From contig CAZPXM010000006.1 of NCBI GenBank assembly GCA_964591015.1, positions 1-63,304 of the forward strand: DNA of 63,304 nt. Direction: 5' to 3'. The DNA comes from an uncultured Gemmatimonadaceae bacterium. GTDB lineage: Bacteria > Latescibacterota > UBA2968 > UBA8231. Positions 1-63,304 of this stretch are shown one piece after another. The stretch's first letter is position 1. Each line of letters starts with the position of its first letter. The position numbers were made by a program, and so were the translations under genes. The notes under the pieces are model-generated. The model was not told the DNA's origin and searched no databases. It saw only the letters and a list, made by a program, of their open reading frames with translations.

Positions 1-1471
1 GGTGGAGGTTGGGCTTGGTGACCTCGAGGTAGTAGCCGAAGACCTGGTTGTAGCCGACCTTGAGCGACCTGATGCCGGTGCGCTCGCGCTCGCGCGCCTG
101 CAGCCGGGCGATGAACTCCCGGCCTCCCGCGGCAGCCTGGCGCAGCGCGTCGACCTCGGCGTGGCAGCCGTCGCGGATCAGCCCTCCTTCGGCCAGCGTC
201 AGGGGGGGGTCGTCGACCAGCGTCTCCCGTATCCTGTCGACCAGTTCGCTGACGTCGGGCAGGCCGTCGCTGGCGAGCTGGAGCAGCAGGGGCGCCTCCA
301 GGCGGGCGATCTCGGCGCGGATGGCCGGCAGGTCGGCCAGCGAGCGGCCCAGCGCCACCAGGTCGCGGGGATTGGCGCGCTGGCAGCAGACCCGCGCCAC
401 CAGCCGCTCGAGGTCGCCGATCGGCTGCAGGTGGGCGGCAAGGCGGTCGCGCGTCTCCCGGTGGGAGTACAGCGCTTCCACCGCGTCCAGGCGCGCGCCG
501 ATCGCGGTGGCGTCGCGCAGGGGGGCCAGCAGCCACCGGCGCAGCAGGCGGGCCCCCATCGGTGTGCGGGTCCGGTCGAGTGCCTCCAGCAGGGAGCCGG
601 CGCGGCTGCCGTCCTGCTGGTTCTGGAGCAGCTCCAGGTTGCGCTGGGCCGCCGCGTCCAGCACCAGGGCCTCATCCGGCCGGCGCCGCGCGACGCGGCT
701 GATGTGGCTGACGGCGCCCCGCTGGTTGTCGCGCAGGTAGCGGATCGCGGCACCGCCGGCGCAGACGGCGGCGTCGAGATCCTCGCAGTCGTAGCCGCTG
801 AGCGACTGCACCTGGAGCTGCTCGCGCAGCACGTCGTAGGCGGTGGCGTAGCTGAAGGCCCAGGCCTCCATGCGGGTCACGGCCGCCGTGGGGAGCGCGC
901 GCTGCAGGTCGTCCAGCCACGGCGCCGGCGCGTCGTCGGGGACCAGCAGCTCGGCTGGCGCCATCGTCGTCAGCGCGTCGGCCAGGCGCGCCCGGGGCAC
1001 TTCCTCGAGGCTGAAATCCGCGGTGGACAGGTCCACCAACGCCAGGCCGGTCAGCTCGCCGCGCGGGCAGAGCGCTGCCAGGTAGTTGTTCCGCTGCCGG
1101 TCGAGCAGCGCATCGGACAGGGCCGTGCCGGGCGACACGACCTGGACGACCTCGCGCCGGACCACGCCCTTGGCCTGGCGTGGATCCTCGACCTGCTCGC
1201 AGATAGCCACCCGGCGCCCGTGCCGGATGAGCTTGGCCAGATAGCCTTCGACCGCGTGGTGGGGCACGCCGGCCAGGGGAACCTCGCCGGCAGTCTTGCC
1301 GTGGTTGCGCCTGGTCAGCGTCAGCCCGAGCAGCGCGGCGCCCTCCTGGGCGTCTTCGTAGAACATCTCATAGAAGTCGCCCATGCGGAACAGCAGGATG
1401 GCGTCCGGGTACTCCCGCTTGAACCGGTGGTACTGCTCCATGGCTGGAGTGAGCGAGCTCCCCGCCGGCAT
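1..1471 (-). CDS. mutS: DNA mismatch repair protein MutS (N-terminal part; runs off the window start)
   Basis: Not in the ORF track because it is truncated. Manual minus-strand translation from the ATG at 1471 gives MPAGSSLTPAMEQYHRFKREYPDAILLFRMGDFYEMFYEDA (MutS domain I GDFYE motif), and the window edge reads ERTGIRSLKVGYNQVFGYYLEVT. Confidence 0.97.
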   Translation of the reverse strand, partial: MPAGSSLTPAMEQYHRFKREYPDAILLFRMGDFYEMFYEDAQEGAALLGLTLTRRNHGKTAGEVPLAGVPHHAVEGYLAKLIRHGRRVAICEQVEDPRQAKGVVRREVVQVVSPGTALSDALLDRQRNNYLAALCPRGELTGLALVDLSTADFSLEEVPRARLADALTTMAPAELLVPDDAPAPWLDDLQRALPTAAVTRMEAWAFSYATAYDVLREQLQVQSLSGYDCEDLDAAVCAGGAAIRYLRDNQRGAVSHISRVARRRPDEALVLDAAAQRNLELLQNQQDGSRAGSLLEALDRTRTPMGARLLRRWLLAPLRDATAIGARLDAVEALYSHRETRDRLAAHLQPIGDLERLVARVCCQRANPRDLVALGRSLADLPAIRAEIARLEAPLLLQLASDGLPDVSELVDRIRETLVDDPPLTLAEGGLIRDGCHAEVDALRQAAAGGREFIARLQARERERTGIRSLKVGYNQVFGYYLEVTKPNLH

Positions 1472-1581
1472 GGCAGACCTCGGACCGGGTGGCGACGCGA
1501 GCGCGGCCGGGCGGGCGAGCCGAGCGCCGGCCAGCAGGCAACCGGCCTGGCCGGCGCTCGCTCCGCCTCGCGCCGAGGCGC

Positions 1582-3369
1582 TCAGTGGCCGGATTCGGCC
1601 CAGGTGTTCATCTCGTCCTCGCCATCGGCGGCGATCTCGCCCTCGACCTCGCGGAGCGGGTGCTCGGCCAGGTACCGCTCGTACTCGGCCTGATCCTTGT
1701 CCTTGAAGTACTCGCGGACGCTCAGGACGATCTTCTTCTGGTCGGGCTCCAGCTCCATCACCTTCAGGGGCAGGATCTGCCCTTCGGCGAAGTACTGGTG
1801 CGGGTTCTGAATGCCGTCGATGCCCAGTTGCGACATCGGCACGAAGCCGTCGACGTCGTCATCCTCCAGCAGCACCACCACGCCGCGCTCCAGGATGCGC
1901 TGAACGCGGCCGTGCGTCTCGGTGCCCACGCCGTACTTGCGGGCGAACTCGGGCCAGGGGTTGGCGAAGGCCAGCTTGTGGCTCAGCGAGATGCGGCGCC
2001 GCTTCTTGTCGATGTCAGTGACTACTACCGGGATGACGTCGCCCTTCTTGAACATCTCGCTGGCCTGGCGGATGCGCCGCGTCCAGGACATGTCAGAGAT
2101 GTGGACGAGGCCGTCGATGTTGGGCTCGATCTCGACGAAAGCGCCGAAGTTGGTCAGGCTGCGAACCGTTCCCTCCAGGCGCGTCCCCGGCGGGTACTTG
2201 GTGTCCAGCGTCTCCCACGGGTCCGCCTCGGTCTGCTTCATGCCCAGGGAGATCTTCTGGCCCTCTCTGTCGACCTTGAGGACCATCACCTCCACCCGGT
2301 CGCCGATCTGCACGAGCTTGGACGGATGCCGCACATGCTGGGTCCACGACATCTCGGAGATGTGCACCAAGCCCTCGATGCCCTCCTCCAGCTCGACGAA
2401 GGCGCCGTAATCGGTGATGCTGACCACCCGGCCCTGGACCTTCTGTCCCTCCTTGTATTTCTCCTCGATGTTCTCCCACGGGTGCCGGGTGAGCTGCTTC
2501 AAGCCCAGCGAGATGCGCTCGCGCTCGCGATCGTAGTTGAGCACCTTGACGCGGATCCGGTCGCCGATGGACACCATCTCCGACGGATGGCCGACGCGGC
2601 CCCACGACATGTCGGTGATGTGCAGCAGGCCGTCCAGACCGCCCAGGTCGATGAAGGCGCCGAAATCGGTGATGTTCTTGACGACGCCCTCGCGGATCTG
2701 GCCTTCCTCCAGCTCCTTGACGAGTTCGGCGCGCATCTTCTCCCGCTCTTCCTCCAGCACGGCCCGGCGGGACACGACGATGTTGCGGCGAGCCTTGTTG
2801 AGCTTGATGATCTTGAACGGGAACTCCTGCCCGATGAACTGATCGAAGTTCTTGACCTGGCGGATGTCGATCTGCGAACCGGGCAGGAACGCGTCGACGC
2901 CGAACAGGTCGACGACGATGCCGCCCTTGATCCGGCGCATCAGGCGACCCTGGACCGTGTTGCCGGTGTCGTGCGCTTCCTTGATGATGTCCCACACGCG
3001 CATGAAATCGGCCTTCTGCTTCGAGAGGACCACCTGCCCGTCCTGGTCCTCGACGCTCTCGAGGAAGACCTCGATCTCCTGGCCCACCTGGATCGCTGCC
3101 GGATCGCTGAACTCCTTGATCGGGATCGAGCCCTCCGACTTGAAGCCGATGTCGACCAGCACCTCCGTCGGCGTCACCGACACCACCCGGCCCTTGACGA
3201 CCTGGCCTTCCTTGATGCCGGAGATGCTCTCCTCGTACATGGCCATCATCTCGTCGTGCTGTCCGGCCGAGTACTCGGGGGCCTCCAGATCCTCCGCGCG
3301 CGCATGTCCGTAGACCACGGGCTCCTGAGGGACGCTGTGGCCGGCGTCCGCGGCGTTCTGCTCTGTCAT
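1582..3369 (-). CDS. rpsA: 30S ribosomal protein S1
   Basis: Repeated S1 domains (VKNITDFGAFIDLGGLDGLLHITDMSW; DYGAFVELEEGIEGLVHISEMSW); follows cmk. Confidence 0.98.
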   Translation of the reverse strand: MTEQNAADAGHSVPQEPVVYGHARAEDLEAPEYSAGQHDEMMAMYEESISGIKEGQVVKGRVVSVTPTEVLVDIGFKSEGSIPIKEFSDPAAIQVGQEIEVFLESVEDQDGQVVLSKQKADFMRVWDIIKEAHDTGNTVQGRLMRRIKGGIVVDLFGVDAFLPGSQIDIRQVKNFDQFIGQEFPFKIIKLNKARRNIVVSRRAVLEEEREKMRAELVKELEEGQIREGVVKNITDFGAFIDLGGLDGLLHITDMSWGRVGHPSEMVSIGDRIRVKVLNYDRERERISLGLKQLTRHPWENIEEKYKEGQKVQGRVVSITDYGAFVELEEGIEGLVHISEMSWTQHVRHPSKLVQIGDRVEVMVLKVDREGQKISLGMKQTEADPWETLDTKYPPGTRLEGTVRSLTNFGAFVEIEPNIDGLVHISDMSWTRRIRQASEMFKKGDVIPVVVTDIDKKRRRISLSHKLAFANPWPEFARKYGVGTETHGRVQRILERGVVVLLEDDDVDGFVPMSQLGIDGIQNPHQYFAEGQILPLKVMELEPDQKKIVLSVREYFKDKDQAEYERYLAEHPLREVEGEIAADGEDEMNTWAESGH

Positions 3370-3484
3370 CGTTCGTTGCTCTGGTTGGAGTGGAGCACGG
3401 CGGCCGGCCTGCGGCCGTCGCGCGCCAGCGACATGCTGGCCGGCCCGGGCGTTCCGGGCCGGGAGAACAGGTGAACTGCCACGC

Positions 3485-4165
3485 TCAGGCGCCGTGTCGA
3501 CGAGCCAGCGCGACGACGCGCTCGATCTGCTCGTCCAGGGTCATGCCGGTCGTGTTCAGCTCGATGACATCACGGGCCGTGCCCGAGGCGCCGTAGTCGC
3601 GCGCGGCGTCCTCGGCATCCCGCCGCCGGATGTCAGCGGTCACTTGCTCGAGTGTCGTTCTCACCCCCTTTGCCGTCAACTCGCGGAGGCGCCGCTGCGC
3701 CCGCGCCGCCAGCGACGCGACCAGGCGGATCTTGACCTCCGCGTCCGGGAACACCACCGAGGCGATGTCGCGGCCTTCGGCGACCACGCCGCCGTCCGCT
3801 CCCAGACGCTGCTGCTGCGGCACCAGCGCCCGCCGCACGAGCGCCGAGTCCGCGAAGGCACCCACCCGTCGGCTCACCTCCGGCTGCCGGATGGCCTCGC
3901 TGACGTCCTCGCCGTTCACCAGCACGGCGCCGCCCTGCGGCGCCGGCAGCAGCTCGATGTGCGTGGCCGCCAGCAGCGACGCCAGCGCCTGCGCATCGCC
4001 CGGCTCCACGCCGGCCCGCATGCCGGCGAGCGCCACGGCGCGGTACATGGCGCCCGTGTCCAGGTGGCGGTAGCCCAGCCGGGCGGCCACGCCGCGGGCC
4101 GTGCTGGACTTGCCCGCGCCGACGACGCCGTCGATGGCGATGATCAGGCCCGCGGGTCGCGCCAT
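3485..4165 (-). CDS. cmk: Cytidylate kinase
   Basis: IAIDG..GAGKS P-loop, LDTGAMYRA and VAEGRDI motifs; cmk-rpsA synteny. Confidence 0.96.
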   Translation of the reverse strand: MARPAGLIIAIDGVVGAGKSSTARGVAARLGYRHLDTGAMYRAVALAGMRAGVEPGDAQALASLLAATHIELLPAPQGGAVLVNGEDVSEAIRQPEVSRRVGAFADSALVRRALVPQQQRLGADGGVVAEGRDIASVVFPDAEVKIRLVASLAARAQRRLRELTAKGVRTTLEQVTADIRRRDAEDAARDYGASGTARDVIELNTTGMTLDEQIERVVALARRHGA

Positions 4166-4178
4166 GCCGCCTCGTGTC

Positions 4179-4976
4179 TCACTCCTGCGCCGGGAGGCCG
4201 ACCCGGGACCTGAGCGCCGCGATCTCGGGCGGCGCCAGGCGCCGCCAGGTACCCGGCTCTTCCAGGTCGAGCGCGAGCCCGCCGAAAGCGCGCCGATGGA
4301 GACGCCGCACCGGGTGGCCCACGGCGCGCAGCATGCGGCGCACCTGGCGCTTGCGGCCCTCGTGGATGCCCAGCAGCACGACGGCCTGGGGACGGCCGCT
4401 GCTCGCCTCGACCCCGAGCAGACGGACCGCGGCCGGCGCGGTCCAGCCGTCTTCCAGCTCCACGCCTTGCCGCAGGCGCTCCAGCGCCGGCTCGGCGGGA
4501 ACGCCGTCGACCGTCGCCTCGTACTCCTTCTCGACGGCGTACCGCGGATGCATGAGCCGGAACGCCAGCTCGCCGTCGTCGGTCAGCAGCAGCAGGCCGG
4601 TGGTGTCCTGGTCCAGCCGCCCCACCGCCACGGTCCCTGGATGCAGCCCGGCGAAGTACTCGTAGATCGTCCGACGCCCCCGCTGGTCGCGCCTGGTGAC
4701 CAGGCACCCCGCAGGCTTGTGGAAGACGATGTACTCGCACGCACTGGGCAGCCGCACAGGTCGACCGCGGCACTCGACCGCATCGGTGGCCGCGTCCACG
4801 ACCATTCCGGGGTGGAGGGCCACGGCGCCGTTGACCCGCACCAGTCCCGCCTGGATCAGCGCGTCGCTGGCCCGCCGGGAAGCCACCCCGGCGCGCGCCA
4901 GGAAGCGGTTCAGCCGCATGGCAGTCGCAGCCGCGGGCACGGTGCCGGCGCCCCCGTCAGCCGGCCTGCTGGTCAT
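4179..4976 (-). CDS. rluB: RsuA/RluB-family rRNA pseudouridine synthase (start may be the later MRLNRFL Met)
   Basis: S4 domain RLNRFLARAGVASRR, catalytic VGRLDQDTTGLLLLTDDG, EGRKRQVRRM; scpAB-rluB-cmk synteny. Confidence 0.92.
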   Translation of the reverse strand: MTSRPADGGAGTVPAAATAMRLNRFLARAGVASRRASDALIQAGLVRVNGAVALHPGMVVDAATDAVECRGRPVRLPSACEYIVFHKPAGCLVTRRDQRGRRTIYEYFAGLHPGTVAVGRLDQDTTGLLLLTDDGELAFRLMHPRYAVEKEYEATVDGVPAEPALERLRQGVELEDGWTAPAAVRLLGVEASSGRPQAVVLLGIHEGRKRQVRRMLRAVGHPVRRLHRRAFGGLALDLEEPGTWRRLAPPEIAALRSRVGLPAQE

Positions 4977-5679
4977 CGTCTGCGCGGCCGCTCCCCGCGC
5001 CGCTGGCGCCAGGAGTCAGCTCTGCCGGGACGGCCGGCCCCTGTGGCGGGCCGCCGCCGTCCGCGGCGCCCGGCGGCAGGGCGAGGCCGGCCGGTGCCTC
5101 CCCGCGCTGCCGCTCCTGGGCCTTCTGTTCGCCGGCGGCCAGCAACTCCTCGAGCTCTCTGGGTCTGGGCAGGTCGGCCAGGCTGTTCAGGCCGAAATGG
5201 ATGAGGAACTCCTTGGTGGTCCCGAACAGCATGGGCCGGCCGACACCCTCCGAGCGACCGACCAGGCGGATGAGATCGAGCTCCATGAGCTTCTGGAGCA
5301 CGCCGGTCGAACTCACGCCGCGGATGTTGTCGATCTCCACCCGCGTCACGGGCTGCTTGAAGGCGATGATCGCCAGCGCCTCGAGCGCCGCCTGCGACAG
5401 CCGGATGGTGGTGCGGTCCCGGTGGTAGCGGCGCACCCAGGCGCCCAGCTCGGCGCGGGTGGCGAACTGGTAGCCGCCGGCCACCTCGACGATCGCCAGG
5501 CCGTGCCCGTTCTCCTGGTAGTGCCGGTTCAACTCGGCCACCATCTCCCGCACGTCCCGGAGCTTGTGGCCGTCCAGCAGCTCGCACAGACGGGCCGGGA
5601 GCACCGGCTCTTCGGCGGCCAGCAGGATGGACTCGATGATCGCCTGGGCCCGCGCGCGCGGCAGCTCCGACTCCGTCAC
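4957..5679 (-). CDS. scpB: SMC-Scp complex subunit ScpB
   Basis: GTG start overlapping the scpA stop (GTGA); EVAGGYQFATR, LSQAALEALAIIAFKQPVTR and GRPMLFGTTKEFLIHFGLNSLADLP motifs. Confidence 0.96.
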   Translation of the reverse strand: MTESELPRARAQAIIESILLAAEEPVLPARLCELLDGHKLRDVREMVAELNRHYQENGHGLAIVEVAGGYQFATRAELGAWVRRYHRDRTTIRLSQAALEALAIIAFKQPVTRVEIDNIRGVSSTGVLQKLMELDLIRLVGRSEGVGRPMLFGTTKEFLIHFGLNSLADLPRPRELEELLAAGEQKAQERQRGEAPAGLALPPGAADGGGPPQGPAVPAELTPGASGAGSGRADDDQQAG

Positions 5680-6482
5680 GACTCGGTCCCTTCGGCCCGC
5701 ATCACCGCCGCCGTGACCGCCGGCGTCGCCGCTGCCGGCACCGCGGGCTCGATCCAGATGTCGGCGAACGGCTGCGCCTGCTGGACCCGGATCCGGTGCG
5801 ACCTGAGCAGCTCCAGCAAGCCGACGAAGGTGGCCACCAGAGCGATCCGGCTGCGTCCTTCGACCAGCTCCACAAAGCGGATCCGGACCCGCTGTTCGAG
5901 CACGGCGAGCACGTAGTCGATGCACTGCTCGACGGTGGTCTCCTCGTCGATGACCTGGTGCACCAGGCGCTGCGGCACCGCCTCCAGGACGTGCTGGTAG
6001 ACCTGCAGCAGCGCGAACAGCGAGACCGGCTGCAGGTGCGCCTCGGCCGCCTCGCCCTCGGCGACGCCCTGCCGTCTGAGGAACAGGTCCGCCTGCGCCT
6101 TCTTCTGCAGCCCCAGCCAGTCGGCGATCTCCTTGTACTGCTGATACTCGAGCAGCCGCCGGACCAGTTCCTCGCGCGGATCCTGCCCAGGCTCCGCCTC
6201 GACGTCGCCGATCTCGCGCGGGAGCATCATCTGCGCCTTCACCTTCAGCAGCGTCGCGGCCATGAGGATGAAATCGGATGCCTGCTCCACGTCGAGCCGG
6301 TGGAGGTCCTGCAGGAACCGGAGATACTCGGACGTGATGCGCGCGATCGGGATGTCGTAGATGTCCAGCTCATCCTTGCGGATGAGATAGAGCAACAGAT
6401 CGAGCGGCCCCTCGAACACGTCCAGCTTGACCTCGTAGGAGGCCGCATCGGTGGCGACGATGTCCGGGGCGACGTCGGTCAT
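5676..6482 (-). CDS. scpA: Segregation/condensation protein ScpA (kleisin)
   Basis: FEGPLDLLLYLIRKDELDIYDIPIARIT, DPREELVRRLLEY and TFVGLLEL motifs. Confidence 0.96.
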   Translation of the reverse strand: MTDVAPDIVATDAASYEVKLDVFEGPLDLLLYLIRKDELDIYDIPIARITSEYLRFLQDLHRLDVEQASDFILMAATLLKVKAQMMLPREIGDVEAEPGQDPREELVRRLLEYQQYKEIADWLGLQKKAQADLFLRRQGVAEGEAAEAHLQPVSLFALLQVYQHVLEAVPQRLVHQVIDEETTVEQCIDYVLAVLEQRVRIRFVELVEGRSRIALVATFVGLLELLRSHRIRVQQAQPFADIWIEPAVPAAATPAVTAAVMRAEGTES

Positions 6483-6566
6483 GGGGCGAGAACAGGGCCT
6501 CTCGGAGCGGTCAGCTCGAGGAAGTGCGAACGGGAGCGCGACGAACGCCAGCCGGCGCGCCCCGCG

Positions 6567-7070
6567 CTAGTCGATGAAAAGGTAGGGGTGCCAGCGATGG
6601 TCGTTCACCCCGACGAAGTTGCGAATGAAGGTGATGTTGTTCGGCCGGCTGGGCTTGCGCCGGAGCTTCATCCCCACCTGCTCGGGCCGGCGGTCGCCCT
6701 TGCGGTTGTTGCAGTGCGTGCACGCGCACACCAGGTTCTCCCAGGTCTCGCCGCCGCCCTCCTTGCGCGGGATGATGTGGTCGAGGGTGAGCTTGTCGCC
6801 GCGCAGGCCGCAGTACTGGCACTCGTAGTTGTCGCGCCGGAACACGTTGCGCTTCGACAGCACCACGCGCCGCCGCGGCGCATGGATGTAGCGCTGCAGG
6901 CGCACGACGCTGGGGACCGGGAACTCGGCCGACACCGAGCGCACCATCTCGCCCAGCAGCTCGACCGCATGCGCCTTGCCGTTCAGGATGAGCAGCAACG
7001 CCCGCCGGACGCTGCAGACGCTCATCGGCTCGTAGTTCTGGTTCAGCAACAAGACCTTTCGGTTGAGCAT
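6567..7070 (-). CDS. HNH endonuclease (McrA-like, stand-alone)
   Basis: VLLLNQNYEP N-terminus; RDNYECQYCG..LTLDHIIPR..GG..WENLVCAC..CNNRKG zinc-binding HNH motif; ATG at 7070. Confidence 0.93.
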   Translation of the reverse strand: MLNRKVLLLNQNYEPMSVCSVRRALLLILNGKAHAVELLGEMVRSVSAEFPVPSVVRLQRYIHAPRRRVVLSKRNVFRRDNYECQYCGLRGDKLTLDHIIPRKEGGGETWENLVCACTHCNNRKGDRRPEQVGMKLRRKPSRPNNITFIRNFVGVNDHRWHPYLFID

Positions 7071-7176
7071 GGCACCCAGCCTTCGCCTCGTTCCCACCGG
7101 AGGCTTGGCGGTCCGGGCCGGCGCCGTCGCGTCGGGAGGCCCGGACTCGTTCCGCGTCGCGGCGAGAGCCGGGCAG

Positions 7177-7206
7177 AATCTAGAGCCGCCGGCTGGACGT
7201 CGTCAA
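7177..7206 (-). promoter_or_regulatory. Putative sigma70 promoter for the HNH-scpAB-rluB-cmk-rpsA block
   Basis: Minus strand TTGACG-N18-TAGATT in the gcvH/HNH intergenic region. Confidence 0.5.
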
Positions 7207-7260
7207 GGCGCCCACGCCCGTCCCGGCGCGGCGGCGCGGCAGGGAGCCAGCGCGCGTAGC

Positions 7261-7653
7261 TCACTGGGCGCCAAGCAGCTTGCGATACTCCTCTGCGGCC
7301 ATGAGCCCCTCCAGCTGGGCCCGGTCCTCCAGGCGCACGCGGATCATCCAGCCCGCCCCGTACGGTGCGCTGTTGACGAGTTCGGGGTGGTCAGTCAGGG
7401 CGTGGTTGACCTCGACGACCTCCCCAGAAGCGGGTGCGATGAGGTCGGCGACGGTCTTGACGGCCTCGATCGTGCCGAAGGATTCGCCGGCGCGCACCGT
7501 CGCGCCGACCGCGGGTATCTCGACGAACACGATGTCGCCGAGCTCCGACTGGGCGAAGTCGGTGATGCCGAACGTCGCCAGGTCGCCCTCGACCTGCACC
7601 CACTCGTGCGACGCCGCGTACAGGAGCTGTTCGGGGATCTGCGTCTCGCTCAT
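7261..7653 (-). CDS. gcvH: Glycine cleavage system H protein (lipoyl carrier)
   Basis: SHEWV..GITDFAQSELGDIVFVE, lipoyl-Lys EAVKTVAD, PELVNSAPYGAGW; GGAGG RBS before the ATG at 7653. Confidence 0.97.
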   Translation of the reverse strand: MSETQIPEQLLYAASHEWVQVEGDLATFGITDFAQSELGDIVFVEIPAVGATVRAGESFGTIEAVKTVADLIAPASGEVVEVNHALTDHPELVNSAPYGAGWMIRVRLEDRAQLEGLMAAEEYRKLLGAQ

Positions 7654-7654
7654 G

Positions 7655-9031
7655 TCATCCTCCTCGGCCACTGTCCGGAAGGGGCCCCAGGTCGAGCTGC
7701 TTGCGCCGGACGAATTCCGTGTCGAATCGCCCCGCCACGAAGTCCGGGTCCTGGAGCAGGGCGCGATGATAGGGAATCGTCGTGGCGATCCCGTCGATCG
7801 CGATCTCCTCCAGTGCTCGCCGCATCCGCATCAGGCTCTCCGGCCGGTCGCGGCCGTGGGTGATCACCTTGGCCAGCAGCGAGTCGTAGTGGGGAGGCAT
7901 GGTGTACCCCTGATACAGATGGCTGTCCACTCGCACTCCGGGCCCGCCGGGAAAGTGCAGCGCCGTGATCTGGCCGGGCGAGGGGGCGAAGTGGCGGCGC
8001 GGGTCCTCGGCGTTGATCCGGCACTCGATCGCGTGCCCGCAGAGGTGGACGGCGTCCTGCCCGTACCCGAGTGGCTCTCCGGCCGCGATGCGGATCTGCT
8101 CCTTCACCAGGTCGACGCCCGAGACCATCTCGGTGACCGGGTGCTCGACCTGGATGCGCGTGTTCATCTCCATGAAGTAGAACCGGAGGTCGGGATCCAC
8201 CAGGAATTCCACGGTGCCGACGCTGTGATAGCCGACGCTGCGGGCACCGGCGATGGCCGCGGCGCCGAGCTGCCGGCGCAGCTCCTCGCTCACCGCCGGC
8301 GAGGGGCTCTCCTCCAGCAGCTTCTGGTGCCGCCGCTGGATCGAGCACTCCCGTTCGCCCAGGAAGACCAGATTGCCGGCCGCGTCGCCGAGGAGCTGGA
8401 TCTCGATGTGCCGCGCCCGCTCCACCGAGCGCTCCACGTAGAGCGCGTCGCTGGCCAACGTGCTGCGCGCCTCCAGCGTGGCCATGTGCCACGACTCGGC
8501 CAGCTCGTCGGCGCTGCTGACCACGCGCATGCCGCGGCCGCCGCCGCCGGCGGCAGCCTTCAGGCGCAGCGGGTAGCCGATCTGAGCGGCCAGGCGGCGG
8601 GCCTCCTCCAGCGAGCCGACCTGGCCGTCGCTGCCCGGGATGATCGGCACACCGGCGGCCGCCATGGAGCGTCGCGCCAGGGCCTTGTCGCCCATGCGGC
8701 GGATCGCCTCGGCGGGAGGGCCGATGAACTGGATGCCGCACTGGGCGCACAGCGCCGCGAACTCGGCGTTCTCGGCCAGGGGCCCGTACCCGGGATGGAT
8801 GGCGTCGGCGTTGGCCAGCTCGGCCGCGCTGATGATGTGCGCCACCTTCCGGTAGCTGGCCTCTCCCGGCGGCGGGCCGATGCACACGGCTTCGTCCGCG
8901 AACGCCACGTGGAGCGAGTGGCGGTCGGCCTCCGAGTACACGGCCACGGTCGAGATGCCGAGCTCGCGGCAGGCACGGATCACCCGCAGCGCGATCTCGC
9001 CCCGATCGGCGATGAGGATCTTCCCGAACAA
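7655..9031 (-). CDS. accC: Acetyl-CoA carboxylase, biotin carboxylase subunit
   Basis: RGEIA, HPGYG, GGGGRGMR, ERECSIQRRHQK, EMNTRIQVEHPVTE and ECRINAEDP motifs. Confidence 0.96.
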   Translation of the reverse strand: MFGKILIADRGEIALRVIRACRELGISTVAVYSEADRHSLHVAFADEAVCIGPPPGEASYRKVAHIISAAELANADAIHPGYGPLAENAEFAALCAQCGIQFIGPPAEAIRRMGDKALARRSMAAAGVPIIPGSDGQVGSLEEARRLAAQIGYPLRLKAAAGGGGRGMRVVSSADELAESWHMATLEARSTLASDALYVERSVERARHIEIQLLGDAAGNLVFLGERECSIQRRHQKLLEESPSPAVSEELRRQLGAAAIAGARSVGYHSVGTVEFLVDPDLRFYFMEMNTRIQVEHPVTEMVSGVDLVKEQIRIAAGEPLGYGQDAVHLCGHAIECRINAEDPRRHFAPSPGQITALHFPGGPGVRVDSHLYQGYTMPPHYDSLLAKVITHGRDRPESLMRMRRALEEIAIDGIATTIPYHRALLQDPDFVAGRFDTEFVRRKQLDLGPLPDSGRGG

Positions 9032-9046
9032 CGGCGATGGTCCCGG

Positions 9047-9523
9047 TTACAGGGGACGCAGCCTGATCAGCGGCTGGTTGTACTCGACGGGATCGCCGTT
9101 GGCCACCAGGATCTCGATCACCTCGCCCTCGACCTCGGCGTGGATCTCGTTCATGATCTTCATGGCCTCGATGATCCCGACCGTCTGGCCGATATGCACC
9201 CGATCGCCCGCCGAGACGAACGCGGGGGCGTCCGGGGACGGCGAGCGATAGAAGGTCCCCACCATGGGCGAGGCGATCACCACGCCGGAGGCCTCGGCGG
9301 GCGCCTCGGCGGCTCGCGCGGCCTCGGAATGGGGCGCTGGCGCCGCCGCCGGCGCTGCCGCCGCGGATTGCGCCCCGAGGGGGCCGACGGCCTGCGGAGC
9401 AGCGGCGCGCCGGCGCACGATCCGCACGCGCGTCCCGCGCCAGAAGCTGTGCTCCAGCTCGAGTTCCTCGACGTCGGTACCCTGCAGCAGCTCCAGCAGC
9501 CGTTTGACTCTCGATTCGTCCAA
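9047..9523 (-). CDS. accB: Acetyl-CoA carboxylase biotin carboxyl carrier protein
   Basis: SPMVGTFYRSPSP and EAMKIMNEI biotinylation motif; Ala/Pro-rich linker. Confidence 0.97.
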   Translation of the reverse strand: MDESRVKRLLELLQGTDVEELELEHSFWRGTRVRIVRRRAAAPQAVGPLGAQSAAAAPAAAPAPHSEAARAAEAPAEASGVVIASPMVGTFYRSPSPDAPAFVSAGDRVHIGQTVGIIEAMKIMNEIHAEVEGEVIEILVANGDPVEYNQPLIRLRPL

Positions 9524-9561
9524 TGGGCCTCCCGTGCCCGTGCGGGGCGGTGGGCAGCAGC

Positions 9562-10119
9562 CTACACGCGCTCGACGTAGTTGCCCGTGCGGGTGTCGAT
9601 CTTGAGCACGTCGCCCTCGTTGATGAACAGCGGCACCTGCACCTGGTGCCCGGTCTCCAGAACGGCGGGCTTCACGGCTCCTGTCGCGGTGTCGCCGCGC
9701 AGTCCGGGCTCCGTGCGGGCGACCCGCAACTGGACGAAGTTGGGCAGCTCCACCCCGATCGGCTTCTCGAGCGCGATGAGCACGTAGGCCGTCTCGTTCT
9801 CCTTGAGCAGGCTGGCCTGCTCGCCGACGAGCTCGCCGGGGACGCTCATCTGCTCGTACGTGTCCAGATCCATGAAATGGAACAGCTCGCCGTCGCGGTA
9901 GAGGAACTGCATCTCCCGCTTCTCCAGCCGCACCTCCTCGACCTTGTCCCCCGAGCGGAAGGTGCGGTCCAGCACCGCGCCCGTCCGGACGTTCCGGAGC
10001 TTGGTGCGCACGAAGGCGCTGCCCTTGCCCGGCTTCACGTGCTGGAACTCGACGATCTGCAGGAACTCGCCGTCCAGCAGCATCGTGAAGCCGTTGCGGA
10101 AGTCCGTGGTGTCGGCCAT
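9562..10119 (-). CDS. efp: Elongation factor P
   Basis: FQHVKPGKGSAFVRTKLRN, RGDTATG and VPLFINEGD..IDTRTGNYVER. Confidence 0.98.
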   Translation of the reverse strand: MADTTDFRNGFTMLLDGEFLQIVEFQHVKPGKGSAFVRTKLRNVRTGAVLDRTFRSGDKVEEVRLEKREMQFLYRDGELFHFMDLDTYEQMSVPGELVGEQASLLKENETAYVLIALEKPIGVELPNFVQLRVARTEPGLRGDTATGAVKPAVLETGHQVQVPLFINEGDVLKIDTRTGNYVERV

Positions 10120-10123
10120 CTGT

Positions 10124-11194
10124 TCAGCACCTCTTCTCCGATGGTGGTCCGTCTGTGGCAGGGCCCTGGGCGCGCAGTGCGGCCAGCTTGGCCTGCCACT
10201 GCTCGTTGGCCGGGTCCTTCGTCAACAGAAACTCGTACACGCGCGCCGCGTGCTCGGTCAGTCCCTGGCGCTCGCAGATCGCCGCGAGCGTTGCGGTGGC
10301 GAGGGCCGGAATGAAGCCCGCCACCGCCGCCGGCGGTGCGCCCGGCTCGACACTGCCGTCGCTGCCGGGCGCGCCCGTCGCCGTCCCGGCCGGCTGCGCG
10401 GGCGCTCCCTGGATCTCGGTCAGCACGTGCGCGACCTGTTCGTCGTGCAGCGGCAGCGGCTGCTCGTCGGCGCTCGCTGCCGGCCGGCCGGGCTCGCGGG
10501 CGAGGGGCGCCGCAGCCACGGGCGCCACGCCGGCCTGGCAGGGAGCGCGGAACCCGTCAGCCGACTGGGCAGCCTCGGGCTCCACGCCGCCGACCGCGGC
10601 TCCCGCAGGCGCCAGGTCGGGGAACTCGGCCGCAGGCGCCGGCGCAGCCGCAGCCCCGGCCGCTGGCTCGTCGGCGACCTCGCGCTCGGGCGCTGCATCC
10701 CCGGCGCCAGCGCGGTCGCGCATGGCGGCCTGGATCTCCTGCTCGCGCGGCAGCTCGTCGTACGGGACCACCCTCGCGCCGACTTCCTCGAGGCGCGCCG
10801 TGTAGGTCAGCTCGTCGAGCCGCGAGCGGGCCTCCTCATCGAACGGATCCAGGCTGCTGGCCTGCGCCAGCAGCTCGCGCACCGATCGCTCGTCACCGAG
10901 CCGCTGCTGCAACGCCGCCAGGCGCTTGAGCGCCGCCGGGCTGTGCGGGTCGAGCTCCAGAGCCCGGCGGAGAGCCTCGCGCGCTGCTGCGGGGTCGTCC
11001 AGCGCTTCCAGACAACGGCCGAGGACCGCGTGACCGGGCGCGTACTCCGGGAAGCGCGCGCACCCCCCGCGGCACAGCTCGGCAGCGCGCTGGAGCAGAC
11101 CGCGCTGCAGGTACCGCTCTGCCAGCCGGGCGAACAGCGGCAGCTCTGGGTGCTGCCGAAATGCCTTCTCCAGTGTGGCGAGTCGTTCGGCCAT
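10124..11194 (-). CDS. TPR-repeat protein with a long low-complexity acidic/Pro-Ala linker
   Basis: N-terminal TPR-like helices (FARLAERYL..FPEYAPGHAVLGRCL..ALELDPHS); C-terminal ATATLAAICERQG..ARVYE..DPAN motif. Confidence 0.8.
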   Translation of the reverse strand: MAERLATLEKAFRQHPELPLFARLAERYLQRGLLQRAAELCRGGCARFPEYAPGHAVLGRCLEALDDPAAAREALRRALELDPHSPAALKRLAALQQRLGDERSVRELLAQASSLDPFDEEARSRLDELTYTARLEEVGARVVPYDELPREQEIQAAMRDRAGAGDAAPEREVADEPAAGAAAAPAPAAEFPDLAPAGAAVGGVEPEAAQSADGFRAPCQAGVAPVAAAPLAREPGRPAASADEQPLPLHDEQVAHVLTEIQGAPAQPAGTATGAPGSDGSVEPGAPPAAVAGFIPALATATLAAICERQGLTEHAARVYEFLLTKDPANEQWQAKLAALRAQGPATDGPPSEKRC

Positions 11195-11227
11195 GAGCTG
11201 CCAGGCGCCGGGCTGTGTGAGGACGAG

Positions 11228-11256
11228 ATTCTAGGCCACCGAACCACGAAAGTCAA
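11228..11256 (-). promoter_or_regulatory. sigma70 promoter for TPR-efp-accB-accC-gcvH
   Basis: Minus strand TTGACT-N17-TAGAAT, about 35 nt upstream of the TPR gene start. Confidence 0.7.
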
Positions 11257-11325
11257 GGCGCTGCACGATGTTGGCCAGATCCGGGGCAGCCGCGATGCTG
11301 GACCTGGCCGCGGCGGCGCGGCAGC

Positions 11326-11354
11326 TTGACAACCCGTGGCGCGCAGTTTAGTTT
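11326..11354 (+). promoter_or_regulatory. sigma70 promoter for tRNA-Lys
   Basis: TTGACA-N17-TAGTTT ending 22 nt before the tRNA. Confidence 0.7.
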
Positions 11355-11376
11355 CACCGCCCAATTCCGGACGGGA

Positions 11377-11452
<76 letters not shown>

Positions 11453-11458
11453 GCACAG

Positions 11459-11503
11459 GACAAGGGCTTGCGGCGGATTCGGCGAGGCCGCGGGCCCTTT
11501 GTC
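11459..11503. terminator. Stem-loop between tRNA-Lys and the convergent ECF ATPase gene (probable terminator)
   Basis: GACAAGGGCTTGCGGC ... GCCGCGGGCCCTTTGTC imperfect inverted repeat. Confidence 0.6.
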
Positions 11504-11536
11504 GTCCGGGTCTCCCGCGCCGCAGCCACCCGCGCA

Positions 11537-12244
11537 TCACTGCAGACCCCAGGCCTCCAGGTCCTGTTCGCGCTCCAGCAGGGGCAGGAGCTGCCCGTCG
11601 TACGTCAGGCGCTTCTCCAGCAGCACCAGGGCACGATCGCACGTGCGCCGGGCGAAGTCGAGGTTGTGGGTGGCCACCAGCTGCGTGCCGTCCAGTCCTC
11701 TCAGGAGGTGCGCCAACTCCCGCCGTCCCCTCGGATCGAGGCTGCTGGTGGGCTCGTCCATCAGGAGGACGGTGGGTTCCATGGAGAGCACAGCCGCGAG
11801 CGCCGCCCGCCGCTTCTCTCCCAGGCTCAGATGATGGGCAGGCCGGTGCGCCAGGTGCGCGATGCCGGCCTGAGCCAGCGCCGACATCGCCCGCTGGTGC
11901 GCCGCTTCGGGCGCCACGCCCAGGTTCGCAGGGCCGAAGGTCACGTCCTCCAGCACACTGGGGCAGAATAGCTGGTCATCGGGATCCTGGAAGAGGATGC
12001 CCACGCGCCGGCGAACCTCGGGGAGATTGCGCCGGTTCACGGGCAGGCCATCGATCTCGAGCGTGCCGCTGCCGCGCAGCATGCCTGCCAGGAGCAGGAG
12101 CAGGGTGGACTTCCCGGCACCGTTCGCTCCCAGGAGCGCCACCCGCTCGCCTGCCTGCAGCCGGAACGTGACGTGCTCCAGGCCAGCCGTGCCGTCGGGG
12201 TACCGGTAGCTCAGTTCGCGCGCATCCACGGCGGCAGCGCTCAC
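11537..12244 (-). CDS. ECF Ni/Co transporter ATPase (NikO/CbiO)
   Basis: GTG start overlapping the T-component stop; GANGAGKST, FQDPDDQLF, LSLGEKRR, MDEPT. Confidence 0.93.
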   Translation of the reverse strand: MSAAAVDARELSYRYPDGTAGLEHVTFRLQAGERVALLGANGAGKSTLLLLLAGMLRGSGTLEIDGLPVNRRNLPEVRRRVGILFQDPDDQLFCPSVLEDVTFGPANLGVAPEAAHQRAMSALAQAGIAHLAHRPAHHLSLGEKRRAALAAVLSMEPTVLLMDEPTSSLDPRGRRELAHLLRGLDGTQLVATHNLDFARRTCDRALVLLEKRLTYDGQLLPLLEREQDLEAWGLQ

Positions 12245-12957
12245 GCGAGGAACCTCCAGACGGCGGCGGCAGCCAGCACGCTTCCAGCCGCCAGAAGCTG
12301 GCCGGTGGCGGGCCGCGGCAATGGAGGAGGAGGGGGCTCGCGGCCGTAGCCGCGGGCCGCCATGGCCAGGTGGACGCGTTCGCCGCGCTCGTAGGCCCGC
12401 AGGAACAGGACTCCCAGCATTCTTCCCAGGACTGGCGCGTGGGCCAGCCATCGCGCCTGGAAGCCGCGCGCCGTCAAGGCGCGGCGCATGCGCCAGAGCT
12501 CCTCGACGAAGACAAAGAAGAAGCGGTACGTGAGCCCTAGCAGGCGCACGAGAAGCGACGGCGCTCCCAGCCGGCGGAGGGCATCGAGGAGATCGGCGAA
12601 GCGGGAAGTCGAGGCCAGCACGGCCAGCATCGCGACGCCCAGGACGGACTTCAGGACCGCCGCCACATAGAGACGCCGGTGCAGGCGCGCTGTGCCAGGC
12701 AGCAGCCAGAACAGGGTGGTCATGGCCACGAAGGGAGCGACCAGCAGGAGCGCCGCCACGATCCTGCGGAACGGGAGCCTGGCGAGCAGGAGCAGCAAGC
12801 CCCACAGCAGGCCGAAGCCGACGAATGCCCTGGCGTCCTGCGCCGGAATCGAGACCGCCAGCAGCAGCAAGCCGAGCGCGGTCACGATCTTCAGGCGAGG
12901 GTCCAGGCGGTGGAGGGGACCGCTCCGGTAGGCGAGACTCTCCCAGTACTGACTCAA
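12241..12957 (-). CDS. ECF Ni/Co transporter T component (NikQ/CbiQ); start approximate
   Basis: LHRLDPRLK, YRFFFVFVEE..RM.RAL.ARGF and LFLRAYERGERVHLAMAARGY (two ARG motifs). Confidence 0.9.
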   Translation of the reverse strand: MSQYWESLAYRSGPLHRLDPRLKIVTALGLLLLAVSIPAQDARAFVGFGLLWGLLLLLARLPFRRIVAALLLVAPFVAMTTLFWLLPGTARLHRRLYVAAVLKSVLGVAMLAVLASTSRFADLLDALRRLGAPSLLVRLLGLTYRFFFVFVEELWRMRRALTARGFQARWLAHAPVLGRMLGVLFLRAYERGERVHLAMAARGYGREPPPPPLPRPATGQLLAAGSVLAAAAVWRFLA

Positions 12958-13048
12958 GCCGATCGCTCTGGATGAAGAGCCGGTGCTCGCGCCCGCGTCC
13001 CCCTGGGGGTACCTACCGGTCGCCACGCTCGCGGCTGGGCGGGCGCTG

Positions 13049-13339
13049 CTACCGTCGGCGGAGAAACCTGGCCACGCTCCACCCCGCCCCGAACACGAGC
13101 AGCGTGCCGACAAGACCTGCCAGCCCGGTCGCCAACCTCTCTGACTCGACCCCCGGCAGGATGTAGTCCGGGATTGGCGCCTGCAGCGGCGGTTCCCCCT
13201 CGCTCAAGTGCAGGAAGCCCCTTGCCTCGGCCACCCATTCCAGGCCATCGGGACGCGACGAGGCGAACGGCGAGAGAAGCAAGGCGAGGAGCACCGACAC
13301 GGCAAGGGCGGGCAAGAGGAAGCGAACGTTCCGGTTCAT
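13049..13339 (-). CDS. PDGLE-domain protein (NikN-like accessory membrane subunit)
   Basis: SPFASSRPDGLEWVA and APIPDY motifs, two TM segments; ATGA overlap with the nikM stop. Confidence 0.92.
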   Translation of the reverse strand: MNRNVRFLLPALAVSVLLALLLSPFASSRPDGLEWVAEARGFLHLSEGEPPLQAPIPDYILPGVESERLATGLAGLVGTLLVFGAGWSVARFLRRR

Positions 13340-13980
13340 CGCGAGACCTCCCTCTCGGCCGGCAGATCCGGTCGCGACGAATACACCGCCGCCAACACCG
13401 CCATCGTGATGAGGGCTTCGCCGACGCCGATGATGGCATGCACTCCCGCCATGGCGGGCAGAGCGGCACCGAGCGGCGCAGTTCCCGAGAAGGCCAGCTC
13501 TGCGGCGCACGCCGAGGCGGCCAGCACGATGGAGGCCCAGGCTGCCCCGGCCACGGCCGCCATGAGCCCGGCCCGGTTCTGCGGCAGCAACCGCCTCAGT
13601 ACCCGCAGGATGCCCCATCCGGCCAGACACCCGAGAACGGCCATGTTGAAGACATTGGTCCCGAGAGCGGTCAGCCCACCGTCACCGAAGAGCAGGCATT
13701 GCAGGATCACCACCAGCGACAGGGCGATCATGCCGTTCCAGGGTCCCAGGAGCACAGCCGCGAGGACAGCTCCCAGAAAGTGGCCGCTGGTGCCGGCTGC
13801 CACCGGGAAGTTCAGCATCTGGGCGGCGAAGATGAAGGCCGCGGTGACGGCCAGGAGCGGCACCTGCTTCTCCTCCAGGGTGTCCTTGGCGCGTGCCAGG
13901 GCGGTCCCGACCGCCGCGGTCGAGACCACGGCCCCAGCCAGGTTCACCGGGGCACTCATGAAGCCATCGGGAACGTGCAT
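13336..13980 (-). CDS. ECF metal transporter substrate-binding component (NikM/CbiM family, NikM-like)
   Basis: N-terminal MHVPDGF, AFIFAAQMLNFPV..GTSGH and LLFGDGGLTALGTNVFNM. Confidence 0.94.
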   Translation of the reverse strand: MHVPDGFMSAPVNLAGAVVSTAAVGTALARAKDTLEEKQVPLLAVTAAFIFAAQMLNFPVAAGTSGHFLGAVLAAVLLGPWNGMIALSLVVILQCLLFGDGGLTALGTNVFNMAVLGCLAGWGILRVLRRLLPQNRAGLMAAVAGAAWASIVLAASACAAELAFSGTAPLGAALPAMAGVHAIIGVGEALITMAVLAAVYSSRPDLPAEREVSR

Positions 13981-14810
13981 CAGCGGACTCCTCTCGGTGA
14001 GAACTCGCGGACCCAGGAGAACTGACAGGCGATTCCGGCATCCGTATTGCGACCGGCGACTACCGGACTCGCGCCGAGCTGGAACCGTCCGGCGTTCTCC
14101 GTGGGGAACAACACGCCGACAGTCAGCGCCATGGCGCTCGAGGAGGCCCCGGCGAACGAATCCCGCGACCAGTTGGCCTCGACGATGGGGAGGACGCCAG
14201 GAGCCGCCTGCCAACCGATCGCGAGGTTCACCGTGGCGGTGCCCTCGTACTCCTCCGCCCCGCTGCCCATCCCGATCGTGTAGCCCGCCTCCAGGTTCGC
14301 CGGGAGTGGACCGAGCGCACGCTGATAGAGCAGCGAGATCCCCGCAGAGGTGTAGCCCTGGGTAGTCCCGGCGTTGCCATCGGAGGCCTCGGTTCCGATC
14401 GGCAGGAGGAGGGCGGGCAACAGGGCGACGGCCCAGGCGTCGGTTCCGGCCAGACGCCAGCGGCCGCTCAGTGCGAGATCGGTGATGCCCGAGGCTTCAG
14501 CTGGGTTGGCTTCCCGGTCGCGCGCGCGGGTGTAGCCCAGCCCCGCCGCCACGTCGAGACCTGCGCTCACGCCGGCCGTGAGCCCCACGGACATGACATG
14601 CTCGGTCAGGCGTTGCCGGTCCACGGTGTGCCGATCGTCGGCGAAGCTCTTCCGCGCCTCGCAGAAGTCGTACGCAACGCAGACCTCGACTGCCCCGGGG
14701 TCGATGACACCGGCGTCAGATGTGTTCAGCTTGGCGAACTCCGGCTCGGTCGCGTGTGCCGCAGAAGCGAGGAGCGCGAGCGACAGGAGGATGGGCTGTG
14801 CCTTGGGCAT
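13980..14810 (-). CDS. Exported probable outer-membrane beta-barrel channel, first gene of the nik operon
   Basis: Signal peptide ending AAHA, alternating beta-strand pattern (GITDLALSGRWRL, LLPALLLPIG); stop codon abuts the nikM ATG. Confidence 0.65.
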   Translation of the reverse strand: MPKAQPILLSLALLASAAHATEPEFAKLNTSDAGVIDPGAVEVCVAYDFCEARKSFADDRHTVDRQRLTEHVMSVGLTAGVSAGLDVAAGLGYTRARDREANPAEASGITDLALSGRWRLAGTDAWAVALLPALLLPIGTEASDGNAGTTQGYTSAGISLLYQRALGPLPANLEAGYTIGMGSGAEEYEGTATVNLAIGWQAAPGVLPIVEANWSRDSFAGASSSAMALTVGVLFPTENAGRFQLGASPVVAGRNTDAGIACQFSWVREFSPRGVR

Positions 14811-14831
14811 CGAACGAGTTCCTTGGGGCCA

Positions 14832-14897
14832 GTGTTACGAGGCCGTCCGAGATGCCATTGCCGGCACAAGAGTAACACCAGCTCTTGGCGGCTGCAA
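14832..14897 (-). promoter_or_regulatory. Promoter with NikR-like operator half-sites
   Basis: Minus strand TTGCAG-N17-TACTCT; plus strand GTGTTAC-N13-ATGCCAT-N13-GTAACAC (14832-14878) overlapping the -10. Confidence 0.6.
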
Positions 14898-15046
14898 GCC
14901 CGCGCTGGCACCAGCATGCGCTCGCTGTCGGCATTCTGGCTGGCTCGACCTGAGTTCGTGGAGCGCGCCAGGCCGCTGGCGAGCCGGAGACCCGCGCGCC
15001 CGAGCGGCTGCGTGCCGAACAGCACGGCAGCACTGACCAGGACGGG

Positions 15047-17059
15047 CTACCTGCCATCCTCCTCCAGCAGCGCCAGGATGTTCACCGCGATGACGTCGGG
15101 CATGATGCCCATGCCGCCGTACTTGCCGGTGGTGCTGTTGTGCGTGTCGGCGAAGCACATGTCGAGCTTGCCCTGGCGGTAGAGGGCCACCGTGTCCGGG
15201 ATGTTGTGAGGGCGCCAGTCGTCGCGCCGGTGATCGATCAACCAGCGCAGGGCTGCGGTGGTGACACCTTCCTGATAGCGCCGCCAGTCGATGTCGGGAT
15301 CCACCTCGCGCCAGCGAATGCCGTGCTCCCGGGACAGGGCGAACGTCTCCAACACCTCCCACTGGACGTGATCGCGCACCCAGTTGGCGAAGAACCAGTC
15401 GCTGGCGCACAGGCACGGCTTGGTGTTGTAGAGCATGGGCATGCCGTCCGGTTCCCACAGATGGGTGAACGGCAGCAGAGAGCGGATCCAGTGCACGGCG
15501 CGCTCGTGGTACTGCGGCGCGCCGAAGTGCCTGGCGCCGAGCTGATAGGCCACGGCCGCGTGTCCGGCGGCGAGCAGATTCGGGGCATGGAGAGGCGTCT
15601 CCCAGTAGTCGCCGCCCTCGGGACGCTGCATGGGCAGGCAGAAATCGAGCGCCCGCCGAGCCGCGCCTGCCAGCTCTTCGTCGCCGGTGCGCGCCGCCAG
15701 GTCCAGCAACTCGAGGGCCGGCAGGACGGTGATGTCGAGCGCGGTGTCGCCTTCGAGTCCCATGGGCTCCAGATACGTGGTGGCGACCATGAAGTCGTCC
15801 TTGACGTAGTGGCGGCCGCGCGGATCGAACGAGAAGGAGCCGTCCTTGCGCTGCCAGCCGCAGATCTCGGCGCCCCGGCGCCGCAGCTCGGCGCGCGTGG
15901 GCGGGGCAACGGGATGCTGCCGGCGGCACCAGTCCACGCGCTCCTGCAGCTGGCGGGCCAGCTCGGTCCCGGGGTTGCGGGCGATGTACGGCGCGGCGAA
16001 CCGAGGCACGTGCGGCCCTACCGCATCGGGCCGCTGTTCCGTCCCGAACCCGCGCCCGGGGTGCCACAGGTGGGCCGCGTACGCGCCGGCGATGCGGTCC
16101 AGCGCCTCCGGCAGGGGCCAGCGGGCCTGGGGCGCGGGCAAGCCGTGGCGCTGCACCCAGTCGACCAGAACGGACAGGCTGTCGCCGCGCACGAGGAAGA
16201 CCTCGGCGTCGAAGTCCACGGGCTGGCCCACGTGCAGCTCGAGGGGCGGCTCGCGGTAGACCTGGTTCTCCTCGGCCTCGGTGGTCGCGTCCGGCACCAT
16301 GAGTCCCAGCAGGTGATGGTTGCGCCGGTCGACGAAGTTGGGCGAGGCGAACACGGGCTGGGGCCGGCAGCGGCGGTAGTTGAACCAACCGCTCGCCTCC
16401 TGCCGCGGGTCCCAGGCCAGGCCGATGCCCCAGCCGTCGCAGCTGAGCGCCAGCACAGGCGCGGTCACCTTGTTGGGATGCGGGACCACGCGCAGGGCCC
16501 AGGGATCCTTGAACCAGTCCGTGCCGCTCGACCATTCCTCGCCCACCAGCCACTCGACGCCCGGCAGCATGCCGTCGGTCTTGCGTGCGCCGAACGAGCC
16601 CTCGCCGACCTTCAGCCAGGGTCCGCGCACATAGCGGGCATACTGATTGGCCTGCGAGACGAGGCGGTAGGACAGGCGCACGAGCGGCCGCCGCGCATCC
16701 AGCGTGACGACCACCTCTCCGGTCATGCAGTGCCTCTCCAGCGGATAGTTCAGCCACGGCTCGAAAGACGTCCCGGCCAGCTTCTCCTTGACGATGAGCG
16801 ACGCCACGGCGAAGCGGACAGCCTGGCCCGCGGCGCTGCTGCTCCGCACCGCGGCCGGCGCTTCCAGGCGCATGGGGATCTCCTGGTCGCGCACCAGCAG
16901 TTCGCCGAGATGGTCGAGGACAGCCATGCAGGTGCCGTCGGGGGCGAAGATCTCCATCCAGCCCCAGCCGGTGACGCGCTTGTGCACCTCCAGCCGGATG
17001 CTGCCGTTGTCCAGGGCGAGGCTCTCGCCAGCATAGGTGGCGTGTCGGTATGCGGGCAT
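15047..17059 (-). CDS. Uncharacterised 670-aa protein, probably a beta-rich N-domain plus a helical (alpha/alpha) barrel
   Basis: AGGAGA RBS before the ATG at 17059; strong GC3 coding bias; Trp/aromatic-rich; QRPEGGDYWETPLHAPNLLAAG motif; no recognised family. Confidence 0.8.
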   Translation of the reverse strand: MPAYRHATYAGESLALDNGSIRLEVHKRVTGWGWMEIFAPDGTCMAVLDHLGELLVRDQEIPMRLEAPAAVRSSSAAGQAVRFAVASLIVKEKLAGTSFEPWLNYPLERHCMTGEVVVTLDARRPLVRLSYRLVSQANQYARYVRGPWLKVGEGSFGARKTDGMLPGVEWLVGEEWSSGTDWFKDPWALRVVPHPNKVTAPVLALSCDGWGIGLAWDPRQEASGWFNYRRCRPQPVFASPNFVDRRNHHLLGLMVPDATTEAEENQVYREPPLELHVGQPVDFDAEVFLVRGDSLSVLVDWVQRHGLPAPQARWPLPEALDRIAGAYAAHLWHPGRGFGTEQRPDAVGPHVPRFAAPYIARNPGTELARQLQERVDWCRRQHPVAPPTRAELRRRGAEICGWQRKDGSFSFDPRGRHYVKDDFMVATTYLEPMGLEGDTALDITVLPALELLDLAARTGDEELAGAARRALDFCLPMQRPEGGDYWETPLHAPNLLAAGHAAVAYQLGARHFGAPQYHERAVHWIRSLLPFTHLWEPDGMPMLYNTKPCLCASDWFFANWVRDHVQWEVLETFALSREHGIRWREVDPDIDWRRYQEGVTTAALRWLIDHRRDDWRPHNIPDTVALYRQGKLDMCFADTHNSTTGKYGGMGIMPDVIAVNILALLEEDGR

Positions 17060-17542
17060 CTCGGGTCTCCTCGGTGTCGTTCCGGTCACGGCGGACGCCG
17101 GGGCGGGAACCTCGCTGCCGCACTGGCCAGCCGCGTCCGGCGCGGTTCCGCCTGCGCCAACCAACCGCGGTCCGCAGCGAGTGTCAACCCGGTTTCGGGT
17201 AGCGCACCGGGCCGTGCGCGTCGCCGTGCACGACGGCGCTGCGGATGGCGAAGCAGATCCTTTGCCTGCATCCGGGGCGGGGCGTACCTTGCCATGGCAA
17301 GCGAGTGTCCGTGCCCCGGGGTGGGAGTGCCCGGCTGGCGCGCCGGTGTACGGCGCGCACGGCGGGCACCCTCCGCGGCTGGCCGCAACCGCCCGGCGCG
17401 GCGCCGGCAGGGCGTGGCCTGCGGCACGGTGCGGAGGTCTTGCCGCGTTCGGCGCAACCGGGCGGGTGCGGGCGACCGGGACAGCAGAGCGCCCCGCCGC
17501 CCGGCGCGGCGCCATGATTGTCCTGCGGAAAAGGAGCCGAGC

Positions 17543-20440
17543 ATGCAGTTGCGGAACGAGCTGGACGGAGCCCAGGCGCACGCCGCGTGGATGGGGGAGC
17601 GGATCCAGACCGAGGTGGAGTTCGCCGAGGAGCTATGCCGGCTGCATCCGGAGCAGTCGGCCGAGTGGCGGCCGCGGGTGGCGCAGGCGCAGGCGGCGGC
17701 GCAGGGGGCGCTGGCGGGCGGTGAGTTGGGGAAGCTGGCGGACGCGACGGCGCAGGTGGAGGATCTGCTCGCGCCGCTGGCGGCCACCGCCAAGCAGTAC
17801 ACCGTGCACTGCGTCGGCCATGCGCACATCGACATGAACTGGATGTGGTCGTGGCCCGAGACGGTCAGCGTCACGGTGGACACGTTCGGCACCGTGCTGC
17901 GGCTGATGGAGGAGTTTCCGGCTTTCTGCTTTTCGCAGAGCCAGGCGAGCACCTACCGGATCATCCAGGAGTACCGGCCCGACCTGCTCGAACAGATCGC
18001 CGCGCAGGTGCGGGCGGGTCGCTGGGAGGTCACGGCCAGCCACTGGGTCGAGGGTGACAAGAATCTGGCCAGCAGCGAGAGCCTGTGCCGGCACCTGCTC
18101 TATACCCGGCAGTTCGTGCAGGAGCTGTTCGGACTGAAGCCTGAGGACGTGCGCATCGACTGGGCACCGGACACCTTCGGGCATGCGGCCACGGTGCCGA
18201 CCTACCTCGTGCAGGGAGGTGTGCGCTACGTGTACATGCACCGGCCCGGCGGCGAGGGGATGCGGCGGCCGTGGCTGTTCTGGTGGCAGGGTCCCGACGG
18301 CGCGCGCGTGCTGGTGCGCAACGACTCGAACGCGGCCCAGGGCTACAACGGCCAGATCGGCGGCGCGACGGTCCTGCGCGACTGGCGGCTGTTCACCCGC
18401 GAGACGGGGCTGCGGGATCACCTGTTCGTGTACGGCGTGGGCGACCACGGGGGTGGACCCACGCGGTGCGATCTGAACCGGATCATCGAGATGGACCGGT
18501 GGCCCATCTTCCCGGCCATGCGCTTCGCGCGCGCGCAGGACTACATGGACCGGGCAGCGGCAGCCGGCGACAAGCTGCCGGTGCTGGCGCGCGAGCTGAA
18601 CTTCGAGTTCGCCGGCTGCTACACGACCCAGACGCTGATCAAGCGCGCGAATCGGTTCGGCGAGAACCGCCTGACGGATGCCGAGGCGGCGGCCGCGCTG
18701 GCGGCAGCGACCATTGGCAGTCCGTATCCGCGGGCCGCCCTCCTGCAGGGGTGGCGCGACACGCTGTTCAGCCACTTCCACGACATACTGCCGGGCTCGG
18801 GAGTGCGCGACACGCGCACCTACGCGCACGGCCTGTTCCAGAAGACCATGGCGACGACCGGGCAGATCGAGGCGCAGGCGCTGCGGGCGCTGGCCGCCCA
18901 GGTGCACACGGCGTCGCCGGTGGCCTGCGCGGGCGCCGCCAGGCCCGCGGCGCTCCAGGTCGACGCCACGGGCGCCGGGGTGGGTTTCGGCAGTGCCGAG
19001 GGGGCGCTGACCGCAGCCGACCAGAGCGGCGGCGGGGCTCGGCCGTTCCTGGTGTTCAACCCGACCGCGGCCGACCGGACCGAGATCGTCAAGGTCACGG
19101 TCTGGGCGACGCGCCTGCACGGGCGGCCCCTGCGCGAGCGGGCGTTCGCCGTGCACACGGCGGACGGCAAGTGCGCCCCGGCGCAGACGATCGGCGGGGG
19201 CCACTACTGGGGGCACGAGTACGTCGAGCTCGCCTTCCCCGTGCGCGTGCCAGGGCTGGGGTACGCGGTGTACACGGTGGTCGAGCAGGAGCCGAACGGC
19301 TTGCCGCTGGCAGCGCGCGCCTGGCAGCTCGGCCGCGAGCACCACTGCCCCTATTCGCGGCGCGAGCGGAGTCCCGAAGGGCTCGAGAACGACCTGGTGC
19401 GGCTGGAGCTGGACCCGGTCAGCGGCGGCATCCTGTCGCTGGTGGACAAGCAGTCCGGGAGCGAGCTGGTCGACGCCGCGGCCGGCAGCTGGCCGCTGGA
19501 GCTGGTGGTCGAGCGCCCGCACGGGATGACGGCCTGGCTGATCGACCATGCCGACGGCGCCGCGGAACACCCGCGCGTGCGCGGCCTGCGGCGCAGCGCT
19601 CGGGGGCCCTACGTCGCGGCGATCGAGGCCGATCTCAGCATCGGCGAGTCCGAGTTCACGCTCACCTACGCCGTGCACGCGGGCGATCCGCGCGTGCACG
19701 TGGCGCTGCGCGGGACCTGGTTCCAGCGCGGGACGCCGCAGACTGGCGTGCCGGCGCTGAGCTGGCGCCTGCCGCTGGCTCTGGCCGGGGCGAGCGGGCG
19801 CTACGAGATCCCGTTCGGGGCGATCGACCGGGAGCAGCGCCGCCACGAAGAAGTGCCGGCGCTGCGCTGGGCGCAGGTGCACGGCACGGCGGCGGGGCGT
19901 CCGGCGGGCTGCCTGGTGGCCAACGACTGCAAGTACGGGCACTCGCTCGACGGGAGCGTGCTGCGCGTGACGCTGATCCGCAGCAGCTACGACCCGGACA
20001 TCCTGCCGGAGATCGGCCAGCACGAGGCGAGGTTCACGGTGCGGGCCTATGCGGGCGAGCTGGCAGTGGAGCGAGCGATCGCCGACGGGCAGGCTCTGAA
20101 TCACCCCTTGCGCGTGGTGGGGACCGGCGTGCACGAGGGGCGCCTGCCGCAGGTGGGGCAGTTCGTGCGGCTGGCTGCCGGGCGCGTGGTGCTCGATGCG
20201 CTGAAGTGGGCCGAGGCGGGCCAGGCGCTGATCGTGCGGCTCCACAACCCGTCGCCCGAGGGCGCGCGCGCCTGTCTCGAACTGGAGCCTTCGCTGCTGG
20301 GGGAGGTGCGCGACGCCGCGGTGACCGACCTGCTCGAGAGGCCCGCAGCAGGCGAGGAGGTGCGCCGCGCCGGCAATCGGGTGGAGACGCTGGTGCCGGC
20401 CCGCGGCATCCGGACGCTCCGGCTGGATCTCGGGGCGTGA
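17543..20440 (+). CDS. Glycoside hydrolase family 38 (alpha-mannosidase-like)
   Basis: AAGGAG RBS; GHAHIDMNWMW zinc motif, WAPDTFGH nucleophile, YGVGDHGGGPT, HFHDILPGS, YEIPFG, NDCKYG. Confidence 0.93.
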   Translation: MQLRNELDGAQAHAAWMGERIQTEVEFAEELCRLHPEQSAEWRPRVAQAQAAAQGALAGGELGKLADATAQVEDLLAPLAATAKQYTVHCVGHAHIDMNWMWSWPETVSVTVDTFGTVLRLMEEFPAFCFSQSQASTYRIIQEYRPDLLEQIAAQVRAGRWEVTASHWVEGDKNLASSESLCRHLLYTRQFVQELFGLKPEDVRIDWAPDTFGHAATVPTYLVQGGVRYVYMHRPGGEGMRRPWLFWWQGPDGARVLVRNDSNAAQGYNGQIGGATVLRDWRLFTRETGLRDHLFVYGVGDHGGGPTRCDLNRIIEMDRWPIFPAMRFARAQDYMDRAAAAGDKLPVLARELNFEFAGCYTTQTLIKRANRFGENRLTDAEAAAALAAATIGSPYPRAALLQGWRDTLFSHFHDILPGSGVRDTRTYAHGLFQKTMATTGQIEAQALRALAAQVHTASPVACAGAARPAALQVDATGAGVGFGSAEGALTAADQSGGGARPFLVFNPTAADRTEIVKVTVWATRLHGRPLRERAFAVHTADGKCAPAQTIGGGHYWGHEYVELAFPVRVPGLGYAVYTVVEQEPNGLPLAARAWQLGREHHCPYSRRERSPEGLENDLVRLELDPVSGGILSLVDKQSGSELVDAAAGSWPLELVVERPHGMTAWLIDHADGAAEHPRVRGLRRSARGPYVAAIEADLSIGESEFTLTYAVHAGDPRVHVALRGTWFQRGTPQTGVPALSWRLPLALAGASGRYEIPFGAIDREQRRHEEVPALRWAQVHGTAAGRPAGCLVANDCKYGHSLDGSVLRVTLIRSSYDPDILPEIGQHEARFTVRAYAGELAVERAIADGQALNHPLRVVGTGVHEGRLPQVGQFVRLAAGRVVLDALKWAEAGQALIVRLHNPSPEGARACLELEPSLLGEVRDAAVTDLLERPAAGEEVRRAGNRVETLVPARGIRTLRLDLGA

Positions 20441-20490
20441 GCGGCCGCGAGCGGCCAGGACTGGCGAGCGGCGCAGCAGAAGGAGGTGGG

Positions 20491-21120
20491 GTGAGATACC
20501 ACATCGTGCCGGTGACGCCGCTGGTCCAGAACTGCTCCGTGGTGTGGTGCACCGAGACAGGCGTCGGGGCGGTGATCGACCCGGGCGGCGATGCCGCGCG
20601 GATCATGGCTGCCGCGGGGGAGGTGGGCGTGACGGTGACGCACGTCCTGCTGACCCACGGGCACATCGACCATGTGGGGGCGGCGGGAGCCGTGTCTGCG
20701 GCCACTGGCGCCGAGATCTGGGGGCCGGAGCGCGGCGACCGGTTCCTGATGGAGCTGCTGCCTCAGCAGGCCGAGCTGTTCGGCCTGGAGCTGGCGGTGC
20801 CGTTCGCGCCGCACCGCTGGCTGTCCGCGGGCGACAGCGTGCGGTTCGGCTCGGTGGAGCTGGCCGTGCTGCACTGCCCGGGACACACGCCTGGACACGT
20901 GGCCTATCACTGCGCCGCGGCGGCGACGGTGTTCACGGGCGACGTGCTCTTCCGCGGATCGATCGGCCGGACGGACTTGCCGGGGGGCGATCACGCCGCC
21001 CTGCTGAACTCCATCCGGCGGCAGCTATGGCCGCTCGGCGACGACACGGTCTTCGTTCCGGGGCATGGACCGGCAGGACGGCTGGGTGAGGAGCGCCGCG
21101 CCAATCCCTTCCTCGGATGA
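20491..21120 (+). CDS. MBL-fold metallo-hydrolase (YcbL/glyoxalase II-like)
   Basis: AGGAGG RBS and GTG start; THGHIDH, PGHTPGH, GDVLFRGSIGRTD, PGHG. Confidence 0.93.
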   Translation: MRYHIVPVTPLVQNCSVVWCTETGVGAVIDPGGDAARIMAAAGEVGVTVTHVLLTHGHIDHVGAAGAVSAATGAEIWGPERGDRFLMELLPQQAELFGLELAVPFAPHRWLSAGDSVRFGSVELAVLHCPGHTPGHVAYHCAAAATVFTGDVLFRGSIGRTDLPGGDHAALLNSIRRQLWPLGDDTVFVPGHGPAGRLGEERRANPFLG

Positions 21121-21171
21121 ACGCCGGGGCCCCGCGCATGGGCGCGCGCTCCCGAGGGGGCGGCGGCGGTC

Positions 21172-21258
21172 CTAGTGGTTCAGCAGCCCCACGCCGATCT
21201 GCAGGAAGACCCAGGCGAGAGACAGGGCGCCGACCAACATGCCCACGCTCTTGGCCAT
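21172..21258 (-). CDS. Candidate 28-aa single-TM microprotein (MAKSVGMLVGALSLAWVFLQIGVGLLNH)
   Basis: Below the ORF-track cutoff; GAGGT upstream of the ATG; GC3-biased codons; one hydrophobic helix. Confidence 0.45.
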   Translation of the reverse strand: MAKSVGMLVGALSLAWVFLQIGVGLLNH

Positions 21259-21449
21259 GGCAGACTGGTACCTCGCGCGGCAAAGGGGAGTCATCCAGAA
21301 CATCGGCGGGATGGTGACCCGCTGCCGTGCGCTGGATCACGCGGCGCGCCGCGGTGCTCATCCGCGCGCTTCGCGGCGAGGAACTCCCTCCGGGGAGATC
21401 TGGACGGGTGTTCCTCTCGCTCGCACATGGCCGGGTGGGGCCGCCCGGC

Positions 21450-21701
21450 CTAGACTATCTCCTCGGACACCCGCAGGCTCACCCGGCGCAGGTAGTCGCG
21501 CAGCGCCTGCCCGTCTCGCGGCAGGTCCAGAACGTCCGAGAAGGGCCACATGTCACCCTCGAGGAACTCGGCGGTGGTCTCATGGTCCTGCTCGTTGAGG
21601 GGCGCCTCCAGGTCCTTGATGGCTTGCAGGATCACGGCGGCCGCCAGACGCCGGTGGCCGTCGAACTGGGCCCGGTAAGCGGGCTTGCGATCTTTTCGCA
21701 T
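21450..21701 (-). CDS. Small hypothetical helical protein (83 aa)
   Basis: GAGAG purine-rich RBS; coding-type codon bias; RRLAAAVILQAIKDL amphipathic motif. Confidence 0.75.
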   Translation of the reverse strand: MRKDRKPAYRAQFDGHRRLAAAVILQAIKDLEAPLNEQDHETTAEFLEGDMWPFSDVLDLPRDGQALRDYLRRVSLRVSEEIV

Positions 21702-21852
21702 TATCTCTCGCCACGGTGCTGCGGGATCTGCCCAGCGACTACCGCCTAGACGCTCGAAGCGCTGGTGGCGATCCCGCGGTCTTTCGATCCTGTCGGTCCT
21801 GCCGTCTCCTCCGGCCCGCCGCGCGCCCCGCCGCGCGCCGGCGCCGTGCCGC

Positions 21853-23106
21853 CTACAGGAACACGCCCACGACGCAACCGGTCATCATCGTTGCCAGGCT
21901 GCCGCCGACGATGGAGCGAAGGCCCAGGCGCGCCAGGTCCGGACGGCGTTCGGGCGCCAGGCTGCCGATGCCGCCCACCATGATGGCGACCGAGCCCACG
22001 TTGGCGAAGCCGCACAGGGCATACGTGGCGACGATGAAGCCGCGCGTGCTCAGCGGCGCCTGGGCCTGCATCCGCCGCACCAGGTCCGCGTAGGCAACGA
22101 ACTCGTTCAGCACGGTCTTCAGCCCCATCAACTCCCCAATGGTCGCTGCCTCCCTCCAGCTCACGCCCATCAGCCAGGCCAGCGGCTGGAACAGCAGACC
22201 CACCAGCGACTGGATATCCCAGGAACTGCCAGGCAGCAGCCATCGGCCCAGCATGCCCACGGCCTCGTTCGCCAGCGTGACCAGGCCGATGAACGCCACG
22301 AGCATGGCGACGATGTTGATGACGAGCTGCATGCCTTCGGCAGCGCCCTGGGCCGCCGCATCGAGCGCGTTGCGGCTCTCGTCGCGGGGGATCACCACGC
22401 CCCGTTCGGCGGTCTCCGGGCGTCCTGTCTCCGGGACCATGACCTTGGCCACGGCCACTGCCGCCGGCGCGCTGATGATCGACGCCAGCAGCAGATGCCC
22501 GGCGATGTCCGGCACGATCGGCGCGAGCATGACCGCGTACACGACCATCACCGTACCCGCGATGGTGGCCATGCCGCCCGCCATCACGCAGAACAGCTCG
22601 CTCTCGGTCAGACGCCGCACGTAGGGCCGGATCAGCAGCGGCGCCTCGGTCATGCCCAGCAGGATGTTAGCGGCCACCGCGACGCTCTCCGCCGAGCTGA
22701 TGCCCATCGTCACCTGCATGAAGCGACCGAGCTGCGCGACGATCCAGGGCAGGACCCGGTAGTAGTACAGGATCCGGGACAGCGCGGCCACGAAGATGAG
22801 GATGCCGGCCATCTCGAGCGCGAACGTCGCGCCGTAGTCCTGCACGAAGCGGTCGCTGCTGATGCCGCTGAAGAGCAACGACCGGTTCGCGCTCAGCGAG
22901 GTCGTGCGCAGGAGCTGGACGCCTGCCGAGGTCAGCGCAAACAGGGGCTCGCGCACGGATGGCCGCAGCAGCAGACCGGTCAATCCGAACTGCAGAGCCG
23001 TGGCGACGGCCACAGTCTTCCAGGGGAAGCGTCGGTGACGCTGGCCGCACAGCCATGCGCACGCAAGCAGACCCACGTACCCGATGGCGCTGTGGATGAA
23101 CAGCAT
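21853..23106 (-). CDS. NupC/CNT-family concentrative nucleoside transporter
   Basis: GMTEAPLLIRPY, SELF.VM.GGMATIAG, GLKTVLNEFVAY and YALCGFANVGS motifs. Confidence 0.95.
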   Translation of the reverse strand: MLFIHSAIGYVGLLACAWLCGQRHRRFPWKTVAVATALQFGLTGLLLRPSVREPLFALTSAGVQLLRTTSLSANRSLLFSGISSDRFVQDYGATFALEMAGILIFVAALSRILYYYRVLPWIVAQLGRFMQVTMGISSAESVAVAANILLGMTEAPLLIRPYVRRLTESELFCVMAGGMATIAGTVMVVYAVMLAPIVPDIAGHLLLASIISAPAAVAVAKVMVPETGRPETAERGVVIPRDESRNALDAAAQGAAEGMQLVINIVAMLVAFIGLVTLANEAVGMLGRWLLPGSSWDIQSLVGLLFQPLAWLMGVSWREAATIGELMGLKTVLNEFVAYADLVRRMQAQAPLSTRGFIVATYALCGFANVGSVAIMVGGIGSLAPERRPDLARLGLRSIVGGSLATMMTGCVVGVFL

Positions 23107-23205
23107 CAGGCGGTCTGGAACTAGGTCACGGCAACCCGCTCGGGGCAACGAAGATCGACGCTGGAGGGCACTTTGTCAACTGGGAGACGTGCGCTCGCCT
23201 GACCG

Positions 23206-23958
23206 CTATCTTGTTGCTGCGTATGCGGATGGTGCGCCGCGGTCGCGCGGTTCCCAGCCCACCAACTCCCTGGCGTTGCTCAGGTCCCACTTGCGCTCGC
23301 CGCCGAGCGAGGCGGCGTAGAAGATCCCGAACTGGGGCCGCGGGGCCTCCAGGCAGCAGGCGGCCAGCTCAGCCATGTCGCGGGCGCTGAGCCAGCGATT
23401 CATGCCGGGGTCGTACGGGTGGTTGGGCGCGTCGGTGTTGGGGAAGTTGGCGATGCGCAGGCAGTAGACCGACAGGCCGAAGGCATCGTGATAGTAGCGT
23501 CCCAGCGCCTCGCCGAAGGCCTTGCTGACGCCGTAGAAGCTGTCGGGGCGAACGGGCAGCTCCGGGCGCGATACCTGGCCCTCCTTCTCGTAGAAGCCCG
23601 TGACGTGGTTGGTGCTGGCGAAGATGACGATCGGCACCCGGTTGATGCGCGCCGACTCGAAGACGTTGTAGGTGCCGCGGATGTTGGTGTCCATGATGAG
23701 CTGGGCATAGCGGGCCCGCGGGAAACCGCGCCTCCCCGTCGCGATGCCCAGGTGGACGATCGCGTCCACGCCGGCGCCGGCCTCCACCATGGACTCGAAA
23801 TCGGCCAGGTCGGCGAGCACCACCTCATCCTCGGGCGGAACCTCGGGCACGTTGCTGTGGAAGAGCAGGCGGAACGCGTACCGGCCGCGCAGATGGCGGC
23901 GGAGGGCCGAGCCCACCAGACCGGCGGCCCCGGTGATCAGGAGCTTCTGCCGTGACAT
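23206..23958 (-). CDS. NAD-dependent epimerase/dehydratase family (uronate dehydrogenase-like)
   Basis: ITGAAGLVG, FASTNH and RPDSFYGVSKAFGE (YxxxK), CLRI. Confidence 0.85.
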   Translation of the reverse strand: MSRQKLLITGAAGLVGSALRRHLRGRYAFRLLFHSNVPEVPPEDEVVLADLADFESMVEAGAGVDAIVHLGIATGRRGFPRARYAQLIMDTNIRGTYNVFESARINRVPIVIFASTNHVTGFYEKEGQVSRPELPVRPDSFYGVSKAFGEALGRYYHDAFGLSVYCLRIANFPNTDAPNHPYDPGMNRWLSARDMAELAACCLEAPRPQFGIFYAASLGGERKWDLSNARELVGWEPRDRGAPSAYAATR

Positions 23959-24159
23959 CCATGGCTCCGGTAGAACGGTTGGCGCTGCCTGGGACGCGCG
24001 GCCGCGGCAACTCGCGGGGCGCAGCAGCACGTGGGGCGCGGTAATGTCACCGGACGCCGCGCGTTCTGTCAAGGTGGCCGCCTGCCGGCAGCGGTCTGGT
24101 CGCCAGAGCGCGGTGCCAGGCGGGTGCGTGGTGGCCACGGAGGCTGCCGCAGGCCACGC

Positions 24160-25200
24160 CTACTGCCTGGTCGGCAGGTCCCGGCGCGCGAGCGCCCAGG
24201 TGCCCGCTGCCATGGCTGCCACGGGCAGCAGGGACGGCCAGCCGCGCAGCCAGAGGAGCGCGAGCGCGGGGACCGCGGTCAGCGCGGCCACGGCACAGAT
24301 GACGAGCACGGCCCGGGCACGGCTCATCCCGTGGTCGACCAGGCGGTGGCTGATGTGGCTGTTGTCGCCCACCCAGAATGCGGTGCCGCGCCGCCAGCGG
24401 ATCAGCGTGACCGTCACGAGGTCGTAGGCGGGCACGGCGAACAGCAGCAGCGGTCCCAGCCAGCCCAGATCGCCGCGGCAGCTCCAGGCCAGCTCCTGGC
24501 TCAGACCGGCAGCCTGGGCGCTCAGCACGAAGCCGAGGAGCAGTCCGCCCGCGTCGCCCATGAACACCGATGCAGGCGGCAGGTTGTAGACCAGGAAGCC
24601 CAGCAGAGCGCCGGCCAGCGACCAGCTCAGCACGGCCTGGCTGGAGTTCCCGCTCCAGCAGGCCATGGTCCCGAGCGCGACAGAGAGAACCAGTGCGAGG
24701 CCGGCGGCCAGCGCATCCATGTTGTCGAGGAAATTGAAGGCGTTCGTGAAGGCCAGGATCCACAGCACCGTTACCGGCGCTGCCACCGGCGCCGGACCGA
24801 CCGGGATCCACAACCGGTCGAACGCGACCACCAGCAAAGAGGCGACAGCGATCTGGAAGGCCAGCCGGGGCAGGGGCCGCAACGGGTGGCAGTCGTCGAG
24901 CAGACCGAGCAGCATGATGGCTGTGGCCCCGAGCGCCAGCCAGGCGCCCGGGGTCGAGGCCTCGCCCGTGTCGCCGGTCGCCAGTTCGGCAGCGGCACAG
25001 GCCACGAGCGTACCCAGCCAGATGGCGATCCCGCCCCCGTACGGGGTGGGCCGGAGATGGGACTTGTGAGCAGCCGCTCCGGGCCGGTCGAGCGCGCCGT
25101 AGCGCCGGGCCAGCGACCGGACCACAGGCACCAGGGCGGCGCACGCCACCAGCCCGCTGGTGAAACCGAGCAGCGACTGGACGAGGGGCACTGCGGCCAT
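24160..25200 (-). CDS. MraY/WecA-family polyprenyl-phosphate sugar-1-phosphate transferase
   Basis: HKSH..PTPYGGG, GLLDD, NAFNFLDNMD, YNLPPASVFMGDAG, DNSHISHRL; many TM segments. Confidence 0.92.
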   Translation of the reverse strand: MAAVPLVQSLLGFTSGLVACAALVPVVRSLARRYGALDRPGAAAHKSHLRPTPYGGGIAIWLGTLVACAAAELATGDTGEASTPGAWLALGATAIMLLGLLDDCHPLRPLPRLAFQIAVASLLVVAFDRLWIPVGPAPVAAPVTVLWILAFTNAFNFLDNMDALAAGLALVLSVALGTMACWSGNSSQAVLSWSLAGALLGFLVYNLPPASVFMGDAGGLLLGFVLSAQAAGLSQELAWSCRGDLGWLGPLLLFAVPAYDLVTVTLIRWRRGTAFWVGDNSHISHRLVDHGMSRARAVLVICAVAALTAVPALALLWLRGWPSLLPVAAMAAGTWALARRDLPTRQ

Positions 25201-25394
25201 GGCAGCGGCGTGGCTCCAGCTGGCGGCAACGCGGCGGAAGAGAATTCGGACGTGCCGGATGGTTGGCAGCTCGCCCGTTGGCTAACTTAGCGGCCGCCCA
25301 ATATACCGGCCGCGTCGAGCCCCGGCCAATGCGGGTTGCCGGCGCCCGGGAGACTACCGCCATCGCCGCAGTCGGCGGCAACACAGGAGAGGGA

Positions 25395-26633
25395 ATGTTC
25401 ATGCTGGCTATCGACGGGGGGCCGAAGGTCCGGACTGCACCGTTCCCCAAGCGACACCTGTTCGGCGCGGCGGAGCGCGCCGCAGCGCTGGCCCTGTTCG
25501 ATCGGGCCGCGGAGACCGGCGACGCCTTCGGGTACAACGGCCCGGAGGAGCAGGCGTACGAGCGGGAGTTCGCCGCGCTGATGGGGGGCGGGTACGCCGA
25601 CCTGGTCAACTCGGGCACCTCGGCGCTGTACGTCGCGCTCGGGGCGCTGCGGCTGCAGCCGGCCGGCGAGGTGGTGGTGCCGCCGATCACGGACCCGGGC
25701 GGCGTCATGCCCGTCGCCCTGCTCAACCTCGTGCCGGTGGTCGCGGACGCCTCGCCTGGCACCTTCAACGCGGGCCCGGAGCAGATCGAGGCGGTGCTCA
25801 GCCCCTGGACGCGGGCCATCGTCGTGGCGCACATCGCTGGCGAGCCGGCGGACATGGACCCCATCCTGGAGCTGGCGCGCGCGCGCGGCGTGCCGGTGAT
25901 CGAGGACTGCGCTCAGGCGCACGGCGCCCGGTACAAGGGGCGTCCGGTGGGGACGTTCGGCGCGCTGGCGGCCGTCTCGACGATGAGCGGCAAGCACCAT
26001 GCGACGGGGGCTCAGGGAGGCGTCGTGTTCACCCGAGACGAGGCCCTGTACTGGGAGGCCAAGCGGTTCGCGGACCGGGGCAAGCCGTTCAACCTGGAGC
26101 CGGGGACCAACGTGCGCGCGGGGCTGAACCTGAACAGCAACGAGCTGGCGGCCGCCATCGGGCGCGTGCAGCTGGGCAAGCTGTCGTCGATCGTCGCGCG
26201 CCGCCGCGCGGTGGCGGCGCGCATCAAGGCCGGCATCGCCGACCTGACCGGCGTGGCCCCGGGGCGCGAGCTGCCCGACACGGAGTCCAGCTACTGGTTC
26301 ATGCGCTTCCGGGTGGTCGCGGAGCGCCTGCGCGTCGACAAGGTGCGTTTCGCCGAGGCGCTGGCGGCCGAGGGCATTCCGGTGGGCGTTTCCTACCGGC
26401 ACATTCCCTCGGAGGCGGCCTGGTTCCGCCAGCGGCTGGTGTTCCCGGGCAGCGACTACCCGTGGGGGTTGCCCGAGTATCGCGGCAACCGCGCGGCGAC
26501 CTTCCCGTGCCCGAACGCCGTCGCCGCTGCCGAGGAGCATTTCACGCTGTCGATCCACGAGAACTACGCGCCAGGCGACGCGGACGACATCGTCGCCGCG
26601 CTGCGCAAGGTGGAAGGCGCCTACCGGCGGTGA
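25395..26633 (+). CDS. DegT/DnrJ/EryC1/StrS-family PLP aminotransferase
   Basis: NSGTSAL, VIEDCAQAHGA, S..SGKHHATGAQGG (PLP lysine); AGGAGAGG RBS. Confidence 0.93.
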   Translation: MFMLAIDGGPKVRTAPFPKRHLFGAAERAAALALFDRAAETGDAFGYNGPEEQAYEREFAALMGGGYADLVNSGTSALYVALGALRLQPAGEVVVPPITDPGGVMPVALLNLVPVVADASPGTFNAGPEQIEAVLSPWTRAIVVAHIAGEPADMDPILELARARGVPVIEDCAQAHGARYKGRPVGTFGALAAVSTMSGKHHATGAQGGVVFTRDEALYWEAKRFADRGKPFNLEPGTNVRAGLNLNSNELAAAIGRVQLGKLSSIVARRRAVAARIKAGIADLTGVAPGRELPDTESSYWFMRFRVVAERLRVDKVRFAEALAAEGIPVGVSYRHIPSEAAWFRQRLVFPGSDYPWGLPEYRGNRAATFPCPNAVAAAEEHFTLSIHENYAPGDADDIVAALRKVEGAYRR

Positions 26634-26747
26634 CGGGGAAGAAGAGCGCTGCACGGGGCGGCGGCTCCAGCGGCGGGGGCCTGTCGCCCCGGCCACCGTC
26701 AGCAGCCGCACGCCGCCCGGGCGCGCGCCGCCCGGGCGGCGCGCTGA

Positions 26748-27419
26748 TCAGGCGAAGTGAAGGGGCTGGAAGAAAGCGGGCTGATGGAAATTGGGCCGCG
26801 GACCGCCCACCGGCGCCCACGTGCCCCAGTGCGGGTGCGAGGTGGCGTCGCCGCACTTGTAGAAGTTCCCTCGCCAGACCGTGCCGGGACGCGGCGGCTC
26901 CACGGCGAAGTACTGGCGAAAGAGCGCGAACGGCAGGTGATACTCCACGGTCCAGACCGTGGGCTCGGTGATCTCCGGCTCGACGATGCTGGGCAGCGAG
27001 TGCGCCATGCGGATCCGTTCCCCGTCCTGCGCCGCCATGTCGTAGGTCTGCTTGCCGGCCGCCCGCTCCGCCGTCGAGGCACACCGGTGAACCAGCATCG
27101 TGCCGCCGCAGTTCACCTCGAAGTTGAAGTAGGCGTCGGAGTCGGGGACCGGAGCGACGAAGAACTCGACGCAGGAATCCTGGCAGACGCTGTCCTGGAA
27201 GCGCCGGGCCACGGCGCGCACATAGCGGTCTTCCACCCGGAAGATCACCGCCAGAGCCTCGGAATCGTACAGGAGGCGGGCGCTGGTGGGCGGATGGTGA
27301 CCGGAGTCCTCCCAGGGATAAGCGCTCACGTGGAGGGTATCGGCAGTAGCCCAGCGAGGGCTGTCCCAGTTCGCGTCGGGAGCATCGAGTGCCGGCACCG
27401 AGCGGATGACGTACCGCAT
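26748..27419 (-). CDS. Stand-alone carbohydrate-binding family 9-like protein
   Basis: VCQDSCVEFF, YFNFEVNCGG, WRGNFYKCGD..HPHW..W and PNFHQP.FF motifs; GAGGAG RBS. Confidence 0.8.
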   Translation of the reverse strand: MRYVIRSVPALDAPDANWDSPRWATADTLHVSAYPWEDSGHHPPTSARLLYDSEALAVIFRVEDRYVRAVARRFQDSVCQDSCVEFFVAPVPDSDAYFNFEVNCGGTMLVHRCASTAERAAGKQTYDMAAQDGERIRMAHSLPSIVEPEITEPTVWTVEYHLPFALFRQYFAVEPPRPGTVWRGNFYKCGDATSHPHWGTWAPVGGPRPNFHQPAFFQPLHFA

Positions 27420-27496
27420 GGCATCGCTCCTCGTGGGGTGAGAGCCGCGGCGAACCGCCAGCGGTCCGCCCCCAAGGTACGGCGGAGAACAAGCGC

Positions 27497-28261
27497 ATGA
27501 AAGTGGCCGTGTTCGGCGCTGCGGGCTGGACCGGGCGGGCGGTGCTGGCGTGTCTGGCCGGTGTGCACGAGGTGCGGGCCTTCGACCGGTCGGCAGCGGC
27601 CTGGGAGGCGTGGCGCGATGTCGATGGCGAGTGGGACGGGGAGCGGCTGTCGGGCGATATCTCGGACTACGGGACCGTCGACGCCGTGCTGGCAGGCGTG
27701 GACGCCGCGATCCACCTGGCGGTCCTGCCGGCGGGCACGGCGGGCGCGTACGGCCTGGACGATCCGCAGCCGTTCCTGGTGAACCTGAAGGGCCTGTGGA
27801 ATGTGCTCGAGGCGGCCAGCCGGCGTGGGCTAGGCCCGGTCGTGCACGCGGGCTCGTGCCAGACCGCGCACCCGCGAGGGATCTTCTTCAGCGCCGACGT
27901 GCGCCGTCCGGACGCCGGGCTGTACGCGGTGACCAAGCGGCTGCAGGAGGAGATGTGCCGGCAATTCCACGAGGGCACCGGACTGCGCATCATCGTCCTC
28001 CGGCCCGACTACATCGTCGACAGCCGGCTCGGGATCGGCAGGCACCGGGAACGCCTGGGTCCGGGGGGCAGTCGGTACCGCCCGGGGTGGGTGTGTCGGC
28101 ACGATCTGGCCATGGCCTGCCGCCTGGCGATCGAGTCCGACCTGGAGTTCGAGGTCCTGCACATCGTCGGCACGGTAGAGGCCGAGGCCACGTGCAACGT
28201 GGCCGATTCGCGCCGCAAGCTGGGACTTGTCTACCGAGGCGACCTGGAGCGGTTCCGCTGA
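27497..28261 (+). CDS. NAD(P)-dependent oxidoreductase, epimerase/dehydratase family
   Basis: VFGAAGWTG Rossmann motif, VNLKG..NVLEAA, LYAVTK (YxxxK). Confidence 0.88.
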   Translation: MKVAVFGAAGWTGRAVLACLAGVHEVRAFDRSAAAWEAWRDVDGEWDGERLSGDISDYGTVDAVLAGVDAAIHLAVLPAGTAGAYGLDDPQPFLVNLKGLWNVLEAASRRGLGPVVHAGSCQTAHPRGIFFSADVRRPDAGLYAVTKRLQEEMCRQFHEGTGLRIIVLRPDYIVDSRLGIGRHRERLGPGGSRYRPGWVCRHDLAMACRLAIESDLEFEVLHIVGTVEAEATCNVADSRRKLGLVYRGDLERFR

Positions 28262-28302
28262 CGGCCGGCGGATCGCCGCGACGTGCCGGGCCGCGGCCTG
28301 CG

Positions 28303-28331
28303 TTGACACCGGCTGGTTCGGCCGGTACCTT
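28303..28331 (+). promoter_or_regulatory. sigma70 promoter for the peptidase-PD40-barrel gene
   Basis: TTGACA-N17-TACCTT, 45 nt upstream of the TTG start. Confidence 0.6.
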
Positions 28332-28375
28332 AGCGCCGCCCAATGGTGGCCTCTATCTGCAGGACTTGACAGGAC

Positions 28376-31300
28376 TTGCGATACAGAACTGGCTTGCGCA
28401 AGAGGCTCGCTGCAGCAGCGGTGCTGGCACTGTTGGCGCTGCGCGCGGGACCGCTGCACGCCCAGCTCCAGACGATCTCCACAGAGCATTTCCAGATCCA
28501 TTTCATGCCGGGCGCCGAGAACACGGCCAGGCGGACGGCCGAGACCGCCGAGGAGGTATTCGCGCCGCTGGCGGCAGCATTCGAGTACTTCGACGAGTTC
28601 CAGACGATCCACGTCCTGGTGCTGGACAGCTCGGACCTGCTGGGCAACGGCATGGCCGACTACTACAGCAACACGATCTACATCTGGGCCACGAGTCTGG
28701 ACATCGAGCTGCGCGGCACCCACGACTGGATCCGCAATGTGCTGACGCACGAGCTCACGCACGTCATGACCCTGACGAAGGCGCGGCACAGGTGGCCCTT
28801 CCACGTGGCCCTGATCCAGGTCTCGCGCTTCGACGCCAACCCCGATATCAGCTTTTCCTTCCCGCTCTACCACCTGAACGCGCCGCGCGGCTGGGCCGAG
28901 GGCATCGCCCAGTACGGGCCGCACCGGTTCGGCTACGACACCTGGGACTCGCACCGCGACATGCTGCTGCGGATGGCAGCCCTGGAAGACGACCTGTTGA
29001 CCTGGGAGGAGCTGGGATCGCTGGAGGACCGTGCGGGCAGGTACTACGGCGAGATGGTCTACAACCAGGGCTACGCGCTGCTGCTGTACGTCGCGGACCG
29101 GTACGGCGCGGCCAAGGTGGACGAACTGGGCCGGCACACCGGCCTGATCAGCTTCGAGCCGGCTGTCCGGCGCGTGCTCGGCGTCTCGGCCGAGCAACTC
29201 TATGCCGACTGGAAACGGCACATCGTCGATCGCTACCGGCAGCATGCCGAAGCGCTGCGGGCCGCCGGGCTGTTCGAGGGCGAGCCGCTGCGTGGCCTGA
29301 ACACCGGCATCATCGAGTACTTCCCGGCCTATTCCCCCGATGGCACTCGCCTGGCCTTCATCAGCAGCGAGGATCGCGAGTTCGCCATCCCGTATCTGCG
29401 CCTGCACGATTTCGGCTCCGGCAAGACGCGCACCCTGAAGGGGTATGTGGACACGCGGATCTCGTGGTCGCCGGACGGCCGCGAGATCGTGTTCGTGCGC
29501 AACAAGGAAGGCTTCAACGATCTGTTCGTCTACGACCTGGAGGCAGACGAGGAGCGCCGGATCAGCGCGCGCCTGCGCGCCCGGGATCCCGCCTTCTCGC
29601 CCGACGGTCAGCGCATCGTCTTCGTCCACAACGCCGACGGGACCAACAACCTGGCGGTGGTGAAGCGGGACGGCACGGGGCTGGTCTATCTGACCAACAA
29701 CCACGACGGCACCCAGTACTGGGCGCCGCGCTGGTCGCCCGACGGGTCGCGCATCCTGTTCAACGTGTTTCGCGGCGAGGATCGCGACATCGCCATGATC
29801 CGGGCGGACTCGCCGCCGCGGCCGAAGGACTACGGCATCAAGGACCGCAGCCAGGCCAGCGTCCCCGACTCGCTGAAGGTGTTTCCCGACAGCCTGGCCA
29901 TACCCGCGGCCGATACCTCGGGCCTGGTGGCCCTCGTGGCCACGCCCTTCGACGAGCGGGACCCGTGCTGGCTGCCTGACGGCAGCGGTTTCGTGTTCGC
30001 GTCGGACCGGAGCGGGATCTTCAACCTGTATCGCTACACCCTGGCCACCGGCCAGATCGAGCAGTTGACCAATGTGCTCGGCGGGGCCTTCGCCCCCTCG
30101 GTAGCGCCGGACGGTCGCGTGGTCTACAGCGGGTACCACGCCAACAACCATGATCTGTACGAGTTCCGGTTGGGCGAGTACGCGGTGCCCGCTGCTCCGG
30201 CGCCCAGCGTCAGCCGTGACTATCACCGGCAGCTGCGCCTGCCCAGCCTGGCCGAGGAGTTCGCGGTGTCGCCCTACCGCGGCAGGCACATCGCCAGCGT
30301 CGTCCCGATTCTGCAGGTGGGTCCGACCTACGTGGGCACCACCTTTGGCCTGAACGAGGTGAGCGCCGGGGTGCAGGTGTCGTCCGGCGAGATGCTCGGC
30401 GGGCAGGAGGTGACGGGGTGGGGGCTGCTGGGGCGGAATCTGCGCGACGACACGGCCCCGAACACCGACTTCGGGGTGTTCTACTCCCGCAGCCTTCTGC
30501 CTCGGGTCGGCAACAGCCGGGTGTTCAACCCGAGCCTGTACGTGGGCGGCCGGCGGCGGCAGATCGACAACCTGCAGCGGCTGGTCGACCCTGTGAGCAT
30601 CGACACCGTGGGGACCGGGACGCTGTACCCGGTGCCCAGCGACACGACGGGCGTGGATCTGCTGATCCCGGGGGTCGAGCAGTACCTCTACTCCAGATCG
30701 TCGCGCCAGGACCTGTTCCGGAACACCTTCACCCAGGCGGTCGTCGGGCTGGAGCTGCCGCTCACGACCCGACAGCGTCTGGACGTCCAGTACCTCTTCT
30801 CGGACTACGACGAGGACTGGCTACTCCAGCGCTACCGGTACGAGGGGCGCGTGTTCGTGGTGCAGGACGGCAAGGACATCAGTGCCCAGTTGCCAGCGGC
30901 CCTGCAGGAGCAACTGGTGCGGGACACGGTGCTGGTGACCGAGTCCGCGGCGCGTCCCTACTACCGCGGGCTGGACTACTATACCGCGCACGATCTGGGT
31001 CTGGTGTGGAGCTACCAGCTCGCCCTGCCGACGGCGACTCGGCAGATCAATCCCAGGGGGCGCAGCCTGGCCGCCGCCTACCGGTTCCGGCAGCCGCTGG
31101 TGGCCGGCTACCTCGTCGACCGCGGCGTGGACGAGGAGGGGAATCTCCGCGACGACTCGATCGATGATTTCGGTTTTCCGGTCGATGCCTACGGGGTCCG
31201 CCAGGATCGTCTGGTGCCGGTCCGGACCAGGCTGCACGTCAGCGAGCTGATCGGTCTGTACGAGGAGCGGGTCGGCCTTCCCTTCGACAACACGCTCTCG

Positions 31301-31795
31301 CTAAGGCTGCTGGGCGGCATCCGCGACATCCGGCTCCAGGACCCCGACGACGAGGACAGCCGGATACTCGAGGGCCGGTACCACTGGCCTCTCCGCTACT
31401 ACCTCGGCGGGCTGGACAATCTCAGCGGGTATCCCTATTTCGCCGCGTGGGGTTCGAGCGTGGCGTACGGGCGCGCCGGGTACCTGTTCCCGATCGTGCC
31501 GCGGTTCAGCGCCCGCTTCCTGAACCTGACGCTTTCGAAGCTCTACGCCGAGCTGTTCGCCGAGGCTGGCGCCGTGGGCAACACGGGCCGAGTCGAGCTG
31601 TCGGCCTGGGATGCGGCTCGCATCCTCGCCGACGTGGGCGGTGAGGTGCGGTGGCAGATCTTCTCGTACTACCGCTTCCCCATGTCGGCCTTCCTGCAGG
31701 TGGCGCACCCGCTGCGCCCGGTGCGGGAGCTGCGCGGCGGCGAGGACGAGCAACTGGACGACTGGCGCTGGTACTTTGGCTTCGGTTTCCGGTGA
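28376..31795 (+). CDS. Exported 1139-aa protein: HEXXH metallopeptidase-like domain, PD40/TolB-like propeller repeats and C-terminal Omp85-like beta-barrel
   Basis: Signal peptide ending LHA; HELTH...WAEGIAQY; repeated (W/F/Y)SPDG motifs; YYLGGLDNLSGY loop; C-terminal WRWYFGFGFR. Confidence 0.85.
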   Translation: MRYRTGLRKRLAAAAVLALLALRAGPLHAQLQTISTEHFQIHFMPGAENTARRTAETAEEVFAPLAAAFEYFDEFQTIHVLVLDSSDLLGNGMADYYSNTIYIWATSLDIELRGTHDWIRNVLTHELTHVMTLTKARHRWPFHVALIQVSRFDANPDISFSFPLYHLNAPRGWAEGIAQYGPHRFGYDTWDSHRDMLLRMAALEDDLLTWEELGSLEDRAGRYYGEMVYNQGYALLLYVADRYGAAKVDELGRHTGLISFEPAVRRVLGVSAEQLYADWKRHIVDRYRQHAEALRAAGLFEGEPLRGLNTGIIEYFPAYSPDGTRLAFISSEDREFAIPYLRLHDFGSGKTRTLKGYVDTRISWSPDGREIVFVRNKEGFNDLFVYDLEADEERRISARLRARDPAFSPDGQRIVFVHNADGTNNLAVVKRDGTGLVYLTNNHDGTQYWAPRWSPDGSRILFNVFRGEDRDIAMIRADSPPRPKDYGIKDRSQASVPDSLKVFPDSLAIPAADTSGLVALVATPFDERDPCWLPDGSGFVFASDRSGIFNLYRYTLATGQIEQLTNVLGGAFAPSVAPDGRVVYSGYHANNHDLYEFRLGEYAVPAAPAPSVSRDYHRQLRLPSLAEEFAVSPYRGRHIASVVPILQVGPTYVGTTFGLNEVSAGVQVSSGEMLGGQEVTGWGLLGRNLRDDTAPNTDFGVFYSRSLLPRVGNSRVFNPSLYVGGRRRQIDNLQRLVDPVSIDTVGTGTLYPVPSDTTGVDLLIPGVEQYLYSRSSRQDLFRNTFTQAVVGLELPLTTRQRLDVQYLFSDYDEDWLLQRYRYEGRVFVVQDGKDISAQLPAALQEQLVRDTVLVTESAARPYYRGLDYYTAHDLGLVWSYQLALPTATRQINPRGRSLAAAYRFRQPLVAGYLVDRGVDEEGNLRDDSIDDFGFPVDAYGVRQDRLVPVRTRLHVSELIGLYEERVGLPFDNTLSLRLLGGIRDIRLQDPDDEDSRILEGRYHWPLRYYLGGLDNLSGYPYFAAWGSSVAYGRAGYLFPIVPRFSARFLNLTLSKLYAELFAEAGAVGNTGRVELSAWDAARILADVGGEVRWQIFSYYRFPMSAFLQVAHPLRPVRELRGGEDEQLDDWRWYFGFGFR

Positions 31796-31884
31796 CGTGC
31801 TGGAGTTTGTTGCCGCACGCACGCAGGCGCCTGCTCGTCGGCTCCGGGCAGCGCCGGGCGTGGGTACGGCTGGACCGGTGGGCA

Positions 31885-32221
31885 ATGGAGAACTGCGAGC
31901 GTGGCAGGGCGGCCTGGGGTCGCCGGTTGGTGGAGCTGGTGCGAGACTACCTAAGCCGGCGTCTTCACGCTGCGGCGGTGGCTGCCTGGCGTCGCCAGAT
32001 CCTGCCGAACTGACATGGTGAAGCTGAGGCTGGCGCGCGTGCTGCACGGGCCCAATCGCAACCGCACGCTGCGGCGGTTCGGCGAGATGGCGGCAGGCCA
32101 GGTGGACAGCGCCGCAGTCGAGCAGCTCTTTCGCCGCTTCTGGCAGCTCTGGCGGGGGCAGGAAGCCAGCGGCGACGTGCAGCCGGCCATCGAGGGCCAG
32201 GCCATCAGTGGCATGGAGTGA
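31885..32221 (+). other. Two abutting small ORFs (31885-32013, 32015-32221), possibly one frameshifted gene
   Basis: Junction AAC-TGA-C-ATG; the second ORF has strong GC3 coding bias; removing one T fuses them as ...ILPN-D-MVKL... Confidence 0.45.
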
Positions 32222-32330
32222 GGCGGGCTGGCTCGTGCGGCCGGCCCTGGCCGGCGAGCCTCGTGTGCCCTGCTGCGGCCGGGCGCGGCGGCAGCCGGGG
32301 TGCATCTGCAGTGCGCGGGCGGTCCAGCGG

Positions 32331-33089
32331 TTGCCGCTGCCGGGCTGGCGCCGGGTCGTCGCGGCCCGCTGGGTGCTGCTGCTGGTGGGGGCGAGCGTCC
32401 TTGGCTGCGGACGGACGCGGACGGAGGAGGATCCGGCGGCTGCGGCGCTGGCCGCCCGCCTCGCGCCGTTGCGCCAGCGCCTCGCCGCCGGGCCGGCGGC
32501 CGCGGACGCGGCCTACGAGATGGGGCTGGCGTTCGAGGAGCACCAGATGGGGGACTCCGCGCGGGCAGCCTACGAGCGCTGCATCGCGTGGAGTCCGCGG
32601 TACGTGGCGGCCCATCTGCGCCTGGCGGGGGTCTACTACCGGCTGGGCAGGCTCGACGAGGCGATCGACGCCTACCGCCGCACGCTCGAACTGGCGCCCG
32701 GGACTGCCGCGGTCTGGAACAATCTTGGCTTCGTCTTCAAGGCCAAGGGCGCCCTGGACAGCGCTGCGGCGGCCTACCGCCGGGCGATAGCTCTGGATTC
32801 GTCCTTCTACGAACCGTACAACAACCTGGCTCAGCTCGTGCGCCAGCAGGGTCGCCCTGCCGAGGCGATCCCGCTGCTCCAGCGCGCCATCGAGCTCGAG
32901 CCCGCCTTCGCCGTGGCGTACGTGAATCTGGCCACGCTGCGGCGCGAGCTGGGCGACGTGCCGGGTGAGCGTGCCGTGGTGACGGGGTACCTCCAGCGCT
33001 TCGGGACGCAGGGCATGTTCGGCGCCTACATGCGCGGGCGACTCGCGGAGCTGGACAGCGCTGGCACCCTGGCGGCCCGCCCGAAGTGA
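32331..33089 (+). CDS. TPR-repeat protein, probable lipoprotein (start uncertain)
   Basis: Hydrophobic stretch plus SVLGC lipobox-like site; tandem TPRs (AHLRLAGVY, VWNNLG, PYNNLA, AYVNLA). Confidence 0.82.
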   Translation: MPLPGWRRVVAARWVLLLVGASVLGCGRTRTEEDPAAAALAARLAPLRQRLAAGPAAADAAYEMGLAFEEHQMGDSARAAYERCIAWSPRYVAAHLRLAGVYYRLGRLDEAIDAYRRTLELAPGTAAVWNNLGFVFKAKGALDSAAAAYRRAIALDSSFYEPYNNLAQLVRQQGRPAEAIPLLQRAIELEPAFAVAYVNLATLRRELGDVPGERAVVTGYLQRFGTQGMFGAYMRGRLAELDSAGTLAARPK

Positions 33090-33131
33090 ACGGCGCGTCG
33101 CTGTCGGGGCCGGCGGCGCCGGCCGGCGGCG

Positions 33132-33722
33132 CTAGCCCCCGAGTGTTCCGCAGCGGCTCGGGGCCGCGCGGCTCGGCGCCGCGCGGGTCGACGCGGCGGG
33201 GTGCCGCAGGGCGCCGAGATGTCGCCGCAGCAGCCGCAGGTAGTCGAGGCTGGACACCACGAGCATGCCCGCGGCGAGCCAGCTCAGCGCGCCCCGCAGC
33301 CAGCCCGGCACCGGCAGCAGGTACGCCAGGCCGGCGACGATGAGCGAGACGGTGGCGAACTTGCCCGAGCGGCTGGGGCTGAGCACCAGACCGTGGGCGC
33401 GCAGCAGATAGCATCCGACGGCCACGATGCCCACGTCGCGCAGCAGGATGCCGGCCAGCAGCCAGGCCGGGAATCCGCGCCAGCAATAGAGCCCGATCCC
33501 CAGCGAGCCCACGAACAGCTTGTCGGCCACCGGATCCAGGATGCGGCCGGTGCGGGAGACCTGGCCGTAGCGCCGCGCCACGTACCCGTCGGCGAGGTCG
33601 GAGAGGGCGGCGGCCAGCAGGACCAGCACGGTGGCTGCCGAAGCCCGCTCGCCGTCGCGGTGCAGTGAGACCAGCAGCGGTGCAACGAGGAGGATCCGCA
33701 GCAGGCTGAGGGCGTTGGCCAT
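33132..33722 (-). CDS. pgsA: CDP-alcohol phosphatidyltransferase (PgsA-like)
   Basis: ANALSLLR and SDLADGYVARR..QVS..GRILDPVADK signature. Confidence 0.85.
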   Translation of the reverse strand: MANALSLLRILLVAPLLVSLHRDGERASAATVLVLLAAALSDLADGYVARRYGQVSRTGRILDPVADKLFVGSLGIGLYCWRGFPAWLLAGILLRDVGIVAVGCYLLRAHGLVLSPSRSGKFATVSLIVAGLAYLLPVPGWLRGALSWLAAGMLVVSSLDYLRLLRRHLGALRHPAASTRAAPSRAAPSRCGTLGG

Positions 33723-33740
33723 GGCGTCGGGGCCCGAGTA

Positions 33741-35435
33741 CTAGCGGAGCATCTCCTGGGCGTGTCGCAGGGCGGTGGCAGAGACGGTGTCGCCGGCCAG
33801 CAGACGGGCGATCTCGGCAGCTCGCTCTTCCTGGCGCAGCGGCAGGACCTCCGTCACCGTGCGGCCGCTCTCCTGGCGCTTGCGCACGGAGAAATGGTGC
33901 GCGGCGGCGCTGGCGATCTGCGGCAGATGGGTGATGACGAGCAGCTGGTGCGACCGGGACAAGGCGCGCAGCTTGCGGCCGACGGCCGCGGCGATCCGGC
34001 CCGAGATGCCCACGTCGATCTCGTCGAAGACGAGGGTGGCCACCCTGTCCCGTTCGGCGATCACCTCCTTGAGCGCGAGCATGATCCGCGAGATCTCGCC
34101 GCCGGAGGCGATGCGGGCCAGGGGCCGCGGCCCCTCGCCGGGATTGGGGGCGATGACGAACTCGGCCTGCTCCACTCCCGTGGGGCCCGCCTGCCAGCGG
34201 GTTCCGCCGTCCTCCACCGGCCCGTTCGCATCCTCCTGGCGGCGCAGGTCGACGCGGAACCGCACCTGCGGCATGCCCAGATCGCGCAACCCTTCCTCGA
34301 CCGCGCCGGCGAGCGCGCGGGTCGCGGCGCCGCGCTGCGCCGACAGCGAGAGGCACGCCTGCGCGAACGCCTCGCGACGCCGGGCTGCCTCCGCGTCCGC
34401 CTGCTCGATGGCAGCGTCCAGCGCGGCCGTGCGCTGCTCCTGTCGCTCCAGTTCGGCGGCCGTCCGCAGGACGTCCTCCAGCGACCCGCCGTGCTTGCGG
34501 CGCAGGCGGCGCAGGGCCTCCAGCCGCTCGCGCAGCTCCTCGGCCCGCTCGGGCTGGACCTCCAGCCGTTGCGAGTAGGTCCGGAGGCGCTCGGCCGCGT
34601 CCTCGACGCGGTACATCAGCTCCTCGACCCCGTCGGCGATCCCCTGCAGCGACGCATCCAGGCGCACGAGCCGTTCCAGCTCGCGCCGCGCGCGCCCGAG
34701 CTGCTCGGTGACCGAGCCGTCGGCCTGGTGCAGCAAGTCGAAGAGCGTCCCGCAGGTCTGCACGACCGTCTCCGCGTGCTCCAGCAGCTCCAGTTCCCGC
34801 TGGAGGCGCTCGTCCTCGCCCGGCGTGGGGGCCAGCTCGCGGATCTCGGCCAGCTCGTGGTTGCGGAGCTGCTCCTCCGCAGCCAGAGAGGCCCGCTCCT
34901 GGCGCAGCTCCGCCAGGCGCCTCGCCGCTGCCCGCGCGTCGCGGTGCGCGCGGCTGACCGCGGCCACCGTCTCGCCGAGACCCCCGAAGGCATCGAGGAA
35001 CCCTGTGTGGAGCTGCGGGTCGAGCAGCGCCTGATGCTCGTGCTGGCCATGGAGATCGATCAGCACCGAGCCCGCCTGGCGCAGGAGCCGGAGCGGCACG
35101 GCCATCCCGTTGACGAAGGCGCGAGAGCGGTTGTTGGGCAGCAGCTCGCGGCGCAGGAAGATCTGCCCGTCCTCCAGCTCCAGGCCCAGTGCGCGCAGAT
35201 GGCCGGCTGCCGGGGACGAGGGCGCCACTTCGAAGACGCCCTCGACGACGCCGCGCGCCGCCCCGGCGCGCACCAGGTCGGCGCTGGTCGGCCCTCCGAG
35301 GATCGAGTACAGCGCGCCCATGAGGATGGACTTGCCGGCGCCGGTCTCGCCCGTGATGACGTTGAAGCCGGGGCCGAACTCGATCGCCGCCGCCTGGATC
35401 AGCGCGAAGTCCCGGATCTGCAGGTGGGTGAGCAT
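33741..35435 (-). CDS. recN: DNA repair protein RecN
   Basis: ITGETGAGKS, IDLHGQHEHQ, IASGGEISR, FDEIDVGISG, ITHLPQIA. Confidence 0.98.
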   Translation of the reverse strand: MLTHLQIRDFALIQAAAIEFGPGFNVITGETGAGKSILMGALYSILGGPTSADLVRAGAARGVVEGVFEVAPSSPAAGHLRALGLELEDGQIFLRRELLPNNRSRAFVNGMAVPLRLLRQAGSVLIDLHGQHEHQALLDPQLHTGFLDAFGGLGETVAAVSRAHRDARAAARRLAELRQERASLAAEEQLRNHELAEIRELAPTPGEDERLQRELELLEHAETVVQTCGTLFDLLHQADGSVTEQLGRARRELERLVRLDASLQGIADGVEELMYRVEDAAERLRTYSQRLEVQPERAEELRERLEALRRLRRKHGGSLEDVLRTAAELERQEQRTAALDAAIEQADAEAARRREAFAQACLSLSAQRGAATRALAGAVEEGLRDLGMPQVRFRVDLRRQEDANGPVEDGGTRWQAGPTGVEQAEFVIAPNPGEGPRPLARIASGGEISRIMLALKEVIAERDRVATLVFDEIDVGISGRIAAAVGRKLRALSRSHQLLVITHLPQIASAAAHHFSVRKRQESGRTVTEVLPLRQEERAAEIARLLAGDTVSATALRHAQEMLR

Positions 35436-35459
35436 GGGCAGTGGCCGCCAGGAAGAGGG

Positions 35460-35753
35460 TCAGCCGGAAGCCGCCTGCCCGTCCTCGGCCGCGGGCGCGG
35501 CGGCGCCGTTCGCCCCTGTCGCGGGTCCGGCCTCCTCCCAGGCCTCCAGGCGGAACTGCCCGTCGGCCTCCGTGGTCAGCACCTGGACCCGCTGCCGCGT
35601 CTCCTCCAGCCACTTGGCGCAGGCGCGCGACGCGCTCACGCCCTGCTCGAAGACCTGCAACGCCTGCTCGAGCTTGAGCTCGCCGGATTCGAGCTGGGCC
35701 ACGCTCCGCTCCAGCAACTCCAGCGCGTCCTCGAAAGACATCGGCTCAGTCAT
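35460..35753 (-). CDS. xseB: Exodeoxyribonuclease VII small subunit
   Basis: SFEDALELLE..V.QLESGELKLEQAL..FEQG; overlaps the xseA stop. Confidence 0.94.
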   Translation of the reverse strand: MTEPMSFEDALELLERSVAQLESGELKLEQALQVFEQGVSASRACAKWLEETRQRVQVLTTEADGQFRLEAWEEAGPATGANGAAAPAAEDGQAASG

Positions 35754-36987
35754 CGCGCAGTTCCTCGACGCGGGCGGCGGCGCCGCCCTGCTGGAACCGC
35801 AGGTCGACCAGATCGCCGACCTGCAACTGGCTGGCAGCTCGCACCAGGGCGCCGTCGGCGCGGCGCTGGCACAGCGAGTACCCTCGCGCCAGGTGCGCCA
35901 GCGGGCTGAGCGCCTGCAGCTTGGCCGTCCGCTGCCCCAGCTCGTGCTCGCAGGCGCGCACCACCCGCTCGAAGGCGACGACCAGGTCGCGCCGCCGTTC
36001 GTCCACGTACTGACTCGTCTGGTCGAGGCGGTCCTGGAGCCGGCGAAGGAGCCGCGGTGGAGCCAGGTCCTGGAGACGGCGGGCGGCCGCTCCCAGCAGA
36101 TTGGCCATCGCTCGGTCGAGCCGCTGGCGGTACTGCTGCGTATGACGGATGAGTGCCGTACGCTCCTGGGCGACGATCTCGGCAGCCGCGGAAGGAGTCG
36201 GCGCGCGGCGGTCCGCCACATGGTCGGCGATGGTGAAGTCCACCTCGTGCCCCACCGCGGAGATCACCGGTATCGCCGAGCGGTAGATGGCCCGCGCCAC
36301 CACCTCTTCGTTGAACGGCCAGAGGTCCTCGGGGGAGCCTCCGCCACGACCGACGACCAATATATCGGTGGCCCCGAAGCGGTTCAAGTCAGCGATGCCG
36401 GCGGCGATCTCGAGCGCCGCGCCCGGTCCCTGGACGCGCACCGGCCGCAGCACGACCCGCACGCCAGGGGCACGGCGCGACAGGACGCTGATGATGTCGT
36501 GGATGGCCGCCCCCGTCGGCGACGTGACCACGCCGATGCTGCGGGGGAAGCGGGGCAGGGGGCGCTTGCGTTCGGGCGCGAAGAGCCCTTCCTCCTCGAG
36601 CCTGGCCTTCAGGCGCGCGAAGGCCAGCGCCAGCTCGCCGCGTCCGGCCGGCTGCAGCACCTCCGCGTAGAACTGATACCGGCCGCCCCGCTCGTACACC
36701 GAGATGCGGCCATAGGCCATCACCTGCATGCCGATCTGCGGCAGGAAATCGAGCCGGCGCCCGTGGCTCCGGAACATCACCGCGCTCAACTGCGCGTTCT
36801 CGTCCTTGAGGGTGAAGTACCGGTGGCCGGAGCTGTGGTGCGTGAAATCGGACAGCTCGCCGACGACCCAGCAGCGGGGCAGGGTCTGCTCCAGGGCCAG
36901 CTTGACCTGCGCCGTCAGTTCGGAGACCGTGTAGGGACGTCCACCGGCCAGCGGCAGGATCGACGGGGTCTCGTCAGTGGCTTCCAT
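35746..36987 (-). CDS. xseA: Exodeoxyribonuclease VII large subunit
   Basis: SGHRYFTLKD, VTSPTGAAIHD, RGGGSPEDLWPFNEE, SAVGHEVDFTIAD, RAPTPSAAAE. Confidence 0.97.
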   Translation of the reverse strand: MEATDETPSILPLAGGRPYTVSELTAQVKLALEQTLPRCWVVGELSDFTHHSSGHRYFTLKDENAQLSAVMFRSHGRRLDFLPQIGMQVMAYGRISVYERGGRYQFYAEVLQPAGRGELALAFARLKARLEEEGLFAPERKRPLPRFPRSIGVVTSPTGAAIHDIISVLSRRAPGVRVVLRPVRVQGPGAALEIAAGIADLNRFGATDILVVGRGGGSPEDLWPFNEEVVARAIYRSAIPVISAVGHEVDFTIADHVADRRAPTPSAAAEIVAQERTALIRHTQQYRQRLDRAMANLLGAAARRLQDLAPPRLLRRLQDRLDQTSQYVDERRRDLVVAFERVVRACEHELGQRTAKLQALSPLAHLARGYSLCQRRADGALVRAASQLQVGDLVDLRFQQGGAAARVEELRDD

Positions 36988-37021
36988 GGCTGGACTCCGC
37001 CTGCACGAGTGGGAGTTGGCG

Positions 37022-37822
37022 CTACGCGTCCTGCCCGGCGGGCACGATCACGCTGATCCGCTCGATGCCCACCGCGCGCCCCGACGTCGGCTCGACCTGG
37101 ACCAGGGCACCGCGGAATGCCGCGTCGCCCTCGGCGGGCTGCAGGCGCACCGGCGTCTGGGTGAGAAAGCGCTGGATGGCCAGTTCGGGACGCACGCCGA
37201 TCACCGAGTCGATCGCCCCGGTCATGCCCGCGTCGGTCAGGTAGGCCGTGCCCCCCGGCAGCACGCGCTCGTCGGCCGTCTGCACGTGGGTGTGCGTGCC
37301 GATGACGGCCGACACGCACCCGTCCAGGTACCATGCCAGGGCGACCTTCTCGGCGGTCGCCTCGGCATGGAAGTCGATGAAGACGACGGGCGTGCGCGCC
37401 CGCAGCCGCTCCACCTCGGCGCGCGCGGCATGGAAGGGGCAGTCGATGGGCGGGAGCGAGGTGCGGCCCTGCAAGTTGATGACGCCGACCCACGGTCCCG
37501 AGCGCGCCTGGATCAACGTCGAGCCGCTGCCGGGCGCCTCCACCGGGTAGTTGAGCGGCCGGAGCACGCGGTCCGTGCGCTGCAGATAGGGGATGAACTC
37601 CTTGCGGTCCCAGACGTGGTTGCCGCTGGTGATGACGTCCACGCCGTAACTGCGCAGCTTGTCCACGGTGTTCTCGGTCAGACCGAAGCCGCCTGCCGCA
37701 TTCTCGCCATTGGCGATCACCAGATCGACGGCGCGCTCGCGGATGAACCGGGGGATTTGCTCGGCGGCAGCGCGGCGCCCTGCCTGCCCGAACACGTCGG
37801 CGACGAAGAGGATGGTGAGCAC
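37022..37822 (-). CDS. ymdB: YmdB-family (TIGR00282-type) metallophosphoesterase
   Basis: ANGENAAGG, TSGNH, DFHAEATAEK, GTHTHVQTADE; directly downstream of rny. Confidence 0.94.
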   Translation of the reverse strand: MLTILFVADVFGQAGRRAAAEQIPRFIRERAVDLVIANGENAAGGFGLTENTVDKLRSYGVDVITSGNHVWDRKEFIPYLQRTDRVLRPLNYPVEAPGSGSTLIQARSGPWVGVINLQGRTSLPPIDCPFHAARAEVERLRARTPVVFIDFHAEATAEKVALAWYLDGCVSAVIGTHTHVQTADERVLPGGTAYLTDAGMTGAIDSVIGVRPELAIQRFLTQTPVRLQPAEGDAAFRGALVQVEPTSGRAVGIERISVIVPAGQDA

Positions 37823-37834
37823 GCGCGGCTCCTG

Positions 37835-39397
37835 TCAGCGGGCGTAGTGCACGGCGCGCACCTCGCGGATCACGCACACCCGGATCTGGCCGGGGCGTTC
37901 GAGCTGCTTCTCCAGTTTGTCCGCGATCTCGTCCGCCAGCTGCTCGGCGTACACGTCGTCGACGGCGTCGCTGTCCACCATGACGCGGACCTCGCGGCCG
38001 TTCTGCAGGGCGTACGCCTGGCGGACGCCGAAGTGCGCCCGCGCGATGTCCTCGATCGCGCGGAGCCGCCGGACGTATTCGTCGACCTTGTCCTTGCGCG
38101 CCCCGGGCCGGTTCAGCGAGATCTCGTTGGCGGCCTCCACCAGGACGGCGACCAGCGTGCGGGAGGGCAGCCGCTGGTTGTGCGTCTCGATCACCTCGAT
38201 CACCTCGGGGCTCTCGCCGCACTTGCGCGCCAGCGCGGCGCTGGCCTGCGCCGCGTCCGCACCGATCTCGAAGTCGAAGGCCTTGGCAGTGTCGTGCAGG
38301 AGCCCGGCGCGTCTGGCCAGGGCGGCGTCGACGTCCAGCTCCGCCGCCATCATGCCCGCCAAGGTCGCCACTTCCTTGCTGTGCTCCAGCAGGTTCTGGC
38401 CGTAGCTGGTGCGGAAGCGGAGCTGCCCGATGGCCTCCAGGAGCGGTTCGGCCAGATCATGGATCCCGAGGTCGAAGGCCGCCTTGGAGCCGGACTCGCG
38501 CGTCAATTCCTGCACGTCCTGACGCGCCTTCTCGTACACCTCTTCGATGCGCCCGGGATGGATCCGGCCGTCCTGGATCAGCCGCTCGAGCGTCGTGCGG
38601 GCGATCTCCCGCCGCATGGGGTCGAACCCGGACAGCATGACCATGCCCGGCGTGTCGTCGACCACGACCTCGACGCCCGTGATCAACTCGAACGAGCGGA
38701 TGTTCCGGCCGTCGCGGCCGATGATGCGTCCCTTCATCTCGTCGGTGGGAAGCCGGATCACCGAGACGGTGCTCTCGACCGCCATCGCGCCGGCGAAGCG
38801 CTGGATGGCGCTGACGACGATCTCCTTGGCATGCTGGTTCGCGTTGGCGATCGCGTCGTCCTTGATCTCGCGCACGCGCCGTGCTGCATGCTGGCGGGCG
38901 CTGTGCTCGAGTTCGCGGATGAGGGCCAGCCGGGCCTCGGCCTGGGTCATGCCGGCCAGGCGCTCGAGCTGCCGGGTCTGCTCGGCCACCAGCTCGTTCG
39001 CCCGGGCCTGCCGGGCCGCCACCTCGGCTTCGCGCTGCTCGAGGTCGTGCTCCGCCTCGATGAGGCCGCGCTCCTTGCTCTCCAGGACGTCGACCTTGCG
39101 GTCGAGCTGCTGCTCGCGCTCCTGGAGCTGCGTCTCCAGCTCCCGCAGGGCGCGCCGCGAGTTCTCCAGCTCGCGCTCCGCTGGTTCGCGTTCGCGGCGC
39201 CACTCGTCGCGGGCTTCGAGCACCGCGGTCTTCTTCAGCGCTGCGACCGCTTCCTGAGCCTCGGCGATCAGGCGCTCGGCCATGGCCTTGGCGCTGTCGA
39301 GCCGGCGCCGCCGCACCCTCTCCCAGAGGAGATACCCGGACACCAGCCCCGAGGCGAAGCAGACCAGCGCCAGGGCGATGCCTTGTGCAAGGGTCAT
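37835..39397 (-). CDS. rny: Ribonuclease Y (HD domain partly degenerate)
   Basis: N-terminal TM plus coiled coil, KH domain MKGRIIGRDGRNIR, DGRIHPGRIEE, RTSYGQN, LLHD, RPGAR, GREVRVMV. Confidence 0.95.
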   Translation of the reverse strand: MTLAQGIALALVCFASGLVSGYLLWERVRRRRLDSAKAMAERLIAEAQEAVAALKKTAVLEARDEWRREREPAERELENSRRALRELETQLQEREQQLDRKVDVLESKERGLIEAEHDLEQREAEVAARQARANELVAEQTRQLERLAGMTQAEARLALIRELEHSARQHAARRVREIKDDAIANANQHAKEIVVSAIQRFAGAMAVESTVSVIRLPTDEMKGRIIGRDGRNIRSFELITGVEVVVDDTPGMVMLSGFDPMRREIARTTLERLIQDGRIHPGRIEEVYEKARQDVQELTRESGSKAAFDLGIHDLAEPLLEAIGQLRFRTSYGQNLLEHSKEVATLAGMMAAELDVDAALARRAGLLHDTAKAFDFEIGADAAQASAALARKCGESPEVIEVIETHNQRLPSRTLVAVLVEAANEISLNRPGARKDKVDEYVRRLRAIEDIARAHFGVRQAYALQNGREVRVMVDSDAVDDVYAEQLADEIADKLEKQLERPGQIRVCVIREVRAVHYAR

Positions 39398-39654
39398 GTG
39401 GGACTCCTGTCTCCAGGCCTGGCTGAACGGCTGGCCGCCGCGGCGGACTCGCGATGACGCGCGGTGAGCCGGAAGGAGAGACGGGCGCGGGCTGCGCCAC
39501 GGCGCCAGCTGCTCCCTGCAGCAGCGAGCGGCCGGATCCCGCTCGCGGGACGAGCGGCCAGGAGTGACAGAGCGAATCCCGCAGGACCGACCGCCGGCTG
39601 AACGCGGCCGGCGAGGCCGGGGGATCGAGCGGACAGCGGGCCAGTGTGCCGCCT

Positions 39655-39990
39655 TCAGCCGCGTTCCGAGCTCAGCGCTTCGTGCCGCTGCTCCTCGAAG
39701 AGGCGGCCGAGCGAGGCGGTCAGGCGCGAGGTGCGTTGCGCGATGTCCGCCTCGGCAGCCTGGTACTCTGCCTGCAGGCCGAGCAGCTCCTCGGCCAGCT
39801 GGAGTCCGGCAAGGATGGCGGTGTGCACGGGCGGAGCGTAACGGTCAGCCGACCGCACGGCCTGCATCGCGGCGTCGACGAACTGGGCGACCTCCTGAAC
39901 GTGCTCCGGCGTCTGCCCCGGCTGGAGCGCGATGGCGTATTTCTTGCCGTTGATGCTGACTACTACGGTCGAATCGCTGGCTGCTGGCAT
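39655..39990 (-). CDS. zapA: Cell division protein ZapA
   Basis: VSINGKKY..EVAQFVDAAM..AILAGLQLAEEL; pheT-zapB-zapA-rny synteny; GAGGAG RBS. Confidence 0.88.
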   Translation of the reverse strand: MPAASDSTVVVSINGKKYAIALQPGQTPEHVQEVAQFVDAAMQAVRSADRYAPPVHTAILAGLQLAEELLGLQAEYQAAEADIAQRTSRLTASLGRLFEEQRHEALSSERG

Positions 39991-40075
39991 CGCCCCTGGC
40001 TCCTCAGGGCCCGTGGCTCTTTGCACGCTGCGACCGCACCGGTTGCTGCCCTGCCGCGCCTGTGACCGCGAACGA

Positions 40076-40333
40076 TCAGACCTCCACGGCGTCCAGCTTG
40101 GCCAGCAAGCTCTCGATACGGCTGCGAATGATCTCGCGGCTCTTGGTGATCTCCTGGAACTGCTCCTCCACCTGTCTGAGGCGGGCATTCTCGGCACGAA
40201 GCTGCGCGATCTCGCCTTCCGTGCCATCCAGGCGAGTCTTCAACTCGCGGTTCTCTTGGCGCAGAGCGGTCAGAATCTCGACCAGACGACCCACTTCCTG
40301 TTCCAGACGCTCGAAGTGGCTGTCCACTGCCAT
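40076..40333 (-). CDS. Coiled-coil ZapB-like protein
   Basis: 85-aa heptad-repeat protein (FERLEQEV..LRQENRELK..IRSRIESLLAKL) directly upstream of zapA. Confidence 0.78.
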   Translation of the reverse strand: MAVDSHFERLEQEVGRLVEILTALRQENRELKTRLDGTEGEIAQLRAENARLRQVEEQFQEITKSREIIRSRIESLLAKLDAVEV

Positions 40334-40384
40334 GGTGTCGGTGTTCTCCCCTGGATGCCGTACCTGCGGTTGTCCGCGCCGGGC

Positions 40385-42763
40385 TCACTGCCGCAGCTCG
40401 GCACCCACTTCTGCGCTCAGGCGAGCCACGATCCGCGCCATCTCGCCATCCGCCTGCCTGTCCTCCAAGGTGCCGGTCGCAGACCGCAGGCAGACCGAGA
40501 AGGCCATGCTCTTGTGCCCGGGGGGAATCTGGCCGCCGCGGTACACGTCGAAGAGCGCGACGGACTCCAGCAGCGCCGGCGATGCCGCCCGGACGTGCTG
40601 GCAGATGCACTCCCAGGTGACGCTCTCGGGCACGACCACCGCCAGGTCCCGCTCGATGGCGGGGTACTTCGGCAGCGGCCGGAACGAGGGCCTGGGCTGC
40701 GCCCAGACCTGCGCCAGGGCATCGAGCTCGAGTTCAAAGATATGGGCTGGACGATCCAGATCAAACCAGCTCGCCAGCGGCGGGTTCACCTCGCCGAGGA
40801 TGCCGCACGGGACGCCCTCGACCTCCACGCGGGTGCTCCGGCCGGGGCGCAGCATGGGGCTGTCCGCTGGCACCAGGCGCAGATTCCGTCCGTCGAGCAG
40901 GTCTTCCAGCGCTCCCTTGAGGTCGAGCAGGTCCACGTCGCGCTGGTCGGCCTGCCACGTCGAACGCGTGGCGCGACCGATCCACAGCAGCCCGAGTCGC
41001 CGGTACTCGCGGTGGGCGCGCTGGCCGGCTTCCTGCCGGAAGCAGGTGCCGATCTCGAAGATCGCGACGCGGTCGAGGCGCCGGCGCAGATTGCGCCGCG
41101 CCACGTCCAGCAGGCTGGTGCACAGCGCGGTCCGCAGGCGCGACAGGGCTTCCGAGGGCGGATTGGCCAGCGCCAGAGCCCCGCTCTCGCCCGCCAGCTC
41201 GAGCCAGCGCTGCTCGATGACCGTGTTCGTGGTCACCTCGTCGAAGCCGAGCCCGACGGCTCGCTGGCACAGCTCGCGTTCGAGGCGCTGGGCGACCGTC
41301 GGCGGGCGCAGCCACTCGCCCCTGGCCGCCGCGCGTCCCTCGATGCCGTCGTAGCCGTGGATTCTGCCCACCTCCTCGATCAGGTCCACCTCGCGCTGCA
41401 GGTCGGGCCGATAGGAAGGAACCTGGACCTGCAGCACCGGGCCCTCGAGCGCAACCGTGCAGCCGAGCCGGCGCAGGGTAGCGGCCATCTGCGCCGCGGT
41501 GAGGCTGGTGGCGAGCAGTGCGTTCGCCCGGGCGGCGCGCAGCCGCACCGTGGGCGTCTCCAGCGGCGCGACGATCGCGTCGATCGGCTCCGGAGCCGGC
41601 TGACCGCCCGCGAGCCGGGCGATGAGGTGGGCGGCACGGGCGACGGCCACCGGGGTCATCGCCCAGTCCACGCCCCGCTCGAAGCGCAGGCTCGCCTCCG
41701 TGCTCACCGCCAGCCGCTTGGCGCCGGCGCGCACCCGCCGCCGCTCGAAGTAGGCTCCCTCGATGAGGATGTCGGTCGTCTGCTCGCTGACCTGCGAGGC
41801 GCTGCCGCCCATGATTCCCGCCAGGGCCACCGGCTGGGCGGCATCGGCGATCACCAGCACCTCCTCGTCGAGGGCGCGGAGCTGCCCATCGAGGGTCTCC
41901 AGCCGCTCGCCGGAACGGGCGCGGCGCACGACGATCTGGGCCCCGTCGAGGCGGGACAGGTCGAACGCATGCAGCGGCTGCCCGAGCTCGAACAGCACGT
42001 AGTTCGTGACATCGACGACGTTGTTGATCGGGCGCTGCCCGATGGCGCGCAGGCGCCGCTGCAGCCACGCGGGCGACGGGCCGACGCGGACGCCCCGCAC
42101 CACCTGGCCCACGTACCGCGGGCAGTCGGCGGGGGCCTCGATGCGGATCTGCACGGAGTCCCGGCAGGCCGGGCCGCCCGGCGCCAGCTCCACCGGCGGC
42201 AGGCGGACGGCGGCGCCGGTGAGCGCGCGCACCTCCCGGGCGAGGCCCATGGCGCTGAGGCAGTCGGGGCGGTTGGGCGTCACCTCGAACTCGAGGACCA
42301 CGTCGTCCAGTCCCAGCGCCTCGGCCAGCGGCGTGCCGGGCACCAGCGCCGGGTCCAGCACCATGATCCCTCGATGGTCGTCGCCCAGTCCCAGTTCGTC
42401 CTCGGCGCAGATCATGCCGGCCGACAGGACGCCGCGGATGCGCGCCGCCTCGATCTGGAGGCCGCCGGCGAGCCTGGCGCCGGGCAGCGCCACGGGAACC
42501 TTCTGGCCGGCGGCCACGTTGGGAGCGCCGCAGACGACCTCGGCCGTCTGGTTCCCCAGCTCCACGGTGCAGACCGACAGCCGGTCGGCGCGCGGATGAG
42601 GCTTGCAGGCGAGCACCTGCCCGACGACCACATGCCGGAGGCCCTCGGCCAGGTCCTCGACGCTCTTGGTCTCGGGGCCGGACATCGTGAGACGCTGGAC
42701 CAGCTCTCGCCAGTCCCATGTGAGGTCGATGAACTCCCCGAGCCAGCGGTAGGTGATCTTCAT
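40385..42763 (-). CDS. pheT: Phenylalanine-tRNA ligase beta subunit
   Basis: MKITYRWL start, HPRADRL, VCGAPNV, VTPNRPDC, NYVLFELGQPLHAFD, DLIEEVGRIHGY, ERDLAVVV. Confidence 0.98.
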   Translation of the reverse strand: MKITYRWLGEFIDLTWDWRELVQRLTMSGPETKSVEDLAEGLRHVVVGQVLACKPHPRADRLSVCTVELGNQTAEVVCGAPNVAAGQKVPVALPGARLAGGLQIEAARIRGVLSAGMICAEDELGLGDDHRGIMVLDPALVPGTPLAEALGLDDVVLEFEVTPNRPDCLSAMGLAREVRALTGAAVRLPPVELAPGGPACRDSVQIRIEAPADCPRYVGQVVRGVRVGPSPAWLQRRLRAIGQRPINNVVDVTNYVLFELGQPLHAFDLSRLDGAQIVVRRARSGERLETLDGQLRALDEEVLVIADAAQPVALAGIMGGSASQVSEQTTDILIEGAYFERRRVRAGAKRLAVSTEASLRFERGVDWAMTPVAVARAAHLIARLAGGQPAPEPIDAIVAPLETPTVRLRAARANALLATSLTAAQMAATLRRLGCTVALEGPVLQVQVPSYRPDLQREVDLIEEVGRIHGYDGIEGRAAARGEWLRPPTVAQRLERELCQRAVGLGFDEVTTNTVIEQRWLELAGESGALALANPPSEALSRLRTALCTSLLDVARRNLRRRLDRVAIFEIGTCFRQEAGQRAHREYRRLGLLWIGRATRSTWQADQRDVDLLDLKGALEDLLDGRNLRLVPADSPMLRPGRSTRVEVEGVPCGILGEVNPPLASWFDLDRPAHIFELELDALAQVWAQPRPSFRPLPKYPAIERDLAVVVPESVTWECICQHVRAASPALLESVALFDVYRGGQIPPGHKSMAFSVCLRSATGTLEDRQADGEMARIVARLSAEVGAELRQ

Positions 42764-42862
42764 CGCCGTTCTGCTTCCCACGCCGAGGTCCGCATCGCGC
42801 GGCGGCCGGGACGGCCTGCCGGGACAGGCGGCCGCCACCGGCCGGGCGCGCGGCCACGGCGT

Positions 42863-43873
42863 TCAGAACTGCTGGTTGAAGCGCAGGTCGTTGTCGAGAA
42901 AGAGGCGGATATCGTCGATCCCGTGCCGGATCATGGCGACCCGTTCCAGCCCCATGCCGAACGCGAACCCGGTGAACTCCTCCGGATCGTAGCCCACCGC
43001 CGTGAACACCGCCGGATCGACCATGCCGGCTCCCGCCACCTCGACCCAGCCCGTGCCCTTGCAGAGGCGACAGGCCGGGTTGCCGCCCCCGCACAGGGAG
43101 CACGAGAAATCGTACTCGACGCTCGGCTCGGTGAACGGGAAGAAGTGCGGCCGGAAGCGCACGCGCGTCTGCTCGCCGAGCAGTTCGCGGGCCATCCTCT
43201 CGATGGTGCCCTTCAGGTCGGCCATTGACACGCCGCGATCGACGGCCAGACCCTCCAGCTGATGGAAGGCGAAGTGGTGGGTGGCATCGACGGCCTCCCG
43301 GCGATAGACCCGTCCGGGCGCGACCACGCGCACCGGCGGCGGGATCTGCTCCATCAGCCGGATCTGCACCGTGGACGTCTGGGTGCGCAGGAGCAGGCCG
43401 TTCTCCAGGTAGAACGTGTCCTGGAGATCGCGCGCGGGGTGGTCGGGCGGCGTGTTCAGCGCGTCGAAGTTGTGGTACTCATCTTCGACTTCGGGCCCCC
43501 ATGCCACCGAGAACCCCATGCGGGCGAAGATGTCGGTCAGTTCGTAGGTCAGGGCGGTGAGGGGATGGACACGGCCCAGCCCCCGCCTGCGCCCGGGCAT
43601 GGTGACATCGAAGGGCGCGTCTTGCCTCTTCTCCTGCAGGATTGCAGCGCGCGCCTCCAGCGCCGCCTGGATGGCCTGCTGCGCGCGGCTGGCGGCGGCG
43701 CCGGCGGCGGGCCGCTCGGGCGGCGGCAGCTGCCCGATCCGCCGCATGGCGGCGTGCAGCAGGCTCTTCCGTCCCAGGTACTGCACGCGCAGCTCGTCCA
43801 GCTCGCTCGGATTCCCGGCGGTCGCGATCCGCGCTACCGCCTCCTGCGCGATCTGCTCGACGTCCTCTGGCAT
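42863..43873 (-). CDS. pheS: Phenylalanine-tRNA ligase alpha subunit
   Basis: NFDALNTPPDHPARDLQDTFY, FRPHFFPFTEPS, GFAFGMGLER. Confidence 0.98.
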   Translation of the reverse strand: MPEDVEQIAQEAVARIATAGNPSELDELRVQYLGRKSLLHAAMRRIGQLPPPERPAAGAAASRAQQAIQAALEARAAILQEKRQDAPFDVTMPGRRRGLGRVHPLTALTYELTDIFARMGFSVAWGPEVEDEYHNFDALNTPPDHPARDLQDTFYLENGLLLRTQTSTVQIRLMEQIPPPVRVVAPGRVYRREAVDATHHFAFHQLEGLAVDRGVSMADLKGTIERMARELLGEQTRVRFRPHFFPFTEPSVEYDFSCSLCGGGNPACRLCKGTGWVEVAGAGMVDPAVFTAVGYDPEEFTGFAFGMGLERVAMIRHGIDDIRLFLDNDLRFNQQF

Positions 43874-43914
43874 CGCCGCTCGGTCCTCGTCGGCCGGTGT
43901 CCGGGAACCGAAAC

Positions 43915-43975
43915 GGAACCGCCGCGCCTGCTCTGCTGCCGCCGACCCCGCACAGAGCAGCGACGCAGCGGTTCC
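43915..43975 (-). terminator. Long stem-loop between rplT and pheS
   Basis: Minus strand GGAACCGCTGCG..CTGCTCTG / CAGAGCAG.CGCGGCGGTTCC, followed by GTTTC. Confidence 0.6.
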
Positions 43976-43993
43976 GCTGGGCCTGCGAACCGA

Positions 43994-44347
43994 CTACAGA
44001 TGCGCCTTGGCCTGGTCGGCGACGGCGCTGAACGCTCCGGGGTCGCGCGCGGCCAGATCCGCCAGGTGTTTGCGGTTCAGCTCCACTCCGGCGCGGCCCA
44101 GACCCCGAATCAGCTGGCTGTACGACAGCCCATTGAGCCGGGCAGCAGCGTTGATGCGGACGATCCACAGACGGCGGAAATCGCGCTTGCGGTTCCGGCG
44201 ATCGCGGTAGGCGTAGGCCTGGGCCCTGTTCAGGGCCTCCTGGGCCGTGCGGTACAGCCGGCTCCGAGCCCCCCAGAAGCCCCGCGTCTTCTTGAGGACC
44301 TTTCTCTTGCGCCGGTTGGTGGCGACGGCGTGCTTGACCCGTGGCAT
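43994..44347 (-). CDS. rplT: 50S ribosomal protein L20
   Basis: [41 protein letters not shown]. Confidence 0.98.
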
Positions 44348-44393
44348 AGAGACCTCTCCGATGTGTCGCTGGCGCGGCGAACCGCGGCCGCGC

Positions 44394-44591
44394 TCACTTC
44401 AGGGCGAGCGCTCGCCGGACCAGATCGCTGTTGGCTGCGGCCACGGGCCTGTCGAGGCGGTACTTCCGCTTGCGTTTGGGCGAGCGGTTGCCGAGGAGGT
44501 GCGTGGCGTACGCCGAACGGCGCTTCAGGCTTCCCGAGGCGCGGCGCTTGAAGCGCTTGGCGGAAGAGCGGTGGGTCTTGATCTTGGGCAT
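44394..44591 (-). CDS. rpmI: 50S ribosomal protein L35
   Basis: [22 protein letters not shown] (tail of ORF 44394..46073); upstream of rplT. Confidence 0.96.
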
Positions 44592-44674
44592 GCGAACCGA
44601 CCTGTTGAGTCGCTGCAGAGCCGCGGCGCCGTGCCGGCTGGGCCAGCCACGGAAGTGACGCATGGAAGGCTCGG

Positions 44675-44702
44675 AAAATATGGGGAGGCCTGCGCCTGTC
44701 AA
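44675..44702 (-). promoter_or_regulatory. Putative sigma70 promoter for rpmI-rplT
   Basis: Minus strand TTGACA-N16-TATTTT. Confidence 0.55.
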
Positions 44703-45083
44703 GCTGGCCACGGTCCGGCGGGCCGCCTCGACTGCGGGCCAACGCACGCAGGCCGGCGCAGCAGCCGGCGGCCGGCCGAGGCCTGTGCCGGCCGCCCGCC
44801 GTGGCGCCGGCGGTCCCGGGTGCATGGACGCGCGGGTGGCGCTCGTCACGATGCTGCGCTGGAGTCTATCTTCTACTCGGCGGTTCATCTGCGGTACTCG
44901 CCTGGTAGCCGTCGCTGCCGGCCGCGCCCCGCTTCGGTGCGGTCCGCCGGCCGTGCGCGGCTGAACAGGTCGGAGACGAGGTCGCGCCGTGCGGGGCGAA
45001 CTGGGCTCGCCACGCCAGCGGTGGGGAGCCGCTGTGTGCCGCAAGGGCATCGGCAGCGGGGTTCCTCGCCGCCGCCACCACCC

Positions 45084-46013
45084 ATGACCGAGAGAGCGAC
45101 AGCCGTGCCAGCGGGTGGCAGTCCAGCGGCGCAGGCACCCGAAGCCGCCAGCCACGTCGGGCGAGCGGGGGGCGCCCCGTGGATCCTGGTGACCAACGAC
45201 GACGGTGTGGACTCGCCCGCCCTGCCGCCCCTGCTGCCCGCGCTGGCCAGCCTGGGGCGGGTGCGCGCGGTGGTGCCTGCGTCCGAATGCAGCTGGACCG
45301 CCAAGATCATGAGCCGGTTCGCCCTCCTCACGCCGCGACTGCAGCGGCGCAGCGAGGCGGAGGTGTGGGGCGTGGACGGGTACCCTGCGGACTGCGCCAA
45401 CCTGGGGATCCACTCGCTCTTCGACTGCCCTCCGGCCCTGGTCGTGTCCGGGGTGAATCTGGGCACCAATGCGGGGCTGGCCTTCGCCCTGAGCTCGGGT
45501 ACGGTCGGGGCGGCCCTCGAGGCAGCGCTGGCCGGAGTGCCGGCGGTCGCCTTCTCCGTGGAGCTGCGGCCGGAGGACTACGCGGAGTGGCGCCGGTGCA
45601 GAGTGCTGCGCGACGAGGCGCGGGAGTTGCTCGAGCGAGGTGCCGCCGTGGCCGCGGAGATCGTGGCCGAGGTCCTGCGAGGAGGATTGCCGGGTGATGC
45701 CTCGCTCATGAGCGTGAACATGCCCAGCTCCCTGCGGCTCGACTCGCCGCGCCGGCTGGCACCGCTGACCGCGACGGCGTACGGACCGTACTTCTCCCGG
45801 CGTGGCGACGGGCGGTTCGGGTACCACTTCTCCGGCCTGCGGATCTGCGCTCCCGCCCCGCAGGGAGATCTGGCTGTCCTCGCCCGCGGCGAGGTCGCGC
45901 TCACCCCCATCCGCCTGGTGCTGGATGCAGCCATATCGGCTGCCGACCGGACCCGGTTCGAGCGCGGCGGCGACTCCGTCGGTCCGGCGCCCGGGGGGAT
46001 CTCGAGCCCATGA
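45084..46013 (+). CDS. surE: 5'/3'-nucleotidase SurE family
   Basis: [41 protein letters not shown]. Confidence 0.92.
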
Positions 46014-47440
46014 AGTCCTGCGCCTCCAGGTGCCGCCGCCTGCTGCGCCATGCCTGCGGCGCCCGGCTGGCATGGCCGGTGGTGCTGCTCGTCTGGGCGG
46101 TGCCGGAGGCCTGGTCGCAGACGCCTGCGCCCGGAGACTCCGCAGGGGTGCCGGGTGCCGGGGCCGACTCGCTCTGCGTGCCGTTGGGGCCGGCGCCGCC
46201 GTCCGATGCCCGCCAGGCGACCGACGGGCTGCCGGAGAAGGGCCCGGGCGGCCTGGCGAAGGCGCCGCGGGTGGCCACGGACCAGACGGTCGACGCGGTG
46301 CGCTGGGTGGCCAGGCGGCGCCAGCTGACCGTGGGGGGCGTGCCCTACGGATTCACCGGTCTGCCGATCTTCTACTACAGCCCCCACACCGGCTGGAACT
46401 ACGGAGCCCGGGTCCAGTGGACCGACTACCGGCGCCTGCCCTACCGGTACAAGCTCACCGTGCACTCGCTGCATTCCACCTACAACCGCAGCGACTCCTA
46501 CGTGCGCCTCACCGTGCCGCGGATCTCGGGCACCCAGTTCGGCGTCAGCCTGCTGCTCGGTCACAAACGGGACATCCGGGCCCGGTACTACGGCAAGGGC
46601 AACGACTCGGTCCGGCGCCCAGCGCTGCTCGACCCGGACAGCCCCCGGTTCCTGGACGAGGAGTACTACTGCTACGTGCTCGAGGTGCCGCGGGTGATCC
46701 TCGCGCTCATGCGGCATGTGTGCGGGCCCGTGACCGTCGCGGCCGTGGCGGGCGGCGAGAGCCCGAGCATCAGCGCTCGCGGCAGCCGCGCCTACTACCT
46801 CGACGAGGGCACGCCGGATGGCGTCCGGGACGGGCCCACCGGCTTCGTGGGCATGGCTATCGACTGGGATACGCGCGATGACGAGACGATACCGCGCCGG
46901 GGCACCTTCCACGAGTGGTCCTTCGAGACTTCGCGCAACTCGGTGCTCGCCCTGTTCTTCGCCGAGATCGACTACCGTCGGTACACGTTCACCGACGCCC
47001 GCTACTGGCCGCTCACCGAGCGCCTGAACCTGGCGCACCGCAGCGTGTTCGAGGTGCTGGACGGATCGGTGCCCCTGTACGCCTACGGGGAGATCGGCGG
47101 GGCGCAGCGGCGGATCAAGGGGCTGGGCGGCGGCGACTCGCTGCGCGGGTACGACACGCAGCGGTTCACGGACAACGTGCGGTTCTTCACCAACACCGAA
47201 CTGCGGTACCACATGGCCAGCTCGGCGGTCTACCGGCAGAATCTGGAGTGGCACGGCGCGCTGTTCGTGGACACCGGGCGCGTCTGGCCCGACCTCGACG
47301 CGCTCACCATCGCTGGTCTGCACGCGACCGGCGGCGTCGGCCTCCGGGTGTACTGGAACGCCGACTTCGTCGTCCAGACCGCCATGGCGGTCTCGTCGGA
47401 GCAGCTCTACTTCTCGCTCAAGTACCGGAACATCTTCTAG
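46010..47440 (+). CDS. Omp85 (BamA/TamA)-superfamily barrel without POTRA domains
   Basis: Signal peptide; [29 protein letters not shown] loop-6 motif, FVDTGRVW, C-terminal Phe. Confidence 0.88.
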
Positions 47441-48057
47441 GCGACTGCTGGTCCGCCAGGCGACTGCCGGTCCCCGTGGCCGTCGCGGCAGCCAGTGGGC
47501 TCGCGCCGCTCGCTGGCGGGCCGTGCCGCCCGCTGCCACTGGCGTGCCCGGTGCGCGGCCAGCACCGCTGGCACGGCGATCAGCAGGTCCTTGGGCAGCG
47601 GCACCAGTGCGGCCAGCAGCAGCGCCCGCGGCGGCACGGGCTGTTCGAGGACGAAGCGGGCATGGAGGTGCAGGCCGAGGATGCCGCAGGCATCGACGAC
47701 GGCCACGGCGGCGAGCGCGGCGAGCACGGCCCGCCCGAGCGAGCAGGCAGGCGTGCGGCACAGCAGACCCACGGCAGCGGCGGCGGCCGGGAAGCCCGCC
47801 AGGAAGCCGAAGGTCGGCTGGAGCACGTACTGCGGCCCCCCGCCGCAGGCGAACACCGGCAGGCCCGCCAGGCCGGCCGCCAGGTACAGCGCCTGGCTGC
47901 ACGCTCCCGCGCGCGGGCCCAGCCAGGCGCCAGCCGCGCACACGCCGGCCAGCTGCAGCGTGAGCGGCACGTGGGGCAAGGGAATGCGGACGGCTGCTCC
48001 CGCGGCGGTGACTGCGGCGGCGACCGCCACGCGCACGAGGCGCGCGGTCGGGGTCAC
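47437..48057 (-). CDS. bioY: Biotin transporter BioY (S component)
   Basis: GTG overlapping the accD stop; VPLTLQ..AG..LG, YL..GL.GLPVFA.GGG..Y...PTFGFL.GF. Confidence 0.92.
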   Translation of the reverse strand: MTPTARLVRVAVAAAVTAAGAAVRIPLPHVPLTLQLAGVCAAGAWLGPRAGACSQALYLAAGLAGLPVFACGGGPQYVLQPTFGFLAGFPAAAAAVGLLCRTPACSLGRAVLAALAAVAVVDACGILGLHLHARFVLEQPVPPRALLLAALVPLPKDLLIAVPAVLAAHRARQWQRAARPASERREPTGCRDGHGDRQSPGGPAVA

Positions 48058-48944
48058 TGGCGCGCCGTGCCGCTGGCGCCGGCGTCCGCGGCCTCCACCG
48101 GCTCCGGCGCGAGCAGACCGATGAGCTGCGCCAGCTCTCCGGCGAGCCGGTCGCGCGGCACGATGCGGTCGATGAAGCCATGGGCGAGGACGGTCTCGGC
48201 CAGCTGGAACCCTGCCGGCAGCGACTCGGCGCCGAGGAACTGCTTGATGACGTTCTGGCCAGCGAAGCCGACGCGCGCCTGCGGCTCGGCCAGGATCACG
48301 TCCCCGAGCATTCCGAAGCTGGCGGTGACGCCGCCGTACGTCGGATCGGTGAGGACGGCGATGTAGAGCAGGCCGCTGTTCGCCAGCTGGCGCAGCTTGG
48401 CGCTGATCTTGGCCATCTGCATCAGGGAGTACGCGCTCTCCATCATGCGCGCCCCGCCCGACTGGCAGACCAGCACCAGCGTGCGCCGGTCGGCCAGGGC
48501 GCGGTCGATCAGGCGCACGATCTTCTCTCCCGTGGCGCCGCCGAGGGAACCGGCGATGAAGCGCATGTCCATGACGCCGAGCGCCACGCGGTGGCCGCCG
48601 ATGGTGGCCGTGCCGGTCAGCACCGCCTCGTTCAGGCCGGTCTCCCGGCGGGCAGCCTTGAGGCGTTCCGTGTAGCGCTTGGTGTCGCGGAAGTGGAGCG
48701 CGTCCGCGGCCGTCAGCGTCGCGTCCAGCTCGGCGAAGCTGCCGGCGTCCGTCAGCAGCTGGACGTACTTCTGCGCGTCGATGGCGAAGTGATGGCCGCA
48801 CTCCGGGCAGATCCAGCAGCTCCGGGCGAGAGCCAGCTCGTACAAGGTGCGGTTGCACTGGTCGCACTTGCGCCATATGCCGCCAGGAATGTCGCGGCGG
48901 ATGCGCGTCGTGAGACCCGACTTCATGCGCTCGAACCAGTTCAT
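48054..48944 (-). CDS. accD: Acetyl-CoA carboxylase carboxyltransferase beta subunit
   Basis: WRKCDQC..CPECGHH zinc finger, SGGARMME..SLMQMAK, PTYGGVTASF, GFAG, HGFID. Confidence 0.96.
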   Translation of the reverse strand: MNWFERMKSGLTTRIRRDIPGGIWRKCDQCNRTLYELALARSCWICPECGHHFAIDAQKYVQLLTDAGSFAELDATLTAADALHFRDTKRYTERLKAARRETGLNEAVLTGTATIGGHRVALGVMDMRFIAGSLGGATGEKIVRLIDRALADRRTLVLVCQSGGARMMESAYSLMQMAKISAKLRQLANSGLLYIAVLTDPTYGGVTASFGMLGDVILAEPQARVGFAGQNVIKQFLGAESLPAGFQLAETVLAHGFIDRIVPRDRLAGELAQLIGLLAPEPVEAADAGASGTARQ

Positions 48945-48978
48945 CACGGGCTCCGTCTGCCGGCGAGGCCGCGGCGTC

Positions 48979-49368
48979 TCAGCGCCTGTTCCGGCGTCGC
49001 AGCTCCACATAGGCCAGGCCTGCGGTCACCAACAGGCCTGCGGACGCGATCAGCACGGGACGCAGCAGGTGCGGGGCGCGGCCGCCGCTGCCGGCGCTTT
49101 GCCGGGCGACGGCCGGGCTGGCGGGACGGCGCTCCAGCGAGGCCAGCAGGCGCTCGGCAGCCGCATCCGGAGCGGGCGTCTCGCTGGGGGCCGCTGCCTG
49201 GCGGACCACTTCGTCGGTCCGCCGCAGGAGCTCGAAGGCGGCGCGGACACGCCCGTCCAGTGCCAGACGCTCCAGCAGCACCCCCTGACGAGCGGGTCCC
49301 AACTCGCCGTCCAGGTAGGCGGACAGCTCTTCGTCCAGCGGCGCGGGTCGCCGCAGCAGCTCGAACAT
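48979..49368 (-). CDS. Anti-sigma factor (RseA-like N-domain plus a single C-terminal TM)
   Basis: EELSAYLDGEL motif; follows the ECF sigma gene; hydrophobic VLIASAGLLVTAGLAYV near the C-terminus. Confidence 0.85.
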   Translation of the reverse strand: MFELLRRPAPLDEELSAYLDGELGPARQGVLLERLALDGRVRAAFELLRRTDEVVRQAAAPSETPAPDAAAERLLASLERRPASPAVARQSAGSGGRAPHLLRPVLIASAGLLVTAGLAYVELRRRNRR

Positions 49369-49399
49369 GGCACCCTACTCCGAGTCTGGAGGGCGGGCA

Positions 49400-50011
49400 T
49401 CACAGCAGCCCGTGGGCCGCCAGCGACGTGGCCAGCCGTCGGCGTGCCGCGTGCAGGCGCGACGCCACCGTCCCCACCGGGATCGACAGGATCGCGCTGA
49501 TCTCGGCGTACGACAGCTCCTCCATGCTGTTCAGCAGCAGCACCTGACGAAGGTCGTCAGGCAGCTCGCCGATGAGGGCGACGATACGGGCCCGCGTCTC
49601 GCGCGAGAGCAGCTGGCCCTCCGGACTGGCCGCCGCCGGTGAGGCTGCGGCCGGGCTGGCCACGTCGCTGCTCGGCTCGCTCGCATGCAGGCCGAGGCGA
49701 TACCAGGCGCTGCGCGACCGGTCCCGCCGCCGGTTGAGGCTGAGACGCAGCACGATGCGCATGATCCACGTGCGCAGGGAGGCCTCGCCGCGGAAGGAGC
49801 CTATCGCTCCATGGATCTTGAGGAACGCGTCCTGAGCCACCTCTTCGGCATCGAGCCGGTCGCCCAGGAGCCGGTAGGCCAGCCCGTAGGCCGCCGGGTA
49901 GTGCTCGCGGACGAGCTGGCTGAAGGCAGCGCGGTCGCCGGCGGCGATCCGAACGGCGCGCTGCTGATCGTCGGCGTGCAGCCGGAGGCGAGGCTGAGTT
50001 CGTTCGTCCAT
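49400..50011 (-). CDS. ECF RNA polymerase sigma factor
   Basis: GDRAAFSQLV, DAEEVAQDAFLK..SFRGEASLRTWIMRI (region 2), LSYAEISAILSIPVGTVASRLHAAR (region 4); ATG at 50011. Confidence 0.95.
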   Translation of the reverse strand: MDERTQPRLRLHADDQQRAVRIAAGDRAAFSQLVREHYPAAYGLAYRLLGDRLDAEEVAQDAFLKIHGAIGSFRGEASLRTWIMRIVLRLSLNRRRDRSRSAWYRLGLHASEPSSDVASPAAASPAAASPEGQLLSRETRARIVALIGELPDDLRQVLLLNSMEELSYAEISAILSIPVGTVASRLHAARRRLATSLAAHGLL

Positions 50012-50498
50012 GGCCTGAAGCAGTGGCCCCGAGCGGGTGGCCGCGCGCGCTGCCGGCGGGCGGACCGCCGCCCGCGCTGGTCCGGCGCTGCCATCGGCAG
50101 CCGCCTCCCGCCGCAGCGTCCGCTCGCGCGCGCCGGCTTCCGGCGCCGGCAGGACCGGGCGGCCGCGCGAGCCCTCATCGACCCGATAGACACCGGTTCG
50201 CCGTGGCTCGTTCGCCGTCGCCAGGGACTCCAAGTGTACTGCCTGGCGCGGCCCTGCGGCAACGCCGGCGAGCAGGCGGCCGCGCCCCGGCACTGAGCGA
50301 CGGGCTGCTGGGCTGGCCACCGGGACCCCCGCCACGCAAGCCCGCAGGCGGGATCTCTGCAGGGCCAGCCCAAGGGGGGCCGTCCGCTCGCCCGCCTGCA
50401 GGCGGCGCTTCGGCAAGCGCCACATTGACATGGCGCTCGCCGTGCGCATCTTTGGAGCGCTCCGCACAGGGAAATCCGGGCTCGCCGAAAGGGGGAAG

Positions 50499-51629
50499 AT
50501 GCTGGTTCGACTGGTGATCCTGGTTCTAACGATGTGGTGGCCGGCTCGACAATGCCTGGCGACGGAAGCGAGCGTGCCGGACTCCGTGCGCAAGTACCGT
50601 TTTCTGGCGAAGGCGGCGCGCGACAAGGGCGAACACGAGGCGGCGATCGCCTACTACCGCGAATACCTCAAGTACCAGCCGGACGACGTTCTCGCTCATT
50701 ACCGGCTCGGACAGGCGTGCCTGAGCACCGGGGACGGCCCAGCGGCCAAGCAGGCTCTCTACGGAGCCCTGGCGCTGGATTCGCTGCACGTGAACAGCAA
50801 TCTCCTGCTCTACAGCATCTATGCCGGGGACGATGCGCCGGACTCCGCAGCCGCGTGCCTGGAGCGGGTCGTCTCGGTCAGGCCGGATGACGTCGAGAAG
50901 CGGCGGGCCTTGGCAGATCTGTACGGGCGGATGGGCGCCACGGAGCGAGCCATCGAGCACTACGAGAAGCTGGCCGAGCAGCTGGATGAGCCGGCCGAGC
51001 TCGTGCAGTTGCTGGCGGCCCTGCACGAGGACGCGGGCGACGTGCGCGCGGCGCTCAGGTGGCGGAGCAGGTTGCTGGGAGGCAGCCGGGAGCAGGGCGA
51101 CGTGGCCGGTGAGCTGGAGGCGCTCGAGTCCATGCTGCGCCTGCAGCTGGCTGCCGGAGAGATAGACACTGCGTACCAGACGCTGGAGGCGTTGGCGCGG
51201 ATCGACACCGCGAACCGGTACTCCTACTACAGCCGGATGGCGACGCTGGCCCAGGAGTTCGACGACGCGGCGATGCGGCTGCGGGGCTGGGAGGGGATGG
51301 TGGCGGCCAACCCCCGCGACGTGGAGACGGTGGCGGCCCTCGCGGAGCACTGCCTGAACGAGAATCGGCTCGAGCGCGCCGAGGCATGGTTGAGGCGCGG
51401 TCTGCGAGTGGAGGGCGACAATGCCCATCTCCAGCTTCTGCGAGGGGATCTGCTGGTCCGCAAGGGCGATGACGAAGGTGCCCTGGCCGCCTTCGAGCTG
51501 GCCAAGGCGAACCCGCGCTGGGAGGCTGTAGCGCAGCAGCGCATCTGGCAGCTCAGACCACCGGAGACGGCGGAGGAGAAGCTGCGGAAGGCCTTCTTCG
51601 GGGCCGGCAAGGGCTCGAGCGGGGAGTGA
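50499..51629 (+). CDS. Exported TPR-repeat protein
   Basis: Signal peptide MLVRLVILVLTM..CLA; multiple TPR-like repeats; TTGACA at 50425 upstream. Confidence 0.85.
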   Translation: MLVRLVILVLTMWWPARQCLATEASVPDSVRKYRFLAKAARDKGEHEAAIAYYREYLKYQPDDVLAHYRLGQACLSTGDGPAAKQALYGALALDSLHVNSNLLLYSIYAGDDAPDSAAACLERVVSVRPDDVEKRRALADLYGRMGATERAIEHYEKLAEQLDEPAELVQLLAALHEDAGDVRAALRWRSRLLGGSREQGDVAGELEALESMLRLQLAAGEIDTAYQTLEALARIDTANRYSYYSRMATLAQEFDDAAMRLRGWEGMVAANPRDVETVAALAEHCLNENRLERAEAWLRRGLRVEGDNAHLQLLRGDLLVRKGDDEGALAAFELAKANPRWEAVAQQRIWQLRPPETAEEKLRKAFFGAGKGSSGE

Positions 51630-51696
51630 GTCGGGCCCCTCGCCGCGGTCGAGAAGGCACGGCTGGTTGCATATGTCCTGAGCCAGAGGAGGAGAG

Positions 51697-52332
51697 ATGG
51701 TCAAGTACTTCGTGGATGGCGGGTGGGCCATGTGGCCCCTGTTGTTCCTGCTGGTGATGGGCATCGGCTTCGCGATCGAGCGTCTCATAACCCTGTCGCG
51801 GGCTGCCATCGACGCCGAGCACTTCTTCAAACAGCTCGAACAGGCTCTGCGGAGCGGCGGGCCAGAGAAGGCCGCCGAGCTGTGCTCGCAGACGCGCGGG
51901 CCAGTCGCCTCGGTCATCCACGCCGGCCTCTTGCGGCTGCACCGCGGCATAGATCATGTCGAGAAGGCGATCGAGAACTCCGGCGCCGTGGAGATGGCCT
52001 TCCTGGAGAGGGGCATGGTCTGGCTCTCCACCGTGGCCAACCTGGCCCCCATGATCGGCTTCCTGGGCACGGTGAGCGGCATGATCAACTCGTTCCAGGC
52101 CATCCGCGAGGTCGGCGACGTGGTGCCGGCCAGGGTGGCAGGCGGCATCTCCGAGGCGCTGATCACGACCGCGGCCGGGCTGATCATCGGCATCGTCATC
52201 CAGTTCTGCTACAACTACTTCGCCTCGCGGATCGATCGGATCATCGCCGACATGCAGGAACACACGGCGGCGTTCATCGACCTGCTCTCCGAGCTGCAGT
52301 ACGAGCGCGTGGCGGAAGGAGCGCGAACGTGA
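51697..52332 (+). CDS. exbB: MotA/TolQ/ExbB proton channel
   Basis: GGWAMWPL, LAPMIGFLGTVSGMI.SF, AGGISEALITTAAGL; GAGGAGGAG RBS. Confidence 0.93.
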   Translation: MVKYFVDGGWAMWPLLFLLVMGIGFAIERLITLSRAAIDAEHFFKQLEQALRSGGPEKAAELCSQTRGPVASVIHAGLLRLHRGIDHVEKAIENSGAVEMAFLERGMVWLSTVANLAPMIGFLGTVSGMINSFQAIREVGDVVPARVAGGISEALITTAAGLIIGIVIQFCYNYFASRIDRIIADMQEHTAAFIDLLSELQYERVAEGART

Positions 52333-52757
52333 AGTGGGTGCGCGGGGCGCGGGTCCTCCCGGAGATCCCCACGGCCTCCATGGCAGACATCGCTTTCCTG
52401 CTGATCTGCTTCTTCCTGGTCTCGACGACCATGAACCAGGACAAGGGGCTGTCGCTGCATCTGCCGGCCATGGGCGAGGGCAAGGAAGTGCAGAGCCGCA
52501 ACATCTGCAACCTCTGGATCAATGCCCAGGACGATGTGGCCATCTTCGAGGATGACCAGCTCAAGCCGCTGCCCTTCTCCGGACTGCGCGACGAGTTGCG
52601 GCGGCGCCTCGCAGAGAACGAGAGCCTGATCATCTCGGTGAAGACCGAACGGGGGGCCACCTACCGGACCTTCATCGACGTGCTGGACGAGGTCAAGCTG
52701 GCCTTCTCCGACCTGGCGCGACCCACCAAGATCTCCATCGCCAATCCCGAAGGGTGA
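52329..52757 (+). CDS. exbD: ExbD/TolR family protein (copy 1)
   Basis: GTGA overlap; EIPTASMADIAFLLICFFLVST TM with the conserved Asp; IDVLDEVK. Confidence 0.92.
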   Translation: MKWVRGARVLPEIPTASMADIAFLLICFFLVSTTMNQDKGLSLHLPAMGEGKEVQSRNICNLWINAQDDVAIFEDDQLKPLPFSGLRDELRRRLAENESLIISVKTERGATYRTFIDVLDEVKLAFSDLARPTKISIANPEG

Positions 52758-52761
52758 GCCG

Positions 52762-53175
52762 ATGAGATTCGCACGCAAATCCAAGGTGGCGTCGGTCATC
52801 CCCACCGCCTCCATGGCGGACATCTCGTTCCTGCTGCTGGTCTTCTTCATGGTGTCCACGGTCTTCGTGCGCTACCGCGGCATCCCGGTGCAGCTGCCGG
52901 AAGCGGAGAAGATCGAGATGCTGGAGAGCCGGCGTCACGTCACCGCCATCTGGATAGACCGTGACGGCCGCATCAACATCGACGATCAGACGGTCCCGCT
53001 GCAGCAGGTGGGACGCGTGGTGCATGCCAAGCTGAGCGCGAACCCGCGCACGGTGGTGTCGATCCGCGGCGATGAACAGGCCAGTTTCGGACTGGTCTCC
53101 GATCTGCTGGAGGAACTCCGCAAGGTCGAGGCGCTGCGCGTCAACTTCTCAACCAGGCGGGAGGCGCAGCCATGA
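52762..53175 (+). CDS. exbD: ExbD/TolR family protein (copy 2)
   Basis: IPTASMADISFLLLVFFMVST; IRGDEQASFG. Confidence 0.92.
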   Translation: MRFARKSKVASVIPTASMADISFLLLVFFMVSTVFVRYRGIPVQLPEAEKIEMLESRRHVTAIWIDRDGRINIDDQTVPLQQVGRVVHAKLSANPRTVVSIRGDEQASFGLVSDLLEELRKVEALRVNFSTRREAQP

Positions 53176-53843
53176 TCCGGGGCAAGCAGCCCGAAGCCAA
53201 CCTGCGGTTGACGTACGCGCGCACCCTGTGGTTGAGCTTCGGCGCCTCTGTCCTGCTCCATGGCCTGCTGTTCGCGGCTTTCCCGGAGTTCCGCCCCAGG
53301 GCCTACCAGAAGGTCGAGCAGCCACTCGTCATCCAGCTGGAGGAGATCCCGGAGACGCGGCAGGAGCGCCGGCCCCCCGCTCCCGTGCGGCCGGTGGTGC
53401 CCATCGCCACCGACAGGCCCGAGGTGCCGAGCGACGTGACGATCGAGGACACCGACCTGGATCTGAGTCTGCTCGAGGAGCTGCCGCCACCGCCGCCGCT
53501 GGTGGAGGAGTCGGCGGCGCCGGCGGCCGTGGAGCTCGAGGAAGAGGAAGAAGAAGAGATCGTCGAGCTCTGGAAGGTGGAGAAGCAGCCGGAGGTGACC
53601 AAGCGCGTGCTGCCGCAGTATCCGGAGCTGGCGCTGAAGGCGAGCATCACGGGTAAGGTCTTCGTGACCGTGCTGGTCAACAAGGACGGCAAGGTGGAGC
53701 GGGTCGGCAAGATCACCGGCCCGGAGGTCTTCCACGAAGCGGCGATCAGCGCGGCCATGCAGTGGGAGTTCACTCCGGCCATCCAGAACGACCGCCCGGT
53801 GCGGGTCTGGGTGAGTCTGCCGTTCACGTTCACGCTCGAGTAG
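53172..53843 (+). CDS. tonB: Energy transducer TonB
   Basis: N-terminal TM with SVLLH, Pro/Glu-rich linker, PQYPELA..ITGKV..WEFTPA C-domain. Confidence 0.93.
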
Positions 53844-54028
53844 ACGACGCCAGGCGGCCAGCCGCGGCTGTGCTGGTTCGCCCTTTCCCGGCACGCAACT
53901 GGTTGCGGCATAGAGCCCTTGTTGATATTCTTGGGCCACTGCGCCGGGCTGCTGGCACATTCTCCCCGCCGCTGTGCAGATCGCCCGCGTTCCCTCCCCG
54001 ACGAGTCGAGCTGGAGGTGTGGGCGGCG

Positions 54029-54478
54029 ATGCGATGCCCCTACTGCAACTGCCTGGACGACAAGGTGGTCGACTCGCGCGCCTGCCGCGAGGGCATGGCC
54101 ATTCGCCGGCGGCGCGAGTGCCTGCGGTGCGCGCGCCGGTTCACCACCTACGAGTACATCGAGCAGGTGCCGCTGACCGTCATCAAGGTGGACGGACGGC
54201 GCGAGCCCTTCGATCGCGGCAAGCTGCTGGAGAAGATCCAGCTGGCCTGCTACAAGACCACGGTGTCCGCCGAACAGATCGAGGAGCTGGTGGACCAGGT
54301 GGAGAGCGAGGTGGCCAGTCTCGCGGAGAAGGAAGTGCCCAGCAAGGTGATCGGCGAGCTGGTCATGGAGCGCCTGCGCCGGCTCAACGAGGTCGCGTAC
54401 GTGCGCTTCGCGTCGGTCTACCGGCAGTTCAAGGACCGGAGCGACTTCGTGCGGGAACTCGAGCAGCTGCGATCGTGA
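54029..54478 (+). CDS. nrdR: Transcriptional repressor NrdR
   Basis: [31 protein letters not shown] cone, [13 protein letters not shown]. Confidence 0.98.
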
Positions 54479-54625
54479 CGCCAGGGGGCCCCAGAGTCGC
54501 TTCCCGGCGCTCTGGCAGCATCCACGAGCGCTGCCGCTGCACCGCACCGCAGGAGGAGTCCCTGTCTCCACCGTGGGCCAGTGCGTTCGGCTGCAGGAGG
54601 CTGCAGCCCTCGGCAAAAGTACTGC

Positions 54626-54711
54626 TTGACAGGCGCCCCTGCCCGGCTATCTTTGGCCCGTCCACAAGATGTTGTGGACAGACGCATGGCTGGCCGCACA
54701 TGATGTAGCGG
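54626..54711 (+). promoter_or_regulatory. nrdJ promoter with tandem NrdR boxes
   Basis: TTGACA-N16-TATCTT (54626-54653), then near-palindrome CCACAAGATGTTGTGG (54662-54677) and a weaker copy GCACATGATGTAGCGG (54696-54711). Confidence 0.8.
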
Positions 54712-54836
54712 CGGCTCTGCTGTGCCTCCCCAGAACCCGCAGCCATTCACGGACTGACCGCAGACTCCCGGGAGCATGGAGGCGGGCGTGCGTCCCCTCT
54801 CGTCCGCGCGGCTTCCCGGAGCTGACAGGAGGAAGC

Positions 54837-57293
54837 ATGGCTTCGCAGCGCACCACGAGAGGACAGGGCGGGGCGAACGCGGTCTCGCGCGTCCATCGGC
54901 TTGAGGATCTGCTGGCGCAGCTAGAGAGCCGTGGGTTGACGGAGGGCACCAGCGACGAGGAGCTGGCGCGCGCCGCGGACGCCGAGACCTATTACGGCGA
55001 CAACGAGCTGGCCATCGACGTCTTGCGCAGCAAGTACCTGGCGCCCGGAGAGACGGGTCCGCTGCACATGTGGGAGCGCATCGCGCGCGCGGTCTCCTCG
55101 GTGGAGCAGGACCGCGAGCTGTGGTACGCGCGGTTCTTCGCGCTACTCTTCGACTACCGCTTCATCCCGGGCGGGCGCGTCATGCACGGCGCTGGCCGCG
55201 ACGAGGCGCGCCGCAAGCCGACGTTGTCCAACTGCTACGTCATCCCCATCAACGAGGACAGTCTGGAGGGCATCTACCAGTGCCTCACCGAGTCGGCGAT
55301 GGTGTACCGCACCGGCGGCGGGGTGGGCACGGACCTGTCGCGATTGCGGCCGAAAGGCGCGCCCGTCAACGCGACGGTGGACCGCTCTCCGGGCTGCACC
55401 GCGTTCATGAATCTGCTCTCGGAGAGCACGAACGCCGTGTCGCAGGCGGGGCGCCGGGGCGCGCTGATGCTGACGCTGCGCGTGGACCACCCGGACATCG
55501 AGGATTTCATCTCGATCAAGAGCGACCGGGCACGCACGAAGGTCCAGTACGCCAACCTGTCGGTGCTGATCACCGACGAGTTCATGCAGGCCGTGCTCGA
55601 CGATACGGATTTCGACCTGCGCTGGTCGAACAAGGTGTTCCGGACGGTGCGGGCGCGCGTGCTGTGGGACAAGATCGTGCAGCACGCGCACGCGTCCGCC
55701 GAACCGGGGGTCATCTTCTGGGACACGATGCGCGCCTACCACAACGTGGAGTACGCCAACCCGCTGGTCAGCACGAACCCCTGCGGCGAGCAGCCGCTGG
55801 CGGCGTATACGGCGTGCAACCTGGGCAACATCAACCTGCCACGGTTCGTGCGCGCCGACGGCACCTTCGACTTCGAGGGGCTGGCGAACTGCGTGCGCGT
55901 GGCCGTGCGCTTCCTCGACGATGTCATCGACTACAACATGGGCAACCACGCCCTGGAGAAGATCAAGGAGGCCGTGGCGTCGGATCGCCGGGTGGGGCTC
56001 GGGGTCACCGGGCTGGCCGACACGCTGGTGCTGATGGGGTTGCGCTACGACTCGGAGGAGGCGCTCCGGGCGGTCGAGCAGCTCATGCAGACGCTGTGCT
56101 ACAACGCGTACGAGACCTCCATCGCGCTGGCGCAGGAGAAGGGCGCCTTCCCGCTGTACGACTGGACCGGGCTGTCGCAGAGCAAGTTCATCCAGTCGCT
56201 GCCGCGTGGTCTCCAGGAAAAGATCGCCAAGTACGGCCTCCGGAACGCCACCCTGATCACCATGCCGCCGGTCGGGACCGGCTCGATCGTGGCGCAGACG
56301 AGCTCGGGCATCGAGCCGATCTTCTTCACCAGCTACAACCGGCGCGTGAAGCAGGCGGACGGCGAGACCTTCGTGGACTACAAGGTCTACCATCCCCTGA
56401 TCAGGCAGAAGTTCGGTGACGACTCCCATCTGCCCGACTACGTGGTCACGGCGCACCAGGTGGACCCGTTCTTCCGCGTCCGCATGCAGGGCGTCATCCA
56501 GCGCTACACGGACAGCAGCATATCGTCGACGATCAACCTGCCGGAAAGCACCACGGTGGAGACCGTCGCGGAGATCTACATCCGTGCCTACAGAGAGGGG
56601 CTCAAGGGGATCACGGTCTACCGCGAGGGGAGCCGCGCCGGCATCCTGCAGAGCGACGCGAAGCAGGAGTTCGCCGGCGAGCCGGCTGCCGCCGCCGCGC
56701 CGCCGCCGGTTCCTGCAGCAGCGGCGGGCGAGCCGTCCCGGCGCAGCGGTCACCGGCCGCGGCGCCGGCCGGCGGTCACACATGGCGTCACCGAGCGCAT
56801 CCACACCGGCGAGGGGAACATCTACGTCACGATCAACGAGGACGCCGAGGGGCTGTGCGAGGTCTTCAGCACCATAGGCAAGTCCGGCGGCAACGCGGCG
56901 GCGCAGTCCGAGGCGATCAGCCGGCTGATCTCGCTGGCCCTGCGTTCGGGGGTGGACCCCCACGAGATCGTCAACGAGCTGAAGGGGATCGCGGGCCCGA
57001 ACCCGGTGTGGGAGAACGGCGAGCTGATCCTGTCCACTCCCGACGCGATCGGTCGCGCGCTGGAGCGGTACCTGAGGCGGCGCGAGGCGGGAGTCCAGGA
57101 TCCCGCAGCCGAGCCGCCCGCTGCCGGCGGTGCCGCCGACCGGCCGGCCGGCGACGGACCGCAGGGCGACGGCAGCGGCATCCCCGGAGGCCCAGGCCCC
57201 AAGAGCCTGGCGACCTGCCCGGAGTGCGGCGCCACCGTTGTGCACGAGTCCGGCTGCCTGACGTGCAAGCACTGCGGCTGGTCCAAGTGCTGA
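54837..57293 (+). CDS. nrdJ: Class II (adenosylcobalamin-dependent) ribonucleotide reductase with TSCPD domain and C-terminal zinc ribbon
   Basis: AGGAGG RBS; PGGR, LSNCY, GGGVG, TNPCGEQPL..CNLG, PVGTGS, SSGIEP, KGITVYR.GSR, CPECG..GC..C..CGWSKC; no adjacent nrdB. Confidence 0.95.
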   Translation: MASQRTTRGQGGANAVSRVHRLEDLLAQLESRGLTEGTSDEELARAADAETYYGDNELAIDVLRSKYLAPGETGPLHMWERIARAVSSVEQDRELWYARFFALLFDYRFIPGGRVMHGAGRDEARRKPTLSNCYVIPINEDSLEGIYQCLTESAMVYRTGGGVGTDLSRLRPKGAPVNATVDRSPGCTAFMNLLSESTNAVSQAGRRGALMLTLRVDHPDIEDFISIKSDRARTKVQYANLSVLITDEFMQAVLDDTDFDLRWSNKVFRTVRARVLWDKIVQHAHASAEPGVIFWDTMRAYHNVEYANPLVSTNPCGEQPLAAYTACNLGNINLPRFVRADGTFDFEGLANCVRVAVRFLDDVIDYNMGNHALEKIKEAVASDRRVGLGVTGLADTLVLMGLRYDSEEALRAVEQLMQTLCYNAYETSIALAQEKGAFPLYDWTGLSQSKFIQSLPRGLQEKIAKYGLRNATLITMPPVGTGSIVAQTSSGIEPIFFTSYNRRVKQADGETFVDYKVYHPLIRQKFGDDSHLPDYVVTAHQVDPFFRVRMQGVIQRYTDSSISSTINLPESTTVETVAEIYIRAYREGLKGITVYREGSRAGILQSDAKQEFAGEPAAAAAPPPVPAAAAGEPSRRSGHRPRRRPAVTHGVTERIHTGEGNIYVTINEDAEGLCEVFSTIGKSGGNAAAQSEAISRLISLALRSGVDPHEIVNELKGIAGPNPVWENGELILSTPDAIGRALERYLRRREAGVQDPAAEPPAAGGAADRPAGDGPQGDGSGIPGGPGPKSLATCPECGATVVHESGCLTCKHCGWSKC

Positions 57294-57320
57294 GGTGAGG
57301 CGGACCTCGTGCGGCGCGGA

Positions 57321-57371
57321 CGGCCCCTCGCGTGTTCGGTCGCGCGCCGCGACACGCCCGCCGAGGGGCCG
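57321..57371. terminator. Stem-loop between convergent nrdJ and map
   Basis: CGGCCCCTCG ... CGAGGGGCCG arms with inner CGTGT/ACACG pairing; no U-tract. Confidence 0.5.
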
Positions 57372-57393
57372 GCGCCCAGGAGTGCGGTTCTCC

Positions 57394-58149
57394 TCATAGT
57401 CCCGCCAGCGACGTGAGCACCTCCGGCTCGCCTGCGGTCACGGCCACGGTGTGCTCGAAGTGCGCCGCCGGCTGGCCGTCAGCCGTCCTCGTGGTCCACT
57501 GATCGGCGCCGGTGCTCAGCTCGCCGCTGCCGAGGCACAGGATCGGCTCGATCGCCAGCACGACCCCCTGCCGCAGGCGGGGTCCGCGCCCCGGTGGTCC
57601 GTAGTTGTCGATGTGCGGCGGTTCGTGCAGCTGCCTGCCGATGCCGTGCCCGCCGAACTGGCGCACGACCGAGACGCCAGCGGCCAGCGCGTGCGCCTCG
57701 ATGGCGTGGGAGATGTCCGAGAGGTGGCGGCCGGGTCGGGCCTGCTCGATGGCCAGCGACAGGCAGCGCCGGGTGGTGTCGATCAGGTGCGCCACCCGCG
57801 GTGCGACCGGCGGCAGAGCCACGGTGAACGCGCCGTCGGCGTGGTAGCCTTCCAGGACCGCGCCGACATCGATGCTGACCAGATCACCGGCGGCCAGCGC
57901 TCTGCGGCCAGGCACTCCGTGGACGACTTCGGCGTTGACGGATGCGCAGATGGTGGCCGGGTAGCCGCGGTAGCCCTTGAAGGCAGGGATGGCGCCGCGG
58001 GCCCGGATGAGCCGTTCGGCCAGCTCGTCCAGCTCGCCGGTGGTCACGCCGGGGCGGATGCTGGCGGTCAGGCGCTGCTGGACCTCGTGCACGATGGCGC
58101 CGGCGGCGCGCATGGCGCGGATTTCCGGGGCGCTTTTCGGGCGGATCAC
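57394..58149 (-). CDS. map: Type I methionine aminopeptidase
   Basis: CASVNAEVVHGVP, SIDVG, DGAFT, GHGIG..LHEPP, AIEP, HFEHT. Confidence 0.96.
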   Translation of the reverse strand: MIRPKSAPEIRAMRAAGAIVHEVQQRLTASIRPGVTTGELDELAERLIRARGAIPAFKGYRGYPATICASVNAEVVHGVPGRRALAAGDLVSIDVGAVLEGYHADGAFTVALPPVAPRVAHLIDTTRRCLSLAIEQARPGRHLSDISHAIEAHALAAGVSVVRQFGGHGIGRQLHEPPHIDNYGPPGRGPRLRQGVVLAIEPILCLGSGELSTGADQWTTRTADGQPAAHFEHTVAVTAGEPEVLTSLAGL

Positions 58150-58396
58150 GGTGGGTGACTCCCTCGTGGCGACCGGCGCGCGCGGCCAGTGACGGCCGGC
58201 CGCGGAACAGGGCCCTTGTTGCGCAGTACGGGCATTGGCGGCATACTCTCAAGCGCGGTTGTCAGAACGTAGAGCCGCTCATGAGTACCGGCAACGCGCC
58301 GTGGGCGAGACGCGGCGTCGCGGTGGCGGCGCACTGGACGGCGCCGGCCGCGTCGAGCGTTCGGTCGTGCATGCCGTGAGGCAGAGGATAAGGGGG

Positions 58397-60640
58397 ATGG
58401 CCAAGGCGCTGGTCGTGGTCGAGTCGCCGACCAAGGCAAAGACGATCAACAAGATCCTGGGGGCGGAGTATCTGGTGAAATCCTGCATGGGTCACGTGCG
58501 GGATCTGCCTCCGAAGGAGCTGGGGATCGACATCGAGCACGACTTCCAGCCTCGCTACGAGACCATCAGGGGCAAGGGCAGAATCCTCCAGGAACTGCGC
58601 AAGGCCGCGCAGAAGGCCGACGACGTCTACCTCGCCACCGATCCGGACCGCGAGGGCGAAGCCATAGCCTGGCATGTCGCGCACGCGATCGCCCGCAAGG
58701 AGAACGATGTCAAGCGCATCCTCTTCAACGAGATCACGCCGCGCGCGGTCCGCGAGGCGATGCAGCGCTGGGGCCGGCTGGACATGGACAAGATCAACGC
58801 CCAGCAGGCGCGGCGGGTCCTGGACAGGCTGGTGGGATACGAGATCAGCCCGCTGCTGTGGCGGGTCATCCACGCGGGGCTGTCGGCCGGGCGCGTGCAG
58901 TCGGTGGCGCTGCGGCTGATCTGCGAGCGGGACCGGGAGATCGAGGCCTTCGAGCCCGAGGAGTACTGGTCGGTCGAGGCGCTGGTGCGCGCTCCTGCCA
59001 GCGACGGCGCGCCGGCCGAGCCGTTCCGCGCGCGCGTCCTGCAGCACCGTGGCGCGAAGCTGGAGATCCGCTCGCAGGTCGAGGCGGAGCGCGTCTGCGC
59101 GGACCTGCGGGAGGCGCGCCTGATCGTCCAGGATGTCAAGCGGCGCGATCTGGCGCGCCGTCCCGCGCCGCCGTTCACCACCAGCACGCTGCAGCAGGAG
59201 TGCGCGCGCCGGCTGCGCTTCTCCGTGCGGCGCACGATGGCGGTGGCGCAGCAGCTCTACGAGGGCGCCGAGGTGGACGGCGAGGTCCGCGGTCTGATCA
59301 CCTACATGCGGACCGATTCGGTGCGTGTCGCCAGGGAGGCGATCGCGGACGTGCGCGAGGGCATCCAGAGCCTGTACGGGCCGGAGCACCTTCCCGACGA
59401 GCCGAACGTCTACCCCACCAGCAGCTCGGCCCAGGATGCGCACGAGGCGATACGGCCCACGTCGGTGGCGCTGCATCCGGAGCGGCTGCGCAGCGTGCTG
59501 AATCCCGACCAGGCCCGCGTGTACGAGCTCATCTGGAAGCGCTTCGTGGCGTCACAGATGAAGCCACAGATCCTCGACGTCACCACGTGCAACATCGAGG
59601 CGGGCGAGTACCTGCTGCGGGCGACCGGCAGTTCGGTGCGGTTTCCCGGGTTCACACTTGCCTACACGGAGAGCAGGGATGAAGAGGACGAGGAGGTCGC
59701 CGCGGTGGTGCCAGCCAGCGTGGCCAGCGGCCAGGTGCTGGCGCTCGAGGAGCTGACCCCCGAGCAGCACTTCACCAAGCCGCCGCCGCGCTACACCGAG
59801 GCGTCGCTGGTGAAGCAGCTCGAAGCCGATGGGATCGGGCGGCCGAGCACGTACGCGCAGATCATCACGACCATCCAGGACCGCGAGTACGTGGAGAAGG
59901 TCGACAGCCGCTACTTCGTGGCCACCGAGCGCGGCCACACCGTCAACAAGCTTCTCGTCGAGACCTTTCCGGAGCTCTTCAACGTGCAGTTCACGGCGCG
60001 TATGGAGGGCAAGCTGGACCGCATCGAGGAGGGGCGCAACGGCTGGGTCGAGACCGTCCGCGAGTTCTACTCCACCTGGCGCGATGTCCTCAGCGATGCG
60101 CAGGCGCGGTACAGAGAGCTCAAGCAGTCCCTGCAGGAAGACAGCGATGTCCTGTGCGCGGAATGCGGCCGCCGCATGGTGATCAAGTGGGGACGGAACG
60201 GTCGCTTCCTGGCCTGTCCGGGCTACCCAGCCTGCCGGAACACGAAGCCGCTGCCCGAAGACCAGGAGGAACTGGAGACCGACGAGGTCTGCGACCTCTG
60301 CCATGCGCCCATGGTGGTCAAGCGCGGGCGCTACGGTCGCTTCCTGGCGTGCAGCGCCTACCCCGAATGCCGCAACGTGAAGCCGTACTATCTGGGGATC
60401 GTCTGCCCCGAGGAAGGCTGCGGCGGGCAGCTCGTCGAGAGGCAGTCGCGCAAGGGGAAGGTGTTCTACGGCTGCGACCGGTACCCCAAGTGCAAGTTCG
60501 CCAGCTGGGACAAGCCTGTGGATCAGCCCTGCCCGAACTGCGGGGCACCGCTGCTCTTCCGGCGCAACACGCGCAGCGCCAAGTCGCTTCATTGCCGCCT
60601 CTGCGGCTACCAGGAGGATGTCGCCGGCGCCACGGAGTGA
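58397..60640 (+). CDS. topA: DNA topoisomerase I with C-terminal zinc ribbons
   Basis: VVESPTKAKTI, ATDPDREGE, SAGRVQS, ITYMRTDS, AHEAIRPT, GIGRPSTY. Confidence 0.98.
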   Translation: MAKALVVVESPTKAKTINKILGAEYLVKSCMGHVRDLPPKELGIDIEHDFQPRYETIRGKGRILQELRKAAQKADDVYLATDPDREGEAIAWHVAHAIARKENDVKRILFNEITPRAVREAMQRWGRLDMDKINAQQARRVLDRLVGYEISPLLWRVIHAGLSAGRVQSVALRLICERDREIEAFEPEEYWSVEALVRAPASDGAPAEPFRARVLQHRGAKLEIRSQVEAERVCADLREARLIVQDVKRRDLARRPAPPFTTSTLQQECARRLRFSVRRTMAVAQQLYEGAEVDGEVRGLITYMRTDSVRVAREAIADVREGIQSLYGPEHLPDEPNVYPTSSSAQDAHEAIRPTSVALHPERLRSVLNPDQARVYELIWKRFVASQMKPQILDVTTCNIEAGEYLLRATGSSVRFPGFTLAYTESRDEEDEEVAAVVPASVASGQVLALEELTPEQHFTKPPPRYTEASLVKQLEADGIGRPSTYAQIITTIQDREYVEKVDSRYFVATERGHTVNKLLVETFPELFNVQFTARMEGKLDRIEEGRNGWVETVREFYSTWRDVLSDAQARYRELKQSLQEDSDVLCAECGRRMVIKWGRNGRFLACPGYPACRNTKPLPEDQEELETDEVCDLCHAPMVVKRGRYGRFLACSAYPECRNVKPYYLGIVCPEEGCGGQLVERQSRKGKVFYGCDRYPKCKFASWDKPVDQPCPNCGAPLLFRRNTRSAKSLHCRLCGYQEDVAGATE

Positions 60641-60737
60641 CGTTCCTGGTGCGCCCGGGCGCCTGCCGCCGGTCCTGCGGCGGCGATCGGCAGGCCCGGG
60701 CGCGGCGCGCCGGCGCCGCCCGGCACTGGCGGCGTCC

Positions 60738-62480
60738 ATGTTCTGCGAGGGTGGCGTGCGACTCGTCGCGCTGACCGAGGTCCTCCCGTGCGCCTCGCCG
60801 GCCGCGCCGATCCGTGGAGCGGCCGCGCCGGGGCTGGAGGACGATGCAGCGGCGGCCGCCAGGGCGTCCGCGCCGGCGGGGCCCTGGCGGCGGCTGGCCG
60901 TGGCCGCGGCGAGCCTGGTGTTGGCCGTCGGCGCCTGCGGCTGCGCCAAGACCGGGCGTCCGGGCGGCGGTCCCCCGGACGACACGGCGCCGCGCGTGGT
61001 GGACCAGTGGCCGCCGGCCGACGCCACGCAGGTGCCGCTGCACACGGTTGTCGAGATCCGGTTCAGCGAGGCGATGGACGAGGAGGCGACCGCTGCGGCG
61101 GCGTTCGTCGCTCCCGCCGCTGAGGCGCGGGTGCGCTGCCGTGGCGATCGGCTGCAGATGGCCGTGGCGCTGCGGCCCGAGCGCACCTACGTGATCACGG
61201 TGGGCACGGACGCGCGCGACCGGCGCGGGAACCGCCTGAAGGAGGCGCACATGCTGGCGTTCGCCACCGGGGAGGAGCTGGACCGAGGCCAGGTGGCAGG
61301 AACGGTCTTCCGCGAGCACGTGCCCGCTGACGCCGCACACGTGTGGGCCTTCGACCTGGGCGCGGGCGAGGCGGTCAGCAGCGAGCGGCCGCAGTACCGG
61401 ACGCAGACTGGCCGCGACGGCGCGTACGTGTTCGCCAGGCTGGCGCCCGGACGGTACCGGGTCGTGGCGTTCCTCGACAGCGACGGGGATCGCCGGCCCG
61501 GTCAGCGCGATTGGCTGGCGCTTCCTGCCGAAGACCTCGAGATCGCGGCGGGCGATACCGTCCGCGCCGGCGATCTGCTGCTGGGGCCGCCCGCCGCGGT
61601 GCCGGTGACCCTGGAGCGCCTCCATGTCGTCGACGACCAGCGCCTGCTGCTGGAGTTCTCCGCGCCCGTGCGCGCTGCTGCACTCGAACTCGAGCTGGCC
61701 GGGCTGGCGGTGCTGGACCTGTTCGACTCGCCGGTCGACCCGCGCCGTGTGCTGGTGCGCACCGCGCCGCAGGAACGCGGGCGGAAGTACGCGGTCCAGC
61801 ACCTGCGGGTGCACGGCCTGCCGGTGAGCTGGGAAGCGCCCGTGCGCGGTGCCGAGCGCAGCGACCGTACTCCCCCGCGCGTCGTGCGGCGATTGCCGGA
61901 GGAGTCCGAGATCAGTGCGGACGACACGCTGGCGGTCGTCTTCGACGAGCCGATGGACGCGCGGATCGGCGGCGAGCTGTGGGTGGCCGCCGACAGCGCC
62001 GCCTCGCCGCCCGCCGGCATCTGGTGCTGGCAGGGACCGTCTGCGCTGCGTTTCGTTCCCGCCGAGCCGCTGCCGCCGGGGCGCTGGCGCTGGGGTTGGC
62101 GACTCCGGGGCCTGGCCGACCTGGCCGGCAACGCGCCGGCCGACTCGGTGGTGTGGTTCGAGCGGACGGTGCTGGGCAGAGCCGACCTCGGCGCCATCGA
62201 GGGGCGCGTGGTCGCCAGCGCCGGTCCGCTGTGGGTGACGGGGGCGGCGCCGCACCGTGAATACCGGGCGCAGGCCGGCGCCGATGGGACGTTCGTGCTG
62301 GCGGGCCTGGTACCCGCCGAGTACGTGCTGCACGCGTTCGTGGACCGCGACGGCGACGGCCGGCACACGCCGGGCAGCCTGGATCCATATCGGCCTGCGG
62401 AGCCCTACTGCCGCTGGCCGGACCCCGTGCCGCTGGCGGCCGGCGCCCGGGCCGTGGTCGGGCTGCGCCAGTGTCGTTGA
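60738..62480 (+). CDS. Ig-like (Big_5) domain lipoprotein (start uncertain, possibly GTG near 60900)
   Basis: Lipobox-like ACGC followed by AKTGRPGGGPPDDTAPRVV, IRFSEAMD, DRRGN, LAFATG; second Ig-like unit FDEPMD..DLAGN. Confidence 0.82.
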   Translation: MFCEGGVRLVALTEVLPCASPAAPIRGAAAPGLEDDAAAAARASAPAGPWRRLAVAAASLVLAVGACGCAKTGRPGGGPPDDTAPRVVDQWPPADATQVPLHTVVEIRFSEAMDEEATAAAAFVAPAAEARVRCRGDRLQMAVALRPERTYVITVGTDARDRRGNRLKEAHMLAFATGEELDRGQVAGTVFREHVPADAAHVWAFDLGAGEAVSSERPQYRTQTGRDGAYVFARLAPGRYRVVAFLDSDGDRRPGQRDWLALPAEDLEIAAGDTVRAGDLLLGPPAAVPVTLERLHVVDDQRLLLEFSAPVRAAALELELAGLAVLDLFDSPVDPRRVLVRTAPQERGRKYAVQHLRVHGLPVSWEAPVRGAERSDRTPPRVVRRLPEESEISADDTLAVVFDEPMDARIGGELWVAADSAASPPAGIWCWQGPSALRFVPAEPLPPGRWRWGWRLRGLADLAGNAPADSVVWFERTVLGRADLGAIEGRVVASAGPLWVTGAAPHREYRAQAGADGTFVLAGLVPAEYVLHAFVDRDGDGRHTPGSLDPYRPAEPYCRWPDPVPLAAGARAVVGLRQCR

Positions 62481-62487
62481 GGCGTCC

Positions 62488-62856
62488 ATGGTGTGGAGAC
62501 GGTGGCAGGCGGAGCTGGAGGTCCTGGGCCTCGCTGTGGCGCTGTGGGTGGTCGCCGCATCGGCGGTTCTGCGCCTGAGCCCGGCCGAGCGCCGGCAGAT
62601 CGAGCTGGAGGCCGGACTGGAGCAGCTCCAGGCGCTCGAGCAGCAGTACTTCGCGGCCACGCATCGCTATTTCGACCCGACCAGGCGCGACGAGGGGCTG
62701 GCGTGGTCCTGGATGGACGGATTCGACTGGGAGTATCAGGCGGCGCCGGGGGGGTTCCGCCTGCTCGTGCGCGCCGATGTGGATGGGGATGGCGAGCCGG
62801 GAGTCTGGAGCATCGAGGCCGGCACACCCGGCGTGCGTCAGCTCGCCGGCGACTGA
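62488..62856 (+). CDS. Small membrane-anchored protein with a pilin-like globular part
   Basis: N-terminal TM; LEQLQALEQQYFA...Y helix; ADVDGDGEPGVWSI motif. Confidence 0.65.
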   Translation: MVWRRWQAELEVLGLAVALWVVAASAVLRLSPAERRQIELEAGLEQLQALEQQYFAATHRYFDPTRRDEGLAWSWMDGFDWEYQAAPGGFRLLVRADVDGDGEPGVWSIEAGTPGVRQLAGD

Positions 62857-63304
62857 CGCTCCGGCCGCGGCCGCGGCGCGAGCGGGTAGGTACCCACCCA
62901 GCGCAGCGTGTGGACCAGATCGCCGGGCACCGGCGCGTGCGTCGGATCCCACGCGGCGTCGCGGGCGTCCGCTTGCAGATCGAGGTACACCCGGTACCGC
63001 CACGGCTGCCCCAGCACCTTCACGGTCTCCACTCTCAGGACCCCGAAGCCTGCCGCCGCCAGTCTCTCGAGCAGGCGCGGCAGCGGCTGCGTGTTGTCGT
63101 CCACGGTGAGAATGAGGGTGGTCTTCAGCGGCGATCCCGGGTCGCAGCTGAGTGGCGGCGGGCGGTGGCCGCCGGGTGCGCTCCGGCTGCCAGTCGGCTG
63201 ACCTTCGGGGCCGCGCAGCACCAGAAAGCGGGTGTAGTTGTCGGGATCGGTCTGGATGTCGGTGGCGAGCGCCTGCATCCCGTAGATCTCCGCCGCGCGC
63301 GGCG
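62838..63304 (-). CDS. pheA: Prephenate dehydratase (C-terminal part; runs off the window end)
   Basis: RAAEIYGMQALATDIQTDPDNYTRFLVL (TRF motif) followed by an ACT-like domain ending PWRY.VYLD..GTY. Confidence 0.9.
   Translation of the reverse strand, partial: PRAAEIYGMQALATDIQTDPDNYTRFLVLRGPEGQPTGSRSAPGGHRPPPLSCDPGSPLKTTLILTVDDNTQPLPRLLERLAAAGFGVLRVETVKVLGQPWRYRVYLDLQADARDAAWDPTHAPVPGDLVHTLRWVGTYPLAPRPRPERQSPAS

Follow-up and report, generated by a model that had tools for sequence, protein, structure and literature searches.

Degenerate HD metal site in an RNase Y paralog at the zapA-rny-ymdB locus of uncultivated bacteria

Introduction

In many bacteria, mRNA decay begins with RNase Y. 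The canonical enzyme (Rny/CvfA), known from B. subtilis, Staphylococcus aureus and Helicobacter pylori, joins a membrane anchor and coiled coil to KH, HD and C-terminal regions, and its gene has ymdB as a neighbor, as in the Bacillus subtilis operon. It is a Mg-, Mn- or Zn-dependent endoribonuclease (PMC9775385) whose function needs the HD dyad (PMC11821409; PMC3997798). In the literature that we searched, with subscription journals and supplements lying outside it, the HD dyad is the only part of RNase Y whose residues have been probed, the enzyme is handled as single-copy, and RNase Y paralogs or degenerate forms are not described.

The HD fold is not always catalytic. In the GlyRS beta HD domain, HDOD and the RelA pseudo-hydrolase, it has been kept for binding or regulation after catalysis was lost. 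HDOD and the RelA pseudo-hydrolase have lost the HD dyad. For HD proteins at large, PMC8177086 describes the motif H...HD...H...H...D as the mark of dinuclear sites, an Arg conserved three residues ahead of the first His in HD phosphatases, and mammalian PDEs in which the second metal is held by the HD Asp and waters; it also reports that Bd1817, an HD-GYP protein in which Asn stands for the last Asp, has no activity, and states that neither nuclearity nor activity can be inferred from sequence alone. A precedent for two RNA-decay paralogs kept together is offered by RNases J1 and J2 of Bacillota, one of which is poorly active and which form a mixed complex with altered specificity (PMC3997798).

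In this study, we analyzed an RNase Y gene, rny-A, that a preliminary description had presented as having lost several HD-domain metal ligands. This gene and its counterparts in related genomes are called A, and a second RNase Y found beside it is called B.

Results

The window is the whole stretch of DNA analyzed, 63,304 nucleotides of contig CAZPXM010000006.1, from an assembly (GCA_964591015.1) of 248 contigs that is 90.8% complete; the organism occurs in freshwater sediments. Its rny-A is a 520-aa open reading frame with zero frameshifts and zero internal stops in the sequence, which matches the RNase Y model TIGR03319 from end to end (604.3 bits against a cut-off of 454.35; residues 8-520 align to model positions 2-514). 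The gene, its domains and its neighbors are as follows.

37835..39397, minus strand: rny-A (P0001), a paralog of RNase Y whose HD metal site is degenerate (ORF, Pfam, TIGR03319)
39323..39391, minus strand: N-terminal transmembrane helix, about residues 3-25 (hydrophobic stretch; helical in the model)
38789..39379, minus strand: RNase_Y_N coiled coil, residues 7-203 (PF12072, 152 bits; one long helix in the model)
38588..38755, minus strand: KH domain, residues 215-270, with GXXG = G-R-D-G (PF00013, KH_1; sequence)
38126..38389, minus strand: HD domain, residues 337-424 (PF01966, 46.3 bits, versus 75.5 bits in the canonical paralog B)
37838..38086, minus strand: C-terminal region, residues 438-520 (model)
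37022..37822, minus strand: ymdB-like metallophosphoesterase gene (PF13277, 341.5 bits; TIGR00282, 271 bits; synteny)
39655..39990, minus strand: zapA-like gene, upstream of rny-A (PF05164, 57.3 bits)
40076..40333, minus strand: zapB-like 85-aa coiled-coil gene (PF06005, 40.5 bits)

The full RNase Y architecture is present, from the anchor and RNase_Y_N coiled coil through the KH domain with its GXXG and the HD domain to the C-terminal region, as the preliminary description had reported. Its placement of the gene in the usual zapA-rny-ymdB position also holds: the ymdB-like gene starts 12 bases downstream of rny-A, in an arrangement conserved at A and single-copy loci, and the ZapA domain lies upstream, as residues 88-172 of a 190-aa open reading frame (39655..40227).

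The metal-ligand equivalences were fixed by alignments of rny-A with canonical RNase Y, and variation at each position was read in 105 distinct cluster representatives of the A clade (53-76% identical).

38381..38383, minus strand: H339, first metal ligand, kept (CAC; His in 105/105)
38291..38296, minus strand: H368-D369, HD dyad, kept (CAC GAC; His in 105/105; Asp position D in 97, E in 7, N in 1)
38252..38257, minus strand: D381-A382, with A382 at the third-His (second-metal ligand) site and D381 new and clade-specific
38177..38182, minus strand: H406-N407 at the 'HH' pair (CAC AAC), the second His, a second-metal ligand, being lost
38123..38128, minus strand: N424-E425, with Asn at the last Asp ligand and E425 new, clade-specific and acidic

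The first His and the dyad required for RNase Y cleavage are present in rny-A, and A382, N407 and N424 stand where the complete set H...HD...H...(H)H...D has H, H and D; the codons bear out the earlier reading at each of these positions, the first His of the 'HH' pair being kept and the second lost. The canonical G-[ST]-H site reads A380-D381-A382 (GCG GAC GCG, 38260-38252), and none of the 105 representatives has His at position 382, while 97 have Asp at 381. Position 407 is His in 4 and takes 15 residue types, through at least 44 changes on the A-clade tree. At N424, encoded by AAC at 38128-38126, the clade has N in 62, D in 42 and E in one, toggling between D and N at least 10 times; limited to N or D in 104 of 105, this position is not free to vary. 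Since H406 is the single His among residues 370-423, the ligands are not merely shifted. Both second-metal histidines are missing in rny-A and in 101 of the 105 clade members, which leaves them outside the dinuclear HD definition; measured against the mononuclear set H...HD...D, rny-A has H339, H368 and D369, and its terminal residue is Asn, which is Asp in 42 of the 105 relatives.

In A, the loss of canonical invariants is concentrated in the third-His loop (379-386) and at 407 and 424; R434 of RPGAR is Arg in just 60 of the 105 representatives, and K372 is also relaxed. Newly conserved near the lost ligands are D381 (97/105), E404 (102/105), R413 (103/105) and E425 (83/105), and also Q384. 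GQN, S427, R430-P431-G432-A433 and E395 are conserved in the clade beside H339, H368 and D369. The first His of 'HH', kept in rny-A, is dispensable: 10 of 24 single-copy RNase Y genes from this phylum have Leu or Ile there. The informative losses in rny-A are those at the third His and at the second residue of 'HH'.

These substitutions are real and lineage-wide, as seen both in contigs of public runs and in the 105 relatives, all of which lack the third His. Logan contigs from four public metagenome runs of four studies, one of which may be the source of the assembly itself, cover the HD region. Run X1 gives a single piece (37867-39375) with 0 differences, X2 gives two pieces with 0 differences, and X3 and X4 give partial cover; the sole HD-region difference across the runs is a G>A at 38147, in the synonymous third position of A417. 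No RNA data for the gene were listed among the public runs.

The genome that carries rny-A has two matches above the TIGR03319 cut-off, at 604 and 552 bits. Its second RNase Y, B (P0122, contig C149), is 37% identical to A and has the full ligand set (LLQHS, LLHDIGK, EGSH, EHH and AAD), and RNase E/G is encoded as well; both a second rny and RNase E had been named beforehand as genes to look for. The gene rny-A is thus one member of an old paralog pair, and the cell is not left without RNase Y. Among 168 genomes of the phylum, at least two RNase Y matches are present in 74 of 76 genomes of A's own family (f1), in 56 of 56 of families f2-f4 and in 2 of 2 of f9. The two f1 exceptions, G112 (84% complete) and G116 (94% complete), have one match, and only A was found in them; in a further f1 genome, G148, the best match to B is weak. 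In the remaining families (34 genomes), 31 have one match and 3, which are 57-64% complete, have none.

Ligand states were read in 150 extracted genes of the phylum. Positions H1, H2, D2, H3, H5 and D6 are all present in 47 of 47 B genes and in 24 of 24 single-copy genes, with the Leu or Ile of the latter falling at H4. In A, the third His is lost in 34/34 genes of f1, 3/3 of f2, 10/15 of f3 and 24/25 of f4, H5 is lost in 30/34 of f1 and 3/3 of f2, and D6 has become Asn in 28/34 of f1 and 2/2 of f9. Losses of H3, H5 and D6 are confined to lineages with B and occur in 0 of the 24 single-copy genes. By parsimony, the A rows (tree length 6.6) have 4 changes at H3, 3 at H5 and 5 at D6, and the single-copy rows (tree length 3.6) have 0; as kin are non-independent, the gene counts reflect a handful of evolutionary events.

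Synteny separates the two copies. Of the 34 A loci in f1, 30 have a ymdB-like gene directly downstream, as do all 15 A loci outside f1, and the gap is 0-20 bases in most loci. Such a gene also lies downstream of 23 of 24 single-copy genes but follows none of the 47 B genes; B in f1 always comes after a KamA-like gene (32 of 32 loci). A therefore occupies the ancestral zapA-rny-ymdB position, and B lies elsewhere. In a quick LG+G4 tree, B branches outside the clade of A and single-copy genes; a search constrained to keep A and B together gave a tree better by 68.5 log-likelihood units (p-AU 0.95). A quick tree under a mixture model recovered an A clade (95) and a B clade (98), with an open backbone and with all 16 out-of-phylum representatives on one side (90).

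A is under purifying selection. In 24 genomes carrying both copies, A averages 67.6% pairwise identity and B 68.6%, with 70.8% and 81.6% in the HD domain, 68.6% and 86.3% in the C-terminal region, and 83.0% and 61.1% in the KH-HD linker. The median dN/dS of the HD domain (NG86, dS about 1.1) is 0.17 in A and 0.105 in B. This constraint, together with the (near-)invariance of H339, H368, D369, RPGA and the pocket residues, suggests that the metal-1 site of A is probably still in use.

The AlphaFold model of rny-A has a mean pLDDT of 83.5. A sequence search gave 0 hits to a solved RNase Y structure, and among solved structures the RNase Y profile matched nothing but HD domains of GlyRS beta and dGTPase-like proteins, its best match being the GlyRS beta HD domain (7eiv, E 2.8e-4), in which the HD dyad is replaced in the alignment. 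A fold search with the model returned weak HD-fold matches only (best E 3e-4), with Bd1817 among them at rank 32-33 (E 0.012).

Complex prediction for A (205-520) with B (208-525) gave a score of 0.53, against 0.00 for the best of three controls; at least 67% of contacts agree between runs, and the partner pLDDT is at least 73. Of 157 solved complexes, 116 reach the mark applied, as do 2 of 215 mismatched pairs; among the scores of 0.60 or less that pass it are just 18 of the 157 solved complexes and both passing mismatches. These counts hold only roughly here because our own alignments were used. The prediction weakly favors an A-B contact; likeness alone can let paralogs of a self-associating protein pass such a test.

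Discussion

Although rny-A shares its architecture, HD dyad and rny-ymdB neighborhood with canonical RNase Y, it has neither the third His nor the second His of the 'HH' pair, has Asn for the last Asp, and coexists with a canonical copy. Like A, Bd1817 of Bdellovibrio (PDB 3TM8) is an HD relative with Asn for the last Asp; however, it keeps the extra histidines and binds two irons (PMC8177086), and A has lost those histidines. Unlike dead HD-like domains such as HDOD and the GlyRS beta HD domain, A keeps H...HD, which is (near-)invariant across its clade. RNases J1 and J2, also two RNA-decay paralogs kept together, are a proposed functional model for A and B, but they have an unrelated beta-CASP fold, and the A-B complex is a prediction with weak support.

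As the residues lost from rny-A are those that define the two-metal HD site, it is fair to infer changed metal use or loss of canonical catalysis. Of the two possibilities raised in the preliminary description, changed metal use or an inactive scaffold, the losses behind both have proved genuine and clade-wide; the metal-1 site is probably still in use, and A may not be inactive. The role of A has probably changed, or become that of a helper. We consider it reasonably likely that A is a specialized paralog without the canonical two-metal site, attenuated or non-catalytic, that possibly works with B. A is the vertically inherited and positionally ancestral RNase Y of a family-level clade of uncultivated bacteria (Candidatus Latescibacterota in public records), with B, which has the full ligand set, carried alongside it across A's class and one further family. 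In lineages with B, A has repeatedly lost the two second-metal histidines and, in its own family, has often also exchanged the last Asp for Asn; it has kept the membrane anchor, coiled coil, KH RNA-binding domain, H...HD and ymdB linkage, under purifying selection. By the mechanism that we propose, A would no longer be a canonical two-metal endoribonuclease but an attenuated or non-cleaving, membrane-tethered RNase Y subunit that binds RNA and probably one metal; canonical cutting would fall to B, and A, with a distinct function, may join B in a mixed complex. A stronger version, put forward only tentatively, makes A a natural 'pseudo-RNase Y': tethered to the membrane and binding RNA without cleaving it, A would pair with B and set where or what B cuts. 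A bolder variant has D381, E404, R413 and E425 building a new histidine-free catalytic centre.

It is also conceivable, although we find it rather doubtful, that A is still a fully competent endoribonuclease with a remodeled metal centre and that A and B divide their substrates. Such a centre might have a single metal, at H339, H368, D369 and N424, or a second metal held through water and by the carboxylates of D381, E404 and E425, or R413 in place of that metal. D381, Q384, E404, R413 and E425 could rebuild a second site with other ligands. The first-site residues and pocket motifs are invariant, and the (near-)invariance of H339, H368 and D369 with GQN, S427, RPGA and E395 would fit a pocket still used, possibly in catalysis; an HD-domain dN/dS of 0.17, the new conservation of D381, E404, R413 and E425 beside the lost ligands, and the retention of both copies in 74 of 76 genomes of the family point the same way. 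According to PMC8177086, moreover, mononuclear H...HD...D enzymes hydrolyze phosphoesters and PDEs can hold a second metal via waters. However, the ligands are lost only where a canonical copy exists, position 407 is hypervariable, constraint on R434 and K372 is relaxed, A evolves faster than B in its HD and C-terminal domains, the D/N toggle suggests that the carboxylate is not needed, and the same Asn is found in the inactive Bd1817.

The tight linkage of rny-A to ymdB and the retained mononuclear-type ligand set, in a fold whose mononuclear members are mostly phosphatases according to the same source (PMC8177086), might instead suggest that A is neither endonuclease nor scaffold but has a new enzymatic job, as a one-metal phosphatase or in a 2',3'-cyclic-phosphate step, with the co-transcribed YmdB-like phosphoesterase. 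We regard this as improbable, because the linkage is also found at single-copy canonical rny (23/24) and is therefore ancestral, not new. Sequencing or assembly errors, or decay to a pseudogene, are refuted by the contigs of four runs, the 105 relatives that share the changes and the dN/dS of 0.17; the intact frame and the confident model also stand against them, and we give this explanation almost no weight.

The locus amounts to a natural experiment, in which a whole class keeps two RNase Y genes and the copy at the ancestral locus has lost precisely the second-metal ligands, only beside a canonical copy. The pattern points to the last Asp, the third His and, of the 'HH' pair, the second His but not the first, as the HD residues that matter. 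It also makes A a candidate RNase Y subunit with a regulatory or scaffold function like that of RNase J2, and one that can be tested.

Beyond the phylum, the full ligand set is present in 132 of 150 diverse RNase Y representatives, and of 80 named species sampled, 78, among them Bacillus, Paenibacillus, Lysinibacillus and Clostridium, have all seven ligand residues. In that sample, the ligand string at one GC-rich locus, L155, is HHDHHHN. Asn for Asp at the last ligand occurs in 13 of the 150 and is thus not unique to A; it is the sole change in 10, copy number lying outside that comparison. With about one in eight diverse cluster representatives off the ligand set, automatic 'ribonuclease Y' equivalog names can hide functionally different proteins.

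A parallel was seen in a class of Myxococcota, for which 30 loci from 61 genomes sampled were read. In all 17 genomes where a second rny-like match is present, D6 of the high-scoring rny is Asn, and in all 13 with a single match it is Asp; the second copy has all canonical ligands in the two cases examined. This split of labor may have arisen independently. That the main rny has Asn exactly where a second rny exists suggests a general route, in which the terminal Asp would first become Asn and the second-metal histidines would be lost later. In two of these genomes, neither copy has a ymdB within 1.5 kb.

Results

An altered metal site at the usual RNase Y locus

The RNase Y studied here, A, is encoded by one gene of the window:

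37835..39397, minus strand: rny-A, an uninterrupted open reading frame of 520 residues

A matches the NCBIfam equivalog model for RNase Y from end to end (604.3 bits, cut-off 454.35). With the frame open throughout and the Pfam domains RNase_Y_N, KH_1 and HD all detected, the preliminary description of A as free of frameshifts and intact in its domains holds. The zapA-rny-ymdB neighbourhood is also borne out: pheT, a ZapB-like gene and a ZapA-like gene lie 5' of rny-A, and 12 bases 3' of it comes a YmdB-family metallophosphoesterase gene, with xseA and recN after that. The AlphaFold model of A is a confident one, with a mean pLDDT of 83.5 and HD blocks at 82-94 except residues 371-380, the loop before the former third histidine, at 64.

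The seven HD-domain ligand positions (H1, H2-D2, H3, H4-H5 and D6) were located in A by alignment with canonical RNase Y, and the codons were read in the DNA. A keeps H1 (H339) and H2-D2 (H368-D369). The H3 position is Ala382, directly preceded by a new Asp381, H4-H5 is His406-Asn407, and D6 is Asn424 (codon AAC, 38128-38126). Alignment and DNA thus confirm what had been read initially, namely the first His and HD dyad present, the third His missing, the HH altered and the last Asp changed to Asn (AAC). Two trivial explanations had been envisaged. Because residues 370-423 of A contain one His, no ligand has merely shifted, and the idea of read-level errors fails since contigs from four public metagenome runs, one possibly the assembly source, reproduce the region; within the HD domain they differ at one base, 38147 (G>A, synonymous).

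Close relatives share the substitutions. The 120 best homologs of A split into 105 distinct representatives with 53-76% identity to A, which have the altered site in common, and 15 with about 52% identity, which are mostly canonical, 14 of them having His in the H3 as well as the H5 position.

Table. Residues at and beside the ligand positions in the A clade (n = 105)
H1: H 105
H2: H 105
D2: D 97, E 7, N 1
Residue before H3: D 97
H3: His 0; Pro 83
H4: H 80
H5: H 4; 15 residue types
D6: N 62, D 42, E 1
Residue after D6: E 83

A FastTree of this clade requires at least 44 changes at position 407 and at least 10 for the D6 state. C393 (38219-38221) possibly represents a further change close to the pocket, being Cys in 69 and Ser in 20 of the 105 representatives versus Tyr in 15/15 canonical relatives.

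A second, canonical RNase Y

A second rny, proposed along with an RNase E as a thing to look for, is present in the genome to which the window belongs (248 contigs, completeness 90.8%). Two matches exceed the RNase Y family cut-off, and an RNase E/G family gene scores 469.9 bits (cut-off 325.95); no RNase J match was found, which at this completeness does not imply absence. The second RNase Y, B, on contig C149 (locus L002, 1..4461), has 548 aa, all seven ligand residues, a score of 552.4 bits and 37% identity to A, and is flanked by a KamA-family radical-SAM gene and an RtcB-family RNA ligase gene. B is longer at its C terminus, where a basic extension of about 25 residues has no counterpart in A. 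In the window's family (f1), a KamA-like gene precedes B in 32/32 loci, and RtcB linkage occurs in 6/32.

Both proteins were used to search 168 genomes of the phylum.

Table. RNase Y matches by family
f1 (window's family), 76 genomes: at least two matches to both queries in 74
f2-f4 (rest of the class), 56 genomes: at least two in 56
f9, 2 genomes: two in 2
Remaining nine families, 34 genomes: one in 31, none in 3

The f1 exceptions are G112 and G116, each with a single match; the best B match of G148 is weak. The three genomes without a match are 57-64% complete. In complete single-contig genomes, e.g., G107 and G129, A and B lie far apart on the same chromosome.

We extracted 150 genes: 79 A (from 34/76 f1, 3/3 f2, 15/22 f3, 25/31 f4 and 2/2 f9 genomes), 47 B, and 24 single-copy genes out of the 31 genomes with one match. 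A ymdB-like gene lies directly downstream of A in 30/34 f1 loci (the remaining four had only 1.5 kb of flank) and in 15/15 A loci elsewhere, and of 23/24 single-copy rny genes and 0/47 B; this makes A the positional ortholog of the rny that other members of the phylum have as their only copy. Trees built with the ligand columns removed show A (f9 included) as one clade and B as another, with internal orders that largely match, so the pair is old. A quick tree placed B outside A plus the single-copy genes; constraining A and B to join gave a tree of higher likelihood (p-AU 0.95), and a mixture-model quick tree left the backbone open where B joins.

Loss of H3, H5 and D6 among the extracted genes is confined to A

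H1, H2, D2, H3, H5 and D6 are retained in 47/47 B genes, two of which have Gln at H4, and in 24/24 single-copy genes. Leu or Ile occupies H4 in 10/24 single-copy genes (f10 and f8; loci L104-L107, L112, L113, L115, L120-L122), and as this is the sole RNase Y of those genomes, H4, the first His of the HH, is dispensable.

Table. Ligand changes in A by family
f9: D6 to N alone, 2/2
f3: H3 to Tyr, 10/15
f4: H3 lost, 24/25 (Pro, Val, Tyr, Ala, Thr, Leu)
f2: H3 and H5 lost, 3/3
f1: H3 lost, 34/34; H5 lost, 30/34; D6 = N, 28/34

Parsimony gives 4, 3 and 5 changes for H3, H5 and D6, all in A rows (tree length 6.6) and none in single-copy rows (3.6); the genomes being related, these losses are a handful of events and no statistical proof. 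In genus g31 of f4 (L087, L089, L140-L154), A also has Gln or His for the Lys of HDIGK besides the H3 loss.

The A gene is not decaying. In 24 f1 genomes having both copies, overall mean pairwise identity is equal (A 67.6%, B 68.6%), and constraint has shifted between domains.

Table. Mean pairwise identity and median pairwise dN/dS (NG86; rough, with dS about 1.1, near saturation, in a GC-rich genome)
HD domain: identity A 70.8%, B 81.6%; dN/dS A 0.17, B 0.105
C-terminal region: identity A 68.6%, B 86.3%; dN/dS A 0.19, B 0.07
KH-HD linker: identity A 83.0%, B 61.1%
KH plus linker: dN/dS A 0.10, B 0.155

The canonical invariants dropped by A concentrate around three sites, namely the H3 loop (379-386), 407 and 424; the C-terminal region contributes some more, among them R435 and a relaxed R434 of RPGAR. 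Newly fixed residues include D381, Q384, E404, T405, R413 and E425, plus a linker patch.

Comparison with other RNase Y proteins

Among 150 diverse representatives of 50%-identity clusters, collected with B as query, 132 have all seven ligands, 10 have D6 to N alone, and eight have other or multiple changes (P0152, P0194, P0196, P0215, P0223, P0228, P0250, P0258). In P0250 the losses extend to H1 and the HD Asp. A set of 80 named species spread over many phyla contains 78 with a fully canonical site, Bacillus, Paenibacillus, Lysinibacillus and Clostridium among them. D6 to N marks the remaining two, both Myxococcota, and each of their genomes encodes a further, more divergent rny-like gene (355-397 bits) whose ligands are canonical (2/2). 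In the class of these two Myxococcota (loci L238-L241 and L242-L271, genomes G168, G169, G173-G232), 61 genomes were sampled and 30 high-scoring rny copies inspected: D6 is Asn in 17/17 genomes with a second rny-like match (330-410 bits) and Asp in 13/13 with a single match. This class is an independent lineage in which a changed terminal ligand again goes with the presence of a second copy; the change may have been a single event there.

Discussion

A and B are an old paralog pair in which the copy at the ancestral locus has been stripped of second-metal ligands and kept under selection. A is a divergent, probably non-canonical member of the RNase Y family. The literature searched yielded no description of RNase Y paralogs or degenerate RNase Y, and within it the paralog system to which A belongs has no earlier description. 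RNase Y mutagenesis, as far as the literature found goes, is reported for the HD dyad only; an H368A/D369A result reportedly exists for the B. subtilis enzyme.

According to a review of the superfamily, two extra histidines set dinuclear (H...HD...H...H...D) apart from mononuclear (H...HD...D) HD sites (PMC8177086), and by that account A has lost exactly these two. A would then no longer perform canonical two-metal catalysis. The nearest chemical precedent is Bd1817, described there as having Asn for the last Asp and being inactive (PMC8177086). That the site is remodelled but active is nonetheless a serious rival, if a less likely one, since H1, H2, D2 and the pocket motifs are invariant or nearly so, position 424 is limited to N or D in the A clade, new carboxylates and an Arg are fixed next to the lost ligands, and the same review cautions that nuclearity and activity are not readable from sequence and that PDEs can hold a second metal via waters (PMC8177086).

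Under the preferred reading, loss of two-metal catalysis, A would be a membrane-bound, RNA-binding subunit with attenuated cleavage or none, possibly acting together with B. The nearest functional analogy would be RNase J1/J2, in which J2 is a poor nuclease in a mixed complex with altered specificity (PMC3997798). Complex prediction for A (205-520) with B (208-525) gave a score of 0.53 (best control 0.00), with at least 67% of contacts agreeing between runs and partner pLDDT of at least 73, and lends weak support. The mark was passed by 116/157 solved complexes and 2/215 mismatched pairs, but with scores of 0.60 or less by only 18 of the 157 solved complexes and by both passing mismatches; these counts hold only roughly, as custom alignments were used. 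The pass may also come from likeness alone, A and B being paralogs of a self-associating protein: B. subtilis RNase Y is described as self-associating via N-terminal and, by modelling, C-terminal regions (PMC9775385).

As a separate observation, the top sequence match of an RNase Y profile among solved structures in the PDB was 7eiv (E 2.8e-4), a non-catalytic HD domain from the bacterial GlyRS beta subunit, which outranked any HD hydrolase.
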